Assembly: GCA_019347805.1 (NCBI GenBank) | Contig: JAHWKR010000010.1 | Location: 3,364-67,363, forward strand | Direction: 5' to 3' | Source of the DNA: Methanobacteriota archaeon | Lineage (GTDB): Archaea > Thermoplasmatota > E2 > JACPAO01 > JAHWKR01 | DNA: 64,000 nt | Part shown: piece by piece, positions 1-64,000 of the stretch | Layout: each line of letters begins with the position of its first letter | How positions within the stretch are numbered: the stretch's first letter is position 1 | Notes under the pieces: model-generated | The model's database searches: none | Seen by the model: the letters and a program-made list of their open reading frames with translations, nothing else | What the model was told of the DNA's origin: nothing | Translations under genes and position numbers: made by a program

Positions 1-269
1 AGGCCCATCCAGACGAGGAGCGGGGTACGGTAGGGGGTCAACACCAACGGCAATCCCAACAGCAACGGCAGCCAGAGCGGGACGGCGATGGAAAGGGGAT
101 GCGGGAACGGGATGAGCACCGTCGCGTCGGGCAGGACGGAGAAGACGAGATCGTAGAGGGCGCCGGTCTGGAGCGCGATCGTCAAAAGCACGCCGACGAG
201 AAAAAGGGAGACGAGTTGGGTGCCCCAATAGGTGAAGTGCCAGGCGACGGGCATGCGGGTGTCGGTCAT
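1..269 (-). CDS. membrane protein, 5' part only; the gene runs off the window start
   Basis: ATG at 269..267 (minus strand) overlaps the TGA of the DUF58 gene (ATGA). Translation MTDTRMPVAWHFTYWGTQLVSLFLVGVLLTIALQTGALYDL... is hydrophobic and TM-like. It is absent from the ORF track because no stop codon falls in the window. Confidence 0.4.
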   Translation of the reverse strand, partial: MTDTRMPVAWHFTYWGTQLVSLFLVGVLLTIALQTGALYDLVFSVLPDATVLIPFPHPLSIAVPLWLPLLLGLPLVLTPYRTPLLVWMG

Positions 270-1570
270 CGCGGCACCACCCCTTTGACGAGGAGGCCTT
301 CGAGCGGTGTGCGGGCGGGGTCCCAGTCGAGGACGTGCACGCCTTGGCTGCGCAATTGGAGATAGGTGCCGCGGGCGGCAAGACGCAATGCCTGGACAGA
401 CAGGGAATGGTGGCCGCCTTCGATGCCGTGGACGAGCGGTGTCGGCGCAAGCAGCAGCATGGGCGTGGCGCGTCGGCCATGACCGGTGAGCGCGCGGATC
501 TGGGCGATGCCTTCCTTGGTGGCGGCCGGGTCCGCCTCGGGGCGGGTCACAAGCAGGACCAAAGGTCGTTCGCGCATGAGGAAACCGCGGCTGCGCACAA
601 CAGCAGCACCGAGCCGGTCGCCACCGGAGTGCGCGACGAGTGTCGTCAGGGTGTGGTTGAGGCGGTGCATCTGCCGTGTCCCCGAGTCGGGGTAGAGGAT
701 GCGGGTCTCGGGTTGGTGGTAGATGGTCGCGCCGACGCGGTAGCCGCGCGAGACGAAGTGGTCGAGGATGCCGAGCGTCCCCTCAAGAGCGCGGTCGAGC
801 GAGTTCTCGCGGGTCGAGCCGACCTCCATGTGGGCGCCAGCGTCCAAGAACAGCCAGACCGCTTTCTTGCCTTCGGGTTCGTGTTCGTTGACCATGAGGC
901 GCAGGTCGTCGCCGCTCGAGCGGCGGGCGGTAGCGCGCCAGTTGACGCTGCGCATGGGATCGCCGGCCGCATAGTCGCGCACCTCCATGAAGTCGGTGGA
1001 GCGTTCTCCCGAGCGGGCGGTGTCTCCCGCAGGCAATGGCGTGCGTGCCTTGCCGCGCAGGTGGCGGACCCGTGTGACGCGACGCACGCGTGGTGCGACG
1101 ACCAGTTCCAAGGGCGGGGTCACGGCTTCGGCGACGGCGCCCCGCATGCGGAAAGGTGAGGACGGCGACACTTCGACAGAGGGAAGGATGACCGCTCCAC
1201 GCTTGGCGCAGCGCACCTGGAACTTGTGGTGGCGTCGCGCCCGGCCGGGTCCTTTCCAGGCCACGAAGACGTTGGTGCCGCCGGCGAGCTGGAACGTGTC
1301 GGGAAGCGGGCAGTGGACGAGGACCGGGCCGAGGCCGTTCTTGATGTCCACTTGGACCTGGACGGTGACGGTGTCGCCGACCTGCGGGTGGCGCCGGTCG
1401 ATGCGGCGTGCGGCGCGGAAACCGCTCGGTCCTTCCATGCTGCTCATGCCCGCGACGAGTCCCCCCGAGAGCAGACCCACGACGAGCAAGGGGCCGTTGC
1501 CCAACACCAAGCCGAGTCCGAGAAGGATGCCGGTGAGGACACCGAGGTGCGAGGCGCGACGGGAGATCAT
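266..1570 (-). CDS. DUF58-domain protein (vWA-like, MoxR-associated family)
   Basis: 434 aa. Contains the DUF58 signature region FMEVRDYAAGDPMRSVNWRATAR and an N-terminal TM segment. Its ATG overlaps the stop of the upstream membrane-protein gene (ATGA). Confidence 0.7.
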   Translation of the reverse strand: MISRRASHLGVLTGILLGLGLVLGNGPLLVVGLLSGGLVAGMSSMEGPSGFRAARRIDRRHPQVGDTVTVQVQVDIKNGLGPVLVHCPLPDTFQLAGGTNVFVAWKGPGRARRHHKFQVRCAKRGAVILPSVEVSPSSPFRMRGAVAEAVTPPLELVVAPRVRRVTRVRHLRGKARTPLPAGDTARSGERSTDFMEVRDYAAGDPMRSVNWRATARRSSGDDLRLMVNEHEPEGKKAVWLFLDAGAHMEVGSTRENSLDRALEGTLGILDHFVSRGYRVGATIYHQPETRILYPDSGTRQMHRLNHTLTTLVAHSGGDRLGAAVVRSRGFLMRERPLVLLVTRPEADPAATKEGIAQIRALTGHGRRATPMLLLAPTPLVHGIEGGHHSLSVQALRLAARGTYLQLRSQGVHVLDWDPARTPLEGLLVKGVVPR

Positions 1571-2727
1571 GGTCGACCACCGCCGTTCGTCTGCACCATG
1601 GGGGCCGCCTCATCGAGAAGGCCGCCGCCCAACAAGCGGTGCAAAGCGCGTGTGCGTTCCTTGCGGTTGCGGCGGCCGCGCGGCAGTTCCCCGAGCCGAT
1701 GATAGAGCGCGTCCTCATCGATCGCCGGCACACTGGCTGAGAGGAGGTCGGTGAGCGCTTGTGCCGTTGCGCGTCGGCCGCGTCCGGTGCGCGCGAACCG
1801 TCCCAATGTGGCGTCCAGTCGTTCCAGGGTCTCGTCGGGAAGATGGTGGACGCGTTCGTCGTGTCGGCGTGCCTCGATAGGACCGGCGAGCGCCTTGGAA
1901 TGGGCGACCCCGCCGAGACGCAGGACACCGCGGACGAGGAACGGGACGGCCAGGGCGAAGGGTGCCCACAGCACAAGCGTGGGGACGGGGACACCAGGGG
2001 CGACGAATAGCGCGGTGCCGAGGACAAGGAGGATGGTGGTGGCGATGCCCCAGATACCCCCGGGGGGGACGAGCGTGCCGAGCGGCAGATCCAACACGGC
2101 AGCGAGTTCCGGCCGCTGGCGTCGGGCGGCCCGAAGACCAATCGGTGCACCGAGCACGTACGCGAGGAGCGGGAGGGAGGTGAGCGTGGCCCAGAGCCAG
2201 AACGTGTCGACCAGGATGAGCAAGAAAAAGATGAGGACGGCACCCGCTGCGGTGACGAAGACGCCGGCCCAGGCACGTCTGCCCGCGCGCTGTCGAAGCG
2301 TGAGGCCGAAGGCGGTGACGACAGGCCCGGCGAGCACCGGGACCGAGAGGACGGTCGCCATGTCGGGTGCCTCCAAGACGGTGCCGACGAGCCACCACAA
2401 CAGGACGACGGAGGCGAGGCGACGCATGCTGCGCGAAAGCAGTTCGGATTCCCAGGTGCGCGGCCACACCGCCTTGGCGAGTGCGGCCGGGAGCGCGAAC
2501 AGGAGGAAGAACGGCAGCATACCGCTCGCGCGCGCGTGGCCGAAGTGGTCCTGCCAGAACGTCGTCCCTTCCCAATAGGGCGCAAGGAGCCAGACGGCGG
2601 CGACACCGAGCGTCACCGTGCCGGCGGAGAAGAGGGCGTCGGCGCGTGCTTCACGCTCTTCGGCCTCCCGCGCCGTCGGCGGGCCGCTCTTCCGCCCGGC
2701 GAGCCGGGCCCTCCTGTGGTCGGTCAT
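1567..2727 (-). CDS. polytopic membrane protein, unknown function
   Basis: Internal start MTDHRRA at 2727 overlaps the stop of the upstream secreted-protein gene (ATGA). Multiple hydrophobic helices (LLFALPAAL, VLIFFLLILVDTFWLWATL, etc.) with a C-terminal soluble tail. The ORF-track N-terminal extension up to 2904 was not used. Confidence 0.55.
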   Translation of the reverse strand: MTDHRRARLAGRKSGPPTAREAEEREARADALFSAGTVTLGVAAVWLLAPYWEGTTFWQDHFGHARASGMLPFFLLFALPAALAKAVWPRTWESELLSRSMRRLASVVLLWWLVGTVLEAPDMATVLSVPVLAGPVVTAFGLTLRQRAGRRAWAGVFVTAAGAVLIFFLLILVDTFWLWATLTSLPLLAYVLGAPIGLRAARRQRPELAAVLDLPLGTLVPPGGIWGIATTILLVLGTALFVAPGVPVPTLVLWAPFALAVPFLVRGVLRLGGVAHSKALAGPIEARRHDERVHHLPDETLERLDATLGRFARTGRGRRATAQALTDLLSASVPAIDEDALYHRLGELPRGRRNRKERTRALHRLLGGGLLDEAAPMVQTNGGGRP

Positions 2728-3749
2728 TGCACGGGCGTCCCGCGGACGACGATACGGATCGAGTCGGGTTGGCCGCTCGCCACGGTCGGTTCGGTGTAGT
2801 CGATGCGCAGGCGGTAGGCGCCGGTGGGAAACGGCGCGTCGTCGGGGTCGGTGCGGTAGGTGTAGGTGCCGCTTCCGAACGGCCCCTGACCCTGGATGCT
2901 GCACCGCTTGTTGCCGCCACTGTCGGGGACAAGGCAGATGGTGGTGTCATCGGAGACCCGTTCGAGCGATATGGTGTACCCGGGACTCGGCTGTCCCCGC
3001 ACGTCGAGCTCGAGGCGCAGCTCCTGGTAGCCGACCTTGAGTCGGAACGAGGGGGCAGATTGTCCTTCGTCGCTCACAAGGCGCGAAAGGAGCTCATGCT
3101 CGGCAAGCGGCACGCAGTCGGAGCCGTCGTCGGCTTCGACATGACCTTCGGGGCAGCGGGGCGGCGGGGGCGGGGGTGCCGGGCAATACGAGGGTCGGTC
3201 CTCGACCGGTTCGGCCTCGCATGCCGGGTCGAGGCGACAGACATAGTCGCCGAGCTCGGGGTCCCATTCGACCTCGTAGCCGGAAGCGCACCGGAGGTCC
3301 GGTTCGGGGCACTGCGACGGCACGGTGGTCGTGTTGTTGTTCCACTCCGGATCACCGGGACAGGTGACCGGTTCAGGGGGTGGCGGGTCGCCGGGGTCGG
3401 GGCAATCCTCTCGTTGCGGGTCGTCCGGGTCGGTCACCTCTTCACTGCAGCCTTCGGGCCAGACGATGATGAGCCGGCCTTGGTCGTCGATGAGGACCTT
3501 CGCGCCGTCGGGGACCTTGACGTCTTTCGAGGGGTCGATGACGATCCAGTCGACCACGACGGGCGGGAGGTGGTCCTTGAAGCTCTCGATGAACGGGAAA
3601 TGGTCGAGCGGTCGGGGTCGCTTGAGCTCGGCGAGGTCGTCCAGCGTGGCGTCCCGGAGCGCCTGCACGGCGGGACCGGAGCCGGCGGCGAGGACCAATG
3701 CGGCGACCGCATAGACGGCGAAGGCGCCCCGCATCGTGCGATACCCCAC
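2724..3749 (-). CDS. secreted Cys-rich, Pro-rich protein of unknown function
   Basis: 341 aa. N-terminal signal peptide MRGAFAVYAVAALVLAAGSG. Proline-rich linker (PPPPPP) and several Cys pairs. First gene of a four-gene minus-strand operon joined by ATGA overlaps. Confidence 0.55.
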   Translation of the reverse strand: MGYRTMRGAFAVYAVAALVLAAGSGPAVQALRDATLDDLAELKRPRPLDHFPFIESFKDHLPPVVVDWIVIDPSKDVKVPDGAKVLIDDQGRLIIVWPEGCSEEVTDPDDPQREDCPDPGDPPPPEPVTCPGDPEWNNNTTTVPSQCPEPDLRCASGYEVEWDPELGDYVCRLDPACEAEPVEDRPSYCPAPPPPPPRCPEGHVEADDGSDCVPLAEHELLSRLVSDEGQSAPSFRLKVGYQELRLELDVRGQPSPGYTISLERVSDDTTICLVPDSGGNKRCSIQGQGPFGSGTYTYRTDPDDAPFPTGAYRLRIDYTEPTVASGQPDSIRIVVRGTPVQ

Positions 3750-3869
3750 CTCGGGGGTCCATATAGTTGTTGGCGGGGATGTCGAAACCGCTATGTCCTC
3801 CTCCCGGGGGGTATCCGTCGCGTCTCCGAAGGCCTTTTAGCGGCCCCGGCTTGCCGCGCCTTGGAATCC

Positions 3870-5177
3870 ATGACGGTCGATCTTGTCGTCGGAGCGCAGT
3901 GGGGCGACGAAGGGAAGGGCAAGATCACGGACGTGCTCTCGGAGCGCGCCGACTACATCGTGCGCTTCCAGGGCGGCAACAACGCCGGCCATACCATCAT
4001 CGTCGGCGACGAGGTGTTCAAGCTGCATCATCTGCCGAGCGGGGTCGTCCGTGGCAAGGTGGCGGTCATCGGCAACGGTTGTGTCGTCGACCCCGAGGTG
4101 CTCCTGAACGAGTTGCATCTCATCATCGAGCGTGGCCGGACGCCTAACCTGATCGTCTCGGACCATGCCCATGTCATCACGCCGGTGCACCGCGCCCTCG
4201 ACGGGGCGCACGAGGCGGCCCGGTCAGACCAGGTGGGGACGACCAAGCGCGGCATCGGCCCGACCTATGCCGACAAGATGACGCGCATCGGGCTGCGTGT
4301 CGGCGACCTGGTGCGCCCGGAGCGGTTGCGCCAGAAAGTCGACAAGCTGGTCGCCCACCACACGAAGACCCTCGAGGTGCTCGGCAGCGACGAGCGCTTC
4401 GACGCCGACACGGTCTACACCGCCTTGAAGACCCAGGGCGAGCGTCTCGAACCCTACATCGCCGATTCCGTGGCGTCCGTCCAGGACGCCTACGAGCAGG
4501 GCCGCCCCATCCTCCTGGAGGGCGCCCAGGGCTGCATGCTCGACATCGATTTCGGCACGTGGCCCTATGTCACCTCGTCGAACACCACAGCAGGTGCGGC
4601 GGCGACCGGCACCGGTCTTCCACCGACCGCGATCGACCGTGTCTTCGGTGTGGTGAAGGCCTACACGACGCGCGTCGGGGCGGGGCCGTTCCCCACTGAA
4701 CTTCCGACCGACTCGGGTCCGGGCAAGCACATGGCGGATGTCGGCCACGAGTTCGGCACGACGACCGGTCGCCCGCGTCGTTGCGGCTGGCTCGACCTTG
4801 TCGTGGTGCGTCACGCGGTCAAGCTCTCGGGCATCACGCATCTGGCGCTCACGAAGCTCGACGTCCTCACCGGCCTGGAGGAGCTGAAGGTCGCGGTCGC
4901 CTATTCGGTCGACGGCACCGAGACGCAGCGCATGCCGAGCGACCCGGATGATTTCGCGCTCGCGGAGCCGGTCTACGAGACGCTCTCGGGGTGGCATAAG
5001 CTGCCACCAGGGGAGCGCCTGCGGACGCGCATGGACCTGCCGCCGGCGGCGCGCGAATACCTCGATTTCGTCGAGGAACAGCTCGGTGTCGGATATGCGG
5101 TCATCGGTGTCGGGCCGAAACGCGCGGAAAGCATCCTTCTCATCGAGGAGCGCACCGCGAAGGCGGTCCAGGGCTGA
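3870..5177 (+). CDS. purA: adenylosuccinate synthetase
   Basis: The C-terminal 435 aa of the 936-aa ORF begin MTVDLVVGAQWGDEGKGKITD (PurA P-loop QWGDEGKGK). Also carries GHTI, TTKRGIGP and TTGRPRRCGWLD motifs. ATG at 3870 is in frame. Confidence 0.93.
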   Translation: MTVDLVVGAQWGDEGKGKITDVLSERADYIVRFQGGNNAGHTIIVGDEVFKLHHLPSGVVRGKVAVIGNGCVVDPEVLLNELHLIIERGRTPNLIVSDHAHVITPVHRALDGAHEAARSDQVGTTKRGIGPTYADKMTRIGLRVGDLVRPERLRQKVDKLVAHHTKTLEVLGSDERFDADTVYTALKTQGERLEPYIADSVASVQDAYEQGRPILLEGAQGCMLDIDFGTWPYVTSSNTTAGAAATGTGLPPTAIDRVFGVVKAYTTRVGAGPFPTELPTDSGPGKHMADVGHEFGTTTGRPRRCGWLDLVVVRHAVKLSGITHLALTKLDVLTGLEELKVAVAYSVDGTETQRMPSDPDDFALAEPVYETLSGWHKLPPGERLRTRMDLPPAAREYLDFVEEQLGVGYAVIGVGPKRAESILLIEERTAKAVQG

Positions 5178-5225
5178 AGCTCGGCCCTTTTCACCACTTT
5201 TTAGCGTCTGCCATTCCGCGTGGGA

Positions 5226-5260
5226 CAAGCGTTTATATGAGACCCACGTGAGGAAGCTCT
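5226..5260 (+). promoter_or_regulatory. TATA-like box (TTTATAT at 5232-5238) about 22 nt upstream of the FKBP ATG
   Basis: Motif cgTTTATATgag lies immediately upstream of the ATG at 5261 and fits an archaeal BRE/TATA promoter with a short leader. Confidence 0.4.
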
Positions 5261-5689
5261 ATGCCCGAAGAAGCCAAGGACGGGGACACGATCGCCGTCA
5301 AATACACGGGAAAACTCCCGGACGGCACCGTCTTCGATTCCAACGAGGGCGCCGACCCCCTCAAGTTCACGGTTGGACAAGGTGAGGTCATCAAGGGTTT
5401 CGACGAGGCCGTGAAGGGCCTCGAGCCCGGCACCAAGACCACGGTCGAGGTGACCCCGGACGAAGCCTACGGTGCGCGCGACGAGGAGCTCGTCATCCCG
5501 GTGAAGACCGAGATCTTCGGCGAGACCGAACCGCAGCCCGGTATGGAGGTCGCGTTGCGCGGACGCGACGGTATGGTGTTCAACGGCCGTGTCACCGAGT
5601 TGAACGGCGACACCGTCAAGGTCGACCTCAACCACCCGCTCGCGGGTCAGACGCTTGTATTCGACATTGAAGTCGTCGGCATCGAGTAG
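5261..5689 (+). CDS. FKBP-type peptidyl-prolyl cis-trans isomerase (SlyD/FkpA-like)
   Basis: 142 aa with an FKBP domain pattern (DGTVFDSNEG...PLKFTVGQGEVIKGFDEAVKGLEPG) followed by an IF/flap-like insert. Confidence 0.85.
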   Translation: MPEEAKDGDTIAVKYTGKLPDGTVFDSNEGADPLKFTVGQGEVIKGFDEAVKGLEPGTKTTVEVTPDEAYGARDEELVIPVKTEIFGETEPQPGMEVALRGRDGMVFNGRVTELNGDTVKVDLNHPLAGQTLVFDIEVVGIE

Positions 5690-5729
5690 GCCTCTTACCC
5701 GCTCTTCTTCTTCCCCTGACTCTTCCTTT

Positions 5730-6158
5730 CTATTTGTTCTGCGGCCGGACCTCTGTCTCGGTCTCTTGTGTCTCCGGCGGCACCGCTCGTGCACGTTTCA
5801 CGACGACCGAGAAGACCGCGACGAGGAAACCGAACACCAGGACCGCCACCAGGCCGGTGAGGAGCGTGCGTTCGACGGAGACGACGTCGAAGCGGTGAAC
5901 GAGGTCGGGGTTGTGCGTCTGGTAGGTGCTGAACATCAGCGCCTCGAGAAGTGGTGACCAGATGCGGAACAGGATGCCGGCACGGAGACCCGCGGAGAAT
6001 GCGCGTGGCCCGCCGCGCCAGACGACCAGTATGGTGACGACGATGAGGCCGGCGAACGTGGCGAGCCATTCGTAGTGGAAGCCCCAGACGCCATAGACGC
6101 CACCGAGGGCGAAGAGGATCCCCAAAAGGATCGTGGCGATGCGCAGGATGCGGTCCAT
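5730..6158 (-). CDS. small membrane protein (4 predicted TM helices), unknown function
   Basis: 142 aa, strongly hydrophobic segments. It lies immediately downstream of alaX with adjacent stop and start codons. Confidence 0.5.
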   Translation of the reverse strand: MDRILRIATILLGILFALGGVYGVWGFHYEWLATFAGLIVVTILVVWRGGPRAFSAGLRAGILFRIWSPLLEALMFSTYQTHNPDLVHRFDVVSVERTLLTGLVAVLVFGFLVAVFSVVVKRARAVPPETQETETEVRPQNK

Positions 6159-6893
6159 CTAGGCCTCGGGCTCGAGTCCTTCCAGGGTGAACTCGAAGCG
6201 GGTCTTGTCCTTGCCTTTCGATCTCGTGCCGAGGACCTGCAAGCGGCCGATCTCGTCGGTGTTGCGGACATGGGTTCCAGCGCAGGGGCAGATGTCGAAG
6301 TCCTTGATCTCGATGACGCGCAGGTCCTCGATATGAGCGGGGATGAGGTCGAGGTTGGAGCGTTCCGGTTTGACGCGCTCCATGAGGCGTGTCCGGGCTT
6401 CGGTGTAGCAGTCGATAGAACGCTTGGAGGCGATGACCTGGTTGGCGTCCTCCTCGATCTGTACGAGGTCCGTCGCGGAGAGGGCGTCGAGGGAAAAATC
6501 GATGCGGGAGCGTGAGCGATGGATCTGGTTGCCGACGGTCCTTGCACCGCCGAATAGATCGTAGACGAGGGCCGAGACGAGATGCTGGGCGGTGTGCATG
6601 CGCATGTGGGCGTAGCGGCGCTCCCAGTCGACGAGCCCGGTCACCTTGGTGACCTCGTCGGGGACGTCCCCTTCGATGTAGTGCCGCACCTCGCCCTTCT
6701 TCTTGACGTCGCGTACCCGGACCGCCCCGTCGTCGTGGTGCAGTTCTCCGACATCGTGCTCCTGGCCGCCCCCCGTCGGATAGAATGCGGTGCGGTCGAG
6801 GACGAGATAGTCGTCGCCGCGCTTGACGACCTTCGCAGTGAAGTCCTTGAGGTAGTTGGCGTCGATGTCCGGCATGTGGAGCTGGAGGGTCAT
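6159..6893 (-). CDS. alaX: AlaX-type tRNA editing protein (alanyl-tRNA synthetase editing-domain homolog)
   Basis: Carries the zinc-binding motifs HTAQHLVSAL (HxxxH) and CPCAGTHV (CxxxH). Start chosen at MTLQLHMPD (6893). The ORF track extends to 7079 through a poly-C tract, and an alternative start is MEGAQQ at 6959. Confidence 0.75.
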   Translation of the reverse strand: MTLQLHMPDIDANYLKDFTAKVVKRGDDYLVLDRTAFYPTGGGQEHDVGELHHDDGAVRVRDVKKKGEVRHYIEGDVPDEVTKVTGLVDWERRYAHMRMHTAQHLVSALVYDLFGGARTVGNQIHRSRSRIDFSLDALSATDLVQIEEDANQVIASKRSIDCYTEARTRLMERVKPERSNLDLIPAHIEDLRVIEIKDFDICPCAGTHVRNTDEIGRLQVLGTRSKGKDKTRFEFTLEGLEPEA

Positions 6894-7080
6894 GCTGGCG
6901 ATGGCGGCTATCCCCCGGCGACCGGAAAAGGTTCTCGCCTCCTGTTGCGCTCCTTCCATGACGGAACCATCACGCTTATATGGGTAGCAGGTTTCGAAGG
7001 AAATCCCCCCACTTGGGCCCGCCGCTCCCCCCCCCCCCCTCGCGGCGGGCCCATTCCCCTTCACCTCCTTTCTTGACACC

Positions 7081-7153
7081 GGGCTCGTGGTCTAGCGGTC
7101 ATGACGGCGCCCTTACAAGGCGCAGGTCACCGGTTCAAATCCGGTCGAGCCCA
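7081..7153 (+). tRNA. tRNA-Val (anticodon TAC)
   Basis: Cloverleaf can be drawn by hand: acceptor GGGCTCG/CGAGCCC, anticodon stem GCGCC/GGCGC with loop CTTACAA, T-arm ACCGG-TTCAAAT-CCGGT, discriminator A. No encoded CCA. Confidence 0.85.
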
Positions 7154-7410
7154 TTCTACACGCTGCGCCTAACGGCGCAGATGCGTGGTATCTGGTCCCG
7201 ACCGGTGTCGCTCGCTGTCGCTCGCGATCCGGTCGAGCCCATTCTACATGCTGCGCCTAACGGCGCATCTGCGTGGTATCTGGTCCCGACCCGTGTCGCT
7301 CGCTGTCGCTCGCGATCCGGTCGAGCCCATCATACACGCTGCGCCTACTCTCGCGGGTGTCGTGGTCAGCCGGTCCCGACCGGTATCGCTCGCACGAGAG
7401 GATCGGTGAC
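7141..7410 (+). repeat. three tandem ~88-bp units, each beginning with the 3' end of tRNA-Val (atccggtcgagccca)
   Basis: Units at 7141-7228, 7229-7316 and 7317 to about 7400 (the third diverged). Each contains the hairpin ctgcgcctaacggcgcag. The repeated peptides seen in ORFs 7185..7409 and 7273..7491 are translations of this repeat. Confidence 0.8.
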
Positions 7411-7537
7411 GTAGCACAGATCCGGCCGGCCTTTTCTTCTCGTTCCCTCTCCTTGGCGCGGCGTCAGGCTCTTAAAGGGGACCCTTATTGAGCGGCATCG
7501 TCCCAGGAGGCGACCACCCTCCTTGGTGTCTTCTCGC

Positions 7538-7610
7538 AGCCCCGTAGTGTAGTGGTCAATCATGGTGGACTCTGGATCCGCCGACAGCGGTTCGAATCCG
7601 CTCGGGGCTA
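7538..7610 (+). tRNA. tRNA-Gln (anticodon CTG)
   Basis: Acceptor AGCCCCG/CGGGGCT, anticodon stem GTGGA/TCCGC with loop CTCTGGA, T-arm AGCGG-TTCGAAT-CCGCT, discriminator A. No encoded CCA. Confidence 0.8.
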
Positions 7611-7750
7611 TGAATCGCCGCCGGAGGCGGCTCTATACCCCCGGCGGCTGTTTCATTCCGGCTCGGGGCTATGGTTCGCGCGAGGGCGCGCTCCATATCC
7701 CCGGCGGCTGCTTCGCTCCGGCTCGGCCCGATTCCTCATGATACCGCACT
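7597..7750 (+). repeat. tandem ~60-bp units repeating the 3' end of tRNA-Gln (tccg(g)ctcggggctatg)
   Basis: Two additional copies of the tRNA 3'-terminal 14-16 nt plus about 45 nt of flank follow the tRNA (a unit starts near 7657 and another near 7717, the latter partial). They appear as the repeated peptide ARG..PYPRRL..SGS in ORF 7552..8148. Confidence 0.7.
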
Positions 7751-7833
7751 TCCAAAACCGCCCGTTCGGGATGGACCGCCGAACCTCCCCTCCCCCCTTC
7801 CTTTATGCCCTTCCGTCGCCCCTGCGCTCTTCG

Positions 7834-8350
7834 ATGCGCCCCCTCCTTGCCGTCCTCGTCGCCGTCGCGGTCGCTGTCGCCGGTTGTGCGACGGAAGAGA
7901 AGGACGACCAGGACCCGACCGGTTCCTCCGGTGACCCGGCTGTGAACAACACCACCTCGGCTCCTGTGGTCTTCAAGGGCGAAGGTCAGGTGACGGCGGG
8001 GGCGGTCGGGGCTTCGCTCGGTTCGGGCGGTGTGGAGTTCACCGTCGAAAGCGGTGCGACCTTGTTGTTCGCGGAGCTGGCGTGGGACGACGAGGTGCAG
8101 GACCTGGACCTTTCACTCTCTTCGCCGTCGGCAGTCCGCGGCCGGTGAAACGAGTTACGACCACAGCGCGGATGGCGGTAGACCGGGCGCGCCGGACAAC
8201 CCTCATTCGCTCACTATCAAGACGCCCGAAGCGGGCGATTGGCTCGGTGGGGCGTCACCCAACGGCGCCACAGGGACGGTTCCCTATCGCATCGCGGTGA
8301 CGGTCTTCTACGAGGAGACGGCCGTCCCTGAGGGCTACTCGGCGCTCTGA
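7834..8350 (+). pseudogene. secreted lipoprotein with a pre-peptidase C-terminal (PPC)-like domain, interrupted by a +1 frameshift near 8140
   Basis: Signal peptide and lipobox MRPLLAVLVAVAVAVAGC. Frame A ends ...DLDLSLSSPSAVRGR* at 8148. Frame B continues ...ETSYDHSADGGRPGAPDNPHSLTIKTPEAGDWLGG...VPYRIAVTVFY to 8350. Together they resemble one PPC domain (DLDL.L..P.G...a..G.y.i.V.gy). Confidence 0.5.
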
Positions 8351-8387
8351 AAAAAGGAAAGGGAGGAGAAGACGGTCGGATCCTTGC

Positions 8388-8594
8388 TCACCGCTGCACG
8401 GTGAGGTTCTCGAGTTCGCGTTCGATCTCGTTCTGGCTTTTCCCGGTCTTCTCCTTGATGATGCCGACGAGTTTCTCGGCGTTGCCTTCGGCTTGTTTCA
8501 GTTCGCTGTCGGTGACCTGGCCCCAACGTGCCTTGATCGCGCCCGTGAACTGGTCCCAGTTGCCTTCGATCTGTTTCTTGGTGCCTTCCTTCAT
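8388..8594 (-). CDS. CsbD-family general stress protein
   Basis: 68 aa, MKEGTKKQIEGNWDQFTGAIKARWGQVTDSELKQAEGNAEKLVGIIKEKTGKS, a typical CsbD repeat. The longer 132-aa ORF extension was rejected. A T-rich tract follows the stop. Confidence 0.8.
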   Translation of the reverse strand: MKEGTKKQIEGNWDQFTGAIKARWGQVTDSELKQAEGNAEKLVGIIKEKTGKSQNEIERELENLTVQR

Positions 8595-8955
8595 AGTGTC
8601 ACCTTCAGACCCGCTCGTGGCGATGGCAGTTAAGACTTGGTGGGAGCGGCGGAAGACATGTCGCGGCGGTCGGCGGGGAGCGTTGTCTTGTCGTCCCATA
8701 CACTGTCGCAACACATGGCATCCGCCCTCTCTGGCATCCCATGGTCGAGTCTCGCGGACCACCCGAAGGCGTCCACGAATGGGCATGTCTTCGCGATATG
8801 ATTATATGGACCGCGTCCGCTTCACTGCCTGGTGTCCCTTCATGGGCCTCCTCGAGGATGGATGTGCGCGCGTCCGGTGCGTCCTTTCTTCGGGTGGTCT
8901 GTCCCTTTCCGAACGCTGGCGCGGGATCGGTGACGGACGCAGGACAGGAATTGCT

Positions 8956-9666
8956 ATGGTGGCGATGACAGACGAGGTGGACTCCGAACGGCTCGGGCGC
9001 GTCATGAAGGCGCTCGCCAACCCGGTGCGTGTGGATCTCTTGAAGGCCCTGCGTTCGCCGAAGACCATCACCGAGATCCGGTTGCATCCGCGCAGGAAGG
9101 ACGGCAACCTGCACCCGGAGCGCGTGATGAGCCGCGTCACGGTGCGTGAACATCTCGTCCAGCTGCTCGACATCGGTGTCGTGCAGGCGCGCCGGGCGAC
9201 CCGGGAGGGACGGACGGTCGATGTCTATATTGTCAACCATCGTCAGCTCTTCGCCTTGACCGAGGAGTTGCGCCAGCTCGCCGAGCTGCGGCCGGACGGC
9301 CAGACCGTGGGGGACGCGACACAGGAGGACCCGGTGGAGCCACCGCGGTTCCCGGAGGGCCCCAAGCTGGTCCTCGCGGGCGGCATCCCGAAGGGGCGCG
9401 TCTTCCCCTTGAACGGCGACGGGGAACGCTGGCGCATCGGTCGTCATCGTGGTGCCGAGGTCTGGCTCGATTACGATCCTTATCTGTCGTCGGAGAACGC
9501 GGAGGTGGTGCGCACGCGCAAGGGCTTCGTGCTGCACGACCTCGGCCGGTCCAGGAACGGCACCTACCTGAACTGGGAGGAGCTTGCGCGTGGCGCCGAG
9601 GCGCCGCTCAGTGACGGTGACCTCATCGGTGTCGGGCGCTCTGTGCTCGTTTTCCGTTCCCGCTGA
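8956..9666 (+). CDS. transcriptional regulator with an N-terminal ArsR-type wHTH and a C-terminal FHA domain
   Basis: HTH region LANPVRVDLLKALRSPKTITEI. FHA region WRIGRHRGAEVWLDYDPYLSSENAEVV...LHDLGRSRNGTYLN...LSDGDLIGVG (G-R, S-x-x-N/H and NGT motifs). The 8401-8955 part of the ORF is antisense to csbD and was rejected. Confidence 0.7.
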   Translation: MVAMTDEVDSERLGRVMKALANPVRVDLLKALRSPKTITEIRLHPRRKDGNLHPERVMSRVTVREHLVQLLDIGVVQARRATREGRTVDVYIVNHRQLFALTEELRQLAELRPDGQTVGDATQEDPVEPPRFPEGPKLVLAGGIPKGRVFPLNGDGERWRIGRHRGAEVWLDYDPYLSSENAEVVRTRKGFVLHDLGRSRNGTYLNWEELARGAEAPLSDGDLIGVGRSVLVFRSR

Positions 9667-11842
9667 GATCGCGTTGCACCTCGGCGAGCGCGTCACGGAA
9701 CGCCGGTGCGTTGCGGTCGCGCCGTTGCGGGTCCTTGGCGAGCGCTTTCTCGAGCACCGGCCGTAAGGGATCAGGGACGCCGTCGAGGGACGGCGGTCCG
9801 CCTTCGATGATGGTCTTGCGCACGTCCCAGTCGAGCAGGTGCTCGGGGACGAGCGGGTCACCGGTGAGGCATTCGTAGAGGACGACGCCGGTCGAGTAGA
9901 TGTCGCTCGATGGGGCGGTGGGGAGGCCGCGGGTCTGTTCGGGGGACATGTAGCGCAGGGTGCCCGGTTGGCTGCCGGTGCGGGTCGGGTCGCCGAGGGT
10001 GGTGTCGGGCGCGGCGACGTGCGCGGTGCCGAAGTCGGCGAGACGCGGTGTGCCGTCTTCGGTGAAGAGGATGTTGGAAGGCTTCACGTCCCGGTGGACG
10101 ACCCCTGCCTTGTGGGCGGTGTCGAGCGCTTCGAGCACCGCCATGGTGACGCGGATCGCCTCGTCGGCGGGCAATGGACCGTTTTCGGCGATGCGGCTTT
10201 TGAGCGAGCCCCCGCCGAGGTGCTCGTAGACCAGGACCGGTTCGCCGCGCACCTCTTCCGTGGCGATGAAGCGGACGATGTGCGGGTGCTGCAGGCGTCC
10301 GACGGCGTAGGCCTCGCGCAGGAGGACCCGCCGCGCGTCGCGGTCGATGCGGTGGGTGCGTTTGAGGACGACGGTGTCGCCGGCGACGACGTCATCGGCG
10401 CGATAGACGGTGCCGGTGCCGCCTTCGCCGATGACGCCCTCGATGCGGTAGCGGCCGCCGATGGTCTGTCCTGGGATCCAGTCGCGCGTCTGGGGCACCT
10501 CCGACCAGCGCGAGCGCACCGCCCAGGCGAGCGCGGTGTGCTGTTCGTCGGAGATGCCGAGGTTGGCGCGCATGCGCGCGAGCGCGTCGTCGCTCTTCGG
10601 GTCGAGGTCGCCCTCGCTCATGGCGCCTTCGAGCGAGGCGACGTAGCGTTCCACGGCGTCCCGTTGCGATGCGCCCGCGGCGTCGAGAGGGGCGGGAGCG
10701 ACGGCGCGGAACGGATCGGTCATGAAGTAGGGGCGCAGCGCGAAGACGAGACCGCCGGCGATGGCGACCGACAGGATGGCGGCGATGACCTCGGCGACGA
10801 CACCCGAGCCGGGCATGAGCGTCAGGAAGAGCGGCCGCATGCCGGGGAAGAACGCCACCGCGGCGAGCAGTCCGAAGAGCGACAAGGCGAAGGCGGGGGC
10901 GCGCAGACGGGGGCTGTCGAACTGGTAGCGCAGCACGCCCATCCAGAGCAGTGCGGGACGGACGGCGACGACGTCGAAGTAGATCCAGAACGTGAACGGG
11001 GCGACCACGGGGCGGAGCGTCCGGCTGAGGATGCCTTCCATGACACCGAGGAAGAGCAGGAGGATGACGAAATCGATGCTGGTATGATGGGCGGGCGGTG
11101 CGCGTTCACGGGCGCGCACAAGATAGGCGATGGCCCAGACGAGGGCGACGAGGTTGGCGAGGAGGAGGAGGCTCCAGACCAGGTAACGCTGGTTGCCGGG
11201 GACGAGGAGACCGGCGACGCCTTCGGCGCGCAGGATGTTGCCGAGCGTGCCGCTGTAGAACGCGTCGAGAGGGATGAAGGTGGCCATGTGGGCGGCACGG
11301 ATGCCGAAGGCGGCGAAGACGAACTGGAACTGGCGGCGGCGCACGGGGGAGGTCTCGTGCGGCAGGAGGAGCGTCCAGCGCCACAGGACGGCGATCCAGC
11401 CGCCGATGGCCACGAGGTCCATGAAGAGGAAGCCGGGGATGGAGCGGGCGTGGGCGGTCAGGTAGCCGGCAGGATCGGTGGGATAGAGGGCGAGGAGGAC
11501 GACGGCGGGGACGAAGACGAGGGCGCGCAGGAGCCAGGGGTGGCGGCGGAACGTCGCGACGCGCGTCGGATAGATGAGGGCGAGGTAGAGGATGAGGAAG
11601 CTCGTCGTGGGGTCGAACCAGGTCTTGGCGCGCGTGCCGACGAGCGACCAGTGGGTGCCGCGGGGGAAGCCGAAGGTGAAGGCCCAGCCGAGCGCCGTGG
11701 AGGCGTTGAACGCGAAGAGCAGGGCGAGGACCCAGCTCAGTTCACTGCGTGGCCGCTTGACGATGAGGAAGACGGCGAGTGCGTACTGGATGAACGCCGA
11801 AAAGACGTAGAACCCCGAGGTCGCGTTCCAGTCGAAGGCCAC
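9623..11842 (-). CDS. membrane-anchored Hanks-type Ser/Thr protein kinase (about 10 TM helices followed by a C-terminal kinase domain)
   Basis: Kinase motifs are GEGGTGTVYRA (Gly-rich loop), VLK (Lys), HRDVKPSNIL (catalytic loop), DFG and SPE. The N-terminal half is polytopic membrane. Start is uncertain, with GTG at 11842 proposed. The ORF-track extension to 12109 would overlap the divergent BNR gene's promoter. Confidence 0.8.
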   Translation of the reverse strand: MAFDWNATSGFYVFSAFIQYALAVFLIVKRPRSELSWVLALLFAFNASTALGWAFTFGFPRGTHWSLVGTRAKTWFDPTTSFLILYLALIYPTRVATFRRHPWLLRALVFVPAVVLLALYPTDPAGYLTAHARSIPGFLFMDLVAIGGWIAVLWRWTLLLPHETSPVRRRQFQFVFAAFGIRAAHMATFIPLDAFYSGTLGNILRAEGVAGLLVPGNQRYLVWSLLLLANLVALVWAIAYLVRARERAPPAHHTSIDFVILLLFLGVMEGILSRTLRPVVAPFTFWIYFDVVAVRPALLWMGVLRYQFDSPRLRAPAFALSLFGLLAAVAFFPGMRPLFLTLMPGSGVVAEVIAAILSVAIAGGLVFALRPYFMTDPFRAVAPAPLDAAGASQRDAVERYVASLEGAMSEGDLDPKSDDALARMRANLGISDEQHTALAWAVRSRWSEVPQTRDWIPGQTIGGRYRIEGVIGEGGTGTVYRADDVVAGDTVVLKRTHRIDRDARRVLLREAYAVGRLQHPHIVRFIATEEVRGEPVLVYEHLGGGSLKSRIAENGPLPADEAIRVTMAVLEALDTAHKAGVVHRDVKPSNILFTEDGTPRLADFGTAHVAAPDTTLGDPTRTGSQPGTLRYMSPEQTRGLPTAPSSDIYSTGVVLYECLTGDPLVPEHLLDWDVRKTIIEGGPPSLDGVPDPLRPVLEKALAKDPQRRDRNAPAFRDALAEVQRDLSGNGKRAQSARHR

Positions 11843-12096
11843 ACTTCCCTCTCCGCCACCACACAGGGCGTAGGGGAGGAAAGTTCCTGCCCAGGTATTT
11901 GTTTTGGGGTGGGCCTTGATGGTCTCACACTTTACCCTATACCTCCAAGGATGCAGGGCCCGCCTTCGTGGCACCCGCGGTCGGGAGGGGTCGCCGCCCC
12001 TCCCGTTCCCTTTTCCCGGACCCCTTCTGCGTGGTGCAGGGGACCCGGTCCACGGAACCCTTTTCAAGACTTTTCTTCGTCTGTGGCCGAGCCGCC

Positions 12097-13632
12097 ATGC
12101 GTCCCGCACTGCTCCTTGCCCTGGTCCTCCTCGCCCTCCCCTCCCTCGCGGGCTGCCTCGATGACGCGGTGCCGAGCCGTGACGACGGGGCCGACGAGCT
12201 CCCCCAGCCGTTCCCGACGCTGCCCGACGATGTGACCCCCTTCAGCCGGATGCTGTGCGATGGCGACACGCTCGCGTCCTTCAAGGAGGTGCGCGAGGAT
12301 GGTTGCAACGTGCATGTCACCGCCGAGAGCGGCCCGGCCGCCGAGGTGTCCCTCGCGGTCGACCCCACCGACCCGCTCGCCCTCGTCGGTGGCAGCAAGG
12401 ACTTCTCGCTTGGTATGGACGAGCGCTGCGGGAAGTACAACGTCTGGTCGGGCGTGCATGTGAGCCATGACGGCGGCCGCACCTGGACGCACGACCTGTT
12501 GCCGGGCCATCCCGGTGATGACCGTGAGACCGCGCTCAGTGTGTACGCCTGCGGCAGCGATCCGGTGGTCGTCGTCGACCCGAACGGCGTGTTCTACTAT
12601 GTGAGCATCCATTTCACGGCGGACCCCGAGGGGGACGATCCACCGGTCGCCGAGTTGGGGCCGGTGTGGGGCTCGTCGCTCCTGAACGCGGGGTTGGCGG
12701 TGACGCGGAGCCTCGACCAGGGCCGCACGTGGGAGGACCCGGTGGTGCTCGTGCACCGCGAGGATGGAAGCCTCATCGACAAGGAATGGGCCGCGGTGGA
12801 CGCCACGACCGGGAGCGTCTATGTCTCCTATCTCGACACGGGCGACGGCGCGTTCTATGTGCAGCGCAACGACGACGGCGGCGTCACATGGGACGGTCCT
12901 TTCCTCGTCGATGCGGGCGAGGACGGCACGCAACAGTTCGGTCAGGTGGCGGTCGACCCCGAAGGCGTCGTCCACTTCACCTACTGGTCGACCGACGACG
13001 GGAACGATGTCAGCGCGGTCTATCATCGCTCGAGCGCGGACCACGGCCGGACGTGGAGCGAACGCGGCCTCGTGGTGCCTTTCGTGCCGGTCTTCGACTT
13101 CGGTTTCACGCACAAGTACCGCATCGTATCGGCCCCGGCGCTCGCCGTGGACCCGGTGGTCGGGACGCTCTACGTCGCATATCCGTCTCCGGCGGCGATG
13201 CGGGGGACGGCGACACCGGCTGGGTACCTGGACCTCTACATCACGGCCTCCAGCGACGGCGGCCGGACGTGGAACGACCCGGTGCGGGTCAACGACGAAC
13301 GCGCGGCGCCCCTGAACGGCCAGGCCCTGCAGACCCTCGCCGTCGGACCTGACGGCATCGTGCACACCACCTGGCTCGACTATCGGCACGATCCCAGCGG
13401 TCAGTGGTCCTACCTCTACTATGCTTACTCGACGGACGACGGTGTGACCTGGTCGGAGAACGCCCGCGTGAGCGATGTCCCGTTCGACGGCACCGGCGGC
13501 TACCACCAGTCGGGCTCGGGGACGATCGGGGACTACAACGGCCTCGCCGTCTCGTCCGAGGCGGTGCACGCGTTCTGGGCCGACACGCGATATGGGCGCA
13601 ACGACGTGTTCAGTGCCACGATCCTCGGGTAG
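12097..13632 (+). CDS. BNR/Asp-box repeat lipoprotein (sialidase-like beta-propeller)
   Basis: Signal peptide and lipobox MRPALLLALVLLALPSLAGC. At least six Asp-box repeats (SHDGGRTW, SLDQGRTW, NDDGGVTW, SADHGRTW, SSDGGRTW, STDDGVTW). Confidence 0.8.
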   Translation: MRPALLLALVLLALPSLAGCLDDAVPSRDDGADELPQPFPTLPDDVTPFSRMLCDGDTLASFKEVREDGCNVHVTAESGPAAEVSLAVDPTDPLALVGGSKDFSLGMDERCGKYNVWSGVHVSHDGGRTWTHDLLPGHPGDDRETALSVYACGSDPVVVVDPNGVFYYVSIHFTADPEGDDPPVAELGPVWGSSLLNAGLAVTRSLDQGRTWEDPVVLVHREDGSLIDKEWAAVDATTGSVYVSYLDTGDGAFYVQRNDDGGVTWDGPFLVDAGEDGTQQFGQVAVDPEGVVHFTYWSTDDGNDVSAVYHRSSADHGRTWSERGLVVPFVPVFDFGFTHKYRIVSAPALAVDPVVGTLYVAYPSPAAMRGTATPAGYLDLYITASSDGGRTWNDPVRVNDERAAPLNGQALQTLAVGPDGIVHTTWLDYRHDPSGQWSYLYYAYSTDDGVTWSENARVSDVPFDGTGGYHQSGSGTIGDYNGLAVSSEAVHAFWADTRYGRNDVFSATILG

Positions 13633-13805
13633 TGGTGGTTTTCGGGCATCCCCGGGACTACTTTCGGTCACCCCCTGTCCACCTTTTTGGTCTCCCCACG
13701 CCCATCCCCCTTCATCGGCGCGACCGGGCCGTCCCACCCCGGCGGCGATGCGCACAAAGAGCCATCACTGCCGCAGGACGTCGGCCGTGCCGGGGAGGCA
13801 ATGTC

Positions 13806-14663
13806 ATGGACGACGAAGACGATGAGCGGACGCCAGGCCACACGGCGGCGTCCGTGGAAGGACCGCCGCTTTGGAGCGCGTGGCGCGCGCAAGACACGCA
13901 CGGCGCGCCCGGGGCCACGACGGAGACGTTCCCGCTCGGGTTGCCGGTGCTTTCGGGCGCCGACGGGGCACCGGCCGGTACGACCACCCTGCTCGAGGTC
14001 GGCCACATGTGGTCGCTCCTGCGCCACCGCATGGTGCTCGAGGCCTACCACCGCGGGCTTCCGGTCCTCCAGCTCGTCGGCGGCCACCGTCTCGACCCGT
14101 ACGGCCTGGCCCGTGCCGCGCGGGCCGCCGGCGAGGACGCGGAGGAGGTGCTCGGCCACGCGCAGGCGGCACGTGCCTTCACGGTGCATCAACTCTCGGC
14201 GTTCGTCGAGGAGGAGTTGCCGCGTCGTCTCAGCGGACCTGCGCTCGTCGTCCTCTCCGACCCGCTCGCGCTCTACGCCGGTGGCGAGGTGGAAGAGGAG
14301 GAAGGCCGGCGGCTCCTGCGTCGCGCTTTGCGGCGTTTCGTGCGCGCGGTCGCCGCGGCAGGCGCCTATGGTGTCGTCGCCGAGCGGCCGTTCGCGCGTG
14401 ACGACGCCGGTCGTGAGCTCTTGCGTCTGGCACGCCATGTCCAGGTGCGGCCGGCGGACGGCGGCATCGTCGCTGATGTCGTCCACAGCAAACGGCGCCT
14501 GCTGCAACCGACGGCACGGCCGCAGGCGCGCCTGGCCGACTATGGGGTCCAGGACCTCGGCCCCAGCCTGGTCGCGCTCCCGGAACCGGTCGCCACCGTG
14601 CGCGGTCCCCACTTCATGACCGGTCGTGTCGGGCATCTCAAGGTGCTCGCGGAGGGGATCTGA
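13806..14663 (+). CDS. hypothetical protein with a RecA/KaiC-like motif layout but a degenerate P-loop, 285 aa
   Basis: LGLPVLSGADGAPAGTTTLLEVG resembles the RecA-family L-helix plus P-loop but lacks the GKT lysine. ALVVLSDPLALYAGG resembles Walker B (hhhhDS). Its stop overlaps the next ATG (TGATG at 14660-14665). The fold assignment is inferred from motif spacing only. Confidence 0.45.
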   Translation: MDDEDDERTPGHTAASVEGPPLWSAWRAQDTHGAPGATTETFPLGLPVLSGADGAPAGTTTLLEVGHMWSLLRHRMVLEAYHRGLPVLQLVGGHRLDPYGLARAARAAGEDAEEVLGHAQAARAFTVHQLSAFVEEELPRRLSGPALVVLSDPLALYAGGEVEEEEGRRLLRRALRRFVRAVAAAGAYGVVAERPFARDDAGRELLRLARHVQVRPADGGIVADVVHSKRRLLQPTARPQARLADYGVQDLGPSLVALPEPVATVRGPHFMTGRVGHLKVLAEGI

Positions 14664-14986
14664 TGGGCCGCACGTTGCCGACCTTCCGGCGTGTCATCGA
14701 CGAGGAGGAGCGGCGCTGGAACGACCTGCGGCGCGGGCTCGGTCCGGAGGCGCAACGCGCTTTCGACGCGGTCTTCCAGCGCGCGCGGCGTCATGCCAGC
14801 GCGGCGGGCAACCAGGGCGTCGTCGAACCGATGTGGGCCATCATGCTGACGGTGCTCATCGAGAACGAGATGGAGCTGCAACGGCTCCTTGCGCGTGTCG
14901 CCTGGTTGGAGTCGGAGCTGGAGCGCAGGCCGCACAGCGAGACGTTCTATGCACCGGTCGTCGAGGACGAGGGCTGGGCGCCGTGA
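14663..14986 (+). CDS. small alpha-helical hypothetical protein (107 aa)
   Basis: The ORF is bracketed by translational coupling on both sides. Its ATG overlaps the upstream stop. Its TGA overlaps the GTG of the polB-like gene (GTGA at 14983-14986). Confidence 0.45.
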   Translation: MGRTLPTFRRVIDEEERRWNDLRRGLGPEAQRAFDAVFQRARRHASAAGNQGVVEPMWAIMLTVLIENEMELQRLLARVAWLESELERRPHSETFYAPVVEDEGWAP

Positions 14987-17325
14987 GCGCGACCGAGGGG
15001 CATCTCATCGATGTCCACCCGGACGGCCAGGGCCGCATGGTCTCCTGGGTGCGCACGAAAGAAGGTGTCGCACGTTTCGTCGAGCCGTTCGTGCCACGCT
15101 TCCATGTGCATGCGTCCGAGGCGGATCGCCGGCGGCTCACGCGTCGCCTGGCGCACCTGGACGGCCGGCTCGGGCTTTCGACGGTGCGGGCGCGCCTCGG
15201 CCTTGCGCGTGGCAAGACGGAGGTGCTCGAGGTCGCCGTGCCACATCCGCTCGTTCTGCGCGAGGTGGCGCAGGCGGTCGATCGCTGGGGCGAGCATCGC
15301 GCCTACGATCTGTTCGATGTCGACCTGCGCGACAGCCATCGCTATCTCCTTGCCAAGCGGGTGTTCCCGTTCGCGCGCGTGCGTGTCGCCCAAGAGGGCC
15401 GGAACGTGTCGATGGAGGCGTTAGACGGCCAGTGGGACCTGGCGCCGGAACCGCCGATGTTGCGCACGCTGACCTTGTCGGCGGAACTCGATGCCCCGAC
15501 CGGGATCCCGGAAGGCCCGGCCCACCCGGTCCGGCGTGTGCGGCTTGGCGACGAGGAATACCGCGGCGACGAGGTCGCGGTCTTGGAAGGGTTGCGCGAA
15601 GGCCTTCTGCGGCTCGACCCTGACGTGCTCCTCACCCGCTCCGGCGACCGGTTCCTTTTCGGCTATCTGCGGGCGCGGGCGAAGGCCAACGGCATGCGTC
15701 TGCGTTTGGGGCGTGACCCGGACCCGAGAGGCCCGGCACGACGCGGCCGTACGTTCTACACCTATGGCATGGTCAAGTGGCAACCACCGGTGGAGGTCCT
15801 GCATGGACGCATCCATCTCGATGTCGCCTCCAGTTTCTTCCATCGTGAATCCGGTCTTGGCGGTCTCGTGGACCTGTCGCGTATCTCGTCGTGTCCGTTG
15901 CAGGAGCTTGCGCGGCTCGGCCCGGGGACGGCGGTGACGGCGGTGCAGATCGACCGCGCCAAGCGCGAGGAACGGCTGGTCCCGTGGAAGAAGAACCTGC
16001 CGGAGACGATGAAGTCGGAGCGTCGGCTCGTCGAGTCGGACCGTGGCGGTTTCATCCATGACCCGTCGGTGGGGCTCTTCGACGATGTCGTGGAGCTCGA
16101 TTTCTCGTCCATGTACCCGAACATCATGGTGACGCGCAACGTTTCACCCGAGACGGTGGGATGCATCTGTTGTTCGCCGTCGACGCCGGGTGCATCGGTC
16201 GTGCCGCAGGTCGGCTATCTCACCTGTCGGCGCCCGGGGTTCGTGGGGCGTTCCATCAAGCCGCTCGTCGCGCGCCGGGAGTCGTTCAAGCGGCTCATGA
16301 AGAGCGACCCGAAGGACCGGGCGAGATGGCAGGGCGCGTCGGACGCGTTGAAGTGGCTCCTGGTCTGTTCGTTCGGTTACCAGGGGTATCGCAACGCGCG
16401 TTTCGGACGCATCGAATGCCATGAGGCGATCTGTGCCTGGGGTCGGGAGATCCTCTTGACGACCGGCGAGGTGGCGCGCGAGGAGGGCTTCGAGACGTTG
16501 CACGGCATCGTCGACAGCCTGTGGGTCAAGCGTCTTCGCAAGGACGCGGACGCGGAGCGTCTGTCGCGGCGGGTGTCGAAGGAGGTGGGCATCCGGTTCG
16601 ACATCGAGGGGGCGTTCGACTGGATCGTCTTCCTGCCGACGCGGGGGCACGACGCGACGGGGGTCGAAGCGGTAGGGGCCATGAACCGGTTCTACGGCAA
16701 GTTCTCCGAGCCGCCGGCGAAGAAGGCGCGTAGCAACGCGGGCCAGAGTCCGGACCATCTGGCGGGGGGTCAGCTCAAGGTGCGCGGGGTCGAGATGCGG
16801 CAGCGCAGCGCGCCGGGGATCGTGCGTCGGGCGCAGGAGGCGTTCCTTTCCGCGGTCTTTCCGGCAACGGACGCGGCGGGGTTCCGCGCGCTCCTTCCCG
16901 AGGCCATCGAGGCGGTGCGTCCGGTCGTCGAGGAGTTGCGTTCGGGGGCGGTGCCGCTATCCGACCTGTTGGTGCAGAAGACGGTGGGGCAGCCGCTTGC
17001 CGAGTACCGCATGGAGACGGAGACGAAGAGCGCCCTGCGGCTCTTGGCGCAGGCGGGGGTGCAGGTGCCACCGGGCGACGTGGTGCGTTATGTCGTTCTG
17101 GATGGTCGCGCCAAGACGCCGGAGCGGCGGGTCGTCGAGGAGCGGGTGATGACGGGTGACGAGCACTATGATGTCGCGGCGTACGAGACGTTGCTGTTCC
17201 GTTCCCTTGAGAGTCTCTTGTTGCCGTTCGGGTGGGACCTTGCGCGGATGCGCGACCACTTTTCGAATGCGCCGCAGGCGCGTCTGGATCGCTATGGGGT
17301 GGAGGCGGTGCGTGTCAGGTCTTGA
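14983..17325 (+). CDS. family-B DNA polymerase paralog with degenerate catalytic motifs (predicted inactive)
   Basis: Motif A is intact (DFSSMYPNIM). Motif B is recognisable (KWLLVCSFGYQGY). Motif C YGDTDS is replaced by HGIVDS. Exo II FDF is replaced by FLF (LTRSGDRFLFGYL). Exo I is D-V-D (LFDVDL). GTG start at 14983. Confidence 0.75.
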   Translation: MSATEGHLIDVHPDGQGRMVSWVRTKEGVARFVEPFVPRFHVHASEADRRRLTRRLAHLDGRLGLSTVRARLGLARGKTEVLEVAVPHPLVLREVAQAVDRWGEHRAYDLFDVDLRDSHRYLLAKRVFPFARVRVAQEGRNVSMEALDGQWDLAPEPPMLRTLTLSAELDAPTGIPEGPAHPVRRVRLGDEEYRGDEVAVLEGLREGLLRLDPDVLLTRSGDRFLFGYLRARAKANGMRLRLGRDPDPRGPARRGRTFYTYGMVKWQPPVEVLHGRIHLDVASSFFHRESGLGGLVDLSRISSCPLQELARLGPGTAVTAVQIDRAKREERLVPWKKNLPETMKSERRLVESDRGGFIHDPSVGLFDDVVELDFSSMYPNIMVTRNVSPETVGCICCSPSTPGASVVPQVGYLTCRRPGFVGRSIKPLVARRESFKRLMKSDPKDRARWQGASDALKWLLVCSFGYQGYRNARFGRIECHEAICAWGREILLTTGEVAREEGFETLHGIVDSLWVKRLRKDADAERLSRRVSKEVGIRFDIEGAFDWIVFLPTRGHDATGVEAVGAMNRFYGKFSEPPAKKARSNAGQSPDHLAGGQLKVRGVEMRQRSAPGIVRRAQEAFLSAVFPATDAAGFRALLPEAIEAVRPVVEELRSGAVPLSDLLVQKTVGQPLAEYRMETETKSALRLLAQAGVQVPPGDVVRYVVLDGRAKTPERRVVEERVMTGDEHYDVAAYETLLFRSLESLLLPFGWDLARMRDHFSNAPQARLDRYGVEAVRVRS

Positions 17326-17340
17326 GCCGTCCGGGGAACG

Positions 17341-18228
17341 CTAGGCCCGCACTTCCTCTTCCCCCGTCGCAACAGGCCGTTCGCGGTCGCTGCACCATTC
17401 GCTCCAGGACCCTGGATACAGTGCGGCACCGTAGAGGCCGGCGACCTCGAGGGCGAGGATGCCGTGGGTGGCGGTGACGCCGGAGCCACAATAGAAGGCG
17501 ACCTCGTCCGGTTTGCGGTCGGCAAGGAGCGTCTGGTAGTCGGCGCGCAACCGGTCGCTGGGCAGGAAGCGGCCGTCGCGGTCGAGGTGGCTCTTGAACG
17601 GTTTGTTGCGGGCACCGGGGATGTGGCCGGCGACCGGGTCGATCGGTTCTTCGTCGCCGCGGTAGCGGGTCGGGTCGCGGACGTCGATGAGGGTGCCGGG
17701 CGCGGCGGGGAGTCGGGCGGCGATGCTCTTGGCGTCGACGGTGGGGAGGTGTCCGGGGCCGCTGTGGAACGTGTCCTCTGCATAGCGTGTCGGCATCTCG
17801 CGGGTCAGGCGTCCGCCAGCCGAGATGTAGGCTTGTAGGCCACCGTCCAGGACGGCGACGGCGTCGTGTCCGTGGTGACGGAGCAACCACCAGGCGCGGG
17901 CGGCGAAGGCACCGCCGACGTCGTCGTAGGCCACGACCTGGGCGTGCGGTGCGACACCCCAGCGGGAGGCGGCGCGGCGGAAACGGTCGGGGTCGGGGAG
18001 CGGGTGACGTCCGGTGGTGGGTCCGACGGGGCCCGAGAGGTCGCGGTCGATGTGGGCGTGGTGGGCGCCGAGGATGTGTCCGTCGTCGTAGGCGCGGGGG
18101 CCTGCCTCGGGGTCGTCGAGCTTGTGGCGGCAGTCGAGGAGGACGATGGACTCGGAGCCGATCTCGGGGAGGAGCGCTTCGGGCGGGACCAGTGTGGTCC
18201 ATGGCCGGGGGGGAAGGCTGGGGGGCAT
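17341..18228 (-). CDS. rhodanese-domain sulfurtransferase (tandem rhodanese, 3-mercaptopyruvate/thiosulfate sulfurtransferase-like)
   Basis: Active-site loop CGSGVTA. Two-domain architecture. Start taken at MPPSLPP (18228); the ORF track begins 19 aa earlier. Confidence 0.8.
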   Translation of the reverse strand: MPPSLPPRPWTTLVPPEALLPEIGSESIVLLDCRHKLDDPEAGPRAYDDGHILGAHHAHIDRDLSGPVGPTTGRHPLPDPDRFRRAASRWGVAPHAQVVAYDDVGGAFAARAWWLLRHHGHDAVAVLDGGLQAYISAGGRLTREMPTRYAEDTFHSGPGHLPTVDAKSIAARLPAAPGTLIDVRDPTRYRGDEEPIDPVAGHIPGARNKPFKSHLDRDGRFLPSDRLRADYQTLLADRKPDEVAFYCGSGVTATHGILALEVAGLYGAALYPGSWSEWCSDRERPVATGEEEVRA

Positions 18229-18336
18229 CACGACCGTTCGATGGAACGTTGCGTATTTAGGGGTCGGCTTGGGGGTCGGCGGCATCTTGAGCCGTCACCA
18301 GCACACATTTTGGGGCGACTGTGTTGCCGCTCCTGC

Positions 18337-19170
18337 ATGGAGACCCGCCGCTTCGGTCCGATGGATGACAAGGTGCCCGTCATTGGGCAGGGGACGTGGC
18401 AGATCAGCGACCGTGCGGGGGCTCGCGAGGCGCTCGACCGTGGCATCCGGCTCGGGTTGACCCATATCGATACGGCGGAGGTCTATGAGGGGTCGGAAGA
18501 GACGATCGCGCCGGTCATCCGCGACCGTCGTGACGAGGTCTTCCTGGTCTCCAAGGTGCGACCGGGCAACGCCAGCTACAAGGGTACGTTGGCTGCGTGC
18601 ACGCGCAGCCTGGAGCGGCTCGGCACCGACCACTTGGACGTCTATCTGTTGCATTGGCCGTCGCAGCATCCCATCGAGGACACGATGCGCGCCATGGGGG
18701 AGCTCATCGACGACGGCAAGATCCGTGCTGCGGGCGTGTCGAACTTCTCGGTCGAAGACATGGAGGCGGCCATCGAAGGGCTCGGGAAGAACCGGTTGGT
18801 CTGCAACCAGGTCATCTATCATCTCGAGGAGCGGGGGGTCGAGGTCGAGGTCCTGCCGTTCTGTCGCGACAAAGGCATCGCCTTGGTGGGTTACTCGCCG
18901 TTCGGCTCGGGGCGGTTCCCGTCTTCGGGGAGTGCGGGGCGCAAGGCGCTGGACGGGATCGGCAAGAGACATGGCAAGACGGCGCGCCAGGTGGCCCTGC
19001 GTTTCCTGACGCGTGAGGCGCCGCTTTTCGCGATCCCGAAGGCCGAGAAGGTACGGCATGTCGAGGACAACGCGGGTGGGCAAGGCTTCACGTTGGACGC
19101 CGAGGACCTCGAGCGCATCGACGAGGTGTTTCCCGTGCCGGAGCATGTCGTGGGCGTTCCGACGATTTAG
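18337..19170 (+). CDS. aldo/keto reductase family oxidoreductase
   Basis: AKR signatures: GLTHIDTAEVYEG, LDVYLLHWP, IRAAGVSNF. Start METRRFG at 18337 is in frame with ORF 17866..19170. Confidence 0.85.
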   Translation: METRRFGPMDDKVPVIGQGTWQISDRAGAREALDRGIRLGLTHIDTAEVYEGSEETIAPVIRDRRDEVFLVSKVRPGNASYKGTLAACTRSLERLGTDHLDVYLLHWPSQHPIEDTMRAMGELIDDGKIRAAGVSNFSVEDMEAAIEGLGKNRLVCNQVIYHLEERGVEVEVLPFCRDKGIALVGYSPFGSGRFPSSGSAGRKALDGIGKRHGKTARQVALRFLTREAPLFAIPKAEKVRHVEDNAGGQGFTLDAEDLERIDEVFPVPEHVVGVPTI

Positions 19171-19448
19171 GCAAGTCTCGGCGGGTTTTTCTCCAAGATG
19201 ATTGACAGCGTCGATGAGGTCGGTTCCAGCCGCAGAAGGCGCTTATCTGTACATCGAGCGATCGATGTGACCCGCGACCGTACAGAGAAGATGCACGACC
19301 ATGTACAACGTCCCGGCGACTCTTTTGTCATGGAACCACACTATAACATGGCCGCCCCACCACGAACAGAGCAGAACAAAGCTCAAGTACTCAGACCTGA
19401 CCTCCTCCGCCGGGTGGTCCGAGAGGCCGCCTTTGAGAGGTATCTGAT

Positions 19449-20072
19449 ATGAACAAAGTCTTCATCGCAGCGGCCCTTGCCCTCGCTCTTGCGGGTGGCG
19501 CGGTCGCGACCGGAGCTCAGCAGAACACGAACTACGTGACCGCCGGCTACGCCGCGACGGGCATCTGGTGCAAGGATGGCGGCCACAACTACGCGCCGAT
19601 CGGCGACCCGGGCGACTACGGTTCCGAATTGGCCTGGCTCTTCTCGGGCGAGCCCGAGTGCCTCCCCGGTGACGTCGCCTTCGGCACCGAGGACGACCAC
19701 GCCTGGATGGCCGCTGCCCTCTGCGTCGCCGGCGAGATCAACGGCGAGGACTGCGGCGACCACCGCACCCACGACCTTCTTGTGACCTCCAACGACGCCA
19801 TCGGCACGCCCCACCTCTTCATCAGCGCAGAGACCTGCGACGGGACGGAAGAGGGCGACTGCACCACCCAGAACAACAAGGGTGAGAATGTCGTCGCAGA
19901 AGGCTGCGGCGCCTCCGGCCTCCCGATCCCGGCCGACATGCCCCGCCACTGGCAGAGTCCGGCCGACGCGCCGACCTACCTCATCTGGACCTTCATCGAC
20001 GGCGCGTTCGTCGATGAGACCAGCGGCGCCATCTGCCTCGGCAGCACCGGCACCATCACCGCCGACTTCTAG
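19449..20072 (+). CDS. secreted Cys-rich protein, paralog 1 of a three-member tandem family
   Basis: Signal peptide MNKVFIAAALALALAGGAVATGAQ. Conserved block GGHNYAPIGDPGDY...WLFSGEPECLPGD..FG.EDDH...CVAGEING.DCGDHRTH. SD-like GAGAGG upstream. Confidence 0.7.
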   Translation: MNKVFIAAALALALAGGAVATGAQQNTNYVTAGYAATGIWCKDGGHNYAPIGDPGDYGSELAWLFSGEPECLPGDVAFGTEDDHAWMAAALCVAGEINGEDCGDHRTHDLLVTSNDAIGTPHLFISAETCDGTEEGDCTTQNNKGENVVAEGCGASGLPIPADMPRHWQSPADAPTYLIWTFIDGAFVDETSGAICLGSTGTITADF

Positions 20073-20094
20073 GTGCAAGGCCGGTCTCTCTTCC

Positions 20095-20115
20095 CTCTTC
20101 TCCCATTTTTTTTGG
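20095..20115 (+). terminator. oligo-T tract (T8 at 20106-20113) downstream of paralog 1
   Basis: The sequence cccattttttttgg about 35 nt after the stop resembles an archaeal intrinsic terminator. Confidence 0.3.
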
Positions 20116-20318
20116 AGGAAGCGCTTTTGACGATGTTTATCTTTCTACATCGTTGCATGCCTCCTTCCGTCGGCGACTCACCCCAGGTGTACTCATGTGA
20201 ATATTTGGCAAGTCATAGAGTGTCATTTCTGCTATGTCGAGACAAGGCTCAAATAAGGACAACCCGTTCCGCCGGCATGGTGGCTTCTCTGAGGTCACCG
20301 AAATTGGAGGTATCGAAA

Positions 20319-20939
20319 ATGAACAAGATCTTCATCGCTGCGGTACTCGCCCTCGCTCTCGCGGGCGGCGCCATCGCTTCTGGAGCAAGTCAGAACACCA
20401 GCTATGTGGCCAAGAACCCCCCGCTCACCATCTGGTGTGGCGCCGGCGGCCACAACTACGCCCCTATCGGCGACCCGGGCGACTACGACGACGAGCTCTC
20501 CTGGCTCTTCTCGGGCGAGCCCGAGTGCCTCCCCGGTGACGCCCTCTTCGGCATCGAGGACGACCACGGCTGGGGCGGCGCCGCTTTCTGCGTCGCCGGT
20601 GAGATCAACGGCAACGACTGCGGCGACCACCGCACCCACGAGCTCCTCGCCGCCACGAACGACGCGTTCGGCAGCCCCCTGGTCAAACTCTCGGCCGAGA
20701 TCTGCCCGGCCGAGCTCCCGGACTGCACCACCCAGCAGAACGAAGCCGACGACGTCGTGACCGCAGAGGGCTGCGGTACCGCCGGCTTCACCATCCCGGC
20801 CGACATGGCCCGCCACTGGCAGAGCCCGAGTGACAACCCGACCTACCTTGTGTGGGCCTTCGTCCACGGTGCTCACGTCGACCAGACCTCCGGTGCCGTC
20901 TGCCTCGGTACCCAGGGCATCATCACCGGCGACTGGTAG
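20319..20939 (+). CDS. secreted Cys-rich protein, paralog 2
   Basis: MNKIFIAAVLALALAGGAIASGASQ is about 65% identical to paralog 1 over its full length. GGAGG lies 9 nt upstream of the ATG at 20319. Confidence 0.75.
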   Translation: MNKIFIAAVLALALAGGAIASGASQNTSYVAKNPPLTIWCGAGGHNYAPIGDPGDYDDELSWLFSGEPECLPGDALFGIEDDHGWGGAAFCVAGEINGNDCGDHRTHELLAATNDAFGSPLVKLSAEICPAELPDCTTQQNEADDVVTAEGCGTAGFTIPADMARHWQSPSDNPTYLVWAFVHGAHVDQTSGAVCLGTQGIITGDW

Positions 20940-21098
20940 ACCAAAAATCGGCCCTTCTCTTCCCTTCTTCTCCACTCTCTGTTTTCTCGACCCGACCGCA
21001 TAGGGCGGATCCTGTTGTCTCGCAACTCGCACGCGCCGACCGGACATGGCGCCCACAAACCCCTTCAACGCTCTGGGCCTTCGACACCTGGTGAATCC

Positions 21099-21722
21099 GT
21101 GTCGGTGCCCTTGCGTCATCCGCTGACCACCCTCGTATTGACAGTGTCGATCATGGTCCCGGCGACGATCGCCCATGACCCACCCACCGAGACGACCGGC
21201 CACTATGTGGCGTGGCAGGTGCCGGGCCTCATCGCTTGTGCCGCAGGAGAATATCCCGCCGTGCCACAGGGAGACCCCGATGACCATTCCAGCCCGCTCA
21301 CGTGGCTCTTTTCGGGCGAACCGGAATGCCTACCCGGGTCCGTCCTCTTTGGCAAAGAGAACGACCATGGTTGGGGGGGCAGTGTCTTCTGTGTCGCAGG
21401 CGAGTGGAAGGGACGGGACTGCGGCGACCATGTCGGGCACACGATCCGCATCACCGCTGACGATGCTGTCCCCGACGCCAAGCCCCCGCTCCTGCTCTAT
21501 CTTGTCGGAGAGGACGCGGACGGCCGAGCTATCGACATCACGGTCGAAGGATGCGGGACTGTGGAGGGTGTCATCCCGGTACCGGAGGCCCCACACTTCC
21601 CGCCCGACCCGGACGTGCCACAGGCGTACCTCGTGTGGGTGAAGGTCGCCAACGTGCAGGTCGATGCGACGACGACGGAGATCTGCATCGGGACCACCGG
21701 CGTGATCACAGGGGCCTACTGA
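21099..21722 (+). CDS. secreted Cys-rich protein, paralog 3 (diverged)
   Basis: Shares the LTWLFSGEPECLPGSVLFGKENDHGWGGSVFCVAGEWKGRDCGDHVGH core. The N-terminal hydrophobic segment LTTLVLTVSIMVPATIAHD is reached from GTG 21099. The start is uncertain. Confidence 0.55.
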   Translation: MSVPLRHPLTTLVLTVSIMVPATIAHDPPTETTGHYVAWQVPGLIACAAGEYPAVPQGDPDDHSSPLTWLFSGEPECLPGSVLFGKENDHGWGGSVFCVAGEWKGRDCGDHVGHTIRITADDAVPDAKPPLLLYLVGEDADGRAIDITVEGCGTVEGVIPVPEAPHFPPDPDVPQAYLVWVKVANVQVDATTTEICIGTTGVITGAY

Positions 21723-22100
21723 TGCGTCTGGTCGCTTTTCGGCGTCAGCTCCCTCCAGCCGCGATGCTAAGGGAATCCGAACGAAAGTCCCTCACGACTC
21801 CGGCGTGAGCTTTCTCCAGATCTTCCTCGGAGCCTGCGACGAGGAGGGTCTGGGGCAAGTTCGCGCGAATCTATGATTTGCGCGTCAACTTGCGCCAGCT
21901 GCGCAGCTACTGGAAAGCGAACGCAAATCCCTCAGGACTTGCCCGTGAGCTTTCGCCAGGTCTTCCTCGGAGCCTGCGACGAGGAGGGTCTGGCGGGACT
22001 CGCGGAAGGCTACGCCTTCCGCGTCAGTTTCCGCCAGCTGCGCAGCTACTGGAAAGCGAGCGCAAGTCCCTCAGGACTTGCCCGTGAGCTTTCGCCAGAT
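21723..22100. repeat. three tandem ~130-135 bp intergenic repeats containing nested hairpins
   Basis: Unit core ctggaaagcgaGcgcaaGtccctcaggacttgcccgtgagctttcgccagRtcttcctcggagcctgcgacgaggagggtctgg is present three times. It contains the hairpin gcaagtcc-ctca-ggacttgc inside an outer gaaagc...gctttc stem. ORFs 21873..23480 and 21878..22087 are translations of these repeats. Confidence 0.7.
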
Positions 22101-22823
22101 CATACGCAGCGGGTCGTAGTACCGGTCCGACATCCGTTCCTTGAGCGGGATGATGCCGTTGTCGGTGATGACGATGTTCTCGGGGCACACCTCGGTGCAG
22201 CATCGGGTGATGTTGCAGTGGCCGACGCCGGAGGTCTCCTTGACGTAGGGGATGCGATCGGCGTCGTCCTTGGGGTGCATCTCGAGTTCCGCCAATCGGA
22301 TCATGTAGCGCGGCCCGTCGAAGACCTCTTTGTTCTCGGGGAAATCACGCAGGACGTGGCAGACGTTCTGGCACAGGAAGCATTCGATGCATTTCCGGAA
22401 CTCCTGCACCCGGTCGATGTCCTCCTGCTTCATGTTGAACTCGCCCTTCTTCGCCTCTTCGGGCGTGTAGGTCTTGGGCGTGAACGGCGTGATGCGCTTC
22501 TTGACGCGGTAGTTCCAGGAGACGTCGGTGACGAGGTCCTTCTGGAGCGGGAAGGTCTTCACGGGTCCGACGCGGATGGGGCCGTCGGGGAGGGTGTCCA
22601 TCCGGGTCATGCAGGTGAGCTTGGCCTTGCCGTTGATCTCGGCGCTGCACGAGCCGCACTTGCCGGCCTTGCAGTTCCAGCGGCAGGCGAGGTCGGTGGC
22701 CTGTTCGGCCTGGATGCGGTGGATGGCGTCGAGGACGACCATGCCTTCCTGTTGTTCGACCTCGTAATCCTCGTAGCGGCCGTTCTCTTTCGTGCCGCGG
22801 AAGATGGTGAGCGTGCGCTTCAA
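22071..22823 (-). CDS. sdhB: succinate dehydrogenase/fumarate reductase iron-sulfur subunit
   Basis: 2Fe-2S and 4Fe-4S cysteine clusters (CRWNCKAGKCGSCSAEING, CIECFLCQNVC, CNITRCCTEVCP). TTG start at 22823 overlaps the sdhA stop (TTGA). The ORF-track extension beyond it was rejected. Confidence 0.85.
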   Translation of the reverse strand: MKRTLTIFRGTKENGRYEDYEVEQQEGMVVLDAIHRIQAEQATDLACRWNCKAGKCGSCSAEINGKAKLTCMTRMDTLPDGPIRVGPVKTFPLQKDLVTDVSWNYRVKKRITPFTPKTYTPEEAKKGEFNMKQEDIDRVQEFRKCIECFLCQNVCHVLRDFPENKEVFDGPRYMIRLAELEMHPKDDADRIPYVKETSGVGHCNITRCCTEVCPENIVITDNGIIPLKERMSDRYYDPLRMIWRKLTGKS

Positions 22824-24676
22824 AGGGGATGCACCTCCGCGTGGGTGTCGCCGGAGAGTTCTTCGGCGGACGCTTCCATGATGCGGTTCACTTCGTCGCT
22901 CCACGGGGTGAGCGGCACGCGCCGCACCTCCATGCGCCCGTCGGCGCCTTTTTTGAGGACGATGTTGTGGTGTTGCCAATATTCCGCGTCCGACTGGGGG
23001 AAATCGGCACGGGTGTGGCCGCCGCGCGATTCTTCGCGTTCGAGGGCGGCCCGTGCGGTCGCTTCGGCACAAACGAGGAGGTTGTGGATGTCGAGGGCCT
23101 CGTGCCAGCCGGGGTTGTATTGGATGTTGCCGCCGACCTTGATGTTGCGGACGCGCTCGGCGAACGCGGCGAGCCCTTCGAGGGCCTTCTTGAGGTCCTC
23201 GGCTTCGCGGATCATGCCGGCGTTGTCCTGCATGAGCTCTTCGAGCTCTTCGTGGACCTTGAACGGGTTCTCGCCCGATTCCCGTTCCAGGGGAGCGACG
23301 GCGGCGTCGATCGCGGCCTGCACCTCTTCTGCGGGGATCTCGGGGTGTTCCTTGGTCTCGAGCGCACGGCGTGCGGCGTGCTCGCCGGCGCGCTTGCCGA
23401 AGACGAGGAGGTCTGTGAGGGAGTTGCCGCCGAGGCGGTTCGCGCCATGCAGGCCGGCCGCGCATTCGCCGCACGCGTAGAGTCCGCGCACCGTGGTCGA
23501 TTCCTGGGATTCGTGGTCGACCCGGATGCCGCCCATGGCGTAGTGGGCCGTCGGGCCGACCTCCATGGGGACCTTGGTGATGTCGACGTTGGCCAGTTCC
23601 TTGAACTGGTGGTACATCGACGGGAGCTTCTTCTTGACGTATTCCGCGTCACGCCAGGAGATGTCGAGATAGACGCCGCCATGCTCGGTGCCGCGGCCCG
23701 CCTTGACCTCGCTCCGGATGGCACGCGCGACGACGTCACGGGTGAGGAGCTCGGGGGGCCGGCGTGCGTCCTTGTCGCCGTCGAGCCAGCGCTGCACCTC
23801 TTCCTCCGTCTCGGCGAAGTCGCCCTGGAACATCTCCGGGATGTAGTCGTACATGAAACGCTTGCCCTCGGAGTTGCGCAGGATGCCGCCTTCGCCGCGC
23901 ACACCTTCGGTGACGAGGGTGCCGCGCACCGATGGGGGCCACACCATGCCGGTCGGGTGGAACTGGAAGAACTCCATGTCCATGAGCTCCGCCCCGGCCT
24001 CGTAGGCGAGGGTGTGGCCGTCGCCGGTGTATTCCCACGAGTTGGAGTTGTATTTCCACGCTTTTCCGAAGCCGCCGGTCGCGACGACGACGCTCTTGGC
24101 CTTGAAGAGGTGGAACTTGCCGGTCTCGCGCTCGTAGGCGAGGCAACCGGTCACCGTGCCGTCCTTGGTGAACAGCTTGGTGACGGTGACCTCCATGAAG
24201 ACCTCGATGCCCGAGTGGACGCCTTTGTCTTGGAGCGTGCGGATGAGCTCGAGCCCGGTGCGGTCGCCGACGTGTGCCAGGCGGGGATATTGGTGGCCGC
24301 CGAAGTTGCGCTGATTGATCCAGCCGTCCTTGGTGCGGTCGAAGACGGCACCCCAGCGTTCCAGTTCCCTGATGCGCTCGGGGGCCTCCTGGGCGTGCAG
24401 CATCGCCATCGGCCACTGCGAGAGGTACTTCGATCCGCGGATCGTGTCGCGGAAGTGGACCTTCCAGGTGTCGCGCGGGTCGGTGTTGCGGAGCGCCGCG
24501 GCGGCGCCGCCTTCGGCCATCACGGTGTGGGCCTTGCCAAGGAGCGACTTGCAGATGATGGCGGTGCGGGCGCCTTCGCGGCTGGCCTCGATGGCCGCGC
24601 GGAGACCAGCGCCGCCGGCCCCCACCACGATGACGTCGAACTCGTGCGTCTTGGAGACCGCGGGCAGACTAGGCAC
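22820..24676 (-). CDS. sdhA: succinate dehydrogenase/fumarate reductase flavoprotein subunit
   Basis: 618 aa. FAD-binding N-terminus FDVIVVGAGGAGLRAAIEA. Further motifs HTVMAEGG, RLAHVGDRTG, HYAMGG and FHPTG. Confidence 0.93.
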   Translation of the reverse strand: MPSLPAVSKTHEFDVIVVGAGGAGLRAAIEASREGARTAIICKSLLGKAHTVMAEGGAAAALRNTDPRDTWKVHFRDTIRGSKYLSQWPMAMLHAQEAPERIRELERWGAVFDRTKDGWINQRNFGGHQYPRLAHVGDRTGLELIRTLQDKGVHSGIEVFMEVTVTKLFTKDGTVTGCLAYERETGKFHLFKAKSVVVATGGFGKAWKYNSNSWEYTGDGHTLAYEAGAELMDMEFFQFHPTGMVWPPSVRGTLVTEGVRGEGGILRNSEGKRFMYDYIPEMFQGDFAETEEEVQRWLDGDKDARRPPELLTRDVVARAIRSEVKAGRGTEHGGVYLDISWRDAEYVKKKLPSMYHQFKELANVDITKVPMEVGPTAHYAMGGIRVDHESQESTTVRGLYACGECAAGLHGANRLGGNSLTDLLVFGKRAGEHAARRALETKEHPEIPAEEVQAAIDAAVAPLERESGENPFKVHEELEELMQDNAGMIREAEDLKKALEGLAAFAERVRNIKVGGNIQYNPGWHEALDIHNLLVCAEATARAALEREESRGGHTRADFPQSDAEYWQHHNIVLKKGADGRMEVRRVPLTPWSDEVNRIMEASAEELSGDTHAEVHPL

Positions 24677-25493
24677 CTCCGAACAGGATGGGGTCGATAC
24701 TGGGGCCGAAGTGGATGACGGCGCGGATGTAGGCGTCGGTCAGGCCGACCCAGACAAGGGAGACCCAGGCCCACTTGCCGTGGTGTTTGTTGAACCAGGT
24801 GACGCCGCGCCAGAGGCCATAGCGGCCCTTGGCGACGTTGGAGCAGGAGAAGCAGTTCAGCCGACCGCCGACCCAGTGGCGAAGCGCGTGGCAGCCGAAC
24901 GTGAAGCCGGTGAGGAGGAGGGCGTTGGCGAGCATGACGAGCGCCACGGCGGTGACGGCGAACGAGCCGTTGACCTGGAACGCGAGCCAGGCATCGTAGA
25001 GCAGGAACGGCGGAAAGAGGAGCGCCAGGTAGAGGAAGTAGCGGTGCAGGTTCTGGAGCACGAAGGGGAACGCCGCTTCGCCGCTGTACTTCTTGCGCGG
25101 TTCGTCGACCGAGCAGGCGACGGGCGAGGCGAAGAAGGCACGGTAGTAGGCCTTGCGGTAATAGTAGCAGGTGGCGCGCAGGCCAAGCGGCATCCACATG
25201 ACGAAGAGCGCAGGGGTGACCACGGTGACGCCGGTGATCGTGCCCGCGAGGGGCCCTTCGGCGCAGGCGTCGGTGATGCAGGGGGAATAGAACGGCGACA
25301 GGTAGTCCCGGCCATGGTCGAGGTAATGGAACGCTTCGGCGCCGGCGATGCCGGTGTAGGCCGCCCACAACGAGTAGACGCCGAAGGCGCCGAGCACGAT
25401 GACGGTGAAAAGCGGGTAGCTCCACCAGGCGTCCTTTCGGAAGGTTTGGAAGAACCCACGTGGATGGGCGGGAGAGGAACGGGTCTCTGCCAT
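24669..25493 (-). CDS. sdhC: succinate dehydrogenase membrane anchor / cytochrome b subunit (single large subunit)
   Basis: 274 aa, five hydrophobic helices with conserved His residues. Overlaps the sdhA start by 8 nt. Confidence 0.7.
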   Translation of the reverse strand: MAETRSSPAHPRGFFQTFRKDAWWSYPLFTVIVLGAFGVYSLWAAYTGIAGAEAFHYLDHGRDYLSPFYSPCITDACAEGPLAGTITGVTVVTPALFVMWMPLGLRATCYYYRKAYYRAFFASPVACSVDEPRKKYSGEAAFPFVLQNLHRYFLYLALLFPPFLLYDAWLAFQVNGSFAVTAVALVMLANALLLTGFTFGCHALRHWVGGRLNCFSCSNVAKGRYGLWRGVTWFNKHHGKWAWVSLVWVGLTDAYIRAVIHFGPSIDPILFGGA

Positions 25494-25672
25494 GGGGACC
25501 GTTCGCGCGTAAAGGGGGCCCTCTTAAACCCGTTGCGTTCCGTGGGAAGGATGGTGGTGCGTGCTGCTGCCGCGACCGTCGCATCTTGGGCATCTGTGAT
25601 TGTCGCTTCCCATGCCACTGGGCGGCACGGCCCGACCGGAGGTTTTAGGGGCCCGCCGGGGGTCCGGGCGGT

Positions 25673-26326
25673 GTGACCGAGTCCGACCGATCGGCACCTG
25701 CCCGTCTTGTCTCGTTCGAGGGCATCGACGGGGCCGGCAAGTCGACCCTCATCGCCGGCGTCGCGGAGGCGCTCCGGACCCGGGGCGTCGACCCGCTTGT
25801 GACCCGCGAGGAGACGACCGGTTGGCTCGGCGAGGCGGTGCGGCGGAGCATCGACGAGCGCATGGACCCGCTCGCCACGTTGTTCCTTTTCCTTGCCGAC
25901 CGGGCCCACCATCTTGCCGCGCTCCGCCCCGAACTGGCGCGCGGGCGGCTCGTCCTCACCGACCGCTACCACGATTCGACGCGCGCCTATCAAGCCGTCA
26001 CGCTCGCCGACCGGTTCGACGACCTCGACGGCTGGCTGAAAGAGGTCTCGCACGACTGGCTCATCACGCCGTTGCGCACCTATCTTGTCGACATCGATCC
26101 CGAGGTGGCGGTCGGCCGTATGGCGGACCGCGGCAGCCGGACCAACTACGAGAAGGCCGCGTTCCTCGGCAAGGTCCGCTCGGAATACCTGCGCATCGTC
26201 GCTGCGGAGCCGGAGCGCTTCGTGGTCCTCGACGGCACGAGACCGACCGTGGAGCTCGTCCGCGTCATCACCGCCGACCTGGAAACGCTGGGCGCCCTGA
26301 CACCGTCCGCCGCGGTCGATGGCTGA
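25673..26326 (+). CDS. tmk: thymidylate kinase
   Basis: P-loop FEGIDGAGKST, DRY motif LVLTDRYHDS, lid region. GTG start. Confidence 0.9.
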   Translation: MTESDRSAPARLVSFEGIDGAGKSTLIAGVAEALRTRGVDPLVTREETTGWLGEAVRRSIDERMDPLATLFLFLADRAHHLAALRPELARGRLVLTDRYHDSTRAYQAVTLADRFDDLDGWLKEVSHDWLITPLRTYLVDIDPEVAVGRMADRGSRTNYEKAAFLGKVRSEYLRIVAAEPERFVVLDGTRPTVELVRVITADLETLGALTPSAAVDG

Positions 26327-26381
26327 CAGGTCGAGCGACCCCTCCGACGGTTCCTTATGCTCGCACGGCGGAGGCTGTGGC

Positions 26382-26558
26382 ATGCCCTGGACCAAGCAGG
26401 ATTATCCGGACAGCATGAAGAACCTCGACGCGGAGGTGCGCGAAAAAGCCATCGAGATCGCCAATGCACTCGTCGAGGACGAGAACATGGAGGAGGGACG
26501 CGCCATCGCCATCGCGCAGGCGCAGGCCAAAAAGAGCGTGAAGGGCGGGAACGACTAG
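26382..26558 (+). CDS. small hypothetical protein (59 aa)
   Basis: MPWTKQDYPDSMKNLDAEVREKAIEIANALVEDENMEEGRAIAIAQAQAKK. GGAGG lies 9 nt upstream. An alternative start at 26319 would overlap the tmk stop by 8 nt. Confidence 0.35.
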   Translation: MPWTKQDYPDSMKNLDAEVREKAIEIANALVEDENMEEGRAIAIAQAQAKKSVKGGND

Positions 26559-26562
26559 GCGC

Positions 26563-27495
26563 TCATTGCGGTTCCATCTCGGCCTCGGCCTCTTCGGCCT
26601 CGGTGTCGACCGCCCTCGGATAGCTGCCGAGGACCTTGAGGAACGACAGTTTGCCCACCAGCTGGCCGAGGGCAGCGGCGACGTCGGGTTCGGCGGCGTG
26701 TCCGTCGCAGTCGGCGAAGAAGTGATAGGACCAGCGGCGGCCGGGCCTGCGCCGTGGGCGTGATTCCAGTTTGGTGAGGTTGACGTCGTTGGCGGCGAAC
26801 GCACCGAGGGCGTTGTAGAGGGCACCGGGTTCGTGGCGTGTCGAGAAGACGAGGGAGGTCTTGTAGCCGGGGCCGTTCGGTGGCAGGCGCGACAGGTCGG
26901 GTGTGGGGTGGAGGTCGTCATGGGAGACGACGATGAAGCGCGTGTAGTTATCGGGGCCGGACTCGATCCCTTCGGCGAGGATGTCGAGGTCGTAGTGGTC
27001 GGCGGCGAGGCGTGAGGCGATGGCGGCGTGTCCGGGTTCGGCCTGTTCGGACACCGAGCGTGCGGCTCCGGCGGTGTCGTATTCGGCGACCTTGTGCACA
27101 TTCGGATGGCTTTCGAGGAAGGTGCGGCATTGGCGCAGGCCTTGCGGATGGCTGTGGACGTGGGTGATCTCATCCAGCTTCGTGCCGCGCGGTGCGAGGA
27201 GGCAGTGTCGGACATGCACTTCGACCTCGCCGACGACGTGCAGGTCGAGTTCGGGGAGGAGGTCCGTCGCTTCGTCGATGTTGCCTTCGAGGGTGTTCTC
27301 GACAGGGAGCAGGCCGACGCGGGCGGAGCCGTCGACGACGGCCGAGACGACGCGGGCGAACGTGGCGCAAGGGAGGCCTTCGTAGTGGGCGTCGGAGGTC
27401 ATCTTTCGCCAGAGGGGTTCGGCCTTGAAGTGCCGGATGGCGGCCATTTCGGAATAGGCACCGGGTTCTCCCTGATAGGCGTAGACGAGGGCCAC
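26563..27495 (-). CDS. pheA: prephenate dehydratase with C-terminal ACT domain
   Basis: PDT N-terminus VALVYAYQGEPGAYSE, the TRF motif (YTRFIVV) and a C-terminal ACT region. GTG start at 27495 is chosen because no in-frame ATG precedes the conserved N-terminus. Confidence 0.8.
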   Translation of the reverse strand: MALVYAYQGEPGAYSEMAAIRHFKAEPLWRKMTSDAHYEGLPCATFARVVSAVVDGSARVGLLPVENTLEGNIDEATDLLPELDLHVVGEVEVHVRHCLLAPRGTKLDEITHVHSHPQGLRQCRTFLESHPNVHKVAEYDTAGAARSVSEQAEPGHAAIASRLAADHYDLDILAEGIESGPDNYTRFIVVSHDDLHPTPDLSRLPPNGPGYKTSLVFSTRHEPGALYNALGAFAANDVNLTKLESRPRRRPGRRWSYHFFADCDGHAAEPDVAAALGQLVGKLSFLKVLGSYPRAVDTEAEEAEAEMEPQ

Positions 27496-27643
27496 ACTTC
27501 GCCGAGGCGGGTGTGACGTATGGCTTTGTCGGAGGGTCGCGTCGTCCGGTGTGCCGGTGTCACCATGGCTTCTGGTCTCTTTGTGCGTCCAGGGCCGTCC
27601 GAGCCACTCGAGGGTCTCTTGGACGATGACCCACCCGGCCCGC

Positions 27644-30600
27644 CTAGAGCCAGGCGTCCAGGCCCTTCTGTTCGACCGTCGAAAGGTCGTCGAAGCCGAA
27701 GGCGCCTTTGATGTAATTGTCCAGCATGTCCTTGTACCAGTCGAGGTCGAGGCGATAGCCGCGGTCCTCCCACTTCGGGAGCACCTCGACCGGCCACATG
27801 AACTCGATCGGCTTGATCCCCGGCTTCTTCTTGCCCGAACCTTCCAGGCCAGGCAAGGGGCGATTGGCGACGACGAAGCGGAACTTGCGCGTCGCCCGGA
27901 GCCCCGTCTCGTCACCGCTCTGCTTGAGCAGTTGGTCGAGCGCCTCGGCGCGCTTGGCGAACGTCGACAAGGAACCGTCGGGATTCCGCTTGTAGCGCCG
28001 CGCCGGCTGGACGCTCTGGATGAGCACCAGTTCGGCGGGGTCGACGGTGGCGATGCGCATCTTGGCGATGACCTCGTTGGCCGCCTTCTTGATGCTCGCC
28101 TTGAGGCTCGCCCGCGCCTGCTCCTCGGTCTCCCACACCAGGTTCTCCCCCATGGCCCGCTCCATCACCCGGGCGAGCACGTTGCGCGCGAGGTCCGCCT
28201 TGTCGCTGCCCTTGAAGTTGTTCCCCTTGACCTCCATCTGCAACCGGCCACCGTGGGCGTCGAACATGAGGTAGTTCTTGTGCACCACGAAGACCATGGC
28301 GTCGTGGATCTCCGGTTCCAGCTCGAACTCTTCGTAGCGCAGCTCGTCGCGGAAGCGGCGGTTCAGGGCGTCGACCGCCTCGATGGCCTGTTCCGGTGTC
28401 GTCATCCAACCCGACGGATCGGCAAGACCATGGGCGTCGAAGACATCGGCGACGCGGTCGATGTTGGCGCCGTTTCGACCGCACGCGAGATAGATGCCGT
28501 CGGTGTCGCCGTAGACGACGCGGATCTTGCGCTTGTCGAGGTCCCTGCGCGATTCGTGCAGGATGCGTTGTCCCTCCGTGGTGATGCGGGCGCCGGCGAG
28601 GACGTTGAACTGGCGGCACGACACATTGTCGGCGACGAGGATGCCGTGCGTCCCGGCGTTGCGTGCCGCCTTCAGGCTGGCATAGTTGAGCCGGAGCCGC
28701 GCGACATCATGCTCTGAGATGCCGGAATCCGGCTTCTTCGCTTCGTTCATGGCGTGCTTGACCTTGGCGATCATGCCGAGGATGGCGCTCATGCCGAGGT
28801 TCACGACACCGGGGCCGTCGCGCTGGCGCACCCCGATGAGCACGCCTTTGTCGGCGAAATCCTCGTCGCTCCCGGGGCTCCGGACGGCGTAGCGGCCCGA
28901 ATCGATGAGCCGAGGGCTCGCCCGCTTCAGCCACACCCAGGCGTCCGGGTCCTCGCCGGCGTGGGCCAGCCGGATCGTGTCGGCGCCGACGTTCAGGGCC
29001 TTCAGGATGGTGGGATACATCGCCCCCACGTCGGCGGCGACGACATGCCACCACGGGATGAACTCGCTCTTGAGGTCCTGCGGATGGAGCGTGAGACCCC
29101 CCGGAAGATCGTAGCCTTCCTTGCCGCCCTCGCGGTCGAGGTCGTGGACGAGATGCGGATAGGAGAGCCATTCGGGCATCTCGTCGCCATACTTCGCGAC
29201 GCGGACGAGCTCCCTGTGGCTCCCGGTGCGCCCTTCTGCGCCGATGCCGCGGGCGTACTCGGCGATCTGCTCGGGGGTCGGCTCGTCGGCGATCTCGCGC
29301 TGCACGAGTCCCGCCAGTCCGGCGGCGCGGCAGGTGGCGGGCATGAGGCGTTTTCGGTGGGCGGCACGGATGAGGCCGATGTGGTCCCACATCTTGGTGT
29401 TCATGCCCATGAACAGCTGTTCGAAGGTCATGCCTGTGGAGAACGCGAGCGGCAACGCCTGGATGACGAGGTGCATCGAGACGCCGAGCTGTTCGCGCAC
29501 GTCGTGTTCGTGGTAGCGCAACGTGCGCGGGTCGTCGAGGGCGAGGTCCTGTGCGGTGACATGCTCCCGTCCGTCGATCTCGACGCCCAAAAACGGCGCG
29601 AGCCCCTTGAGGGTCAGGTCATCGCGGAAGAAATAGAAACGGCGGGCGGCAAGGAACGTGTCGAGGCTCGCCGGATGCAGGATGGCCATGTCGTCGGGGC
29701 GGCCGAACTGGTACGACTTGTCCTTCCAGCACCAGGTCGAAAGGAACTCGGTGAAGACCTGGTCGACGCTGCGTTCGAGGCTGCCGTTCTTGCGGCCCCG
29801 TTCCTGCAGTTTCTTGACCCGTTCGTGGATCTTCAGATTGTCGAAGCCGAGGATGTTGTGGCCCGAGACGATGCCGGTGCTACGCACGGTCGTGGCGAAG
29901 CGCGCCAGCATATCGATCTCCTCGTCGACGTTGCGGGCCACCTCCTGGACGATCTCGGGCTCCCACCAGTCGTGCGGGGCGTGGTGGATGTCGAAGTCGA
30001 AGTCCTCCGTCTCGAGGTCGACCTTGGCGGAATAGGAGACCGGGAAGCGGGCGTGGCCGAGCATGTCGATCGGCAGGTCGTCCTCGCGCACGCCGACGTT
30101 GCCGTATTGCGTCGTCTCGATGTCGAACACCATCACATCGAGCGTCGTCGGCCGGCCTCCCGTCGCGAACGGCCAGTGGCCCCTGGCGGCCATGTCGACG
30201 GCGAAACGTTGCTGGTACGGCACGTCATGCTCGGCGGTGTAGGCGCCGAAGCGGTCGAAGAGCGCGTCCGAGACACGCGGCACGACGCCGGGGTGGCGGG
30301 TGAAGACCCGGAAACCGTCGCGCGTCCGGTCGTGCCAGAACGATTCCACCGTCTCGACGGGACCCAGTTCGGTGACGAGTCCGAGCGGGTCGCGTTCGTG
30401 CTGCTCGCCGCCGTTGCCTTCGGTCGACCGGCTCGCCTCGTCCACCGCCCGCAGCACGCTCCGTCGGAGCCCCTTGGTGTCCTTGCCGAGCGGGGCGTAA
30501 GCCCAGAAGTAGGGCTTGTGCAGTTCACCGACCGGCACCGGGTCGCGCCCCTTGAAGAAGGCGTGCGTGTTCGAGACGGAGAGGAGGACGTCCTCCATGG

Positions 30601-30667
30601 GCGGTCCTGGCGAGGTGGGGGGAGCGTAAAAGGTGCGCGGGGTGATGTCGTGTGGAGCGCGGTCCAT
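27644..30667 (-). CDS. polB: family-B DNA polymerase (catalytically intact, presumed replicative)
   Basis: 1007 aa. Exo I FDIETT. Exo II HNILGFDNLKI (FD retained). Motif A DVGAMYPTIL. Motif C VVYGDTDGIYL. No intein-like blocks seen. Confidence 0.9.
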   Translation of the reverse strand: MDRAPHDITPRTFYAPPTSPGPPMEDVLLSVSNTHAFFKGRDPVPVGELHKPYFWAYAPLGKDTKGLRRSVLRAVDEASRSTEGNGGEQHERDPLGLVTELGPVETVESFWHDRTRDGFRVFTRHPGVVPRVSDALFDRFGAYTAEHDVPYQQRFAVDMAARGHWPFATGGRPTTLDVMVFDIETTQYGNVGVREDDLPIDMLGHARFPVSYSAKVDLETEDFDFDIHHAPHDWWEPEIVQEVARNVDEEIDMLARFATTVRSTGIVSGHNILGFDNLKIHERVKKLQERGRKNGSLERSVDQVFTEFLSTWCWKDKSYQFGRPDDMAILHPASLDTFLAARRFYFFRDDLTLKGLAPFLGVEIDGREHVTAQDLALDDPRTLRYHEHDVREQLGVSMHLVIQALPLAFSTGMTFEQLFMGMNTKMWDHIGLIRAAHRKRLMPATCRAAGLAGLVQREIADEPTPEQIAEYARGIGAEGRTGSHRELVRVAKYGDEMPEWLSYPHLVHDLDREGGKEGYDLPGGLTLHPQDLKSEFIPWWHVVAADVGAMYPTILKALNVGADTIRLAHAGEDPDAWVWLKRASPRLIDSGRYAVRSPGSDEDFADKGVLIGVRQRDGPGVVNLGMSAILGMIAKVKHAMNEAKKPDSGISEHDVARLRLNYASLKAARNAGTHGILVADNVSCRQFNVLAGARITTEGQRILHESRRDLDKRKIRVVYGDTDGIYLACGRNGANIDRVADVFDAHGLADPSGWMTTPEQAIEAVDALNRRFRDELRYEEFELEPEIHDAMVFVVHKNYLMFDAHGGRLQMEVKGNNFKGSDKADLARNVLARVMERAMGENLVWETEEQARASLKASIKKAANEVIAKMRIATVDPAELVLIQSVQPARRYKRNPDGSLSTFAKRAEALDQLLKQSGDETGLRATRKFRFVVANRPLPGLEGSGKKKPGIKPIEFMWPVEVLPKWEDRGYRLDLDWYKDMLDNYIKGAFGFDDLSTVEQKGLDAWL

Positions 30668-30682
30668 CCTGCCTTTGGCGGC

Positions 30683-31165
30683 CTAGTAGCGGTGGTGGGG
30701 ATGTCCCCGATGGTGCGAGACGGCGACCGCGGCGTCGCGCGCCTGCCAGAGCGACATGGCATCGAAGAGCACGGCCACCAGTGCGGCGGCACCCAGGAGG
30801 AGGGAACCGGTGAGGCCGAAGAGCGTGAACCCCACCATCGCGTCGAAGATCACCAGCCCCCAGCCGGCGGTCCAGACGGCGTTCCAGGCCCACGGGGTCC
30901 CGTTCCACAGCCCGATGAAGAGCACGGCATGCGCGACGAGCGCGCCGACACCGAGAAGCGTCAGGACGAGAAGCGCCGGAAGCAGCGTGAAGACCGGAGT
31001 GCCGCGAAGCGGGTCGGCAAGGAGATGGAACAGGAGCGGCACGACGATGAGCTTCTCGATGGCGAGCGCGCCCTGGAGGCCGAGCAGTTGTGTCCGCCGC
31101 ACGGCGCGCGAGGTCCCGGGCGGGGAGATCCCATACGGGTCCGGCTGGGCGGGACGCCCGGTCAT
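30683..31165 (-). CDS. small membrane protein (about 4 TM helices), unknown function
   Basis: 160 aa and hydrophobic. It ends 15 bp upstream of the polB start, so co-transcription is possible. Confidence 0.45.
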   Translation of the reverse strand: MTGRPAQPDPYGISPPGTSRAVRRTQLLGLQGALAIEKLIVVPLLFHLLADPLRGTPVFTLLPALLVLTLLGVGALVAHAVLFIGLWNGTPWAWNAVWTAGWGLVIFDAMVGFTLFGLTGSLLLGAAALVAVLFDAMSLWQARDAAVAVSHHRGHPHHRY

Positions 31166-31294
31166 AGCGGACGATGGGCGCTCGCATGATTTGATGCTGT
31201 CCTTGGCGACCGGTCACCCTCTCCAGCCGCCTCGCAAGGAGCGGTTGAAATGTCGCTCCTCCGGATCCCCCTGGACCCCGTCGTTCCCGTGATC

Positions 31295-31777
31295 CTAGCG
31301 CACCTGGGCGATGAGTTCGATCTCCACCGGGACGCCAAGCGGGAGTTCGGCGGCGCCGACCGCGGCCCGGGCATGGCGGCCCGCCTCGCCGAAGACCTCG
31401 AAGAGCAGGTCCGAGGCGCCGTTCACGACGAGGGGGATGTCGGTGAAGCCCTTCGCGGCGGCGACGAAGCCGGTGATCTTGACGATGCGGACGACGTTGT
31501 CCAACGAGCCGCCGGCGGCTTGGCGCAGGACCGCGAGCGCGTTCTTGGCGCAGACGGCGGCCGCTTCCTGTGCCGCTTCGACGTCGACCTCCGCGCCGAC
31601 CTTGCCGACGTGGGTGACCTGGCCACCCCGGATGGGGACCTGTCCGGAGACGTAGACGAGGTCGCCGGTGCGGACGAAGGGGACGTAACTGGCGAGCGGC
31701 TTCGGGGCGTCGGGCAGCTGGAGTCCGAGTTCCTTGAGACGGGCCTCGGGTGCGGCGGGGGACATCTTCTGGGTCAT
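31295..31777 (-). CDS. ridA: RidA/YjgF/TdcF-family reactive-intermediate deaminase
   Basis: 160 aa. YVSGQVP...G, AAQEAAAVCAKNALAVL and PARAAVGAAELPLGVPVEIE are typical of YjgF. Confidence 0.8.
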   Translation of the reverse strand: MTQKMSPAAPEARLKELGLQLPDAPKPLASYVPFVRTGDLVYVSGQVPIRGGQVTHVGKVGAEVDVEAAQEAAAVCAKNALAVLRQAAGGSLDNVVRIVKITGFVAAAKGFTDIPLVVNGASDLLFEVFGEAGRHARAAVGAAELPLGVPVEIELIAQVR

Positions 31778-31869
31778 CGGGTTCGGCCCCGGAGATGCGA
31801 AGAAGCGGGATAACCGTATGGGTCTTAGAAGGGGAAGGCTCTTCTCGAAGCGCTTCTTGCGGGCGCTTC

Positions 31870-32451
31870 ATGGTCCGTACGCTTTCGACGATGGTCGAGC
31901 TCGGTACGCGGGCGCCCGACTTCGCCCTCCCGGACACCGACGGGAACATCGTCAGCCGCGCTGATTTCGACCGCCGGCCGCTCCTTGTCATGTTCATCTG
32001 CAACCATTGCCCCTACGTGCAGCATCTTCGTGAGGCGCTGGCCACCCATGCGCGCGGCTTTCAGGACCATGGGGTCGCCGTGGTGGCCATCAATTCGAAC
32101 GACGCGGACGCCTACCCGGACGATTCTCCGGAGGCGATGCGGGCGGAGGAGGAGCGCTTCGGCTACACGTTCCCCTATCTGTTCGACGAGAAACAGGAGG
32201 TGGCGAAGGCGTACGGCGCGGCGTGCACCCCCGACTTCTTTCTCTTCGACAAGACCCACCGGCTCGTCTATCGTGGCCAGTTCGACGATTCGCGGCCGAA
32301 GAGCGACACGCCGGTGACCGGTCGGGACCTCGACACGGCGGTCGAGCGGATGCTCGCGGGCGAGCCGCAGGCCGACCTGCAGAAGCCTTCGATGGGCTGC
32401 AACATCAAGTGGCGGCCCGGCAACGAGCCGGCCTATTTCCGCTCGGCTTGA
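31870..32451 (+). CDS. thioredoxin-fold protein (AhpC/TSA / thiol-disulfide oxidoreductase family)
   Basis: CxxC motif FICNHCPYV. The APDFALPDTDGN prefix is typical of peroxiredoxin-like proteins. An alternative start at 31891 is possible. Confidence 0.7.
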   Translation: MVRTLSTMVELGTRAPDFALPDTDGNIVSRADFDRRPLLVMFICNHCPYVQHLREALATHARGFQDHGVAVVAINSNDADAYPDDSPEAMRAEEERFGYTFPYLFDEKQEVAKAYGAACTPDFFLFDKTHRLVYRGQFDDSRPKSDTPVTGRDLDTAVERMLAGEPQADLQKPSMGCNIKWRPGNEPAYFRSA

Positions 32452-32545
32452 GACGGCCGGTCGGGTCCAGCCCAGTATGAGGACCCGGTCGGGACGCGCG
32501 ATGACGCACAAGCCACTTCAACGATGGCCCCGATGACGCAGACGG

Positions 32546-33715
32546 ATGCCGTCCATCCGTCTCTTCGTCGTCCTCTCTTGCCTCTTCGTCGTCCCGCTCT
32601 CGGGATGCATGGACGACGGCCCGACGGCGGAGGATCCGACGGACGAGGATCCAGTGGTCGAGCGGCCGCCACAAGACCAGAAAGACGACTTCGCCGTCCT
32701 TCCCTATGCGCTCGGCGCAGGCCCGACGGTCGACGAGACGATCTGGATCAATGGCACGTTCGCGATCGGCATCGGGTGTGCACCGCTTTGCCCGCACCAC
32801 GACGAGGCAACCCCCGACATACATCGCCATGACCTGTCAGAGATCGTTCCCGACAACCTGCCGACGCGCATCGTCCTCCGACTCGTGACGGATGCCGAAG
32901 CCGAGCTGGTCATCGAGCTCGACTCGCGCGCACCACGCTATGCCGACCGCCCCACGGAGCCGGACGACACAGGGGGTCGGGTCGTCACCCTCGTAAGCGG
33001 CCCCGACGAACCGGTCGTCGCCGTCGTGCGGCTTGTGAAGGCGAACGGCACCGAGGTGTCCTATACGCTCATCGCCGAGGTGCGAGCGGCACCGGGCGTC
33101 GTGCCGGAGGGGGTACCGGTCGAGGTGCCGGTGGGGGTGCCGGACGCGGGGCTGCTCTTCTCCACGACGGCACGATACGGCCGTGCCTCGTTCCTTCTCT
33201 ATGACGGGGACGATCGCCTCATCGACCGTTTCCGCACGGTCGGTGGCGCCTTGACGTTCCGCCCGGAGGACAACATCACGGGGCCCTATGTGCTCGTTCC
33301 GGCGGCCGGCGCCGACGGCATGGTCGTGGAGACGTTCGGGGTGCCACCGGAGGACCCGCGGATGCGCCTTCTGGCGCTCGAGCGGACGCCGGGCGAACGC
33401 GTCACGCTCGGACCCGGTACGAACGAATGGTCGTTCGATGTCGCCGGGGCGCCGCTCGGGGTCGGGATCGAGGTGCGGGCGGTCCCTCCCGCCGCCGCGG
33501 CTTCGCTCAATGTCACCTTGACGCATCCGGATGGCTCGATGTGGACGTGGAACGCCTCCTGTTCGGTCTGCAGCGGTGCAGAGACCTGGGTCCGGACCTG
33601 GCGCGCACCGCTCGGCGACCCCTCCATCATGGCCGGCGCGTACGACGCCGAAGTGCGGACGGACGCAGCCGTGGGGCTCGACGCCCGTGGGGTCGTCATC
33701 ACCTATCTGCGCTGA
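32546..33715 (+). CDS. lipoprotein, unknown function
   Basis: Signal peptide and lipobox MPSIRLFVVLSCLFVVPLSGC. 389 aa. No recognised catalytic motifs. Confidence 0.55.
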   Translation: MPSIRLFVVLSCLFVVPLSGCMDDGPTAEDPTDEDPVVERPPQDQKDDFAVLPYALGAGPTVDETIWINGTFAIGIGCAPLCPHHDEATPDIHRHDLSEIVPDNLPTRIVLRLVTDAEAELVIELDSRAPRYADRPTEPDDTGGRVVTLVSGPDEPVVAVVRLVKANGTEVSYTLIAEVRAAPGVVPEGVPVEVPVGVPDAGLLFSTTARYGRASFLLYDGDDRLIDRFRTVGGALTFRPEDNITGPYVLVPAAGADGMVVETFGVPPEDPRMRLLALERTPGERVTLGPGTNEWSFDVAGAPLGVGIEVRAVPPAAAASLNVTLTHPDGSMWTWNASCSVCSGAETWVRTWRAPLGDPSIMAGAYDAEVRTDAAVGLDARGVVITYLR

Positions 33716-34231
33716 TCAGCCGACCGTCACCGCGGCCGGGGCGCAGGTGATGGCGCCGCCACCGCCGCGTGGGACGAGCGACCCGGCGACCTCGTGCGTC
33801 CCTCGCTGCGCCGCCTGCACGGTGACCTCCACTTCGGCCTGCCAGGCCGTGCGGCCGTCGGCGAGACGGGAGCGGTCGTCGAAATCGCCGCTTTGTTCCT
33901 GGACACCGGCGAGATGGCGAAGCGCCACGTTGTCCCATTCGAGGGCGATGGAATCGAAGGCGTCGGCGCGCAGGGCCGCCACCTGCAGCCGGATGCGGTC
34001 CTCTTGTCCCACCTTGAGGTTCCAGGTGTCGTGGCTCCCGGTGCTGTTCGCCCCTTGGTCGATGGCGCGGGCGGATAGAAGGAGACAATCGTAGGCGGTG
34101 GCGCGGTCCCGGCCAAGGTCCGCCCAGTCCCGTGGCGGTGCGGCCTCGGGCAGCGTGATCTGTTGATTGGACACACAACCGGAGACGATGGTCGAGACGA
34201 CGAGACCCAAGGTGAGGAGGGTGGCTTTCAT
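33716..34231 (-). CDS. lipoprotein, unknown function
   Basis: MKATLLTLGLVVSTIVSGC lipobox. 171 aa. Overlaps the stop of the downstream BNR gene's neighbour by 4 nt. Confidence 0.55.
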   Translation of the reverse strand: MKATLLTLGLVVSTIVSGCVSNQQITLPEAAPPRDWADLGRDRATAYDCLLLSARAIDQGANSTGSHDTWNLKVGQEDRIRLQVAALRADAFDSIALEWDNVALRHLAGVQEQSGDFDDRSRLADGRTAWQAEVEVTVQAAQRGTHEVAGSLVPRGGGGAITCAPAAVTVG

Positions 34232-35646
34232 GGCCGGACGGGCGGGAACGGGAGTGGAGCCTTCGTCTTTGCCCTCATGGCCGGGTCATCGGTCGCGTTG
34301 CTGTTCGATGGTGGCCACGCGCCGAGGAGGTCGCCGCTTGTGAGGGCGAAGACGTTCCGGGTCTCGTTCTCATGGTCGGGGAGGGTCCTCGTGTTGTACA
34401 TGGCGCCGAGGCGGCCATCAGGCATGCGCACGAGATCGAAATAGTCGAGGAACTGCCGGTTCGCTTGGCAACTCGCACCGTTCGGGCAGATGGCTCCCAG
34501 CTTGACGGGACCCGCGGAGATGTCGGTGGTGGTGAAGGTGGGGGTCGCGTTCGTGACGTCGGTGGTGTTGACCAGCTCGACCTTCCAGGTCGCGTTGTTG
34601 GGCAGGCGCCCTGGATGGCCGTCCTGGTCGGCGGCGTAGTAGGCGACCGCGACATGTCCGGGCGCACCGGCTTCGATGGCGGGGAAGACGTTGGAGCCGT
34701 TGCCGTCATCGAGCCGGACTGGTTCTCCGAACGTGCGGCCATCGTCGGTGGAGACGGCCATGCGGATGGCGACCGTCTCGTCCTCGAGCAGTTCGCCCCA
34801 GGCGATGTAGACGTTGCCGGCGTCGTCCGCGCTGCCGACCACGAGGCTGAGTCCGAGCGGATCGCCTTCCGGTTCCGCGACCACGACCACTTCGAAGCTG
34901 GCGCCGCCGTCGCGGGTGACAGAGAAGGCGGGGGCCCAGCCGCCGGGGCCGGCGGGTCCGTCGCTGAACCAGGTGAACGTGAAGAAGACGCTGCCGGCCG
35001 CCGCGTTGTGGAAACCCCCGCCGCCCCAACCGCTGCCTTCGTCGACAAGGAGGTGGTGGTCGGGGGTTTCGACGGGACCGGTCGGGAGCCAGGTTTCGCC
35101 ATGGTCGGTGGTCTTCATGGCGGTCTGGTAGAACGTCGGGATCTGGTGGTAGTAGAGGTATGCGGTGCCGCCGCCGGTCGCGACGATGTATTGCCGGTCG
35201 CCTATGGGGCCGTTGCAGACGGCCGGATGGGTGTTCCAGGTGTCACCGTGGTCGCGCGATACGGCGACCTCGTTGCAGGCCAGATAGAGCGTGTCGTACC
35301 AGACGGTGCCGTCCGCGTCGACGACGAGGTCCGGGTCGGCGTTGAACGTGGTCATCGGATTGCCGACGAACGTCCAGTTCCGCCCGAGGTCGGCGCTCTT
35401 GTAGACACCTCGGTTCGTCGACGTGAAGAGGAGGCCCTCCGGGGTGACGCCTACGGAGGGTTCGCCCATGCCACGCTCGGCGTCGATGAGGCCGCGAATG
35501 TCGACGAAGGGTGTTTCCAACTCAGGCTCTGGTGCTTGCGGTTCCGGGTCGGTCTCATCCGCGACGCAACCGGAGAGGACGAGGCCCAGCAGGCTGAGGG
35601 CGAAGAGGGCGGCACGCACGGAAGGGGGGGCATGATGTGCGGTCAT
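34228..35646 (-). CDS. BNR/Asp-box repeat lipoprotein (sialidase-like), second copy in the window
   Basis: Lipobox LSLLGLVLSGC. Asp-boxes SADLGRNW, SRDHGDTW, TTDHGETW, STDDGRTF. Start taken at MTAHHAPP (35646). Confidence 0.75.
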   Translation of the reverse strand: MTAHHAPPSVRAALFALSLLGLVLSGCVADETDPEPQAPEPELETPFVDIRGLIDAERGMGEPSVGVTPEGLLFTSTNRGVYKSADLGRNWTFVGNPMTTFNADPDLVVDADGTVWYDTLYLACNEVAVSRDHGDTWNTHPAVCNGPIGDRQYIVATGGGTAYLYYHQIPTFYQTAMKTTDHGETWLPTGPVETPDHHLLVDEGSGWGGGGFHNAAAGSVFFTFTWFSDGPAGPGGWAPAFSVTRDGGASFEVVVVAEPEGDPLGLSLVVGSADDAGNVYIAWGELLEDETVAIRMAVSTDDGRTFGEPVRLDDGNGSNVFPAIEAGAPGHVAVAYYAADQDGHPGRLPNNATWKVELVNTTDVTNATPTFTTTDISAGPVKLGAICPNGASCQANRQFLDYFDLVRMPDGRLGAMYNTRTLPDHENETRNVFALTSGDLLGAWPPSNSNATDDPAMRAKTKAPLPFPPVRP

Positions 35647-35702
35647 AAGCTTTCTGGCAGCATCGCCCGCTGTGGCCATGGTCCCGCACGTTGAGGTGGG
35701 CC

Positions 35703-36683
35703 TCAGGAGCGTTCGATGGGCTGCTCTTCGGGGAGCGGTGCCACGAGGTCGCGGTCGTGGGGGCTGTCGAGGTCGATATCGGGGCCCTTGGGAACGATGC
35801 GGCTCGGGTTGAGCCGTTCGTGGCTGCCGAAGTAGTGCTGTTTGGTCTCCGCCATGTTGACGGTCTCCTTGACGCCGGGGATCTGGTAGATCTCCTTGGT
35901 GTGGTTCCAGAGGTTGGGGTAATCACGGATGCGACGGATGTTGCACTTGAAGTGGTAGTGGTAGACCGGGTCGAAGCGCAGGAGGGTGCTGAAGAGGAAC
36001 AGGTCGGGTTCGGTGATCACATGGCCGCAGACGTAGCGCTGTGTATCGAGGACGGTGTCCCAATGGTCGAGTGCGGCAAAAAGCTGGTCGACCGCCTCGT
36101 CATACGCTTCCTGGGTCTGGGCGAAACCGCTGCGGTAGACGCCGTTGTTGATGGGCTCGTAGATGGCATCGATGCTCTCCTCGATGATGCCGTGGAGCTC
36201 TTCGTGGTAGAGTTCGCGCTTGCTCTTCTTGTGGCGCTTGAACGCTGTCGCGAGCATGCGCACGATCTCGCGCGATTCGTTGTTGACGATGGTCTCCTGT
36301 TTCTTGTCCCAGAGGACGGGGACGGTGCCGATACCGGGGAAATCGGGGTCGGCCTTCTTATAGATGTCCTGCAGGCTGCGCGCGCCGTAGAGGTCGTCCT
36401 GGTGTTCGCCGTCGTCACGGAAGTCCCATGCGCCGCGCGGGTCCATGATGGGGTGCACGACGGAGAAGGTGATGGCCTCCTCGAGACCGAGAAGCTTGCG
36501 TGCAAGGAGCGTGCGGTGCGCCCAGGGGCAGGCCCAGGCGATGTAGAGATGGTAGCGACCGGGTTCTGCGGCGAACCCCGACGAGCCGTCGGCGCTGATG
36601 GTGTCGCGGAACTCCGATTCCTTGCGGTGGAACCGGCCGTCCTTGGTCTTCTTGAGGAACTCCTTCTCGGGCGCCATGGACAT
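35703..36683 (-). CDS. glutathionyl-hydroquinone reductase (Xi-class glutathione transferase, YqjG/ECM4 family)
   Basis: Diagnostic CPWAHR motif (YIAWACPWAHRTL). 326 aa with typical length and C-terminal region. Confidence 0.85.
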   Translation of the reverse strand: MSMAPEKEFLKKTKDGRFHRKESEFRDTISADGSSGFAAEPGRYHLYIAWACPWAHRTLLARKLLGLEEAITFSVVHPIMDPRGAWDFRDDGEHQDDLYGARSLQDIYKKADPDFPGIGTVPVLWDKKQETIVNNESREIVRMLATAFKRHKKSKRELYHEELHGIIEESIDAIYEPINNGVYRSGFAQTQEAYDEAVDQLFAALDHWDTVLDTQRYVCGHVITEPDLFLFSTLLRFDPVYHYHFKCNIRRIRDYPNLWNHTKEIYQIPGVKETVNMAETKQHYFGSHERLNPSRIVPKGPDIDLDSPHDRDLVAPLPEEQPIERS

Positions 36684-36766
36684 ACCGACCCATCCAGCGG
36701 GTGGTTATGACCGGTTTGCTCGCGGCAGCGAAGGATGTGTCCGAGGCCCGCAAGGGACACCGGAGC

Positions 36767-38026
36767 TCACAGCGGGATGTGGCGCCCGCCGGCGACCACC
36801 GCGCGCACGTGGTTCCGTCCGAATGCGTATGCGAGGTGGACATGGGTGGCCTGGTCGGTGACGACAAGATCGGCGGGATGGCCGGGCGCGAGCACACCCA
36901 GTCCGGCTTCCGGGTCGAGTGAATGGCCGGCGTTCACCGTGGCGGCGACCAGTGCCTCGGCTGGTGCAAGACCCATGGCGTAGACCGCCTGTTGCACGAC
37001 GAAGCCCATGTTGAGGCAGGGGACGTTCGGGTTGAAGTCGGTGGCGAGCGAGACGATGCAACCACGTTCCACCATCTTTCGTGCCGGGGCGTAGGTCGGG
37101 TCGCGGATGGCGTAGGGGACGAGGGGGAGCAATGTGGCGACGGTGTCGCTCCCGGCGAGTGCCTCGATGCCATCGTCCGAGATGGACAGGAGATGGTCGG
37201 CGGAGGCGGCACCCAGATCGACCGCGAAGGCGGCTCCGCCGAGGTCGTTGAACTCATCGGCATGGATGCGCACTTTCAGACCCAGACGTTTCGCTTCGAT
37301 GAGGAGGGGCCTCACTTCGTCGGGGGAATAGACGCCTTTTTCGACGAAGGCGTCGCAGAATGTCGCGAGGCCCCGCTTCGCGACCTTCGGCAAGGTCGAC
37401 GTGCGCATCTCGTCGAGGTACGGTGTCGGGTCGTCGCGGTGTTCCGGGGGACGTTCGTGGGCGCCGAGATAGGTGGCGTAGAGCCGTTGGTGGATGCGGC
37501 CGCGCGCCATGCGGATCGCCTCCAGTTGGCCGAGTTCGGAGAGTTCGTCGAGTCCGTAGCCGCTTTTCGCTTCCAATGCGGTCGTGCCGTGGTGGAGCGC
37601 GTCGCGGGCGCGCTCGGCGGCGAGCGCCGCCAGATGGTCGGGGTCGGCTTGGCGTGTCTCCTTGACGGTATAGGGGATGCCGCCGCCCGCTTCGGTGATC
37701 TCGCGGTAGGTGCGGCCCTGCAGTTTCCATTCCAGTTCCCAGGCGCGTGAGCCGGCCCACACCAGGTGCGTGTGCGTGTCGACGAAGCCGGGCATGACGA
37801 CGCCGTCCTTGGCGTCGACCAGTGTGCCGGCGTCGAAGGAGGCGAGGATGTCGCGGCTCGGGCCGGTCGCGACGATGCGGCCGTCATGGATGGCGACGGC
37901 ACCGTCCTCGATGACGCCGACGTGGCCGAGCGCCGCGCCACGGCGCGCTCCGTGCGTCTCGCCGTCGGGGCCCACCATGGTGAGAAGCTCCGAGGCGTTC
38001 GCGACGACGATGTCGACGTGGGACAT
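36767..38026 (-). CDS. hutI: imidazolonepropionase
   Basis: Amidohydrolase motifs GFVDTHTHLVWAGSR and RIHADE. Overall HutI-like. Start at MSHVDIVV (38026); the 48-aa ORF-track extension was rejected. Confidence 0.8.
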   Translation of the reverse strand: MSHVDIVVANASELLTMVGPDGETHGARRGAALGHVGVIEDGAVAIHDGRIVATGPSRDILASFDAGTLVDAKDGVVMPGFVDTHTHLVWAGSRAWELEWKLQGRTYREITEAGGGIPYTVKETRQADPDHLAALAAERARDALHHGTTALEAKSGYGLDELSELGQLEAIRMARGRIHQRLYATYLGAHERPPEHRDDPTPYLDEMRTSTLPKVAKRGLATFCDAFVEKGVYSPDEVRPLLIEAKRLGLKVRIHADEFNDLGGAAFAVDLGAASADHLLSISDDGIEALAGSDTVATLLPLVPYAIRDPTYAPARKMVERGCIVSLATDFNPNVPCLNMGFVVQQAVYAMGLAPAEALVAATVNAGHSLDPEAGLGVLAPGHPADLVVTDQATHVHLAYAFGRNHVRAVVAGGRHIPL

Positions 38027-38148
38027 TGAATGTCTGATGGGGTGGGGGTTCTTAGGGGGAGGGGGCTTCGCCCCCTCCCCCTGGGTGCCAGGGAGATCCG
38101 CCTGCCGGCCCGATACCTTTTCCCATCCTTCCGCATGCCGCGTCCGCG

Positions 38149-39180
38149 ATGGCGACGAGCGCCCTGACATTGCCGCATGTGCGTCCGGTCGAGCCGCCGG
38201 TGCGCGCGAAGCCGTTCGATGCGGAGGACCCGCGCATGCTCAACCTCTTGCAGGGTGTCCTGCCCGATACCATCACGGGCGCCGCGACCCGTCGTGCCGC
38301 GGCGGCGCGACCGGTGAGTATCTTCGGTGTGCCCTTCGACGGCGCGGTGGGCGGTCGCAAGGGCGCCGCGGAAGGACCGGCGGCGATCCGGGAGGCGTTC
38401 CGTTATTTTTCGTCGTTCGATGCGACGAGCGACACGCAGCTCTTGGGGCTCGACCTGGTGGACCATGGCGACGTCGAGGTGGTGCCGGATGACACACGGA
38501 CGACCCATGACCGTGCCGCCGACGTCGTGGAAGCGGTCGTCCGCAGCGGACGCGTGCCCGTGGCGCTCGGCGGGGACCATTCGCTCACCTATGCCCATGT
38601 CGCGGGCTTGGCGCGCGCCACGGAGGGCCGCATCGGCATCATCGTGGTCGACGCCCACTATGACCTGCGGCCCGTGGGGCCCGACGGGCATGTCTCGAGC
38701 GGGACGCCGTTCCGGCGCATCCTGGAGGAGCTCAAGCCCGATGCGCACGGCCCGAGAGTACGGGGAATGGACCTGTTCGAGATCGGCTTGCGGCCGTTCG
38801 CCAACAGCGCCTCGCTCGCCGCCTACGCCAAAGGCCAGGACGTGCGGACCGTGACGACACGGGAACTCCGTCTGCGCGGTGTCGACGCGGTCCTCTCCGA
38901 GGCGGCGGAGCGTTTGCAACAGGTCGACCATCTCTGGTTGTCCATCGACATCGACGGCGTCGATCAGGCACACGCGCCGGGTTGTTCCGCGCCCACGCCG
39001 GAGGGTCTCCTGCCCGAGGAACTGGACACGATCAGTCGGTGGGCCGGTTCGGATGCGCGTTTCGCGGGGCTCGACCTGCTGGAGACGGCGCCGCGCTACG
39101 ACCCGACCGGCAACACGGCGCGGGTCGGTGCGCTGGCCATCTTGCATGCGTTGGCGGGGCTTGTCGACGGAAGAAAATGA
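38149..39180 (+). CDS. hutG: formiminoglutamase / arginase-family hydrolase
   Basis: Arginase-family metal-binding motifs GGDHSLT, DAHYDL and SIDIDGVD. Divergent from hutI. Confidence 0.65.
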   Translation: MATSALTLPHVRPVEPPVRAKPFDAEDPRMLNLLQGVLPDTITGAATRRAAAARPVSIFGVPFDGAVGGRKGAAEGPAAIREAFRYFSSFDATSDTQLLGLDLVDHGDVEVVPDDTRTTHDRAADVVEAVVRSGRVPVALGGDHSLTYAHVAGLARATEGRIGIIVVDAHYDLRPVGPDGHVSSGTPFRRILEELKPDAHGPRVRGMDLFEIGLRPFANSASLAAYAKGQDVRTVTTRELRLRGVDAVLSEAAERLQQVDHLWLSIDIDGVDQAHAPGCSAPTPEGLLPEELDTISRWAGSDARFAGLDLLETAPRYDPTGNTARVGALAILHALAGLVDGRK

Positions 39181-39568
39181 GCGGAGGGCTACGCATGGTC
39201 GGTGTGGAGGTGCTTTTTTACGTGAAGGCGCCTTATCTGCACTCGTGCAAGGACGGATCGTCATGAGTACGGTCTTCGCGCTCTTGGCTTCAGCCTTGCT
39301 CAGTCCCGGTTCCGCTTGGCCGCTATTTGCGGGGACCGAGGTGAACGACCATCCGGAAGGATCGGCACCTTGCACGACGGGTCCGCATGATGCAGAACTC
39401 GTCTACGTCCACCCCATGTTCGAACCGGCTGAGATCGTACCGGCCGATGTCCACGTCAAATGTCGATTGGACGGGTGAGGGACGGGACATTTGCGAGCAG
39501 CGGCACCTCAAATCACGACCCCCCCGAGCCAAAGGAGCTAAATCGGGCAGGCCTATGTCGTCCTCGGG

Positions 39569-39886
39569 ATGCTACTCGTCACGCTCTTGGTCAGCTTGGC
39601 GGCCACCGTGGTCGTCGAGGCGGCCTGTACGATCGGTCTGCCGAACCTCTGGACCCGCCCACGCTTCGTGGTCCAACCGCTCCTGGGGGGTATCGTGGCG
39701 TTCTTCGTGCCAACGGACCTGATGGCGATGGCGCCGTGGTTCGACCATTGGCTCTCGGCCTTGTTGGGCGCCGTGGTCGGCCTCCTCGTCGCGGCGGCGG
39801 GTCTCTTCAACCAGCGTTTCTTCATCGGGCCGTCGGAGTCCGATGTGCGCCGCTCCGGGATGCGTTCGTTCTACGCGCGGCGGTGA
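39569..39886 (+). CDS. small membrane protein (105 aa)
   Basis: Two to three hydrophobic helices. Weak evidence. Confidence 0.3.
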   Translation: MLLVTLLVSLAATVVVEAACTIGLPNLWTRPRFVVQPLLGGIVAFFVPTDLMAMAPWFDHWLSALLGAVVGLLVAAAGLFNQRFFIGPSESDVRRSGMRSFYARR

Positions 39887-39892
39887 GTCCCC

Positions 39893-41035
39893 TCACATCA
39901 GTTTGAGGAGGTCGCGAGCGCCTTCGGTGACCGGTTTGCCTTCGAAGAGGACCTTGTAGATCTGGCCGGTGAGCGGCAGGTCGATGCCGTGCTTGAGGGC
40001 GTATTCGTGCACGAAACGGGTCGCGGGGACGCCTTCTGCCACCTTGCCGTGCATGCTTTCGAGGATCTCGTCGAGGCTTTCGCCGCGCCCGAGTTGTTCG
40101 CCGACATGACGGTTGCGGGAGTGGGGCGAGGTGCAGGTGGCGATGAGGTCCCCGAGTCCGGCGAGGCCCATGTAGGTCTCTTTCTTGGCGCCCATGGCGC
40201 GGCCGAAGCGGATCATCTCGGAGAGGCCCAGGGTGATGATGGCGCTTCGTGTGTTGTCGCCGTAGCCGATGCCGTCGCAGATGCCGGTCGCGAGCGCCAC
40301 GATGTTCTTGGTGACGCCCCCGAGCTCGACGCCGACGAGGTCGGTGTGGGGGAAGACCTTGAAGGAGCGCGTGGAGAACATCTCGCACACGACGGGGAGG
40401 CATTCGGGGCGGTTCGAGGCGACGACGGTCGCGCCCGGCATGTCGCGGCCGATCTCTTCGGCGTGGTTGGGGCCGGAGAGGGTGACGATGGGGTTCTGGT
40501 CGCCGACGACGTCGGCGATGACCTCGCTCATGCGCAGGTAGGTGTCGTGCTCGATGCCTTTTGCGACGTTCACGATGATGGAGTCGGGGTCGGTGATGCA
40601 CGGGAGCAGGGTCTCGGCGGCTTCGCGTACCGCTTGCGAGGGGACGGCGATGACGGCGATGCGCGCCCTTTCGACGGTCGCGGGCAGGCTCTGCGAGATG
40701 TAGATGTTGAGCGGCAGGGTGACGCCGGGGAGGTATTTCTGGTTCTCACGCTTCTCGCGCATGATCCAGGATTGTTTCTCGTTGCGCACCCACTGGTTGA
40801 CCTCGTAGCCTTTCTTGGCTAGGAGGACGGCGAGGGTGGTGCCGAAGCCGCCGGAGCCGATGATCGCGATCGGGTGGTCTAGGTAGTCCTCGGGGCGAAA
40901 ACGTCTGCCGGCCGCGCTGCCGCCGCGTGTCTCCCGTTTCGGGTCCTCGTGGGCGCCGTGCGCGCCGTTCCCATCCCGGCGTGGAGCAACCGGTGTGGTC
41001 TCCTCGCGGCGGGCGGTGGTCTGGGCCTTCGTCAT
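39893..41035 (-). CDS. gpsA: NAD(P)H-dependent glycerol-3-phosphate dehydrogenase
   Basis: Rossmann IAIIGSGGFGTTLAVLLAKKG. GpsA motif GVTKNIVALATGICDG. A 55-aa low-complexity N-terminal extension suggests the true start may be internal. Confidence 0.8.
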   Translation of the reverse strand: MTKAQTTARREETTPVAPRRDGNGAHGAHEDPKRETRGGSAAGRRFRPEDYLDHPIAIIGSGGFGTTLAVLLAKKGYEVNQWVRNEKQSWIMREKRENQKYLPGVTLPLNIYISQSLPATVERARIAVIAVPSQAVREAAETLLPCITDPDSIIVNVAKGIEHDTYLRMSEVIADVVGDQNPIVTLSGPNHAEEIGRDMPGATVVASNRPECLPVVCEMFSTRSFKVFPHTDLVGVELGGVTKNIVALATGICDGIGYGDNTRSAIITLGLSEMIRFGRAMGAKKETYMGLAGLGDLIATCTSPHSRNRHVGEQLGRGESLDEILESMHGKVAEGVPATRFVHEYALKHGIDLPLTGQIYKVLFEGKPVTEGARDLLKLM

Positions 41036-41077
41036 CGGGTCCTCGGCAGGGTCCCTTTCAGCCGCCGCCTTTTATTT

Positions 41078-42118
41078 ATGGGCTTGCCCGGGCGACTCGT
41101 CCAGGTCCATCCTGCGCCCTTCGACAGTTTCTTGTCCGGGTCGCGCACTGAGTGTGCCGTGCGCCTGCGCATCATCTATGAATCGGCCCGCCTGGCGCTG
41201 CTTTCCAAGGGCATCCGGCCGGGGATCGTGAACCTCTCGGAGGACGCCGTGGTGCCGTTCGTGTCGTTCCTGGACGGCCGTCCACGCCTGGCCAGACGGC
41301 GCCCGGTCGATGCCGAGGAGGAGGGACCGCTCGTGGTCTTCGTGCATGGCCTCGGTTCGTCGGTGGTGACCTGGGCCGCCGCTCTGCCTGCGGTGGCACG
41401 CCGCGTGCCGGCGCTCGCCGTCGACCTGCCCGGCTATGGCCGGACGCCGCTTCCGGAGGGCCGCTCCCATCTCGGTCTCTTGGAGAAGGTCGAGGTGCTC
41501 GAACGTTTCATAGAGGCCATCGCGCCGGAGCGGAAGGTGCATCTGGTCGGCCAGTCCATGGGCGGTTGGGTGTCGGCGTGGGTGGCGGCGCGACGCCCCG
41601 ACAAGGTGACCCGGCTCACGCTCGTCAATCCGGCCGGCGTCTTCACGCCGCAGGTGTTCGAGCAGCGACGCCTCTTCACGCCGCGCGACAAGCGCGAGAC
41701 GCGGGTCCTGTGGCAGCGGATGTGGCATCGCCTGCCGCGCAGTTTCCCGTTCTTCGCCGGCGATTATTGGCGGTTGACCCGTACGCCTGAGGTGCGCGGT
41801 TTCATCGATTCGGTCGGGGAGGAGGATTTCCTCAACGAGGCGCTCGCGAAGATCACGGCGCCGACCCTGGTGGTGTGGGGCCTGTCGGACACGTTCCTCG
41901 ATTTCGAGACCGTCCGGTTGCTCCAAAACGGTGTCCCCGATGTGCGCGTGCGACTTCTGCCGGATTGTGGTCATGTCCCGCAACGGGAGGACCCGCGGCG
42001 TTTCTTGTCGCTCGTCCTGCCGTGGTTGGAGGGCCGTGAACCGCCGGAGACGGAACGGCCGGGAGTCCGCCTCACGGGACCGGCGGGGCCCTCCTCCGCT
42101 GGCGCGCATGACGCATAG
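41078..42118 (+). CDS. alpha/beta-fold hydrolase
   Basis: Nucleophile elbow HLVGQSMGG. HGLGSS oxyanion region. C-terminal catalytic His DCGHVPQ. TTTATTTA lies immediately upstream of the ATG. Confidence 0.8.
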   Translation: MGLPGRLVQVHPAPFDSFLSGSRTECAVRLRIIYESARLALLSKGIRPGIVNLSEDAVVPFVSFLDGRPRLARRRPVDAEEEGPLVVFVHGLGSSVVTWAAALPAVARRVPALAVDLPGYGRTPLPEGRSHLGLLEKVEVLERFIEAIAPERKVHLVGQSMGGWVSAWVAARRPDKVTRLTLVNPAGVFTPQVFEQRRLFTPRDKRETRVLWQRMWHRLPRSFPFFAGDYWRLTRTPEVRGFIDSVGEEDFLNEALAKITAPTLVVWGLSDTFLDFETVRLLQNGVPDVRVRLLPDCGHVPQREDPRRFLSLVLPWLEGREPPETERPGVRLTGPAGPSSAGAHDA

Positions 42119-42169
42119 GTGCGCCCGAAACGGTTTTCCCCATCGGGTCGCTCTTCGCACCCGGTACGG

Positions 42170-43228
42170 ATGGCAGGACTCCCGAAGCGCGGCGCGCTCC
42201 TCTTTCTCCTCGTGGTGTCATTGCCGCTTTTGTCCGGTTGCACGGCGGAAGGACCGGAAGAGATGCGCGAGACACCGATCGAAGACACGTTCGATCCGCA
42301 GCCGTTCATCGACCTCTATTCGGGTCTCCGTGCCGCGCCCGAGGTGCGCTTCACGACAGACCATGGCGAGGTGCGCATGCTGCTCTACACGGAGCTCATG
42401 CCCCGCACCACGGCGCGCTTCGCAGAACTCGTCAAGGATGGCTTCTACGACGGCACTTTGGTCCATCGCGTGGTCGACGATTTCGTCATTCAGGGCGGCG
42501 ACCCGAGCAAGACCGGGCAGTTCGGGAGCGGGGAGACCATCCCGTTCGAGTCGGACCCGCGACTGCACTTCGGCTTCGGGGCGGTCGGCCTGGCGCGGGA
42601 TCTTGACCCCGACAGCGGCGATTCCCAATGGTTCTTGACCGAGCGCCCGGCGCCGCATCTCCATGACCCGAACGGCCGCACAGCGGCGGTCTTCGGCACG
42701 TATTCGCTCTATGCGCAGGTGTTCGACGGCATGACGACGGTGCGCCACATCGCGGCGGTCGATGTCGTCCCGGGCCTCGACCGGCCGGTCGAGGATGTGG
42801 TCGTCGAGAAGGCAGAACTCCTTGACCCGCCTGCGGAAGTGGACCCGTTGCATTTCCCGAAGCGCCTCGAAGGGCCTTATCGGCTGGGCCTTGGGGAGAC
42901 CTGGCTCGAGCGGCCGTTCGGTCTCTTCGCCGACCACCCATTCCCGCTCACCGTCGTCGTCGAAGCCGAGTCGGCGGAGACGGAGGAAACACCGGTGCCG
43001 CCGTCGTCGGTCCGCGTCACCTTCGAACGCGACGAGAACAACACCGTGGCGCTCGACCTGCTTCCGGCCATGGACGACCCGTGGCTCTTCAGCGCCGACA
43101 CGATCCTCGACACCGCCGGAACATGGCGCATGACCCTGTCGGCAGACGGGGTCGTCGCCGGTCCGACCGACCTCGAGGTCCTGCCCCTAGGCGTGGCGAT
43201 CCGTACGGCGGCGGGCCACAGGGAGTAG
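42170..43228 (+). CDS. cyclophilin-type peptidyl-prolyl cis-trans isomerase lipoprotein with C-terminal extension
   Basis: Lipobox LPLLSGC. Cyclophilin core FHRVVDDFVIQGGDP. The roughly 150-aa C-terminal domain is unknown. Confidence 0.8.
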   Translation: MAGLPKRGALLFLLVVSLPLLSGCTAEGPEEMRETPIEDTFDPQPFIDLYSGLRAAPEVRFTTDHGEVRMLLYTELMPRTTARFAELVKDGFYDGTLVHRVVDDFVIQGGDPSKTGQFGSGETIPFESDPRLHFGFGAVGLARDLDPDSGDSQWFLTERPAPHLHDPNGRTAAVFGTYSLYAQVFDGMTTVRHIAAVDVVPGLDRPVEDVVVEKAELLDPPAEVDPLHFPKRLEGPYRLGLGETWLERPFGLFADHPFPLTVVVEAESAETEETPVPPSSVRVTFERDENNTVALDLLPAMDDPWLFSADTILDTAGTWRMTLSADGVVAGPTDLEVLPLGVAIRTAAGHRE

Positions 43229-43238
43229 CGCCGACCTT

Positions 43239-44072
43239 ATGGGGGGGCGGTCCGCTCGTCGGTCCGTGTCTCGCGACCACGCGCTCCTCCAGAAGGACCG
43301 TCCCCTTGTCGGTGTGGTCCACCTGCCGCCGCTTTCCGGCCCGCGGAGTCCTGGGGTCGAGGCGATCCTGGAACGTGCGCGGGCCGATGCCGAGGCCTAC
43401 GCGACGGCCGGGTTCGACGCGCTCCTGGTGGAGAACTTCGGCGACACGCCGTTCCCGAAGGAGCGTTCCGAGCCGCACGTGGCGGCCATGGTAGGTCGTG
43501 CGGTGGCGACGGCACGCGAGGCGTCGGGGCTTCCGACCGGTGCCAATGTCTTGCGCAACGATGTCCGTTCGGCGCTCGCTGCGGCCCATGCCGGTGGCGG
43601 CGTCTTCGTCCGTGTCAATGTCTTGACCGGTGTCCTGGTGACCGACCAGGGGCTCATCGAGGGCGACGCTCATGATGTGCTGACCTATCGCGACCGCCTC
43701 GGCCGCGGTGGTGGACCGGAGCGCATCCTCGTCTGCGCCGACGTGGCGGTGAAACATGCGGCACCGCTCGCGCCGCGTCGGGTCGAGGACGAGGCGCACG
43801 ACACGGCCCATCGGGCGCGCGCGGACGTGCTCTTGGTGACGGGTTCGGCGACGGGTCGGGCGCCCATCATGGACGACCTCTTCGCGGCCAAGCGTGGCGC
43901 GGGTGGGGTGCCGGTGTGGGCGGCGAGCGGGGTCGATGAGAAGACGGTCGCCAAGGTGCTCGAGGTGGCGGATGGGGTCGTCGTGGGCTCGGCGGTCAAG
44001 CAGGGCGGTGTGACGCATCACGAAGTGGATGCGGACAAGGCGCACCGGTTCGTCCAGGCGGCGGGCCGCTAG
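43239..44072 (+). CDS. BtpA/SgcQ-family TIM-barrel protein
   Basis: N-terminus LVGVVHLPPLSGPRS...GFDALLVENFGDTPF matches the BtpA-family pattern (GxxHLxPLPG ... ENxxDxPF). Confidence 0.55.
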   Translation: MGGRSARRSVSRDHALLQKDRPLVGVVHLPPLSGPRSPGVEAILERARADAEAYATAGFDALLVENFGDTPFPKERSEPHVAAMVGRAVATAREASGLPTGANVLRNDVRSALAAAHAGGGVFVRVNVLTGVLVTDQGLIEGDAHDVLTYRDRLGRGGGPERILVCADVAVKHAAPLAPRRVEDEAHDTAHRARADVLLVTGSATGRAPIMDDLFAAKRGAGGVPVWAASGVDEKTVAKVLEVADGVVVGSAVKQGGVTHHEVDADKAHRFVQAAGR

Positions 44073-44755
44073 CCGCGTCGTCTCGCGAGCCACGCCTCGG
44101 CCCGTTCGAGGTCCCCCTGGGTGTCGATGGAGAGGAGGATGGTGGGGTCGTCGCCGAAGAGGCCGAAGTATTCCTTGCCGAGCGGCCGGGCGTCGACCGC
44201 TTCGACGAGCGCGTGAAGACTGTGCGCGGCTTCGGCCTGTGCGACTTCGAGCGCTTCTTCAAGCCCGTCTCGCCGCCATAGGGAGGGGAACGTCTGCCAC
44301 CAGCCTTCCAGGTGGAAGAGGACGGTGTCGTGTCCCGAGAGACGTTCCTGCAAGCCGAGGAGGAGGTCGGGGGGGACGAGGGGCATGTCCGATGAGAGTA
44401 GGAGTACGTAGGGGTCCTTGATGTGCGGCAAGACAGCCCCGACGCCGGAGGCGGGGCCTTGGTGGGGGACGTCGTCGTGGATGAACCGGACCGCGTCTTT
44501 GGCCGGCCCGGAACGGATGAGCGTCAACGCACCGAGGGCGTCGCGCCAGGGTGTCTCGTCGGCGTCGGGTGCGAGGACGACGATGAGTCGGGAGGCGGCG
44601 GCGGAGGCGCTGCGGGCGGCCCACAGGACGAGGGGATCACCGGCGAGCCGTGCGAGGCCCTTGGTCGCGCCGAACCGTTCGCTCTTGCCGCCGGCGAGGA
44701 TGACGGCGGTCGTGTTCCCGGGGCGGGGTCCTTCTTTTCGGCGGCGGAAGAGCAT
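44069..44755 (-). CDS. MobA-like nucleotidyltransferase (molybdenum cofactor guanylyltransferase family)
   Basis: N-terminal AVILAGGKSERFG motif. 228 aa. Overlaps the btpA-like stop by 4 nt. Confidence 0.6.
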   Translation of the reverse strand: MLFRRRKEGPRPGNTTAVILAGGKSERFGATKGLARLAGDPLVLWAARSASAAASRLIVVLAPDADETPWRDALGALTLIRSGPAKDAVRFIHDDVPHQGPASGVGAVLPHIKDPYVLLLSSDMPLVPPDLLLGLQERLSGHDTVLFHLEGWWQTFPSLWRRDGLEEALEVAQAEAAHSLHALVEAVDARPLGKEYFGLFGDDPTILLSIDTQGDLERAEAWLARRRG

Positions 44756-44762
44756 GGTCCTC

Positions 44763-46088
44763 CTAGGTCGCCGCGTGGGCGCGTCGGCGGTTCCACCAGA
44801 GGCCGAGGACGAAGGCGATGGCGCCGAAGACGAGGAGGAACACGAGGTCGGCCTGGGCGTCGCCGAACGTGTAGCGTTTCAGCATCGCGCCGCGGAGTCC
44901 GTCGACGGCGTAGGTGAGGGGCATGGCGTGTGCGAGCGTCTGGGCCACGGGGGGCATGAAGGAGACGGGGAAAAAGAGGCCGGAGAGGAACATCATGGGG
45001 AAGACGACAAGGACGGAAAGCAGGGTGCTGCCGTTGGTGTCGCGCGAGACGCCGGCGACGACGAGGCCTGCGCCGACCGCGGCGAACGCTCCGGCGGCGA
45101 TCATGGTGACGAGAAGGGCGGGGTTGTCGACGCGGACGTCCCAGGCGAGCTTGGCGGCGAGGATGATGAAGAGCGACTGGGCCAGGATGATGACCACCGT
45201 GACAAGGAGTTTGGAGGCCATCACGGTGCCGGTGGAGATGGGGGAGACGTTCAGCCGCACTTGGGCGTGCGACTGGCGTTCGTAGACGGTCAGACTGGAC
45301 GAGGCGAGGATGCCGGTCCAGAAGATGGAGAGGGCGACGGTGGCGGGGACGATGATGTCACGCGCGAACAGGGAGCCGGAGGTGACGTGGGAGACCTGCG
45401 CGTCGACCGGGAGCGCCATGCTCTGGACGATCTCCTCGGAACTTTCCAGGATCGTGATGACGTCCTCGACGAAGACGATGGCGTCCTCCACGAGGCGTTT
45501 TTCGCGGTCGCTGAGTTCGGGGTTCTCGGCCAGTTCGCGCAGCGTCGAGAGAAGGCCGTGGAAGCTCTCTTGTCCGGCGATGTCGCCCTTTCCGCCGAGT
45601 GCGCGGTCGAGTTCGTCGACGACGATGTCGACCTTGGTGGTGACGACGTGGTCATTGAAGCGTTGGATGGCGCCGCGGACGACGTTCTCGGCGACGGTCG
45701 ATTTGGCGAGGTCGCTGCGGTCGAGAAGGACGTCGACGCGGGCGCGGACGGTCAGTTCGGTGATGTCGGTGAGGAAGTGGTCGGGGAAGATGACGACGGC
45801 GTCGACGTCGCCGATGAGCAGCATCTTCCGCGCTTCCTCTTCCGCCCGTTGGAAGCCTTCCTGTGTCTGTGGCGTGAACAGGGTGAGGCTCGTCACATCG
45901 GCGATGCGGTCGGTGATCTGTCCGATGGTGAAGGTCTCGCCCTCGAGCGTCTGCGGACCGTTCCCGGTGGGTGAGACGACGACGGCGATGGGGACGGTCT
46001 GTTTGGGGTCGGCGAAGACGAGGCCCAGGATAGAGACGAGGAGGAGCGGATAGAGGACGAGCGTCACAAGGAGCACGCGGTTGCGCAA
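44763..46088 (-). CDS. ABC-2 type transporter permease
   Basis: N-terminal TM helix, large extracytoplasmic loop, five C-terminal TM helices. Called from a TTG start. True start is uncertain. Confidence 0.75.
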   Translation of the reverse strand: MRNRVLLVTLVLYPLLLVSILGLVFADPKQTVPIAVVVSPTGNGPQTLEGETFTIGQITDRIADVTSLTLFTPQTQEGFQRAEEEARKMLLIGDVDAVVIFPDHFLTDITELTVRARVDVLLDRSDLAKSTVAENVVRGAIQRFNDHVVTTKVDIVVDELDRALGGKGDIAGQESFHGLLSTLRELAENPELSDREKRLVEDAIVFVEDVITILESSEEIVQSMALPVDAQVSHVTSGSLFARDIIVPATVALSIFWTGILASSSLTVYERQSHAQVRLNVSPISTGTVMASKLLVTVVIILAQSLFIILAAKLAWDVRVDNPALLVTMIAAGAFAAVGAGLVVAGVSRDTNGSTLLSVLVVFPMMFLSGLFFPVSFMPPVAQTLAHAMPLTYAVDGLRGAMLKRYTFGDAQADLVFLLVFGAIAFVLGLWWNRRRAHAAT

Positions 46089-46129
46089 GACAAGCCGGAT
46101 GTCCTTCTTGATGAGCGACAGGAACCGGC

Positions 46130-46912
46130 CTATGGTCCCGCCTCCTTCTCTTCGTGCCGGCGCACGCGGCCGACGATGGCATCGGGGTCCGGGCCCTCTG
46201 CGGCGACGGAGTCGGCGGTGACGCAGTCGTGGAAGGCCTGGTCGAGGGTCTTGCCGAGTTCGCGCGGACGACCAGTGAGCTTCACGCGGCCCTGGTCGAG
46301 GATGGCGACGCGGTCGCAGAGCGATTCGGCTTCCTGCATGTAGTGCGTGGTGAGGAGGATCGTGACGCCGCGTTTGCGGAGTGCGTGGATGATTTCCCAG
46401 AGTTCTTCGCGGGCGATGGGGTCCAGCCCGGTCGTCGGTTCGTCCATGATGACCACCTTGGGGTCGTGGATGAGGCCGAGGACGATGTTGAGCCGATGCT
46501 TCATGCCGCCCGAGAAACCGGACACCGCATCATGCGCGCGGCGGTCGAGCGAGACGGTCTTCAAGAGGTCGCGGGCGCGCCGCATCAGGATGGCGCCCTT
46601 CACTCCGTAGAGGGAGCCGAAGAACTCGAGGTTCTCGTAGGCGGTGAGGATCTCGTAGCCGGCGAAGGTCTGCGGCACGATGCCGAGGACATGTTGGACG
46701 GCGCGGGCGCGCGACGTCGTGTCCTTGCCGTCGACCGAGGCGCTCCCGGTGGTGGGCCGCATCTGGCCGGACAGCACCTTGAACAGGGTGGTCTTCCCGG
46801 CCCCGTTGGGACCGAGGACCCCGAAAAGCTCCCCTTCCTCCACAGCGAGCGACACGCAGTCGAGTGCGCGCCGTCCGCCATAATGAACGGAGAGGTCATG
46901 GATCCGGATCAA
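46130..46912 (-). CDS. ABC transporter ATP-binding protein
   Basis: Walker A GPNGAGKTT, signature SGGMKHRL, Walker B VVIMDEPT. Confidence 0.92.
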   Translation of the reverse strand: MIRIHDLSVHYGGRRALDCVSLAVEEGELFGVLGPNGAGKTTLFKVLSGQMRPTTGSASVDGKDTTSRARAVQHVLGIVPQTFAGYEILTAYENLEFFGSLYGVKGAILMRRARDLLKTVSLDRRAHDAVSGFSGGMKHRLNIVLGLIHDPKVVIMDEPTTGLDPIAREELWEIIHALRKRGVTILLTTHYMQEAESLCDRVAILDQGRVKLTGRPRELGKTLDQAFHDCVTADSVAAEGPDPDAIVGRVRRHEEKEAGP

Positions 46913-47672
46913 CCGGGTGTCGGACGGATGCCCGGGTCATGTAGGTTGTGGATGGTCCATTGGAGCGGAGGAGGGCGTCGCGCTCGGTCTTCCTCTGTCT
47001 GTCCTCGCCGTCCGCAAGACCCTCGTCCGACCCTGGGGCCGCCGGATGCGCCTGCCCTTCGTAGTGGGTCAATGTGAACTGGAACCGGACGGTGCCTTCA
47101 CGGGGCACCACGGCCGTACCGGGGGGCGTGATGCGGAGGTCGATCTGCCATGCGCCTGTGGAACGGCGGTCGGTGTGGTTGGCGGCGGCACGGCGGAGCG
47201 CCTCATCCGTGTCGGCGGTCTCGTGGTCCTCCTTGGCGGGGGTGGTGGCGCGGGGCCAATCGGCGATGATGAGTTGGGAGATGCGGTAGCCGGTCGTCGA
47301 CATCGGGCCTTCGATGCTTCCGGTGCGGTTGTCGCCGTTCGGCGCGATGACCGTGATGTCGATGCGGTCACCGACCGTGGAGTCTTCCATCTCGAGGTGG
47401 ACCGTGACGGAGACCTTCGTGATGTTGGTCCGCGCGATGATGAACGGGTCGACGAGGGCGCTGCCGTCGGCGCCGATGCGGACGGCATCGGTGGTGGTCT
47501 CGCTCGCCGAGACGGGGAACGTGACGAGGACGCTCACAGGGTCACGGTAGGGGTCGTCGAGGATGCGGTCGCGGGGGACGCCGTCGATGGCGACGAAGGC
47601 GAACGCTCCGGCGAAACCGATGAGGGTGACGATCCCGATGGAGGTGAACGCGTGGGTCGTGGCGGACGCCAT
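46896..47672 (-). CDS. membrane-anchored hypothetical protein, first gene of the ABC transporter operon
   Basis: N-terminal TM helix IGIVTLIGFAGAFAFVAI followed by a soluble domain. Overlaps the ATPase start by 17 nt. Confidence 0.5.
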   Translation of the reverse strand: MASATTHAFTSIGIVTLIGFAGAFAFVAIDGVPRDRILDDPYRDPVSVLVTFPVSASETTTDAVRIGADGSALVDPFIIARTNITKVSVTVHLEMEDSTVGDRIDITVIAPNGDNRTGSIEGPMSTTGYRISQLIIADWPRATTPAKEDHETADTDEALRRAAANHTDRRSTGAWQIDLRITPPGTAVVPREGTVRFQFTLTHYEGQAHPAAPGSDEGLADGEDRQRKTERDALLRSNGPSTTYMTRASVRHPVDPDP

Positions 47673-47726
47673 CGTCGTCCTGGACCCCTCGTGGTGGCTT
47701 ATGACCGTTGTGGGCGTGTCCTGCTG

Positions 47727-49142
47727 CTATGTCCGTCGGGCCCAGCCGCGCACGAGTTCACGTGTCGCCGGCCAGGCGTAGCGGAGGAGCGACGGGCGAC
47801 GGGCGACGAGCGGCAGGACGAGCCGGGACGGATGGTCGATGTCGCCGTGGCGGTTGATGGTGGCGACCACCTTCGGGTCGTCCAGTTTTTCGAGCAAGGT
47901 GTCGAGCTCGGCGTCGCTCATGCGACGGAAGACGCGGCGCATCGCCTCGCCGACCGAGAGCTCACGGCCGATGGAGCCCCAGACGCGTTTCTCATAGGGA
48001 AGGAGGCTGATGCGGTCGGAGCGGGCGGAAAGCAGTGCGGGGACCGCGACCTCGGCCAGTTCCTTGGCACCCCAGGTCGCCATGTAGATGCCGCCGCCGG
48101 AGGTCGGTTTGGCGAATCCGCCGGCGTCGCCGACCAGCATGACGCCGTCGTCGACGAGCCGCGCGCGCAGGCCGAGCGGGATGCAACCGACGATGCGGTT
48201 GACCTCGTGGCCGCCGGCGACGAGCTTGGCGACGTCGGGTCGTTCGAGGTAGCGGTGGTAGTAATGCAGGGCGCTCTTGCCACGGCCGCGTGTGACGTCG
48301 ATGCAGAGGCCGACACGGGCGCCATGACGCCCCTTGGGGACGATCCAGGCGAAGAAACCTGGGGCGATGTCGCTCCCGGTGTGCACATGCACGTTCTCTG
48401 GGTCGGGGATGTCGAGGCCTTCCAGTTCGATCTCGAGGCCCGAGAGCACCTCGTCGGCGCCGGGGAATCCGCAGGTGCGGGCCACTTCGCTGCCGACACC
48501 GTCGGCCCCGACAAGGAGCCGGCACGTGAGGACGGTGCGTCTTGTCGGCTGGTCGGCGGTCGGGCGTTGGTGGACGATGACGTCGCGCACGGGGGCGAGG
48601 TCGCCCATCTCGCGCGACGGCTCATGGCGCAACGTGGAGTCGACGTAGACCGCGCCGCGGACGATCTCGCAACCGGCCGCTTCGGCGCGGGCGGCGAGGG
48701 CACGGTCGAATCCGGCGCGGTCGACGGCGTGAGCATGCACCTCGGGGTGCGAAAGCAGCAGTCGGCGTCCGTTCGGGGCGACGATGTGGCCACCGCGCAC
48801 CTCTTGTTGGTGGAACGGGCCGTGCGGGTCGAGCCCGATGAGTTTGAAGGTGTGGGTCGCGACCAGTCCGGCGCACTGGACGGGACTGCCGAGGTCGAGG
48901 TGCTCCTCCAGCACCACCACCTTGAGGCCCGCCTCGGCGAGCCGGCGGCCGGTCTCCGTGCCGGCCGGGCCGCCACCGACCACGGTGACGTCGTATTCGA
49001 CGGTCGGTCCGCGGGCGATGCCACCGGGCCGCCGGAACGAGGTCGGGCCCTCCGGGACGGTGTCGTCTTTCGCCGCGGGCGAGGGTCGGACCCCCGAGGG
49101 GGCCGGCGGAGGGCGCTTCGAGGCCGTGCGGCGGGCGCTCAC
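47727..49142 (-). CDS. geranylgeranyl reductase-family FAD-dependent oxidoreductase
   Basis: FAD motif YDVTVVGGGPAGTETGRRLAEAGLKVVVLEE and GDAGGF. A 45-aa Pro/Ala-rich N-terminal extension may not be translated. Confidence 0.65.
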   Translation of the reverse strand: MSARRTASKRPPPAPSGVRPSPAAKDDTVPEGPTSFRRPGGIARGPTVEYDVTVVGGGPAGTETGRRLAEAGLKVVVLEEHLDLGSPVQCAGLVATHTFKLIGLDPHGPFHQQEVRGGHIVAPNGRRLLLSHPEVHAHAVDRAGFDRALAARAEAAGCEIVRGAVYVDSTLRHEPSREMGDLAPVRDVIVHQRPTADQPTRRTVLTCRLLVGADGVGSEVARTCGFPGADEVLSGLEIELEGLDIPDPENVHVHTGSDIAPGFFAWIVPKGRHGARVGLCIDVTRGRGKSALHYYHRYLERPDVAKLVAGGHEVNRIVGCIPLGLRARLVDDGVMLVGDAGGFAKPTSGGGIYMATWGAKELAEVAVPALLSARSDRISLLPYEKRVWGSIGRELSVGEAMRRVFRRMSDAELDTLLEKLDDPKVVATINRHGDIDHPSRLVLPLVARRPSLLRYAWPATRELVRGWARRT

Positions 49143-49217
49143 GCGATGGCCACTCCAGGGCGGGTGATGAGGGTTGTGGTGAACAAGGTCACGTGCCGAT
49201 CCTGTCGTATGTGTGCC

Positions 49218-49718
49218 TCAATACACCGTCACGCTTCTGACCCCTTCGACCGCTTGGATCTCCGGGATCAACCTGGCCGGGACCTGTTGCTCCGTGACCA
49301 CGAAGAGTTTGGGTTCTTCGATGAAGTCGGGATCGTCGACGATGGCCTGGCGGATGCTGATGCCTTCCATGGCGATGGCGGAGGAGACGCCGGCGAGGAT
49401 GCCAGGCGTGGAGGCGTTCTCGGGGACGATCTCGAGGACGCCCCACCCCAGTTCGGGGGCGGCGTCCTTGAGGTGCAGGGTCGGCCGGAACCGTGCGAAG
49501 GCGCGGCGCAGTTCGTGGTGGGCGGTGATGGTCTCGATGGTGGCGGCGACGATGCGCCGGTCGACGCCGGCTGCGCGAGCGATGGCGGAGTCGGCGATCC
49601 GAATGGGCCCACAGTAGACGCCGTCGTCCTGGATGCGCAGTCCATATTGGATGAGAAGCCGGGCGATCTTCTCCTGAGCGGGGTAGCGCCGGAAATAGTC
49701 GATGAGCGTGTCCCACAT
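49218..49718 (-). CDS. ACT-domain regulator of amino-acid metabolism (COG2150-like)
   Basis: 166 aa from MWDTLIDYF. C-terminal ACT-like region. Divergent from the aro operon. The 44-aa ORF-track extension was rejected. Confidence 0.55.
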   Translation of the reverse strand: MWDTLIDYFRRYPAQEKIARLLIQYGLRIQDDGVYCGPIRIADSAIARAAGVDRRIVAATIETITAHHELRRAFARFRPTLHLKDAAPELGWGVLEIVPENASTPGILAGVSSAIAMEGISIRQAIVDDPDFIEEPKLFVVTEQQVPARLIPEIQAVEGVRSVTVY

Positions 49719-49953
49719 GTCGCGTCCGTCCGTCCAACGGGCGCGATGGTATAAATGGTGCAGTCTGTGGCGCCTTTGTCCTTGAAATAGCAGCCTTGCC
49801 TCAGGTTGTACAGCCACTAATGTTATATATACGACAGAATAGGACATCAATGCAGAAAAATGTCAATGGTGGGTCCGGACCCAGGCCCCCTCGCCCGCCC
49901 TCCGAGGGACGTATAAACGGGGTCCGCATCCCGGCGCCCGCCAGGAGTCCCCG
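49719..49953. promoter_or_regulatory. AT-rich bidirectional promoter region with three TATA-like boxes
   Basis: GGTATAAATGG at 49748-49758 lies about 30 nt from the minus-strand ATG. TTATATAT is at 49823-49830. GTATAAAC at 49911-49918 is 36 nt upstream of the aro-operon ATG, with AGGAG 7 nt before it. GC content here is far below the local average. Confidence 0.55.
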
Positions 49954-50757
49954 ATGACCGGAATCGAATTGCGCCTGTCCCGCCTGCGGGTCCCCGGCAC
50001 CGATGTCTACCTCATGATCCCCATGGACCACGGGGTCTCCCTGGGTCCCCTGCCGGGTCTCGTCGACCTGCCCCGCACCCTCGACGCCATCGCCCGCGGC
50101 GGGGCGAGTGCCGTCGTCTTCCACAAGGGCAACGCCCGCTTCGTGGCCCCCTTCGCCCAACGCCTGGGCTTCGTGCTCCACGTCTCCGCCTCGACCTCCT
50201 CGACCCCCGACCCGAACGACAAGGTCATCGTCACAGACCCTGACGAGGCGGCCTTCCTCGGCGCCGACGCCGTCTCCACGCACACCAATTTCGGCGCCCT
50301 CACAGAGAACAGACAGGTCGAGGAGCTCGGCCGCACCGTCCGCCATGCCCACCGCCTCGGATTGCCGGTCCTCGCCATGGCCTATCCTCGTGGCCCCGAC
50401 GTCAGCGACCCGTTCGCCCCCGACCGCGTCATGCAGGCGAGCCGTGCCGCCGCGGAATGCGGCGCCGACCTCGTCAAGACCGTCTACACGGGTGACGTCG
50501 ACACGTTCCGTGAGGTCGTCCGTGGCACGCCGGTCCCGGTGCTCGTCGCCGGAGGCGCCAGGACCGAGGACGACCAGCAGGTTCTCGACCTCGTCCAGGG
50601 TGCCCGCGACGCTGGCGCCAAAGGCATCTCGATGGGACGCAACGTCTTCTCGCATCCCCATCCGGAGCGCATGGTCGCCGCCTTGTCGGCCATCCTCGTC
50701 GACGGTGAGAGCGCGGAAGAGGCGCGGCGCCACCTCACCCAGCCGTTGCCCGCATGA
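49954..50757 (+). CDS. 2-amino-3,7-dideoxy-D-threo-hept-6-ulosonate synthase (class I aldolase family, archaeal shikimate entry)
   Basis: DhnA/FbaB-family class I aldolase fold. First gene of the aro operon, immediately followed by DHQ synthase II. Confidence 0.75.
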   Translation: MTGIELRLSRLRVPGTDVYLMIPMDHGVSLGPLPGLVDLPRTLDAIARGGASAVVFHKGNARFVAPFAQRLGFVLHVSASTSSTPDPNDKVIVTDPDEAAFLGADAVSTHTNFGALTENRQVEELGRTVRHAHRLGLPVLAMAYPRGPDVSDPFAPDRVMQASRAAAECGADLVKTVYTGDVDTFREVVRGTPVPVLVAGGARTEDDQQVLDLVQGARDAGAKGISMGRNVFSHPHPERMVAALSAILVDGESAEEARRHLTQPLPA

Positions 50758-51890
50758 ACGCCCGGAGTCGCACCGTGACCGACCAGCATCCCGCCGGACA
50801 GGAAGTCGCCAAAAGGGCCGCACCGACCGACGGCCCGCTCGTCTGGGTCGACGCGAGCCGCGGCGACGACGCCGACCAGCGCACACGCATCGTGACCACC
50901 GCATTGGAAAGCGGTTTCTCGCACATCGTGGTACCCGAGGCCGACCGCGAACGGCTCCTCGCCCTCGGCCGTTTCCAGCCCCTTGTTGTCAAGGACGACG
51001 GTGGACCGGGCCGGCTCGTGGTAGGGAGCGACGGCCCCGTCGGACGCTGGATCACCTTGCGCTCCAAGGCCGATGAAGAGGCCGCCTCGGCGCTCGCCGG
51101 CGAGATCGAGACGCTCGTCGTCTCCGCCACTGATTGGAAGATCATCCCGCTGGAGAACCTCATCGCCGACTATCAACCGACCCGTTCGCGCCTTTTGGCC
51201 GACGTCGCGACCGCCGAGGAGGCGGAGGTCATGCTCACGACGCTCGAGGTCGGCACCGACGGCGTCGTCATCGCCCCTGAGGACGAACAGGAGGTCATCG
51301 ACCTCGCCGAGCGCCTGCGCGACCGCACCCAGGAAGGGCTCCTCCTCGACGAGGCCGAAGTGGTCAGCGTCACCGACGCCGGCAACGGCGACCGGGTCTG
51401 CATCGACACCTGCAGCCTGCTCGTCCCGGGCGAAGGCATGCTCGTCGGCGGTTCTTCAAAAGGGCTCTTCCTCGTGCACAGCGAATCGCTCGAGAGCGAG
51501 TACGTCAATGCGCGACCGTTCCGGGTCAACGCCGGCGCCGTCTACGCCTATCTGCTCGCCGCGGGGGGCCGCACCCGCTATCTCAGCGAACTGGAGGCCG
51601 GAGGACCGGTCGTCGCCGTCGACCACACCGGCCGCACGCGCACCGTCACCGTCGGACGCGCCAAGGTGGAATCGCGACCGCTCCTTCTCGTCAAGGCGCG
51701 ACCGCTCGCCGCCCCCGAAGAGGAATACCACATCGTCGTGCAGAACGCCGAGACGATCCGTTTCGTCACCCCCGGCGGCGGCGCGCTCTCCGTCGTCGAC
51801 GCCGCACCCGGCGACCGCGTGCTCCTGCATCGGTCCGACAAGGCGCGCCATTTCGGTCGCGCCATCCGAGAACGCATCCTGGAGCGGTGA
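50754..51890 (+). CDS. 3-dehydroquinate synthase II (archaeal type)
   Basis: 378 aa. 4-nt ATGA overlap with the upstream gene. Positioned between ADH synthase and aroD, as in archaeal aro operons. Confidence 0.75.
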   Translation: MNARSRTVTDQHPAGQEVAKRAAPTDGPLVWVDASRGDDADQRTRIVTTALESGFSHIVVPEADRERLLALGRFQPLVVKDDGGPGRLVVGSDGPVGRWITLRSKADEEAASALAGEIETLVVSATDWKIIPLENLIADYQPTRSRLLADVATAEEAEVMLTTLEVGTDGVVIAPEDEQEVIDLAERLRDRTQEGLLLDEAEVVSVTDAGNGDRVCIDTCSLLVPGEGMLVGGSSKGLFLVHSESLESEYVNARPFRVNAGAVYAYLLAAGGRTRYLSELEAGGPVVAVDHTGRTRTVTVGRAKVESRPLLLVKARPLAAPEEEYHIVVQNAETIRFVTPGGGALSVVDAAPGDRVLLHRSDKARHFGRAIRERILER

Positions 51891-51891
51891 C

Positions 51892-53733
51892 ATGACGGCC
51901 AAGGATGACGACCCCGGCTTCCACGACGTCATGCGACGCGACATCGAGCACATGTACGTCCGCGGCGAAGAGGACGGCAGCGTCATCGAAGGTCTTGCCC
52001 GCGCACTCCCCCGCCCGATCCCCTCCATCGTCATCACCTTGATGCGCAAGAGTGCCCGCGGGGTCGGTGAGAGCCTCCGCGCCCTGCCGGGTGCGCTCGA
52101 CGAGACCGTCGGCCGTTATCCCGTCAAGCTCGAGCTGCGCCTCGACCCGCTCACCGGTCTCTCCGAACGGGTCTCGGCCGCCGCATTGGTGCTCAAGCTC
52201 GGCGTCCCCGTCGTCTTCACGTTGCGCACACGCACCGAGGGCGGCCTCTCCACCGCCACCGACCCGGAACGGCAGGAGTTCCTCACTGGGCTTCTCACCG
52301 CGCTCAAGGAATCGGTCCCCCGCGGCTCCCTGCTGGATGTCGAAGCGCAGAACGTCGCGACCGATCCCGAAGGTTGGGGACGTGTCCTGCGCTTGGCGCG
52401 CGACCGCGGCTTCCACATCCTGCTCTCACAGCACGACCTCGACCGCTCGCCCGAGCGCGCCGGTCACCTCTTGCCCCCGGACGGCCTTCTCGACACCGCC
52501 CCGGGCGGACCGGCGTTGCTCTGGAAACAGGCGACGCGCACGCGCAGCTGGTCGCAGGTGCTGGCCCAGTTGCGCGCCCTCCGCGTCGGCAATCTGCACA
52601 TGCGGCGCCACGCCCTCATGGGCCTTGACGCGATCGAGAGCCGCCTCCTCGCCCCGTTCTTCGGGTCTCCCCTCGTCTATGCCGCCGTCGACGCCGAGCG
52701 CGCCGCCGCCCAAGGACAACTGCCGTTCGCCGACCTTGCCCGGGTCTGGGCCCGCTGGGGGGTCACCCCTGATGACGCGGGACTCGTCGCCGATGTCGGG
52801 GATGACGGTGCGGGCCGCCCGCGCTGGTGCCTCCTTGGCCGTCCGGCCTGGCACAGCCTCTCTCCGGCGATGCACAACGCCGCGGCGCGCGACCTCGGCC
52901 TTCCCGCGCGCTACTTTCCGCTCGAGATCCCAACGCACACGTCGGGCGGCACGGAACGGGAACTCCTCGTCGATACGTTGGCGAGCCTGCCCGCGCTCGG
53001 GGTCACCGCAGGGAATGTCACGGTGCCGTTCAAGAACGACATCGCCGGACTGATGCATCGCCTTGAAGGGGAGGCGGAACCCCTCGCGGCCGTGAACACG
53101 TTCCGTTTCGACGGCGACCGGCTCATCGGCACGAACACCGACCCAGCCGGCATCACCGGTGCCCTTGCCGACATCGGGACCGACAGACCGGGGTCCGTCC
53201 TGGTCCTCGGTGCGGGCGGTTCGGCCGCTGCGGCGCTCCATGCCCTGCGTGAAACCGACCGCATCATCGTCTCGGCCCGCACCCGCACGCGCGCGGAGAC
53301 CCTCTCCGACCGGCTCGATGCCGCCATTGAAGTGGTCGACTGGAACGAGCGCGTGACGGCAGCGAAAAGTGCAGACCTCATCATCAACACCACCCCCGTC
53401 GGTATGGCCGGCGGTCCCGACCCTGACGGCACTCCGCTCGATGCGGCCGCCATCCGTGCCGAGGTGACGGTACTCGACCTCGTCTATGCCGCTCCCACGG
53501 ACCCAGGACGCGCACCAGGCGTGACGCGCCTCCTCGCCGAGGCGTCGGCCAAAGGAGCCAAGACCCAGGACGGCCTCGCGGTCCTTCTCCACCAGGGAGC
53601 GGCCGCGTTCCGCATCTGGACCGGGGAGGAACCTCCGGTCGAAGCGATGCGCGCGGCCCTCGTGGAAGCACAGAAGATCCCGTTCCCGGACAGTGTCCGC
53701 GCCAAGGCACAGGAATCGGAGGTGACCGCATGA
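51892..53733 (+). CDS. aroDE: bifunctional 3-dehydroquinate dehydratase (type I) / shikimate 5-dehydrogenase fusion
   Basis: The N-terminal half has type I DHQase features (VVFTLRTRTEGG). The C-terminal half has shikimate dehydrogenase features (GRPAWHSLSPAMHN, NVTVPFK, LGAGGSA). ATG overlaps the aroB' stop. Confidence 0.8.
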   Translation: MTAKDDDPGFHDVMRRDIEHMYVRGEEDGSVIEGLARALPRPIPSIVITLMRKSARGVGESLRALPGALDETVGRYPVKLELRLDPLTGLSERVSAAALVLKLGVPVVFTLRTRTEGGLSTATDPERQEFLTGLLTALKESVPRGSLLDVEAQNVATDPEGWGRVLRLARDRGFHILLSQHDLDRSPERAGHLLPPDGLLDTAPGGPALLWKQATRTRSWSQVLAQLRALRVGNLHMRRHALMGLDAIESRLLAPFFGSPLVYAAVDAERAAAQGQLPFADLARVWARWGVTPDDAGLVADVGDDGAGRPRWCLLGRPAWHSLSPAMHNAAARDLGLPARYFPLEIPTHTSGGTERELLVDTLASLPALGVTAGNVTVPFKNDIAGLMHRLEGEAEPLAAVNTFRFDGDRLIGTNTDPAGITGALADIGTDRPGSVLVLGAGGSAAAALHALRETDRIIVSARTRTRAETLSDRLDAAIEVVDWNERVTAAKSADLIINTTPVGMAGGPDPDGTPLDAAAIRAEVTVLDLVYAAPTDPGRAPGVTRLLAEASAKGAKTQDGLAVLLHQGAAAFRIWTGEEPPVEAMRAALVEAQKIPFPDSVRAKAQESEVTA

Positions 53734-54734
53734 CCGAGACCCCCTTGCTACCCCGTCCGCTCCGTTTCTCCACCGGCCGGGCCCGCAGCCACGGTGCGGT
53801 GACGGTCGTGAACGCGATCGCGACCGGCCATGGTGCCGCGATCGGCATCGACCTCGCCACCGACGCCACGGTGACGCTCGCCCCGGCCGACAAGACGCGC
53901 ATCGACGTCGCCATCGAGGACGAGCCGTCCGAACCCACCGCGCTCGCCGAGGCGTGCGTGCGGCAGGTCCTGGAGCGGCTGGGCATCGAAGAGCCGATCC
54001 ATGCCGTCGTGAAGACCCGCTCCACCATCCCGGTCTCCCGCGGTCTCAAGAGCAGTTCCGCAGCCGCGAACGCCATCGTCCTCGCCACGCTCACCGCGTG
54101 CGGCCAGACAGTCGGGGACGGCGAAGAGGACGTCATGGACGACCAGGCGGCGGTGCGGCTCGGAGTCGATGCGGCGCTCGCGGCACGCGTCACCATCACC
54201 GGCGCCTTCGACGACGCCGCCGCGTCCTGGTTCGGAGGGCTTGTCGCGACCGACAACCCAGACCGCCGCATCGTCCATCAGGAGGATGTCGGGGACCTGG
54301 AGCTTCTGCTCGTCGTGCCGCCGCGCAAGGTGCGCACCATCGACACCATGACCGCACCGACCCATCCGCTCCGTCCTCTCGTCGCGGAGGCGCACGCGCT
54401 CGTCCGGGAAGGCAAGTGGCAGGAGGCGATGCTGCGCAACAGCCTCGCCTATGGCGGCTCCTATGGCCTTTCCAACCGGTTGGTCATCCACATGCTCGAC
54501 ACGGGCGCCATCGCGGCCGGGATCAGCGGCACCGGTCCGGCGGTCGCCGTCGTCATCCGACGTGACGACTGGGATTGCTTCACGGGGATCGTCGGCATGC
54601 TCGAACCGGACGCCCGTGTCCTTGTCGCCCACACGAACCGCAAGAAGGCGCAAGTCCTGGAGGACGACGAGCCGCTCCCGGAACCGCTCGTCGTGCAGGA
54701 GGGCGCCCGGCATGCCGAGGAGGCGGTGACGTGA
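53730..54734 (+). CDS. shikimate kinase, archaeal GHMP-kinase type
   Basis: GHMP motif GLKSSSAAANA and N-terminal VVNAIATGHGAAIG. 4-nt overlaps at both ends. Confidence 0.8.
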   Translation: MTETPLLPRPLRFSTGRARSHGAVTVVNAIATGHGAAIGIDLATDATVTLAPADKTRIDVAIEDEPSEPTALAEACVRQVLERLGIEEPIHAVVKTRSTIPVSRGLKSSSAAANAIVLATLTACGQTVGDGEEDVMDDQAAVRLGVDAALAARVTITGAFDDAAASWFGGLVATDNPDRRIVHQEDVGDLELLLVVPPRKVRTIDTMTAPTHPLRPLVAEAHALVREGKWQEAMLRNSLAYGGSYGLSNRLVIHMLDTGAIAAGISGTGPAVAVVIRRDDWDCFTGIVGMLEPDARVLVAHTNRKKAQVLEDDEPLPEPLVVQEGARHAEEAVT

Positions 54735-56296
54735 AGACACCAAAAGGACCGTTCCTCGAGGTCCACCCGGTCCTGGTCCCGCCGAACGCGCTCTTGCTCG
54801 CATCACCCTCCAAAAGCGCGACGCACCGCGCGATCCTCATCGGCGCGCTCACCCCGCACACGGTCATCGAGAACCCGCTTGTTTCCGAGGACACGCTCGC
54901 CTCGCTGCGACTGGCGGAAGCGATCGGGGCGCGCACGAGCGCGGAGCCCGCGACCGAGACCGGCAAACGCCTGCTCGGCACGGTCGGCCATGGCCTGGTC
55001 GAGGCGGAGGCGCTCGATGTCGACGGCGAAGACGAGGAAACAGGCGTCCCGGGACGCTGGACCTGTCTTCCGCTCTCGCCGCTCCTTGCCCAGGGCCGCG
55101 TGCCGCGCCCGCTCCTTGCCGCCCAGGTGCGGCTTCATGTCGAGCGGAGCGGCCCGAAGGTGCGCATCCGCAGCGACACGGTGGACGTCATGAACTCCGG
55201 CACGACGCTCCGCTTGGGGACGGCGCTCGCCGCGTTGGGGGACGCGGACGTGACGCTTGACGGCGACACCAGCCTGCGCACGCGCCCGATGGGTGCCTTG
55301 CTCGAGGCCCTCGCCGCGCTCGGCGCCGAGGTCTCAGCCGACGGGGCCGACGCCCGCCCACCCGTCCATGTCCGTGGCCCGCTCAAGCCGGGCCGTACCG
55401 AATTGTCTGGCGACGTCTCCAGTCAGTTCGTCTCGGCGCTCCTTGTCGCCGCCCAGGCGGTCGACGGCGCGACCGAGGTGGCGCTCACGACACCGCCGCG
55501 TTCGGCGCCCTACATCCGGCTCACCATCGAGACGCTCGCGCGCTTCGGCGGCGCCGTCGAAGAACGCAAAGAGAAAGGCGCCAACGGTCCGACCTATACG
55601 ATCTCTGGGCCGCGCCCGCTCCAGGCGACGCGCTATGTGGTGCCGGGCGACTGGTCGAGCGCCGCTTTCCCGCTCGTCGCCGCTGCGGTGACCGGCGGGC
55701 GGACGATCCTCGCCGCCATGGAACGGGAGGGACCGCAGGGCGACCGTGCCGTCCTCGATGTCCTCGAGGCGACCGGCTGCACCGTCACCTGGGAGCCCGA
55801 CCCGGAACGTCCGGGCGCCGAACTCCTCACGGTCTCCGCACCTGTCGGTCCGCTCAAGCCGTTCGAGCATGGCTTCGCGGACACACCGGACCTCTTCCCG
55901 GCGCTCGCGGTCCTGGCGGCGCGCACGGACGGCACATCGCGCCTTTTCGATGCCGCCCATGTCCGTCTCAAGGAGTGCGACCGGGTCGCGGCGATGGCCG
56001 AGGTGCTGGATGCGGTCGGTGTGCCGGTCGCGGAGGAGAAGGACGGCGTCACCGTCCATGGCGCGGCGGACCGTCCCCTCCGTGCCGCGGTCCTCGATAC
56101 GCGCGACGACCACCGTATCCTCATGGCCGCGGCCGTGTTGGGATTGGTCGGCCCGGGACCGTTCTGGTTGTCGGGCCCCGCCTCGTACCATGTCTCCTAT
56201 CCCCGCTTTCGGATGGACCTCGATGCGCTCGGCGGCGAGTCGCGCGTCGTCGACCAGGCCGAGGTGGCGCCGGATGCCACGGGCGGTGCGTCATGA
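54731..56296 (+). CDS. aroA: 3-phosphoshikimate 1-carboxyvinyltransferase (EPSP synthase) with an internal insertion of about 45 aa
   Basis: Conserved LLASPSKSATHRAIL, NSGTTLRL, RPMG and a C-terminal fold. GTG start overlaps the SK stop (GTGA). Extra segment GLVEAEALDVDGEDEETGVPGRWTCLPLSPLLAQGRVPRP between conserved blocks. Confidence 0.85.
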   Translation: MKTPKGPFLEVHPVLVPPNALLLASPSKSATHRAILIGALTPHTVIENPLVSEDTLASLRLAEAIGARTSAEPATETGKRLLGTVGHGLVEAEALDVDGEDEETGVPGRWTCLPLSPLLAQGRVPRPLLAAQVRLHVERSGPKVRIRSDTVDVMNSGTTLRLGTALAALGDADVTLDGDTSLRTRPMGALLEALAALGAEVSADGADARPPVHVRGPLKPGRTELSGDVSSQFVSALLVAAQAVDGATEVALTTPPRSAPYIRLTIETLARFGGAVEERKEKGANGPTYTISGPRPLQATRYVVPGDWSSAAFPLVAAAVTGGRTILAAMEREGPQGDRAVLDVLEATGCTVTWEPDPERPGAELLTVSAPVGPLKPFEHGFADTPDLFPALAVLAARTDGTSRLFDAAHVRLKECDRVAAMAEVLDAVGVPVAEEKDGVTVHGAADRPLRAAVLDTRDDHRILMAAAVLGLVGPGPFWLSGPASYHVSYPRFRMDLDALGGESRVVDQAEVAPDATGGAS

Positions 56297-57402
56297 CGAT
56301 GAGCTTCGGGACGCTCTATCGGGTCTCCATCTTCGGTGAGTCCCATGGCCATGCCATCGGCGCGGTCGCCCACGGGGTGCCGGCCGGGACGCCGTTGGAC
56401 CTCAAGGCGGTCCAGTACCAGCTCGACCGCCGCCGGCCAGGCCAGTCGATGTTGACGACCCAGCGCAAGGAGACCGACACGGTGACCTTCCTCTCCGGGG
56501 TGCTCGACGGCCACGCGACGGGCGCACCGATCGGCATGACCATCCCGAACGCGGACACGGATTCGTCCAAGTACGACCGCATCCGGCACGTGCCGCGGCC
56601 CGGCCATTCCGACTATCCCGCCCACGTCAAGTACCGGGGCCACAACGATGTGCGCGGCGGCGGTCATTTCTCGGGTCGCCTGACCGCACCGCTCACCGCG
56701 GCCGGCGCATTGGCGCGCCAGACGTTGCAGCATCTGTCGGGTGGCGCGGTGCGTCCGTTCGCCGCGGCCACCTCCATCGGTGGTGTGAAGGCGCGCTTCG
56801 ACCCGGACACGGCCGACCTCGCCACGATCGCGGCACGCATCGATGACCATCCGACCCGCTGTCCGGACCCGGATGCGGCGGACGAGATGGCGGCGGTCGT
56901 GGAAGCGGCGCGGCGCGACCAGGATTCGGTCGGCGGGGTCGTCACCTGTGTGGTCGATGGCCTGCCGGTCGGCCTTGGGGAGCCGTTCTTCGATTCCGTG
57001 GAGTCGGTGGTGGCGCATCTCATGTTCGCGATCCCTGCGGTGAAAGGCGTCGAGTTCGGTTCCGGGTTCGCGCTCTCGCGCCTGCATGGTTCCGAGGCCA
57101 ACGACACCTACACATATGAGGACGGCAAGGTGGTGACGCGTTCGAACCATGCGGGCGGGGCGTTGGGTGGCCTCACCGATGGCGCCCGACTCGTCTTCCG
57201 CGTCGCCGTCAAGCCCGCCTCGAGCATCGCCAAGGAGCAGGAGACCGTGGATCTTTCCAGCCGTGAAGGGACGACCTTGCGCGTCACCGGCCGTCATGAC
57301 CCGTGCATCGTGCCGCGCGCCGTGCCGGTCATCGAGAACGTCGTCTGCATCGGGCTCCTGGACCTCTGGTCGCGCGCCCGTGCGGGGGGTCTCGATGTCT
57401 GA
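56293..57402 (+). CDS. aroC: chorismate synthase
   Basis: MSFGTLYRVSIFGESHGHAIG N-terminus plus GGRSSAR-like and flavin-binding regions. ATGA overlap with aroA. Confidence 0.92.
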   Translation: MTMSFGTLYRVSIFGESHGHAIGAVAHGVPAGTPLDLKAVQYQLDRRRPGQSMLTTQRKETDTVTFLSGVLDGHATGAPIGMTIPNADTDSSKYDRIRHVPRPGHSDYPAHVKYRGHNDVRGGGHFSGRLTAPLTAAGALARQTLQHLSGGAVRPFAAATSIGGVKARFDPDTADLATIAARIDDHPTRCPDPDAADEMAAVVEAARRDQDSVGGVVTCVVDGLPVGLGEPFFDSVESVVAHLMFAIPAVKGVEFGSGFALSRLHGSEANDTYTYEDGKVVTRSNHAGGALGGLTDGARLVFRVAVKPASSIAKEQETVDLSSREGTTLRVTGRHDPCIVPRAVPVIENVVCIGLLDLWSRARAGGLDV

Positions 57403-58570
57403 GGAGGCGCCGAAGAAGCGGGCGCTCCTCACCGCGGGCGAAGGCACCGCGCGCACGTTGGACGGCATGCGCAAGGAGATGCGCGATGTCGACCGGCGCA
57501 TCATCGAACTGGTGGCGGAGCGCATCCGGTTGGCGCAGACCATCGGAGACGAGAAGCGCAAGCGCGAACTGCCCATCCAGGATTTTTCGGTCGAGAAACA
57601 GGTCGTCGACGCGGCGCGGGCCTCGTGCCGCGAACTCGGCATCGACGAGGACGTCGGCGAGGAGGTCATGCTGCCGCTCATCAAGAACGCGGTGCGGGCG
57701 CAGGAGCGCGACCGTGTCGGGCGCAACCGTCTCGCGGGCGGTGGCAAGAAGGTGCTGGTGGTCGGCGGGGCGGGGCTCATGGGCCGCTGGTTCGCCGCGT
57801 TCCTCACCAGCCAGGGCCACATGGTGACGGTGTGCGACCCGGCCGGCCCGGTCACGGGCTTCGCGCATGTCACCGAGGTGGAGGACGCGGCGCAGACGGC
57901 GGACGTCGTCATCATCGCCACGCCGCCGTCGGTGACGTCGCCCATCCTCGACGATTTGGGCACATCGGGGACCGATGCGGTGGTCTTCGACATCTGTTCA
58001 TTGAAGACGCCCATCAAGGGTGCGCTCGAGGCGCTCCGGGCGCGTGGCGTCGACGTGGCCTCGATCCATCCCATGTTCGGCCCGGGGGTCGACCTCCTGT
58101 CGGGCCGCCACATCATCCTTTGCCCGCTCGGGAGCCGCCGCGCGGACGACATGGTGCGCTCGTTCTTCCGCGACACCTGCGCCACCATCGTCGAGATGAG
58201 CCTCGACGACCACGACCAGCTGGTCTCCTATGTGCTCGGTCTGTCCCACGCGGTCAACATCCTCTTCAACGACGTCTTGGCGCGTTCGGGCCGCAGGCTC
58301 GACGCCATCCGTTCAGTCGCGTCGACGACGTTCGACCGTCAATTGGCGGTGGCGCGTCAGCTCGCCATGGAGAACCCGGACCTCTACTATGAGATCCAGG
58401 CATTGAACGCCTACACACCCCAGGTCTTGGACAGCCTGGATGCGTCCATGGCGATGTTCGCCCGCACGGTGGTGCAGCGCGACCGCAAGGGGTTCGTCAA
58501 GCTCATGGAGCGCGCAGCGGACTATTATGCCGGCCGTGACCCGCTCGGGAAGAAGGAGGGCTCGTCGTGA
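57395..58570 (+). CDS. tyrA: bifunctional chorismate mutase / prephenate dehydrogenase
   Basis: N-terminal AroQ-type CM helix (LDGMRKEMRDVDRRIIELVAERIRLAQTIG). Followed by Rossmann KVLVVGGAGLMGRWFA and a prephenate dehydrogenase domain. Overlaps the aroC stop by 8 nt. Confidence 0.85.
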   Translation: MSEEAPKKRALLTAGEGTARTLDGMRKEMRDVDRRIIELVAERIRLAQTIGDEKRKRELPIQDFSVEKQVVDAARASCRELGIDEDVGEEVMLPLIKNAVRAQERDRVGRNRLAGGGKKVLVVGGAGLMGRWFAAFLTSQGHMVTVCDPAGPVTGFAHVTEVEDAAQTADVVIIATPPSVTSPILDDLGTSGTDAVVFDICSLKTPIKGALEALRARGVDVASIHPMFGPGVDLLSGRHIILCPLGSRRADDMVRSFFRDTCATIVEMSLDDHDQLVSYVLGLSHAVNILFNDVLARSGRRLDAIRSVASTTFDRQLAVARQLAMENPDLYYEIQALNAYTPQVLDSLDASMAMFARTVVQRDRKGFVKLMERAADYYAGRDPLGKKEGSS

Positions 58571-59997
58571 AGGTGATGAAGTTCGGCGGCTCCTCCGTCG
58601 CCTCGGGCCGGCTCATGCGGCAGGTCGCGGGCATCGTCGAGGCACACGCCACCGCGCGGCCGCTTGTGGTGACCAGCGCCATGCAGGGGGTGACGGATGC
58701 CATCGAGGCGCATCTTCGCACCTCACCGCACGACGAGGCGGGCATCCCGGTCCTGGTGGACGCGGTCACCGAGAAGCACAAGACGGCGGCGCGGGAGGGC
58801 GTGCGCGACCCGCACCTGCAGGGTGGGGCGGTCTATCAGGTCAACAAGATCATGGAACGCCTGGAGCGCTTGCTCTATGGCATCGCTTACATCGAGGAGC
58901 TCACGCCGAAGGCACGCGATTTCGCGGTCTCGTTCGGCGAGCGCCTCGCGGCGCCCATCCTCTCGGCGACCATCGCGGACCGCGGCATCGATTCGCGGGC
59001 GTTCGACGCCGAGCAGGTCGGCATCCTCACCGATGGCTCCTACGGCAACGCGACACCGCGTCTTCCCGATATCGAAAGGCGCTTCCAGGAAGTGCTCGCG
59101 CCCTACATCGGCGAGGGCGGTGTGCCGGTGGTGACCGGTTTCTACGGCGTCGACGCGCAGGGCCATCCCACCATCTTCGGCCGTGGTGGTTCCGATTATG
59201 TCGCCGCCATCCTCGCCTATGCGGGCGATGCGGAGGGGCTCGAGATCTGGAAAGACGTCCCCGGGTTCATGACCACGGACCCGAACATCGTCCCCGAGGC
59301 GCATCCACTTCGCGAGATGAGCTACGACGAGGCGGCGGAGCTCGCCAATTTCGGTGCCAAGGTGCTGCATCCGCGCACCGTCGAACCGGTGGCGCTGAAG
59401 GGCATCCCGATCCGGGTCCTGAACACGATGGAGCCAGAAGCGCCGGGGACGCTCATCCATCACATCGAGCGCGTGGAGAAGGTCATGATGCGGGCGGTCG
59501 CGGCGCGCGGCGCGCTCGCCATCGTCAAGCTCATCGGCCCCGGCATGGCCTACACGAAGGGCATCGGTGAGCGGGTCTTCACGATCCTCAACCGGGCGCG
59601 GGTCAATGTCATCAACATGGCCGCGTCGCAGGCCTCCTTCGCGCTCCTCATCGACGCCGCCGACCTCGACCGTGCCATGGCGGCCTTGGAAGAGGTGAAG
59701 GGCGGCGTCATCCAGGACACGCAGGCGCTCCGCGACATGGCGCTCCTCTGCGTGGTCGGCAAGGGCCTGTCGGAGACGCCGGGGTCGGCGGCGAAGATCC
59801 TCTCGGTCATCTCCGACGTCGACGTCAACATCGAGATGATCAGCCTGGGCGCGTCGGACATCGCCATCGACGTCATCGTCCATGCGGCCGACCGCGACAA
59901 GGCGGTCAAGGCGGTGCATGACGCGTTCCTGAAGGGCACGACAGAGAAGGTGGCGCGGGGCGCGGCGGCGTCCGTCCCTGGACGACAAACCTCATAA
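58567..59997 (+). CDS. aspartate kinase with tandem ACT domains
   Basis: KFGGSSVA, VVTSAMQGVTD and GRGGSDY motifs. GTGA overlap with tyrA. Confidence 0.92.
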   Translation: MKVMKFGGSSVASGRLMRQVAGIVEAHATARPLVVTSAMQGVTDAIEAHLRTSPHDEAGIPVLVDAVTEKHKTAAREGVRDPHLQGGAVYQVNKIMERLERLLYGIAYIEELTPKARDFAVSFGERLAAPILSATIADRGIDSRAFDAEQVGILTDGSYGNATPRLPDIERRFQEVLAPYIGEGGVPVVTGFYGVDAQGHPTIFGRGGSDYVAAILAYAGDAEGLEIWKDVPGFMTTDPNIVPEAHPLREMSYDEAAELANFGAKVLHPRTVEPVALKGIPIRVLNTMEPEAPGTLIHHIERVEKVMMRAVAARGALAIVKLIGPGMAYTKGIGERVFTILNRARVNVINMAASQASFALLIDAADLDRAMAALEEVKGGVIQDTQALRDMALLCVVGKGLSETPGSAAKILSVISDVDVNIEMISLGASDIAIDVIVHAADRDKAVKAVHDAFLKGTTEKVARGAAASVPGRQTS

Positions 59998-60057
59998 CCC
60001 TCCATCGGGGAGCGGGGGACCGGCCGCTTCGACAGTTTCAAAGGGGTCGGCCTACAG

Positions 60058-61104
60058 GTGACACCCGTGGACCCCATCCGTGCAGCGGTCGTCGGTGCGA
60101 CCGGGACCGTCGGCCAGCGTTTCATCCAGTTGCTCTCGGACCATCCGTGGTTCGAGGTGACCGATCTTGCCGCTTCCGAGCGGAGCGCGGGGAAGACGTA
60201 CGCGGAGGCGACGCAGTGGGCCATCGACGCCCCGATGCCGGACGGGGTCGGTGCCATGACGGTCAAGGACGCCGGGGCTGACCCGGATGCGGACGTGGTC
60301 TTCTCGGCCATCCCGGGCGGTCTCGCCGGTCCCATGGAGCGCGATTATGCGGCGCGTGGCCTGAAGGTCTTCTCGAACGCGCGCGACAACCGCCGCGCCG
60401 ATGGCATCCCGCTCGTCATCACCGAGGTCAATCCGGAGCATTTCGACATGCTCGAGGAGCGCAAGACGGACGGTTACGTGGTCACGAACGGCAATTGTTC
60501 CGGCATCGTGGCGACGCTGCCGATGCATCCGCTCCATGAGGCGTTCGGTATCGAGGCGGCCCACGTGGTGACGATGCAGGCGCTTTCCGGCGCCGGTTGG
60601 CCGGGGGTGCCGTCGATGCAGATCACGGACAACCTGGTGCCTTTCATCGGTGGTGAGGAGGACAAGGTGGAGACCGAACCGTTGCATGTGCTGGGTCGCT
60701 ATTCCGGGAACGGCAAGGTGACGCCGGCGGCCTTCAGGATCAGTGCCACCTGCACGCGCGTGCCGGTCTTGGAGGGCCACTCGATGGCGCTCCATCTCAA
60801 GCTCAAGGGGTCACCGTCAACGGACGATGTCGTCAAGACGCTCTCCGCCTATCGCGGCAAGACGGCGGGGTTGGGGTTGCCGTCGGCGCCCGAACGCCCG
60901 GTGGTCTACACCGATATGGCGGACCGGCCGCAGCCGCGGCGTGACCGCGACGCGGGGAAGGGGATGAGCGTCACGGTGGGTCGGGTCCGGGCGGACCCGC
61001 TCATGACGGTGAAATGTTTCGTCTCCGGTTCGAACACGATCCGCGGGGCCGCGGGCCAGTCGGTGCTGAATGCGGAGTACCTCATCAAGAAGGGGCTTCT
61101 CTAG
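60058..61104 (+). CDS. asd: aspartate-semialdehyde dehydrogenase
   Basis: AVVGATGTVGQRF Rossmann. Active-site NCSGIV. Archaeal-type length of 348 aa. Confidence 0.9.
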   Translation: MTPVDPIRAAVVGATGTVGQRFIQLLSDHPWFEVTDLAASERSAGKTYAEATQWAIDAPMPDGVGAMTVKDAGADPDADVVFSAIPGGLAGPMERDYAARGLKVFSNARDNRRADGIPLVITEVNPEHFDMLEERKTDGYVVTNGNCSGIVATLPMHPLHEAFGIEAAHVVTMQALSGAGWPGVPSMQITDNLVPFIGGEEDKVETEPLHVLGRYSGNGKVTPAAFRISATCTRVPVLEGHSMALHLKLKGSPSTDDVVKTLSAYRGKTAGLGLPSAPERPVVYTDMADRPQPRRDRDAGKGMSVTVGRVRADPLMTVKCFVSGSNTIRGAAGQSVLNAEYLIKKGLL

Positions 61105-61135
61105 GCGCGACCGGTCGGTCGACCGCCCTCAGCAC

Positions 61136-61351
61136 CTAGTCCCGTGGCCGGATGAACGGCTGCAGGCCGTGGTCGTCCAGTTCCTGGATGGTCGGGGGGA
61201 CCGCTTTGGCCTCCTCGAGGAAGGCCCATTCTTCGAGTCCGGCGAGCTGGGCGGCCTCTTCGACGTCGGCGCGGCCGCGTCTGTAGAGCATCAAGGCACG
61301 GTCGAGGGCGGTGATCCTGTTCGGGTCATCGACCCGATGGGTGTGTGCCAT
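61136..61351 (-). CDS. UPF0175-family small protein (putative antitoxin-like HTH)
   Basis: 71 aa. RALMLYRRGRADVEEAAQLAGLEEWAFLEEAKAVPP fits the UPF0175 pattern (LY..G..s...AA.LAG.....F...l...g.P). Confidence 0.5.
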   Translation of the reverse strand: MAHTHRVDDPNRITALDRALMLYRRGRADVEEAAQLAGLEEWAFLEEAKAVPPTIQELDDHGLQPFIRPRD

Positions 61352-61498
61352 ATTGGCATAGTAGCGGGAAGGGGGTCTTGAACGTTACGCACCTGGGGGG
61401 TGACGGTTCCGTGCTGGACACACGGTATCTTATGAGGAATCGGCTTATCCTGGTCGGTTCTTCGGGTGGGAGCCGCCCCTTTCATGCCCGTCCTGAGC

Positions 61499-62713
61499 TC
61501 AGGTCGACGAGCCCATCCCTTCGCGCGACACCGGCCGCCACACCCCTTCCCGGTCGCGGGAGCGGCCATGGTGCCGGGTGGCGGTCCCATGGTCTGCGGG
61601 GATGGCGGGCATGGTGACGGCGAAGCAGGCGCCGCCGAGAGGGCTCTTTCCGACCGTGATGTCGAAGCCGTGGCGCTCGGCGATGCGGCGGACGATGCTG
61701 AGGCCGACGCCGTGGCCTTCGCTCCCTTCAGCGGCGGCTCCGGCGCGTTCGAAGAGACGGAAGATGCGTTCCCGGTCACGCGGGTCGACACCGGGGCCGT
61801 CGTCGTGGACCTCCAGGCGGACCTGACCGTCGGCCGCACCGCTGAGGTGGATCTCCACGGTGCCGCCTTCGGGTGCGAACTTGACGGCGTTCTGGACAAG
61901 GTTGGCGACGAGGTGGGGGAACATGTTGAGATCGACGAGGACGGTGGCTCCGGTGAGCGAGACCACCTTGACGTGGACGTCCCGTTGCCGCCAGCGCGCC
62001 TCTTCGTCATCGAGGACATGCCGGATGACCTCGTCGGGGTCGACCGGCCGCAGGAGGACGAGGTCGGTGTCGGCGCGGGCGAAGAGGAGGATCTCCTTGA
62101 TGAAATCGTCCGCCGTGTGGACGGCGTGTCGGATGCGGTCGACCACAGCGAGCACCTTGTCGCGGTCGGGATGGTCTTCGGCGAGGGAGCGGAGTTCGTG
62201 CGTCGACCAATCGATGCTGATGAGCGGGCTCTTGAGGTCGTGGGTGAGGCCGTAGGTGAACGCGCGGACGTCCTCGGTGCGGCGCTCGAGCCGTTCCCCG
62301 AGGCGGTGGCGTTCGATGGTCTGGAGAAGGATGCGGGCGACGTCGGTGATGTCCGAGCCCTTTCTTACGTAATCGACCGCGCCTTGTTCGATGGCCTGCA
62401 GGTTCGTCTCGAGTTCGGCGTTCCCGGTCATGACGACGAGCGGGATGTGCGGGGCGGCCTCCACGATGGCCGGGACCGCGGCGAGACCGGAGGCGTCGGG
62501 GAGGCCCAGGTCGGAGACGATGATATCGAACGGGTGGTCATCGAGCGCCGACAGACCCTCTTTCAGCGACTTGGCGTGGTGGACGTGGAAGCGGCCGACG
62601 GGTGCGAGGCCCAGCGCCTCCATGAAGAGGCGGGCGTGGACCATGCTGTCCTCGATGAGAAGGACATGACGCTCTTCGGCGCCGGAAGGAGGCGGGCCGA
62701 AAGGCTCCACCAT
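61499..62713 (-). CDS. hybrid sensor histidine kinase (N-terminal receiver, HisKA, HATPase_c)
   Basis: REC region VLLIEDS...DIIVSDLGLPD...PLVVMTG. H-box LTHDLKSP. N, G1 and G2 boxes (NAVKF, DDGPGV, GHGVGLS). Confidence 0.85.
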   Translation of the reverse strand: MVEPFGPPPSGAEERHVLLIEDSMVHARLFMEALGLAPVGRFHVHHAKSLKEGLSALDDHPFDIIVSDLGLPDASGLAAVPAIVEAAPHIPLVVMTGNAELETNLQAIEQGAVDYVRKGSDITDVARILLQTIERHRLGERLERRTEDVRAFTYGLTHDLKSPLISIDWSTHELRSLAEDHPDRDKVLAVVDRIRHAVHTADDFIKEILLFARADTDLVLLRPVDPDEVIRHVLDDEEARWRQRDVHVKVVSLTGATVLVDLNMFPHLVANLVQNAVKFAPEGGTVEIHLSGAADGQVRLEVHDDGPGVDPRDRERIFRLFERAGAAAEGSEGHGVGLSIVRRIAERHGFDITVGKSPLGGACFAVTMPAIPADHGTATRHHGRSRDREGVWRPVSREGMGSST

Positions 62714-63036
62714 GTGCCGCAGGAAGGCGTGGGGTCGGATAAAGCTGTCCGAGGCGCAAACTGATGCTTGCCGGTCCCGATTTTTGGCCTTGGCCTCTCT
62801 TCAAGGGCCACGGTGCCTCCTTAGCGTCGGGCGAATCCGCCTCCATGTCAGAGGTGGCCTGCGTCGCGAGTCGGGCCAAGGCTAGGGCGGAGAGGATGGG
62901 ATCAGCGAACGTGACGAAGGGTCGCGGGGTGCAACGTTTTCGCCCCTCTCTCGCCACCGGCCCTGCATCTTCTGTCGGCCCCCATCAACCTCTTATAGAA
63001 GCCCTAACTTAGGCCGCACCCGCCGGAGCCCCCACC

Positions 63037-64000
63037 GTGCCTGAGAAGCGTGACTACTACGAGGTCCTGGATGTCCCGAAGGACGCGGACGAGCGGACGC
63101 TGAAGAAGGCCTACCGCAAGCTCGCGCTCAAGTTCCATCCGGACAAGAACCCGGACCCGGAGGCGTCGGACCGTTTCAAGGAGGTCTCGGAGGCCTATGC
63201 CATCCTGTCGGACCCGGAGAAACGGCAGCGCTACGACCGCTTCGGGCATGCCGGCATCGACCAGCGCTACACCCAGGAGGACATCTTCCGGGGCGCCGAT
63301 TTCTCGGAGATCTTCGGCGAGTTCGGCGGTCTCGGTGACATCTTCAGCCGGGTCTTCGGCGGGATGGGCGGCGGCTTCGGTGGCCCCCGCAGAGGCCCCC
63401 GTCAGGGGCGTCACATCGAGCACCCCATCACGTTGACCCTGGAGGAGGCGGCGAAGGGGCTCCGCACCGAGGTGGAGTTGCGCCGGCTCGAGCCGTGCGA
63501 CGCCTGTACGGGCACGGGTTCCTCGACCGGGAAGACGCACAAGTGCGCCACCTGCGGCGGCCAGGGCCAGGTGGCCCAGGTCTCCCGGACGCCGTTCGGG
63601 ATGATGCAGCGGGTCGGTGTCTGCCCCGCCTGTCAGGGCGAGGGGGAGACCGCGTCCGACCCGTGCAAGTCATGCCGGGGTGACGGACGTACCGCGAAGA
63701 CGCGGCGGCTCGAGATCCGGGTCCCCCAGGGGGTCGACGACGGCATGCATCTGCGGATCGCCGGCGAAGGCGAGCATGGCCCGAAAGGCGGCCCGCCGGG
63801 CGATCTCATCCTGTCGGTGCGCATCAAGCCGCATCCGCGCTTCGAGCGCCGCGGCGACGACCTCTTCGCCGACCTGCCGGTCTCGTTCCCGCGTGCCGCG
63901 CTCGGTGGTCCCATCGAGGTGCCGACCCTGGACGGCGCGGAGACCGTGAAGGTCCCGCCCGGTACCCGCGGCGGCACAAGGTTGCGCGTCACCGGCGAGG
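63037..64000 (+). CDS. dnaJ: chaperone DnaJ, partial at the 3' end; the gene runs off the window
   Basis: J-domain YYEVLDV...[18 protein letters not shown] region. Four CxxCxGxG zinc-finger repeats ([32 protein letters not shown]). GTG start at 63037. TTATAGAA box about 40 nt upstream. Absent from the ORF track because no stop codon falls in the window. Confidence 0.85.

What the first reader, a model, noticed from the sequence alone, without database searches (positions are those of the whole stretch)
7081..7750. Both tRNA genes are followed by tandem arrays that repeat the tRNA 3' end
tRNA-Val (7081-7153) is followed by three 88-bp tandem units. Each begins with atccggtcgagccca (the T-stem/acceptor 3' end). 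Each contains the hairpin ctgcgcctaacggcgcag. tRNA-Gln (7538-7610) is followed by two further 60-bp units beginning tccg(g)ctcggggctatg. This is the sequence signature of att-site duplication by tRNA-targeting integrases, but here it is iterated. No integrase gene is in the window. The pattern suggests serial integration and excision scars or a different tRNA-flank repeat mechanism. The downstream PPC-lipoprotein gene is frameshifted, consistent with a decaying inserted region.
Basis: seen in the sequence. Interest (0 to 1): 0.6.

Follow-up and report, generated by a model that had tools for sequence, protein, structure and literature searches.

The report
Repeated tRNA tails behind tRNA genes
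Two neighbouring archaeal tRNA genes are each followed by short tandem repeats that copy the tRNA's last ~15 bases; this is not a virus-integration scar but looks like an archaeal counterpart of the poorly understood E. coli tyrT/RtT repeats, and similar arrays are common in uncultured archaea.

Summary
tRNA-Val(TAC) is followed by two 88-nt units and one diverged 102-nt unit. tRNA-Gln(CTG) is followed by a 61-nt and a 60-nt unit. Each unit ends in a copy of that tRNA's 3' end.

The integrase-scar reading fails:
- The spacers are copies of one another.
- They are 46-73 nt long and hold no genes.
- No integrase, transposase or Cas1 was found among 47 ORFs of the window.
- Base composition is uniform.
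- A relative (76% identity in the flanking AlaX protein) carries homologous units ending in its own tRNA's 3' end.

A metagenome scan found the same layout behind at least 43 real tRNA genes (Val, Met, Ile; also Gln, Pro and Lys as bystanders). These come from Poseidoniales and other archaea. Unit number varies from 0 to 3 among close strains. The marine unit family has covariation-supported hairpins.

E. coli tyrT/RtT repeats (Rfam RF00391) have the same architecture: a helix whose 3' strand is the tRNA-end copy, enclosing inner hairpins.

My best reading is that the arrays are recombination-made, dispensable, RtT-like trailer repeats kept matched to the live tRNA and probably co-transcribed with it. 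Function is untested. An unknown insertion mechanism that duplicates its target is not excluded.

The parts
6976..6981 (+). TTATAT, a candidate archaeal TATA box for the tRNA-Val transcript (inferred)
   Evidence: Read from the sequence. Relatives L143 and L144 have TTATAT/TTTATA at a comparable distance upstream. Not tested.
7014..7053 (+). Leader hairpin TGGGCCCGCCGC-(C-rich 16-nt loop)-GCGGCGGGCCCA. It is minihelix-like and carries the acceptor stem GGGCCCG/CGGGCCC+A that relatives' tRNA-Val has. It is followed by TTC, as the tRNA is.
   Evidence: Perfect 12-bp inverted repeat I3. Fold z = -7.2, 0 of 200 shuffles as stable. The closest relative, L144, has the same CCCCCCACTTGGGCCCG at this position. 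Interpretation as a relic of an older tRNA-Val copy is inference.
7081..7153 (+). tRNA-Val(TAC), intact, no encoded CCA
   Evidence: ARAGORN; Rfam tRNA 70.2 bits.
7154..7241 (+). Val unit 1 (88 nt). Contains hairpin 7163-7180, 5' strand TGGTCCCGACCGG at 7193-7205, an internal 10-nt duplication at 7206-7225, and the 3'-end copy ATCCGGTCGAGCCCA at 7227-7241.
   Evidence: Fold z = -3.9 on the sense strand and -5.7 on the antisense strand.
7242..7329 (+). Val unit 2 (88 nt, 95% identical to unit 1). 3'-end copy at 7315-7329.
   Evidence: family D1. Fold z = -2.5.
7330..7431 (+). Val unit 3 (102 nt, diverged, oldest). Its interior still aligns to tRNA-Val positions 1-57. It ends in the ancestral-type 3' copy GATCCGGCCGGCC at 7419-7431.
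   Evidence: Local alignment to the tRNA body gives z = 3.1, p about 0.005. The terminal copy matches relative L084's tRNA end at the two diagnostic positions. Not significantly structured, z = -0.3.
7432..7444 (+). T-rich tract TTTTCTTCTCGTT right after the Val array, a candidate archaeal terminator (inferred)
   Evidence: Read from the sequence. In other lineages T-runs likewise follow the last 3'-end copy. Not tested.
7538..7610 (+). tRNA-Gln(CTG), intact
   Evidence: ARAGORN; Rfam tRNA 59.8 bits.
7611..7671 (+). Gln unit 1 (61 nt). Hairpin GCCGCC-GGA-GGCGGC at 7617-7631, CCCCGGCGGCTG at 7639-7650, 3'-end copy TCCGGCTCGGGGCTA at 7657-7671.
   Evidence: The interior is conserved in relative L084, z = 7.1. 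Fold z = -1.0 only.
7672..7731 (+). Gln unit 2 (60 nt). Hairpin with a different stem, GCGCG-AGGG-CGCGC, inside 7678-7691. Degenerate 3' copy TCCGGCTCGGCCCGA at 7717-7731.
   Evidence: Fold z = +1.5, i.e. not structured overall.

Best explanation
The arrays are tandem duplications of each tRNA gene's own 3' end together with its hairpin-bearing trailer. They are the same kind of object as the E. coli tyrT/RtT repeats.

Supported by the sequence comparisons here:
- One unit has been amplified.
- Inner copies match the present tRNA, while the outermost copy keeps an older sequence.
- Unit number changes between close strains.

Inferred mechanism of origin and maintenance:
- Units are gained and lost by recombination or replication slippage between the repeated 3'-end copies.
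- The copies are kept in step with the live tRNA by gene conversion.
- For the Val array, the first event probably duplicated the whole tRNA gene, because unit 3 still aligns to the tRNA body.

Inferred and untested behaviour:
- The array is transcribed from the tRNA promoter as a long 3' trailer, up to the T-rich tract at 7432-7444.
- Its hairpins fold in that trailer.
- Each tRNA-like end offers the tRNA 3'-processing machinery (tRNase Z and related enzymes) an extra cutting site, so unit-length RNAs are released as in RtT.

The arrays are dispensable and may have no function of their own.
For: Unit amplification:
- Units 1 and 2 are 95% identical over 88 nt.
- The units occur nowhere else in the window.

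Concerted evolution:
- Relative L084 (AlaX 76% identical) has tRNA-Val followed by a 97-nt unit that ends in its own 3' end, CCGGCCGGGCCCA.
- The window's inner copies carry the window tRNA's derived bases. The terminal copy at 7419-7431 and the leader hairpin keep the L084-type sequence.

Constraint or persistence:
- The AlaX-tRNA spacer is unalignable between the window and L084 (z = -0.5), yet the Gln-type unit interior is conserved (z = 7.1).

Generality:
- A scan for a doubled Val-type 3' end found 57 metagenome loci. In 43 of them the first copy is the end of a real tRNA: 32 Val-CAC, 8 Val-TAC, 2 Met, 1 Ile. One to three more copies follow that are not tRNAs.
- Bystander tRNAs Gln, Pro and Lys in L105/L117 have units ending in their own 3' ends.

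Dynamics:
- Loci sharing the same downstream flank have 1 or 2 units.
- Strains with an identical neighbouring protein have 0 units or 1 unit plus a 31-nt mini-unit.
- Terminal units are degenerate or truncated.

Structure:
- 22 marine units give 96% paired cells and 7 pairs with compensatory changes. The covariation score is 0.274 against 0.137 in shuffles, 0 of 500 as high.
- In those helices there are 24 G-U against 6 A-C cells, and the sense strand is more stable in 17 of 22 units.

Known analogue, tested here:
- In E. coli K-12, tyrV is followed by a 178-bp x 3.1 array in which each unit ends in the tRNA-Tyr 3' end.
- The Rfam RtT consensus pairs GgGaaGGAU with that copy and encloses inner hairpins.

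No mobile-element genes were found near the arrays.
Against: - There are no transcript data, so co-transcription and processing are inference only.
- In the window the units fold better as antisense (z = -5.7 against -3.9), and the Gln units are not significantly structured.
- Pairing of the 3' copy with its upstream complement is individually significant in only 8 of 66 units, and not in the window.
- Local duplication does not explain why units behind four different tRNAs in L105/L117 share one core (hairpin GGGACCTTGTGTCCC, AGTTTTCCC, GGCTTTTCTAAAAGGC) while each has arms matching its own tRNA.
- Arrays can hold strongly diverged unit types side by side, as in L086, L100, L115 and L099.
- Empty and filled sites among near-identical strains fit insertion as well as deletion.
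Confidence: 0.5

Rival explanations
1. The units are small non-autonomous elements. An unidentified enzyme inserts them one after another at tRNA 3' ends and duplicates 15-26 nt of the target each time, in the manner of Cas1/casposase or another integrase. The array would then grow next to the tRNA as CRISPR or casposon arrays do.
For: - Empty versus filled sites occur with clean boundaries in strains that share an identical neighbouring protein.
- The same unit core sits behind Gln, Val, Val and Lys tRNAs of one organism, each flanked by that tRNA's own end.
- Arrays are heterogeneous and cassette-like, and one unit type (GCCGTCATGAACATCC...TAGTTCATTGACA) is shared by L086, L115 and L225.
- The window's repeat is 15 nt long. 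That equals the casposon target duplication at a tRNA 3' end in the related archaeon Aciduliprofundum boonei, where tandem arrays are predicted (PMC5137440).
- The newest-looking units lie next to the tRNA.
Against: - The units have no terminal inverted repeats, judged by eye from the unit ends printed; no dedicated scan was run.
- The duplicated length ranges from 14 to 35 nt between lineages.
- No Cas1, transposase or integrase was found in the window or beside the arrays in L093 and L105.
- Many arrays end in a unit that lacks the 3'-end copy, which fits duplication better than insertion.
- Recombination between the repeats also produces empty sites.
Confidence: 0.17
2. The arrays are integration scars. 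Each extra 3'-end copy is an attR or attL left by a tRNA-targeting integrase element that later excised or decayed.
For: The duplicated segment runs from the T-loop or T-stem to the discriminator base. That is the usual identity block of tRNA att sites (established knowledge; tRNA fragments left by integration are discussed in PMC9897764). Both neighbouring tRNAs are affected.
Against: - Spacers are 73 and 46 nt, hold no gene, and are homologous to each other at 95%.
- There is no integrase among 47 ORFs of the window, nor beside the arrays in L093 and L105.
- GC content is uniform.
- Homologous units are present in a diverged relative.
- No IMG/VR viral contig carries the doubled pattern or the marine tRNA-Val 3' end.
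- An element bearing one tRNA's end cannot move to another tRNA without breaking that tRNA.
Confidence: 0.08
3. The arrays are purely neutral debris. Tandemly duplicated whole tRNA genes decayed to fragments, and the hairpins are leftovers of tRNA stems or self-correcting palindromes. No RNA-level behaviour is worth naming.
For: - Unit 3 aligns to the tRNA-Val body (z = 3.1, p about 0.005).
- The leader hairpin keeps a perfect ancestral acceptor stem.
- The Gln units are unstructured.
- Unit-less strains exist.
- The window has another non-coding tandem array that is not linked to a tRNA.
Against: - In 52 other units the interior shows no similarity to the tRNA body (mean z = -0.35).
- The inner hairpins of the marine family are not tRNA-derived, yet they covary with a bias towards G-U pairs on the sense strand.
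- The Gln-type unit is conserved where neutral spacer is scrambled.
Confidence: 0.2
4. The arrays are an assembly artefact of a repeat-prone region in a metagenome-assembled genome.
For: - The source is a metagenome-assembled genome.
- A C13 homopolymer and a frameshifted gene lie nearby.
- Short-read contigs of relatives break inside or just before this tRNA.
Against: - The units differ from one another by point changes.
- The same layout is seen in dozens of independent assemblies made with different assemblers, and in finished E. coli genomes.
Confidence: 0.02

Closest known systems
E. coli tyrT/tyrV distal repeats and RtT RNA (Rfam RF00391; gene rttR)
   Same: - A tRNA gene is followed by tandem units (178 bp x 3.1), each ending in the tRNA's last ~19 nt.
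- In the family's consensus structure an upstream strand pairs with that 3'-end copy and encloses inner hairpins. This is the layout predicted for the archaeal units.
- The repeats are chromosomal and are not part of a mobile element.
- An sRNA is reported to come from one repeat unit (PMC3318445).
   Different: - There is no sequence or covariance-model similarity; RF00391 does not hit the window or the archaeal loci.
- The host domain differs (bacteria versus archaea).
- The units here are 60-100 nt rather than 178 nt.
- Other tRNAs are involved (Val, Gln, Met, Ile, Lys, Pro).
- The E. coli unit also holds the small ORF tpr.
- Transcription and processing are not shown here.
t-elements: tRNA-like structures cut by RNase P and tRNase Z (Haloferax volcanii 5S rRNA leader; plant mitochondrial mRNAs)
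   Same: Both are partial tRNA mimics built from acceptor/T-arm-like sequence and embedded in longer transcripts. t-elements are known substrates of tRNA-processing enzymes in an archaeon (PMC4326828) and in plant mitochondria (PMC1920247). This is the mechanism proposed here for releasing units.
   Different: - t-elements are single and are not tandem copies of the neighbouring tRNA's end.
- The window's units lack the T-loop motif GGTTCRANYCC.
- The marine units keep a whole T-arm but have no paired acceptor stem.
- Processing was not tested.
attL/attR duplication by tRNA-targeting tyrosine integrases (proviruses, integrative plasmids)
   Same: There is a direct repeat of the tRNA's 3' part downstream of an intact tRNA gene.
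   Different: There is no element and no integrase between or near the repeats. The spacers are 46-73 nt and homologous to each other. The arrays are shared with relatives.
Casposon target-site duplications at tRNA 3' ends, and CRISPR repeat duplication (Cas1 family)
   Same: Both give iterated duplication of a 15-bp (casposon) or longer (CRISPR) target next to a recognised 'leader' that includes the T-loop, with tandem arrays growing at the leader side (PMC5137440). The window's repeat is 15 nt.
   Different: The units have no terminal inverted repeats (judged by eye, not scanned). No Cas1 or casposon gene set was found; two PolB-like ORFs are present, but without Cas1. The 'spacers' are homologous to each other. 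The duplicated length varies from 14 to 35 nt.
Tandem tRNA gene duplicates and tRNA pseudogene fragments
   Same: Unit 3 of the Val array still aligns with the tRNA body, and the leader hairpin keeps an acceptor stem.
   Different: Units 1 and 2, the Gln units and 52 units from other lineages show no similarity to the tRNA beyond the 3' end.

Membership tests
Integrase att-site duplication (integrated element scar) | Direct repeat of the tRNA 3' segment flanking inserted DNA | tested here: met
   Exact 15-nt copies at 7139, 7227 and 7315. Gln copies at 7657 and 7717.
Integrase att-site duplication (integrated element scar) | Element-sized DNA carrying an integrase, or other mobile-element genes, between or beside the repeats | tested here: not met
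   Spacers are 73 and 46 nt. 47 ORFs of the window are all housekeeping.
Integrase att-site duplication (integrated element scar) | Successive inserts are independent, i.e. unrelated sequences, if integration was serial | tested here: not met
   Units are 95% identical. Unit 3 is homologous to units 1 and 2.
Integrase att-site duplication (integrated element scar) | A matching attP in viruses or plasmids | tested here: inconclusive
   IMG/VR gave 0 hits for the doubled pattern and 0 for the marine tRNA-Val end. The window 15-mer gave 56 hits; I judged this about what chance would give and did not examine them. Plasmids of this lineage were not searchable.
RtT RNA (Rfam RF00391) | Match to the family covariance model | tested here: not met
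   There are no RtT hits in the window at E<=10 or in L084, L093, L099, L104 and L105. The E. coli control hits four times at 133-137 bits.
RtT RNA (Rfam RF00391) | Tandem units after a tRNA gene, each ending in the tRNA's 3' end | tested here: met
   for the window; for E. coli.
RtT RNA (Rfam RF00391) | A long-range helix using the 3'-end copy and enclosing inner hairpins | tested here: inconclusive
   The helix is predicted in window Val units 1 and 2 and in L084. The pairing is not above shuffles in the window (p = 0.18). It is supported by covariation in the marine family and significant in 8 of 66 units.
RtT RNA (Rfam RF00391) | Released as an RNA from the tRNA primary transcript | not testable with these tools
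   No transcript data are available.
t-element (tRNA-like processing signal) | T-arm motif GGTTCRANYCC together with a paired acceptor-like stem | tested here: not met
   In the array region the motif occurs only in the two real tRNAs, at 7132 and 7589. Marine units have the T-arm but an unpaired acceptor strand.
t-element (tRNA-like processing signal) | Cleavage by RNase P and tRNase Z | not testable with these tools
   This requires an enzyme assay or mapping of RNA ends.
Casposon / Cas1-type tandem insertion | Terminal inverted repeats at the insert ends and a Cas1 gene in the genome neighbourhood | tested here: not met
   The unit ends are not inverted repeats, judged by eye from the sequence; no dedicated scan was run. 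There is no Cas1 among 47 ORFs.
Casposon / Cas1-type tandem insertion | Target duplication of fixed length (15 +/- 2 bp) | tested here: inconclusive
   It is 15 nt in the window's Val array, but 14-35 nt in other lineages.
Generic dispersed repeat (REP/MITE-like) | Copies at many loci not linked to tRNAs | tested here: not met
   There are no other copies in the 64-kb window. Outside the window, homologous units were seen only behind tRNA genes, found by inspection and by the tRNA-end scan. BLAST of the window units against the ~1 Mb of other archaeal loci gave no unit match at all. The rest of the genome was not available.
Decayed tandem tRNA gene copy (pseudo-tRNA) | Unit interior alignable to the tRNA body | tested here: inconclusive
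   Met for Val unit 3 (z = 3.1, p about 0.005). Not met for units 1 and 2 or the Gln units, nor for 52 units elsewhere.

The most novel reading that the evidence does not exclude
The units belong to an unrecognised, widespread archaeal class of tRNA-attached hairpin modules that are more than duplication debris. There are two versions of this reading. In the first, they are selected trailer RNAs cut out by tRNA-processing enzymes, ending in a tRNA-like tail, and acting as regulators or decoys for tRNA-binding proteins. In the second, they are cassettes added one by one at tRNA ends by a still unknown target-duplicating integrase, which would make tRNA genes the 'leaders' of CRISPR-like arrays.
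Probability: 0.25. Interest if true: 0.8.

Novelty: new variant of a known kind. Interest (0 to 1): 0.5.

Why it matters
The E. coli tyrT/RtT repeats have been known since the 1970s-90s, but they are treated as an enterobacterial oddity of unclear function.

This work shows that the same architecture recurs in archaea with unrelated sequences. It is found behind many different tRNAs, in abundant uncultured groups such as Poseidoniales, and with covariation-supported hairpins and fast copy-number change. That suggests either a general property of tRNA genes or an unrecognised class of tRNA-linked RNAs or elements. A general property could be recombination-prone 3' ends that spawn tRNA-like trailers.

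There are also practical consequences:
- Such arrays break short-read assemblies at tRNA genes.
- They mimic att sites in genomic-island and prophage finders.
- They may be mistaken for tRNA fragments left by integration.

Marine metatranscriptomes could test directly whether the arrays are transcribed and processed.

Tried and rejected
1. The first homologue search used the upstream ORF one base out of frame (6159-6894) and found nothing. The correct gene is AlaX at 6162-6893.
2. The genome-contig scan with AlaX gave only Thermoplasmatota at 44-54% identity and no tRNA synteny, so it did not help with the locus.
3. Exact look-ups of the window's own AlaX protein failed.
4. Contigs of the closest relatives (AlaX 75-80% identical) end before or inside tRNA-Val. 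This may reflect repeats, but it is not diagnostic, because tRNA isoacceptors also break de Bruijn graphs.
5. Viral scans were uninformative: 0 hits, 0 hits, and 56 hits that I judged to be about chance level.
6. 'Units are scrambled tRNA copies' is rejected as a general statement. The resemblance of unit 1's hairpin to the anticodon arm is not significant (z = 0.3-0.9), and unit interiors elsewhere are unlike the tRNA body. Only unit 3 passes.
7. 'Every unit is an acceptor/T-arm minihelix' is rejected as a general statement. The duplex test was significant in only 8 of 66 units.
8. The whole-unit sense-versus-antisense folding test was inconclusive. Only the test restricted to the marine consensus helices favours the sense strand.
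9. Rfam finds no family in any unit.
10. Literature searches found no description of such arrays in archaea. Bösl & Kersten 1991 was not held.
Full report
**What is in the window**

ARAGORN and Rfam find two intact tRNA genes on the + strand: tRNA-Val(TAC) at 7081-7153 and tRNA-Gln(CTG) at 7538-7610. Tandem Repeats Finder reports an 88-nt array (7139-7393, 2.9 copies) and a 60-nt array (7600-7726, 2.1 copies). The 15-mer ATCCGGTCGAGCCCA covers the last 2 nt of the T-loop, the 3' strand of the T-stem, the 3' strand of the acceptor stem and the discriminator base. It occurs exactly three times, 88 nt apart, and nowhere else in 64 kb. BLAST of the units finds no dispersed copies.

Read in register, the Val locus is:
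- tRNA-Val.
- Unit 1 (7154-7241).
- Unit 2 (7242-7329, 95% identical to unit 1).
- A diverged 102-nt unit 3 (7330-7431), closed by a degenerate copy GATCCGGCCGGCC.
- A T-rich tract, TTTTCTTCTCGTT.

The Gln locus is tRNA-Gln, a 61-nt unit ending in TCCGGCTCGGGGCTA, and a 60-nt unit ending in a degenerate TCCGGCTCGGCCCGA. The observation therefore stands, with the corrections listed under the observation check.

**Context**

The upstream divergent gene is an AlaX-type alanyl-tRNA editing protein. It is 100% identical to an NCBI MAG protein labelled 'Euryarchaeota archaeon'. Species representatives reach only 44-54% identity, and nearly all of them are labelled Thermoplasmatota-type archaea. Pfam scans of 47 ORFs covering the window give housekeeping families only. 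These include adenylosuccinate synthetase, FKBP, shikimate-pathway enzymes, ABC transporters and two family-B polymerase-like ORFs. No integrase, transposase or Cas1 was found. GC content is flat. The lipoprotein gene at 7834 is frameshifted. When the two frames are fused, the product hits PPC only weakly. Nothing else marks an inserted or decaying region.

**Relatives of this lineage**

- L083 (AlaX 64% identical) has tRNA-Val(TAC) and tRNA-Gln(CTG) in the same order but no arrays.
- L084 (AlaX 76% identical) has tRNA-Val(TAC) followed by a 97-nt unit that ends in its own 3' end, CAAATCCGGCCGGGCCCA. This differs from the window's 3' end at two positions. A sequence homologous to the window's Gln-type unit follows, with a hairpin of different stem sequence.
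- The AlaX-tRNA spacer cannot be aligned between the window and L084 (z = -0.5), whereas the Gln-type unit interior can (z = 7.1).

The window's terminal Val copy (7419-7431) and the leader hairpin at 7014-7053 carry the L084-type bases, while the inner copies carry the window tRNA's derived bases. This is the pattern expected when inner repeats are refreshed from the live gene and edge repeats escape. Unit 3 still aligns with tRNA-Val positions 1-57 (z = 3.1, p about 0.005). Units 1 and 2 and the Gln units do not.

**How general the layout is**

One metagenome scan used the pattern TCCGGYCGRGCCCA-N60-90-TCCGGYCGRGCCCA and returned 57 loci.
- Three are false positives, being coding or very short repeats.
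- In 43 the first copy is the end of an ARAGORN-called tRNA: 32 Val-CAC, 8 Val-TAC, 2 Met and 1 Ile-TAT. The one to three further copies, 82-169 nt apart, are not tRNAs.
- The remaining loci start inside the array or have intron-containing tRNAs.

The pattern fixes both the tRNA end and the spacing, so these numbers say nothing about frequency. Bystander tRNAs in the same contigs are informative, however. In L105 and L117, tRNA-Gln(TTG), Pro(TGG) and Lys(CTT) each have a unit ending in their own 3' end, while Arg and Phe have none. Four of those units share one core, yet their arms match the respective tRNA.

The large marine family belongs to Poseidoniaceae/Poseidoniales, judged by the names given to neighbouring-gene homologues. 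Genes flanking the arrays are housekeeping.

**Structure**

Most unit families fold as a hairpin just after the tRNA end. A longer helix follows, whose 3' strand is the tRNA-end copy and which encloses another hairpin.

For 22 marine units the consensus has 96% of cells paired and 7 pairs with changes on both sides. Its covariation score is 0.274 against 0.137 in shuffles (0 of 500 as high), and the score collapses when partners are slid. In those helices G-U outnumbers A-C by 24 to 6, and the sense strand is more stable in 17 of 22 units. This points to RNA in the tRNA's orientation, although the sequences are related and the counts are not independent.

The picture is weaker for the window itself:
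- Val units 1 and 2 are more stable than shuffles (z = -3.9 and -2.5), but their antisense is more stable still (z = -5.7).
- Unit 3 and the Gln units are not significantly structured.
- The pairing of the 3' copy with TGGTCCCGACCGG (11 of 13 positions) is not above shuffles.

**Dynamics**

Loci sharing the same downstream flank carry one or two units. A sample drawn without regard to repeats used contigs that encode an identical radical-SAM protein next to tRNA-Val(CAC). It shows seven contigs with no unit, one contig (L225) with one unit plus a 31-nt mini-unit, and two contigs that end inside the tRNA. The units are therefore dispensable and turn over quickly. Empty sites read E|CCAGC... and filled sites read E-unit-E|CCAAC..., where E is the tRNA's 3'-end segment. 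Both recombination between the repeats and insertion would produce this.

**Comparison with what is known**

In E. coli K-12, tRNA-Tyr (tyrV) is followed by a 178-bp x 3.1 array. Each unit ends in AATCCTTCCCCCACCACCA, which is the tRNA-Tyr 3' end. The region is annotated rttR and tpr. Rfam RtT hits four times there, and its consensus structure pairs GgGaaGGAU with the tRNA-end copy around inner hairpins. That is the architecture seen here. The model does not hit any archaeal unit, so this is a likeness in working plan, not membership.

tRNA-like 't-elements' cut by RNase P and tRNase Z are documented in Haloferax and in plant mitochondria. They give a plausible route for processing, but the window's units lack the T-loop motif. 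Casposons duplicate 15 bp at a tRNA 3' end in a related archaeon and can form tandem arrays. The window's 15-nt repeat matches that length. However, the units show no terminal inverted repeats (judged by eye), no Cas1 is present, and the duplicated length varies from 14 to 35 nt elsewhere.

**Verdict**

The integrase-scar interpretation is not supported. The arrays are best read as RtT-like tandem duplications of the tRNA 3' end plus its structured trailer. They are made and resized by recombination between the copies and kept matched to the live tRNA. They are probably transcribed with the tRNA, and they are dispensable. Confidence in this reading is 0.5.

Two things remain unexplained. One is the shared unit core behind different tRNAs in one organism. 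The other is the coexistence of diverged unit types in one array. Together they keep an unknown target-duplicating insertion mechanism alive at about 0.17. No function has been shown.

Noticed in passing
window 21738-22101: A third non-coding tandem array (140 nt x 2.6, 82% matches). It is hairpin-rich, lies in a convergent intergenic region, and is not linked to a tRNA. No other copy exists in the window.
   Followed up: partly
window 7014-7053: A perfect 12-bp hairpin with a C13-containing loop lies between the presumed TATA box and tRNA-Val. Its stem is the acceptor stem of relatives' tRNA-Val plus the discriminator A, and it is followed by TTC as the tRNA is. It is possibly the relic of an older tRNA-Val copy at the promoter-proximal position (fold z = -7.2).
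   Followed up: partly
window 7834-8350: A lipoprotein gene (signal peptide with lipobox VAGC) has a frameshift near 8135-8145. The fused product hits the PPC domain only weakly (E = 0.018). It could be a pseudogene or a sequencing error in the MAG.
   Followed up: partly
window 7176-7185 versus 7264-7273: Units 1 and 2 differ by a dinucleotide inversion inside a small palindrome (CGCAGATGCG versus CGCATCTGCG). This is the kind of change made by template switching in quasi-palindromes. Each unit also holds an internal 10-nt tandem duplication, TGTCGCTCGC x 2 (7206-7225 and 7294-7313).
   Followed up: no
window 14626-17322 (+) and 27647-30667 (-): Two family-B DNA polymerase-like ORFs lie within 13 kb of each other, the second matching only weakly. 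No Cas1 is nearby, so nothing suggests a casposon.
   Followed up: no
L084 (minus strand), about 170-300 nt after tRNA-Val: This relative lacks tRNA-Gln here. The homologue of the window's Gln-type unit follows the Val unit directly and ends in a Val-like 3' copy (GGCCGGCCGGGCCCGA). This suggests a deletion by recombination between 3'-end copies of different tRNAs.
   Followed up: partly
L105 10728-10890, 13345-13505, 13785-13950; L117 7959-8120, 13203-13365: In one low-GC archaeon the units behind tRNA-Gln, Val(TAC), Val(CAC) and Lys share a core, made of the hairpin GGGACCTTGTGTCCC, AGTTTTCCC, and a terminator-like hairpin GGCTTTTCTAAAAGGC. Their arms match each tRNA. It looks like a T-arm split by a ~30-nt insert flanked by TTC. 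tRNA-Pro also has a unit ending in its own 3' end, but its interior differs from this core.
   Followed up: partly
L099 (minus strand), after tRNA-Met: Units of 167 and 169 nt have identical first 58 nt and identical 3' ends. Their two inner hairpins differ by many compensatory changes. A third unit of an unrelated 85-nt type follows.
   Followed up: no
L225 versus L219-L224 and L227, just after tRNA-Val(CAC): These strains have an identical upstream protein and spacer, but they differ in having units and are much more diverged downstream of the tRNA. The tRNA may mark a recombination boundary between genome backbones.
   Followed up: no
L001 about 7600-7990 (minus strand): Tandem repeats of ~150 nt contain GGGATTTGAACC, the reverse complement of a T-arm, next to a doubtful ARAGORN tRNA-Thr call. 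They may be intron-containing or unusual tRNA genes on the other strand.
   Followed up: no

Follow-up and report, generated by a model that had tools for sequence, protein, structure and literature searches.

The polytopic Ser/Thr kinase and the winged helix-FHA protein encoded tail to tail in the window (the whole 64,000-nucleotide stretch of DNA analyzed) probably represent one copy of a two-gene module, in which a membrane sensor kinase acts on a cognate phosphothreonine-dependent regulator, much as in a two-component system but through phosphorylation of threonine. The pair recurs in soil Thermoplasmatota, where a genome carries five to eight diversified copies, 8 being the largest number. 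We infer the functions of regulator and kinase throughout from their sequences and from comparison with relatives.

The kinase gene occupies 9623..11842 on the minus strand and encodes 739 amino acids from a GTG start at 11842, the same length as its GenBank entry, MBW3582330.1. Its N-terminal membrane domain (10724..11842, minus strand; residues 1-373) contains 10-12 helices: hydropathy delineates 9-10 hydrophobic segments, and the AlphaFold model (pLDDT 89, pTM 0.88) places 12 helices within residues 7-373. A cytoplasmic three-helix juxtamembrane linker with a conserved motif (10514..10681, minus strand; residues 388-443; consensus VYRAALE...L..LR..LG....H) leads into the kinase domain (9629..10450, minus strand; residues 465-738), which matches Pfam Pkinase over residues 465-708 at 153.2 bits against a cutoff of 31.7. 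The catalytic residues K494, E510, H583-R-D585, N590, D603 of the DFG motif, and E635 of the SPE motif are invariant in all 31 relatives. Within the activation loop, T615 (9998-10000) is kept in 24 of these 31, and T628 is also listed as a key residue. The best fold matches of the domain in Foldseek are PknB, PknA, and Stk1 (TM 0.84-0.86), and by these comparisons the kinase domain is judged to be catalytically complete and PknB-like. Matches to the NCBIfam PknB_PASTA, MADS6, and lanthionine synthetase models lie far under their cutoffs and reflect the kinase domain alone. The polytopic membrane Hanks-type kinase described in an earlier note on this DNA is thus borne out by the Pkinase score, the invariant catalytic residues, and the 10-12 helices.

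The regulator gene (8956..9666, plus strand) was taken from the ORF list and its translation, and runs from an ATG at 8956 to a TGA ending at 9666, giving 236 amino acids; GenBank starts the gene at the ATG at 8965, for a 233-residue product (MBW3582329.1). In the longer protein, an N-terminal ArsR-type winged helix is followed by a linker and then an FHA domain. The AlphaFold model (pLDDT 89.7) has winged-helix topology at the N terminus, and the winged helix-turn-helix (8977..9282, plus strand; residues 8-109) is built from helices 10-20, 23-31, and 60-73, strands 76-83 and 86-93, and helix 95-109. The recognition helix (residues 60-73) carries an invariant H66, the wing comprises residues 76-93, and a basic loop of about 19 residues (41-59) stands in place of the usual short helix before the recognition helix. 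As a single sequence, the regulator scores 18.8 bits against Pfam HTH_20, below the cutoff of 27, and far under the cutoffs of the NCBIfam ArsR models. A profile of the N-terminal family reaches at least 20 solved ArsR-family chains, the best being 2oqg (E=3.7e-7), and structures of ArsR, HlyU, NolR, NmtR, and SmtB are also matched. Because the single-sequence HTH_20 score falls under the cutoff, we infer DNA binding from the profile and the fold. Inspection of residues 1-110 found no cysteine, and the winged helix therefore has no thiolate metal site; the N terminus is predicted to be an ArsR fold and not a classical metal sensor.

The FHA domain (9364..9657, plus strand; residues 137-234) was delimited by profile and fold. 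Pfam FHA (PF00498) matches residues 159-227 at 42.2 bits against a cutoff of 20.7, and Foldseek returns OdhI, GarA, DgcB, and EmbR with E values down to 1.9e-9, OdhI and GarA being the best structural matches (TM 0.86-0.92, 33-34% identity). The top NCBIfam FHA match is FhaB/FipA, but it lies far under the cutoff. The predicted phosphothreonine-binding residues, R163 (9442), S178 (9487), and N201 (9556), all on the plus strand, are invariant in 48 of 48 aligned regulator sequences; the position of the His in the SxxH motif is N181 in the window regulator and is N in 26 and H in 21 of the 48 sequences. The fusion of an ArsR-like winged helix to an FHA domain had therefore been read correctly, the ArsR part by family profile and fold and with HTH_20 alone below cutoff, and the FHA assignment, on which the earlier note had let its proposal stand or fall, survives both profile and fold searches. 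Between the two domains, the linker (9283..9363, plus strand; residues 110-136) is variable, and T122 (codon 9319-9321) is its sole conserved residue, being T in 45 and S in 1 of the 48 sequences. This pattern suggests that T122 is a candidate phospho-acceptor in a phospho-switch like that of GarA and OdhI. T122 lies about 15 residues N-terminal of the FHA domain, a spacing that may be too short for binding in cis, and the residue at its +3 position varies, being D in the window regulator and often L elsewhere.

The two genes travel together far beyond what chance would give. We surveyed 60 full-length regulators in Thermoplasmatota MAGs and found a kinase gene within 600 bp of the regulator gene in 43 and within 5 kb in 10 more; around three regulator genes, at least 3 kb are free of any kinase gene. 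On metagenome contigs, which were mostly short, the two are adjacent in 16 of 30 cases. Neighborhood clustering returned the regulator and kinase families only, with no third conserved gene such as one for a phosphatase or vWA protein. At the locus of the closest kinase orthologue (P0052), which was found independently, an FHA gene again converges on the kinase gene and overlaps it. When the membrane domain or the full kinase served as query in word-indexed searches, two to three homologous proteins were among the matches listed. One match to the kinase, P0053, is a kinase from a bacterium, encoded next to a sigma factor, with no relation to the module. The regulator and kinase trees are strongly correlated (Mantel r=0.81, reached by 0 of 5000 permutations), and shuffling partners within genomes lowered the mean r to 0.46, with 0 of 5000 shuffles reaching 0.81. 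Within a single MAG with eight copies (DASYRW), r is 0.94 over 7 of its pairs, and the nearest neighbor is identical in both trees in 26 of 48 cases. This mirroring indicates that cognate pairs have duplicated together. Conserved linkage in related genomes, the other point at which the earlier proposal could have failed, thus holds at 43 of 60 loci and is accompanied by coevolution.

We propose that a signal in or at the membrane would be sensed by the polytopic domain and would activate the kinase, leading to autophosphorylation on the activation loop, where T615 is conserved. The FHA domain of the regulator would then dock on the phosphorylated kinase, which would phosphorylate T122, the single conserved threonine of the linker. 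Phospho-T122 could be bound by the FHA domain in cis, as in GarA and OdhI, or in trans, in the manner of TIFA or DgcB, inside one ArsR-type dimer or from one dimer to another, and this binding would alter dimer geometry or oligomeric state and, through it, DNA binding and transcription. The intact binding triad and the conserved activation-loop threonine would also suit a sequestration switch, since FHA domains dock on phosphorylated kinases. The FHA domain would then do no more than keep the regulator at the membrane, bound to the autophosphorylated kinase; the regulator itself would stay unphosphorylated with T122 kept for some other reason, and dephosphorylation of the kinase would free the regulator for DNA, or the reverse. 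Such a switch explains linkage and coevolution equally well, but it leaves unexplained why one threonine persists in 45 of 48 linkers that otherwise vary freely, and GarA and OdhI, the closest FHA relatives, are themselves kinase substrates; we consider it unlikely. The phospho-dependent transcription switch that the earlier note had seen in the pair is well supported by comparison, because both the FHA assignment and the linkage held up, and in its phospho-T122 form it stands as a predicted mechanism.

The arrangement of the genes offers another reading. The regulator stop codon (TGA) ends at 9666 and that of the kinase lies at 9623-9625 (TCA on the plus strand), so the coding regions overlap tail to tail by 44 bp (9623..9666, both strands), as first noted. 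The mRNAs would be mutually antisense, and expression of one gene might limit that of the other by transcriptional interference, which would give the arrangement a functional reason. Consistent with this idea, 21 genome loci are convergent and 17 of these overlap, there is no intergenic room for a terminator, and the overlap contains a TTTT run. The same two proteins are, however, also encoded co-directionally (about 11 loci) and divergently (about 6), the overlap is anywhere from 4 to 98 bp long, and four convergent pairs are separated by a small gap with no overlap. The kinase tails inside the overlap are unconserved across loci, and the RNA structure of the region is not unusual (z=-0.83); an Rfam search of 6500-12500 matched two tRNAs and nothing else, with no match in the overlap. 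The recurrence of the 44-bp length is accounted for by the FHA domain itself: the kinase stop falls in the L223-I224 codons of the conserved regulator motif GDLIG, and the recurrent length follows from the position of an antisense stop in the conserved codons of GD[LV]IG. Because orientation and overlap length vary and the kinase tails are unconserved, antisense coupling is not a conserved feature of the pair, and the suggestion of it in the earlier note finds no support at that level. We regard a functional antisense arrangement as very improbable, and take the 3′ overlap for a side effect of how tightly convergent genes are packed in a GC-rich genome.

Least credible is that the FHA protein acts near the membrane as an adaptor or scaffold, as mycobacterial FhaA or FipA do, and uses its winged helix for protein contacts (the HTH_20 score under cutoff and the sub-cutoff FhaB/FipA match would fit, but the N-terminal profile picks up numerous solved ArsR-family repressors, and the recognition-helix signature with its invariant H66-L is kept), or that the kinase serves anti-phage defense, since the PADLOC models PD-T4-6 and mad6 match only the generic kinase domain, no defense genes are linked by neighborhood clustering, and a set of five to eight diversified copies in a genome, all of them with a membrane sensor, better fits signaling. 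Together with the weak matches of Csa3 models to the winged helix, the PADLOC matches amount to generic kinase-domain or winged-helix similarity, and hence lend no support to a defense system.

As for what the regulator might control, a CsbD-like small stress protein is encoded at 8388..8594 on the minus strand, divergent from the regulator gene and outside the conserved module, and is a possible target. On the other side, divergent from the kinase gene, lies a gene for a secreted BNR-repeat lipoprotein (12097..13632, plus strand) with a signal peptide and an LAGC lipobox. At other loci, diverse secreted-protein genes flank or split the pair. Candidate targets of the regulator are these secreted-protein genes beside the pair, as well as the pair's own two genes. 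No operator-like inverted or direct repeats were found upstream of the regulator gene or the kinase gene.

Profile comparison suggests that the membrane domain of the kinase is distantly related to HisKA_7TM, a sensor domain found in haloarchaeal histidine kinases. The window kinase itself gives no match to HisKA_7TM (Pfam PF16927) even at E<=1, and the connection runs through its relatives: L046 passes the cutoff of 28.6 bits with 37.3, and L002 reaches 28.1 bits. A profile of the subfamily to which the window kinase belongs aligns L002 end to end (E=5.5e-14), and an iterative profile connects 57 of 65 membrane domains. Foldseek with the full kinase model returned matches confined to the kinase domain, and no fold is therefore assigned to the membrane domain; its profile, searched against PDB sequences, gave chance-level matches only. 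This relationship, the multi-copy family, and the conserved linker threonine go beyond the earlier note.

EmbR-PknH and ArnA are the closest precedents of the pair. The embR and pknH genes of Mycobacterium tuberculosis are adjacent. EmbR (PDB 2fez, 2ff4) resembles the regulator described here in being a winged-helix protein with a C-terminal FHA domain under control of a membrane Hanks-type kinase; it differs in having an OmpR/SARP-type winged helix and a BTAD domain, PknH spans the membrane once and bears its sensor outside the cell, and the system is bacterial and a single pair, whereas here the family is archaeal and multi-copy. In Sulfolobales, ArnA (ST0829), which acts with ArnB and the kinases ArnC and ArnD, is an FHA repressor of transcription under Hanks-type kinases (PMC5007285, PMC6509490, PMC10470591). 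ArnA is thus, like the regulator here, an archaeal FHA protein controlled by Hanks-type kinases, but it combines a zinc finger with the FHA domain, has a vWA partner, and belongs to one system per genome, and ArnC and ArnD lack a polytopic membrane domain and are not each encoded beside a single dedicated partner. GarA and OdhI, which act with PknB and PknG in Actinobacteria, carry their acceptor threonine on a flexible stretch that precedes their own FHA domain, which then binds it, as is proposed here for T122. They act on metabolic enzymes, however, and contain no DNA-binding domain; their acceptor motif, ETTS, sits some 30 residues ahead of the FHA domain in an N-terminal tail, whereas the acceptor here would be a single interdomain threonine at about 15 residues. 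FHA domains are also combined with HTH or winged-helix DNA-binding domains in mycobacterial EspM and in eukaryotic FOXK and Fkh1/2 (PMC7002343, PMC11326605), but there the FHA domain is N-terminal, the DNA-binding families are unrelated, and a dedicated adjacent membrane kinase is absent. Our literature search found no paper on the family of wHTH-FHA regulator and polytopic kinase pairs, and the GenBank names of both genes are generic.

The logic of the pair is that of His-Asp two-component systems, with a membrane sensor kinase adjoining its cognate DNA-binding regulator and many coevolving paralogous pairs, and the membrane domain of some members even matches the Pfam HisKA_7TM model of haloarchaeal histidine kinases. 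The chemistry differs: threonine phosphorylation is predicted to be read by an FHA domain, and no Pfam match to HisKA, HATPase, or receiver (REC) domains was found in the regulator, the kinase, or the 31 kinase relatives, making the pair an analogue of these systems and not a member. These features suggest a Ser/Thr counterpart of two-component signaling. His-Asp genes are nearly absent from Thermoplasmata: 11 genomes together contain 3 for histidine kinases and 4 for response regulators (PMC5847659). Tentatively, soil Thermoplasmatota, largely without His-Asp systems, may instead use many insulated one-to-one kinase-regulator pairs as a convergent "phosphothreonine two-component system," whose specificity would evolve by co-duplication. 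Its parts would be a 7TM-type sensor on a Hanks kinase, the sensor module being common to haloarchaeal histidine kinases, and an ArsR-type winged-helix regulator whose "receiver" is the FHA domain together with the linker phosphothreonine.

Membrane-to-transcription signaling in archaea is poorly understood, and Thermoplasmata have hardly any classical two-component genes. Since the family offers many natural pairs with a predicted acceptor residue and reader pocket, direct tests are possible of whether Ser/Thr kinases form insulated one-to-one pathways like those of two-component systems, of what encodes the specificity of pairing where the reader is an FHA domain, and of whether His and Ser/Thr kinases can exchange a sensor domain. 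Annotators also gain from it a name and a rule that can be applied to genes whose present label is just "FHA domain-containing protein" or "ArsR family regulator."

The module genes are convergent. The regulator gene (+ strand, 8956-9666), which encodes a 236-aa protein with an ArsR-type winged helix, a linker and an FHA domain, ends at 9666, and the stop codon of the membrane kinase gene (- strand, 9623-11842; 739 aa) lies at 9623-9625, so that the listed ORFs and their translations agree with the 44-bp coding-end overlap described in the earlier note. Both proteins are present in GenBank, on a MAG contig of 71 kb that carries the label 'Euryarchaeota archaeon', as MBW3582329.1 ('FHA domain-containing protein', 233 aa, + strand, from ATG 8965) and MBW3582330.1 ('serine/threonine protein kinase', 739 aa, - strand, from GTG 11842). 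An AGGA precedes the regulator start at 8956, and this start and the GenBank ATG are equally possible. The window has a G+C content of 63-71%, and it carries archaeal genes, including one for a predicted family B DNA polymerase (14626-17325), as read from its translation. Divergent from the regulator gene is a gene for a CsbD-like small stress protein (8388-8594, - strand; Pfam 61 bits), across a 360-bp spacer with a TATA-like element, ATTATATGG, near 8801; divergent from the kinase gene is one for a secreted BNR-repeat lipoprotein (12097-13632, + strand), whose signal peptide has an LAGC lipobox. Farther away, tRNA-Val(TAC) (7081-7153), the sole intact tRNA found by Rfam in 7081-7393, is directly followed by 2.9 copies of an 88-bp unit (7139-7393, 88% matches) that begin within the tRNA 3' end and may be repeated att-site duplications or tRNA 3'-fragment copies. 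Behind tRNA-Gln(CTG) (7538-7610), 2.1 copies of a 60-bp unit (7600-7726) likewise begin in the tRNA 3' end.

The linkage of the two genes recurs in related genomes. The regulator family forms about 50 clusters in a collection of 5.8 billion proteins, and all organism-named clusters come from Thermoplasmatota-type MAGs. Scanning one genome per species gave 58 regulator loci; a Hanks kinase ORF lies within 600 bp of 43 of the 60 full-length regulator genes and within 5 kb of 10 more, three have no kinase although each side offers 3 kb or more of flanking sequence, and four are too close to a contig end for linkage to be judged. The linked kinases are nearly all alike: their N-terminus is polytopic and their kinase domain C-terminal. 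Clustering of all ORFs within 6 kb left the regulator and kinase families (plus antisense shadows) as the only ones conserved across loci. An FHA gene, convergent and with a 56-bp overlap, also adjoins the closest kinase orthologue, which was reached by an independent route, and 16 of 30 metagenome contigs show the adjacency, most others being too short to judge. One pair (locus L039, on the 163.8-kb contig JAJPHT010000013.1) is in a MAG labelled 'Proteobacteria bacterium', and several other MAGs carry a Halobacteriales label; these labels may come from mis-binning or mislabelling, or may mark a real spread beyond Thermoplasmatota. Diverse secreted proteins are encoded next to the module genes (Kelch propellers, a multicopper oxidase and DUF3224-like proteins, besides the BNR lipoprotein of the window) and, in one subfamily, between them; they may serve as targets or as partners outside the cell.

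Several MAGs carry many copies of the module (eight in DASYRW, seven in JBFJVP and five in JAIVGT). Distance matrices of regulators and adjoining kinase domains are correlated (r=0.81), a value reached by none of 5000 permutations, nor by any of 5000 in which partners were shuffled among same-genome paralogues only (mean r 0.46); DASYRW alone gives r=0.94 (7 pairs). The nearest relative is identical in the two trees in 26 of 48 cases. The pairs therefore duplicate and diverge as units, as cognate signalling partners would be expected to do.

The overlap itself had been proposed to allow antisense coupling of the two genes; the comparison gives no support for this as a conserved feature. The same protein pair is co-directional in about 11 loci and divergent in about six, and the convergent pairs range in gap from -98 to +26 bp, 17 of 21 overlapping. 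An overlap of exactly 44 bp occurs six times, each time with the kinase stop as the reverse complement of TCA across the [LV]-I codons of GD[LV]IG, a conserved FHA motif. Because lengths and orientations vary, kinase tails within the overlap are unconserved and fold analysis of the window overlap RNA found no unusual fold, we conclude that the overlap reflects tight packing and not a conserved regulatory device.

The FHA assignment of the regulator held up in profile and fold searches. The domain scores 42.2 bits in Pfam (cutoff 20.7), and the closest Foldseek matches are OdhI and GarA (target TM 0.86-0.92, 33-34% identity), with DgcB and EmbR also among the matches. HTH_20 falls under its cutoff when the regulator is scored alone; a profile built from 24 relatives over the N-terminal ~105 residues matches repressors of the ArsR family with solved structures (2oqg, E=3.7e-7, followed by ArsR, HlyU, NolR, NmtR, SmtB, CadC and CzrA), with a ~10-residue insertion ahead of the recognition helix. 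The AlphaFold model (33 sequences, pLDDT 89.7) has two helices, a short helix, a 19-residue basic loop, the recognition helix (60-73), a two-strand wing and a helix at 95-109, followed by the linker (110-136) and the FHA sandwich (137-234). The basic loop (RLHPRRKDGNLHPERVMSR, aa 41-59, 9076-9132, + strand) takes the place of the usual pre-recognition ArsR helix in most family members, is missing from a minority subfamily (relatives P0045, P0046 and P0048) and may provide a further contact with DNA or serve for docking. No Cys occurs in the N-terminal domain, which thus lacks the classical ArsR metal sites. R163, S178 and N201 do not vary among 48 relatives, the His position of SxxH holds Asn in 26 of them and His in 21, and T122 is the sole conserved residue of the 25-residue linker (Thr in 45, Ser in one).

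The kinase proved to be a polytopic membrane protein with an intact catalytic domain, as proposed. The Pkinase profile matches aa 465-708 (153 bits), all catalytic residues are invariant among 31 relatives, and activation-loop T615 is kept in 24 of them. The AlphaFold model (pLDDT 89, pTM 0.88) places 12 helices in aa 7-373 and three cytoplasmic helices at 388-443 before a kinase domain closest in fold to PknB, PknA and Stk1. The three-helix juxtamembrane segment (10514-10681, - strand) is conserved as VYRAALE...L..LR..LG....H and, in the window kinase, has no match in Pfam; in one relative it has a weak TerB match (E=5.5e-4). The membrane domain of the window kinase likewise has no Pfam match, and when 1.84 billion representative proteins were searched exhaustively with phmmer, only 37 relatives emerged, 26 with a kinase domain and the remainder short. 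In related loci HisKA_7TM (cutoff 28.6 bits) matches the membrane domain of L046 above the curated cutoff (37.3 bits) and that of L002 at the borderline (28.1 bits); the window-subfamily profile aligns L002 end to end (E=5.5e-14), and iterative profiles connect 57 of 65 membrane domains and hit none of the shuffled controls. Through these relatives we read the membrane domains as distantly related to the 7TM sensor that histidine kinases of haloarchaea carry (PMC5847659), tentatively so for the window protein itself.

The GarA/OdhI-like FHA domain, its intact binding triad and the dedicated adjoining kinase suggest a GarA/OdhI-like logic, each step of which we infer. The FHA domain would bring the regulator to the phosphorylated kinase, which would then phosphorylate T122; an FHA domain would then read phospho-T122, in cis or in trans, and so alter the DNA-binding dimer. 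With only ~15 residues between T122 and the FHA domain, binding in cis may meet steric limits. A repeat search found no operator-like repeats upstream of either gene.

FHA-bearing regulators under Hanks kinases are already known. Myxococcus has enhancer-binding proteins with an FHA domain, and eukaryotic forkhead factors combine a winged helix with one. The FHA regulator EmbR (2fez, among the fold matches to the window FHA domain) is controlled by PknH, and EspM (PMC7002343) and ArnA of Sulfolobales (PMC5007285, PMC10470591) also contain FHA domains. The module occurs in an archaeal class, Thermoplasmata, whose sequenced genomes have almost no two-component genes (PMC5847659). No description of a wHTH-FHA/polytopic-kinase pair family came up in the literature searched. 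Unlike all these known systems, the module has an ArsR-wHTH-linker-FHA regulator and a kinase with what appears to be a polytopic 7TM-type sensor, and it has expanded into many co-evolving one-to-one pairs, in a family whose functions we infer throughout.

What the first reader, a model, noticed from the sequence alone, without database searches (positions are those of the whole stretch)
13806..17325. Three-gene translationally coupled cassette ending in a family-B DNA polymerase paralog with degenerate catalytic motifs
The polymerase-like ORF (14983-17325) keeps motif A (DFSSMYPNIM) and a motif-B-like KxxxxSFGYQGY. Motif C reads HGIVDS instead of YGDTDS. The Exo II FD dipeptide is FLF. Loss of both nucleotidyl transfer and proofreading is therefore predicted. 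It is joined by overlapping stop/start codons (TGATG at 14660-14665, GTGA at 14983-14986) to a 107-aa helical protein and a 285-aa protein. In the 285-aa protein the segment LGLPVLSGADGAPAGTTTLLEVG followed by ALVVLSDPLALYAGG has the spacing of a RecA/KaiC P-loop and Walker B, but the P-loop lysine is missing. A catalytically inactivated PolB family in Euryarchaeota is established knowledge. Tight coupling to a possibly also inactivated RecA-like partner and a small protein is not something I can place in a known family. A conserved non-catalytic DNA-binding or scaffold module is one hypothesis. A catalytically active PolB (27644-30667) is present elsewhere in the window, so this copy is a paralog.
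Basis: partly seen in the sequence, partly recalled or inferred. Interest (0 to 1): 0.8.

Follow-up and report, generated by a model that had tools for sequence, protein, structure and literature searches.

The report
Known archaeal damage-tolerance polymerase operon
The three overlapping genes are a new example of the already described archaeal iRadA-PPB2-PolB2 operon, which encodes a DNA-damage-tolerance polymerase and two helper proteins, so this is an ordinary member of a known system and not a new one.

Summary
Three co-directional ORFs (13806-14663, 14663-14986, 14983-17325) overlap stop/start and have coding-type GC3. Their products are a RadA/Rad51-fold protein without a P-loop, a 107-aa helical protein, and a family-B polymerase with motif C HGIVDS and no Exo II Asp.

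The cassette is not unplaced. It is the iRadA-PPB2(arCOG07300)-PolB2 operon, described in 2013/2014 and modelled as a "PolB2 mutasome" in 2025.
- The iRadA family profile hits Pyrococcus RadA at 7e-17.
- The AF2 model matches RAD51/RadA/DMC1 (Foldseek E ~1e-10).
- The small protein starts with the family signature MGRT (R3, R9) and carries Pfam DUF8156.
- In 69 loci from other archaea and bacteria with enough upstream DNA, 57 have both partners and 48 have them adjacent in the same order.

The predicted loss of polymerase activity is not supported. Both metal-ligand Asp residues (D373, D511) are kept. Sulfolobus Dpo2, which also lacks the first motif C Asp (IID), is a robust exonuclease-free extender polymerase.

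Local peculiarities:
- Near-identical PIP-like boxes sit on both iRadA and PolB2.
- The FxxA-type contact motif is degenerate (MKSE).
- The window's other PolB is very divergent.

Verdict: new member of a known kind, low interest.

The parts
13806..14663 (+). iRadA: inactivated RadA/Rad51-family protein, 285 aa. The ATPase core fold is at about aa 45-225. The N-terminus is acidic and disordered (aa 1-40). The C-terminal tail is disordered.
   Evidence: A profile of 35 family members hits Pfu RadA at 7e-17, then Rad51, DMC1 and RecA. Family members carry PF08423 Rad51. The AF2 core has pLDDT above 85. Foldseek against PDB gives RAD51/RadA/DMC1 on top at E ~1e-10, probability 1.0. A homolog sits directly upstream of PPB2-PolB2 in 61 of 80 loci.
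13965..14021 (+). Remnant of the Walker A region (GAPAGTTTLLEVGHMWSLL, aa 54-72). The P-loop GxxGxGKT is absent and there is no Lys.
   Evidence: In the alignment of the family profile to Pfu RadA, GEFGSGKTQ falls opposite a shortened, non-conserved stretch. In the model, strand 60-64 runs through G65 straight into helix 66-82.
14169..14192 (+). ARAFTVHQ: the most conserved iRadA family motif (R123, F125, T126 and Q129 are invariant). It corresponds to RadA 'ARAFNsnHQ'.
   Evidence: Alignment A2 invariant columns and the alignment to RadA.
14241..14276 (+). Remnant of Walker B (ALVVLSDPLALY, aa 146-157). The catalytic Asp position is occupied by Ser in the family-profile alignment to RadA (family consensus hhhhSD).
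14520..14549 (+). PIP-like (PCNA-binding-type) box PQARLADYGV in the iRadA C-terminal region (aa 239-248), followed by a 37-aa low-confidence tail.
   Evidence: It aligns with the archaeal iRadA C-terminal 'QTTLDEF' motif. The pattern Q..[LIVM]..[FYW] occurs in the iRadA tail in 31 of 61 loci. A short helix is predicted at aa 243-246 inside a disordered tail. PCNA motifs in iRadA are described in PMC11791011.
14663..14986 (+). PPB2 (arCOG07300 / Pfam DUF8156): 107-aa all-helical partner protein. Its N-terminal arm is MGRTLPTFR, with Arg3 and Arg9.
   Evidence: phmmer finds a homolog immediately upstream of PolB2 in 66 of 80 loci, and 60 of those 66 begin (M/V/L)G(R/K)T. A precomputed PF26485 DUF8156 hit is on record for this exact protein. 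The single-sequence AF2 model is all-helical but low confidence, pLDDT 57. The MGRT motif and R3/R9 are defined in PMC11791011.
14983..17325 (+). PolB2: family-B DNA polymerase of the PolB2/Dpo2 group, 780 aa, GTG start.
   Evidence: Pfam PF00136 at 3.5e-23. NCBIfam NF004418 at 1.9e-123 over the full length, below its cutoff. These are the same best models as for PolB2s of other operon-bearing lineages. The best PDB relatives are Thermococcales PolB at 9e-49. There are 1219 homologs.
15643..15660 (+). Degenerate Exo II (GDRFLF; the catalytic Asp is replaced by Leu).
   Evidence: HMMER alignment to P. abyssi PolB GDNF(D)F. The Pfam exonuclease domain scores only E 0.073. No conserved DxE or YxxxD columns appear in alignment A1.
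16006..16050 (+). Loop predicted, by homology to published models, to contact iRadA and PPB2. The FxxA-type position reads MKSE here (family: F in 42/52, A or G in 50/52). It is followed by the conserved D(R/K) motif, SDRGG (D353, R354).
   Evidence: The roles of the region before 'DK' and of DK itself are taken from PMC11791011; they are not modelled here.
16099..16128 (+). Polymerase motif A, DFSSMYPNIM. The catalytic Asp D373 is retained and invariant in the family.
16351..16389 (+). Polymerase motif B, KWLLVCSFGYQGY. K457 is retained. The canonical N, S and second Y are replaced by V, C and F.
16501..16518 (+). Polymerase motif C, HGIVDS. The first Asp of DxD is Ile and the second (metal-ligand) Asp, D511, is retained. 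HG(I/L/V)(V/I)DS is found in all 55 loci where the pattern search located it.
17272..17301 (+). PIP-like box PQARLDRYGV near the PolB2 C-terminus (aa 764-773). It is 8/10 aa and 24/30 nt identical to the iRadA box.

Best explanation
The cassette is a chromosomal iRadA-PPB2-PolB2 operon (the 'PolB2 mutasome') of an uncultured euryarchaeon, apparently of the Thermoplasmatota-like lineage.

Proposed mechanism:
- The three genes are translated from one transcript through overlapping stop/start codons.
- PolB2 is the catalytic subunit. It is a proofreading-deficient but probably active family-B polymerase that extends mismatched or lesion-opposed primer ends during translesion synthesis.
- iRadA is a RadA/Rad51-fold subunit that can no longer bind or hydrolyse ATP. 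It is predicted to dock on a PolB2 loop in the way RadA subunits dock on each other.
- PPB2 is a small helical protein, predicted to be a trimer. Its N-terminal MGRT arm inserts between PolB2 and iRadA near the DNA.
- PIP-like boxes on iRadA and PolB2 would tether the complex to PCNA.

What is shown here: gene structure, family membership of all three proteins, the state of the motifs, and conservation of the linkage.

What is inferred from published work on homologs: polymerase activity, the TLS role, damage induction, the 1:1:3 complex and clamp binding.
For: Gene structure and starts.

PolB2:
- It makes a full-length match to the same NCBIfam models as operon-linked PolB2s from Methanomassiliicoccales, Bathyarchaeia, Methanomicrobia and Nitrospiraceae.
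- Its motif C HGIVDS is the family signature (47 of 55 loci identical).
- D373, K457 and D511 are retained.

iRadA:
- Profile against PDB: RadA 7e-17.
- PF08423 on family members.
- Foldseek to RAD51/RadA/DMC1 at 1e-10, TM to target up to 0.73.
- P-loop absent.

PPB2:
- MGRT with R3/R9, and homologs between iRadA and PolB2 in 66 of 80 loci.
- DUF8156.

Linkage:
- 57 of 69 loci with at least 1300 bp upstream have both partners, and 48 have them in the same adjacent order, in archaea and bacteria.
- A close relative, L083, also has the trio.

Literature:
- The operon was described in PMC4104785.
- The complex model, MGRT arm, D(K/R) motif and clamp motifs are in PMC11791011.
- Dpo2 is active, exonuclease-free and a mismatch/lesion extender (PMC8764526).
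Against: - No experiment exists for any euryarchaeal PolB2. Activity and the TLS role are extrapolated from Sulfolobales enzymes that share only the family-level motifs.
- The FxxA-type contact position in this PolB2 reads MKSE. Glu is never seen at position 4 in 52 other loci, so the published PolB2-iRadA docking mode may not hold unchanged.
- In the closest relatives iRadA is not adjacent (L081, L084), or neither partner is within 6 kb (L082). iRadA may therefore be dispensable in this clade.
- No orc1/cdc6 gene or other damage-response gene was found among the ORFs scanned between 0 and 42 kb.
- The PPB2 structure model is low confidence, and no multimer could be modelled.
Confidence: 0.85

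Rival explanations
1. One reading: a catalytically dead PolB paralog that acts, together with a dead RecA-like protein and a small protein, as a non-catalytic DNA-binding or scaffold module.
For: The first Asp of the motif C DxD and the preceding Tyr are replaced (HGIVDS). The Exo II Asp is lost. The motif B Asn, Ser and Tyr are replaced. iRadA lacks a P-loop. This was the published view up to 2014 (PMC4104785).
Against: Both metal-ligand carboxylates (D373, D511) and the motif B Lys are kept and invariant across the family. That fits selection for catalysis. Sulfolobus Dpo2, which has the same type of substitution (IID), shows robust nucleotide incorporation and is required for damage-induced mutagenesis (PMC8764526; PMC11791011).
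Confidence: 0.08
2. The complex works in replication initiation or regulation of origin use, as an Orc-linked function, and not in translesion synthesis.
For: Makarova et al. 2014 noted arORC2 genes next to the operon in many euryarchaea and proposed this alternative. orc1/cdc6 enrichment is confirmed in PMC11791011.
Against: No orc1/cdc6 gene was found among the ORFs scanned around this cassette; its neighbours are a BNR-repeat protein, a Ser/Thr kinase, a rhodanese and an aldo-keto reductase. In Sulfolobales the Orc1-2 link is now read as damage-response regulation.
Confidence: 0.05
3. The cassette is a decaying remnant. iRadA is on its way to loss in this clade, and only PPB2-PolB2 remain functional.
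For: This iRadA is very divergent, 16-26% identical to the other iRadAs in alignment A2, and the first search found only 3 close homologs. The close relatives L081 and L084 have PPB2-PolB2 without an adjacent iRadA. The FxxA-type motif in PolB2 is degenerate.
Against: The iRadA ORF is intact, has coding-type GC3 of 0.84 and is tightly coupled. It keeps the family-invariant R123, F125, T126 and Q129 and a PIP-like box. It is 51-59% identical to two other intact homologs (alignment and BLASTP identity), one of them in a trio. The core folds with high confidence.
Confidence: 0.07

Closest known systems
Sulfolobus islandicus / Saccharolobus solfataricus Dpo2 (PolB2) operon with iRadA and PPB2 (arCOG07300): the 'PolB2 mutasome' (PMC4104785, PMC11791011, PMC8764526)
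   Same: The same three protein families occur in one operon. Motif C lacks the first Asp, the exonuclease site is degenerate, and the D(K/R) motif is present. iRadA lacks both the ATPase site and the N-terminal domain. PPB2 has the MGRT arm.
   Different: This is a euryarchaeal, high-GC member with a larger PolB2 (780 aa) and a better preserved exonuclease-domain scaffold. PIP-like boxes sit on both iRadA and PolB2. The FxxA-type position reads MKSE. iRadA has a 37-aa tail after the PIP-like box (the box alone leaves 39 aa after Y246). No experimental data exist for this lineage.
E. coli Pol V mutasome (UmuD'2C-RecA-ATP)
   Same: The architecture is parallel: a TLS polymerase, a RecA/Rad51-family subunit bound through an oligomerisation-type motif, and a small oligomeric subunit with an N-terminal arm near the active site (PMC11791011).
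   Different: Pol V uses a Y-family catalytic subunit, an active RecA with ATP, and a dimeric UmuD'. The catalytic and small subunits are not homologous to those here.
Eukaryotic Pol zeta (Rev3-Rev7(2)-Pol31-Pol32)
   Same: It is a B-family, exonuclease-dead, damage-linked 'extender' polymerase that works as a multisubunit complex.
   Different: The accessory subunits are unrelated and there is no Rad51-fold subunit.
Archaeal RadB / RadA paralogs and KaiC-like ATPases
   Same: They share the RecA-fold core without the RadA N-terminal domain.
   Different: RadB and KaiC keep Walker A and B. iRadA has lost them and is specifically linked to PolB2 and PPB2.

Membership tests
PolB2 (Dpo2-type family-B polymerase) | Family-B polymerase fold and sequence, closest to archaeal PolB3-type enzymes | tested here: met
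   PF00136 at 3.5e-23. Thermococcales PolB at 9e-49, against Sso Dpo1 at 2.8e-21 and E. coli Pol II at 1.8e-7.
PolB2 (Dpo2-type family-B polymerase) | Motif C with the first Asp of DxD substituted and the second Asp kept | tested here: met
   HGIVDS aligned to YIDTDG. The same motif occurs in 47 of 55 operon-linked PolB2s.
PolB2 (Dpo2-type family-B polymerase) | Exonuclease active site lost | tested here: met
   The Exo II Asp is replaced by Leu. The Pfam exonuclease domain scores only E 0.073. No conserved DxE or YxxxD columns appear in A1.
PolB2 (Dpo2-type family-B polymerase) | Conserved D(K/R) motif in the loop before motif A, preceded by the iRadA-binding beta-alpha (FxxA-type) segment | tested here: inconclusive
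   D353-R354 is present and invariant or nearly so. The FxxA-type position reads MKSE here, against F in 42/52 and A/G in 50/52 loci. Binding was not modelled.
PolB2 (Dpo2-type family-B polymerase) | Placement inside the PolB2 clade in a phylogeny with PolB1 and PolB3 references | not tested
As a proxy, the best NCBIfam models are the same (NF004418/NF004416) as for operon-linked PolB2s of four other lineages.
PolB2 (Dpo2-type family-B polymerase) | Polymerase activity without 3'-5' exonuclease; extender in TLS | not testable with these tools
   Known only for Sulfolobales Dpo2 (PMC8764526).
iRadA (inactivated RadA; arCOG07763/04294/08101) | RadA/Rad51 ATPase-core fold | tested here: met
   Profile against PDB gives Pfu RadA at 7e-17. 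Foldseek gives RAD51/RadA/DMC1 at E ~1e-10, probability 1.0. The single sequence alone is not significant (Rad51 E 0.59).
iRadA (inactivated RadA; arCOG07763/04294/08101) | Walker A/B ATPase residues missing | tested here: met
   There is no GK[ST], and the P-loop is shortened to one residue between strand 60-64 and helix 66-82. The Walker B Asp position is not conserved.
iRadA (inactivated RadA; arCOG07763/04294/08101) | Lacks the RadA N-terminal helical (HhH) domain | tested here: met
   Residues 1-40 are low-complexity and disordered. Alignment to 1pzn covers only the RadA core, residues 111-289.
iRadA (inactivated RadA; arCOG07763/04294/08101) | Encoded next to PPB2 and PolB2 | tested here: met
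   True in the window. Homologs are in the same position in 61 of 80 loci.
PPB2 (arCOG07300 / Pfam DUF8156) | Small (~90 aa) all-alpha protein | tested here: met
   The protein is 107 aa. The AF2 single-sequence model has helices 5-23, 28-47, 54-67 and 71-88, but low pLDDT of 57.
PPB2 (arCOG07300 / Pfam DUF8156) | N-terminal MGRT arm with Arg3 and Arg9 | tested here: met
   The sequence is MGRTLPTFR. 60 of 66 homologs start (M/V/L)G(R/K)T.
PPB2 (arCOG07300 / Pfam DUF8156) | Sequence membership in the family model | tested here: met
   A precomputed PF26485 hit is on record for this exact protein. phmmer hits to the PolB2-adjacent ORFs go down to 1e-18. The local Pfam copy lacks the model.
PPB2 (arCOG07300 / Pfam DUF8156) | Homotrimeric coiled coil; 1:1:3 complex with PolB2 and iRadA | not testable with these tools
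   Only single-chain prediction was available.

The most novel reading that the evidence does not exclude
In this small euryarchaeal clade the mutasome may be wired differently from the published model. The PolB2 FxxA-type contact is degenerate (MKSE). iRadA is highly divergent and unlinked in some close relatives. Both iRadA and PolB2 carry almost the same PIP-like box (PQARLxxYGV). iRadA might therefore be held in the complex mainly through a shared PCNA ring, with two protomers occupied, instead of through the Rad51-type docking motif.
Probability: 0.12. Interest if true: 0.35.

Novelty: new member of a known kind. Interest (0 to 1): 0.15.

Why it matters
It matters little beyond annotation. 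In the public MAG record the iRadA and PolB2 genes are labelled 'hypothetical protein' (the PPB2 label was not seen), and all three can be named iRadA, PPB2 and PolB2. The case shows that motif-based calls of a 'dead polymerase' are unsafe for this family. The dual PIP-like boxes and the degenerate docking motif add a data point for anyone testing the published mutasome model in Euryarchaeota, where no experiments exist.

Tried and rejected
- Single-sequence searches of the 285-aa protein gave nothing in Pfam or NCBIfam and only a non-significant Rad51 hit in PDB. The first homology search found 3 proteins. A profile built from operon neighbours was needed.
- The 107-aa protein had only spurious hits in the local Pfam, because that copy lacks PF26485.
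- The single-sequence AF2 model of PPB2 was too poor (pLDDT 57) for a fold search.
- The afdb50 fold library was unavailable.
- A sigma-70 promoter and terminator scan found nothing useful and does not apply to archaea.
- Look-ups of the second PolB in the contig index failed for both plausible starts.
- A viral-contig scan for the second PolB found no relatives.
- A mobile-element or provirus origin for the cassette was considered and rejected. GC content is uniform and the neighbours are housekeeping genes.
- The antisense ORF 13668-14636 has high GC3. It is the usual mirror artefact of a high-GC gene and has no homology support.

Full report
**Observation**

The window is uniformly high in GC, 63-71%. 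Three co-directional ORFs lie on the + strand:
- 13806-14663: 285 aa, ATG start, with GGAGG 7 nt upstream.
- 14663-14986: 107 aa. Its ATG shares one base with the preceding TGA, so TGATG lies at 14661-14665.
- 14983-17325: 780 aa, with a GTG start inside a GTGA overlap.

Third-position GC is 0.83-0.89 in these frames. It is 0.50-0.57 in the longer upstream extensions that the mechanical ORF list offers (419 and 899 aa), so the short starts are the real ones. Two independent annotations call the same genes: the NCBI MAG proteins of 285 and 780 aa labelled 'Euryarchaeota archaeon', and a Logan assembly with 285, 107 and 780 aa. Small corrections apply: the TGATG coordinates are off by one, motif B has five residues between K and S instead of four, and the second PolB lies on the minus strand.

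**The polymerase**

- Pfam detects the family-B polymerase domain at 3.5e-23. The exonuclease domain scores only E 0.073.
- NCBIfam gives a full-length match to NF004418 (1.9e-123) and to NF004416, both below their strict cutoffs.
- Operon-linked PolB2s from Methanomassiliicoccaceae, Bathyarchaeota, Methanomicrobia and Nitrospiraceae, and the closest relative, have the same two best models.
- Against PDB sequences the best relatives are Thermococcales PolB (9e-49), then Sso Dpo1 (2.8e-21), Pol alpha, and E. coli Pol II.

The HMMER alignment to P. abyssi PolB shows the following:
- Exo II GDNF(D)F corresponds to GDRFLF, so the Asp is lost.
- Motif A DFrSLYPS corresponds to DFSSMYPN, so D373 is kept.
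- Motif B KILANSYYG corresponds to KWLLVCSFG. K457 is kept. N, S and Y are replaced.
- Motif C YIDTDG corresponds to HGIVDS. The first Asp becomes Ile, and the second Asp, D511, is kept.

In a 13-sequence alignment D373, K457, H507, G508, D511 and S512 are invariant. In the genome loci the motif reads HGIVDS in 47 of 55 and HG(I/L/V)(V/I)DS in all 55. By established knowledge of family-B polymerases, the two carboxylates that ligate the catalytic metals are the motif A Asp and the second motif C Asp. Both are therefore intact. Only proofreading is clearly lost.

**The 285-aa protein**

Alone it has no Pfam or NCBIfam hit, only three close homologs, and a non-significant Rad51 hit in PDB (E 0.59). 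Homologs recovered from the positions upstream of PolB2 in other genomes (see below) gave a 35-sequence alignment, A2.
- The A2 profile hits Pyrococcus RadA (7e-17), Rad51, DMC1, RAD51 paralogs, RadB and RecA.
- A database search with the same profile returns 720 proteins, and the listed ones carry PF08423 Rad51.
- An AlphaFold2 model has a confident core, with pLDDT 86-96 over about residues 60-190. The 40 N-terminal residues are disordered, and the tail from 227 is also disordered.
- Foldseek against the PDB puts RAD51, RadA ATPase domains and DMC1 on top, at E ~1e-10, probability 1.0 and TM to target up to 0.73.
- The P-loop is missing. Strand 60-64 passes through G65 directly into helix 66-82, there is no Lys, and the RadA GEFGSGKTQ aligns to a shortened, non-conserved stretch.
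- The Walker B Asp position is not conserved.
- The most conserved family motif is ARAFTxxQ (R123, F125, T126, Q129), which is the RadA 'ARAFN..HQ' segment.

**The 107-aa protein**

It begins MGRTLPTFR. phmmer finds homologs immediately upstream of PolB2 in 66 of 80 loci (E down to 1e-18), and 60 of these begin (M/V/L)G(R/K)T. The contig index holds a precomputed Pfam hit, PF26485 (DUF8156), for exactly this protein and for its close relatives. The local Pfam copy lacks that model, which explains the empty scans. A single-sequence AF2 model is all-helical but of low confidence.

**Conservation of the linkage**

A scan of one genome per species with a PolB2 alignment gave at least 597 confirmed matches. 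The 80 best were kept. They come from Thermoplasmata, Methanomassiliicoccales, Bathyarchaeia, Hadarchaeota, Methanomicrobia and Halobacteriota, and from bacteria such as Nitrospirota, Thermodesulfobacteriota and Armatimonadota.
- Of 69 loci with at least 1300 bp upstream of PolB2, 57 contain homologs of both small genes.
- 48 of these have them adjacent in the order iRadA-PPB2-PolB2.
- In three loci (L069, L079, L080) iRadA lies downstream on the other strand.

Among the closest relatives (53-63% PolB2 identity) the picture varies:
- L083 has the trio.
- L081 and L084 have PPB2-PolB2 with other genes upstream.
- L082 has PolB2 without either partner within 6 kb.

**What it is**

This is the operon that Makarova and Koonin (2013) and Makarova, Krupovic and Koonin (2014, PMC4104785) described as PolB2 + inactivated RadA + arCOG07300. 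Timinskas, Timinskas and Venclovas (2025, PMC11791011) analysed it as the iRadA-PPB2-PolB2 'mutasome'. That paper reports:
- iRadA-PPB2-PolB2 as one of several gene orders seen in archaea, and the only one seen in bacteria;
- iRadA without the N-terminal domain and without ATPase residues;
- PPB2 as a three-helix protein predicted to trimerise;
- the MGRT arm with Arg3 and Arg9, inserted between PolB2 and iRadA;
- a D(K/R) motif in PolB2 that contacts this arm;
- a preceding beta-alpha segment that mimics the Rad51 oligomerisation motif;
- PCNA or beta-clamp motifs that are frequent in iRadA, rarer in PolB2, and rarely in both.

The window's proteins meet these features, except as noted below. 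Experimentally, S. islandicus and S. solfataricus Dpo2, whose motif C is IID, are robust polymerases with no exonuclease activity. They extend mismatches and lesion-opposed termini and are needed for damage-induced mutagenesis (PMC8764526; summary).

**Mechanism proposed**

Shown here:
- a single translationally coupled unit;
- a PolB2 with intact metal ligands and a dead exonuclease;
- a RadA-fold partner that cannot bind ATP;
- a helical partner with the MGRT arm.

Inferred from homologs:
- The three proteins form a 1:1:3 complex.
- PolB2 extends distorted primer ends after lesion bypass.
- iRadA and PPB2 stabilise or position it on DNA.
- The PIP-like boxes recruit it to PCNA.
- Expression is damage-inducible.

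**Local peculiarities**

1. Both iRadA (aa 239-248, PQARLADYGV) and PolB2 (aa 764-773, PQARLDRYGV) carry a Q..L..Y box that is 8/10 aa and 24/30 nt identical. With the same simple pattern, 61 loci split into 6 with both, 2 with PolB2 only, 25 with iRadA only and 28 with neither. The boxes are conserved in the close homologs (QARLDDY, QARLDDW, QARLERF). The window's other PolB ends in the canonical QKGLDAWL.
2. The FxxA-type position in PolB2 reads MKSE. In 52 loci, position 1 is F in 42 and position 4 is A or G in 50, and never E. The nearest relative has FKAE.
3. No orc1/cdc6 gene was found among the ORFs scanned from 0 to 42 kb.

These points are compatible with a slightly different wiring of the complex, but nothing here tests that.

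**The second PolB (27644-30667, minus strand)**

It has Exo I, II and III and motifs A, B and C intact (FDIET, NILGFD, YHEHD, DVGAMYP, KAARNAGTHG, YGDTDG), plus a C-terminal PIP box. It is nevertheless very divergent:
- Pfam 5e-7 and NCBIfam 1.2e-6 at best;
- PDB 1.6e-4;
- BLASTP against the cassette PolB2, E 0.016 over 24 residues.

A full HMMER search of 1.84 billion cluster representatives found only 103 relatives at E <= 0.001 and 51 at <= 1e-30. Several are about 1400 aa and match in two pieces, which would fit an inserted segment such as an intein. The alignments start at residues 24-28, so the true start is probably M24. It matches phage-type PolB phrog_262 at 1e-14, and no close relative was found in viral contigs. 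It is noted as a side lead.

**Verdict**

The system is already described, and the predicted catalytic death of the polymerase is contradicted by experiments on homologs that also lack the first motif C Asp. This is a new, unannotated member of a known kind, and interest is low.

Noticed in passing
window 27644-30667 (- strand): The window's 'active' PolB has all exonuclease and polymerase motifs and a C-terminal PIP box (QKGLDAWL) but is extremely divergent: Pfam 5e-7, PDB 1.6e-4, and only 103 relatives at E<=0.001 among 1.84 billion cluster representatives. Some relatives are ~1400 aa and match in two pieces. The likely true start is M24 (30598).
   Followed up: partly
window 14520-14549 and 17272-17301: Near-identical PIP-like boxes, PQARLADYGV in iRadA and PQARLDRYGV in PolB2 (8/10 aa, 24/30 nt identical). 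Having a box in both subunits is a minority state: 6 of 61 loci by a simple pattern.
   Followed up: partly
window 16006-16020: The FxxA-type segment that published models use to dock PolB2 onto iRadA reads MKSE here. Glu at position 4 was not seen in 52 other loci (A or G in 50). The closest relative has FKAE.
   Followed up: partly
window 16162-16227: A CxCC...C cluster (C394, C396, C397, C415) between motifs A and B is invariant in the 13-sequence PolB2 alignment. It may be a metal site or disulfides. None of the passages read mention it.
   Followed up: no
L081 3516-4004, L084 875-1432, L085 158-577: In the closest relatives the PPB2 N-terminal arm reads IGRTLPTF, with an Ile codon where the start Met is expected. 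Gene callers extend the ORF upstream to 124-147 aa. This suggests a non-canonical start codon or an N-terminal extension.
   Followed up: no
L081, L082, L084: Close relatives of this PolB2 (53-63% identity) lack an adjacent iRadA. In L081 a PemK toxin pair and a P450 gene lie upstream. In L084 an HVO_A0114-family gene lies upstream. L082 has neither partner within 6 kb. L084 and L085 share the downstream rhodanese and aldo-keto reductase synteny with the window.
   Followed up: partly
window 14550-14660: iRadA continues for 37 residues after the PIP-like box, at low model confidence. Thermoplasmata iRadAs have a weakly similar post-PIP tail (EVIAWGAPxRRTAR) that overlaps the PPB2 start in another frame.
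   Followed up: no
window 14663-14983: PPB2 matches two PHROG families of unknown function (phrog_30126 at 4.9e-8, phrog_26583 at 1.3e-4), so PPB2-like proteins occur in some virus or provirus genomes.
   Followed up: no
window 8401-12109: An FHA-domain protein (8401-9666, +) lies convergent with, and slightly overlapping, a large Ser/Thr protein kinase (9623-12109, -) whose N-terminal half looks hydrophobic and membrane-like by eye (not tested). A secreted-looking BNR-repeat protein follows (11968-13632, +).
   Followed up: no
window 13660-13665: An ACTTTC hexamer, which fits the ANTTTC pattern I recall (own knowledge, not checked here) for Orc1-2-dependent damage-response promoters in Sulfolobales, sits in the 173-bp intergenic region upstream of iRadA. 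It is a low-information match and was not tested against chance.
   Followed up: no
window 13668-14636 (- strand): A 322-aa antisense ORF with GC3 of 0.83 lies opposite iRadA. It is the usual mirror-frame artefact of a high-GC gene and has no homology support.
   Followed up: yes
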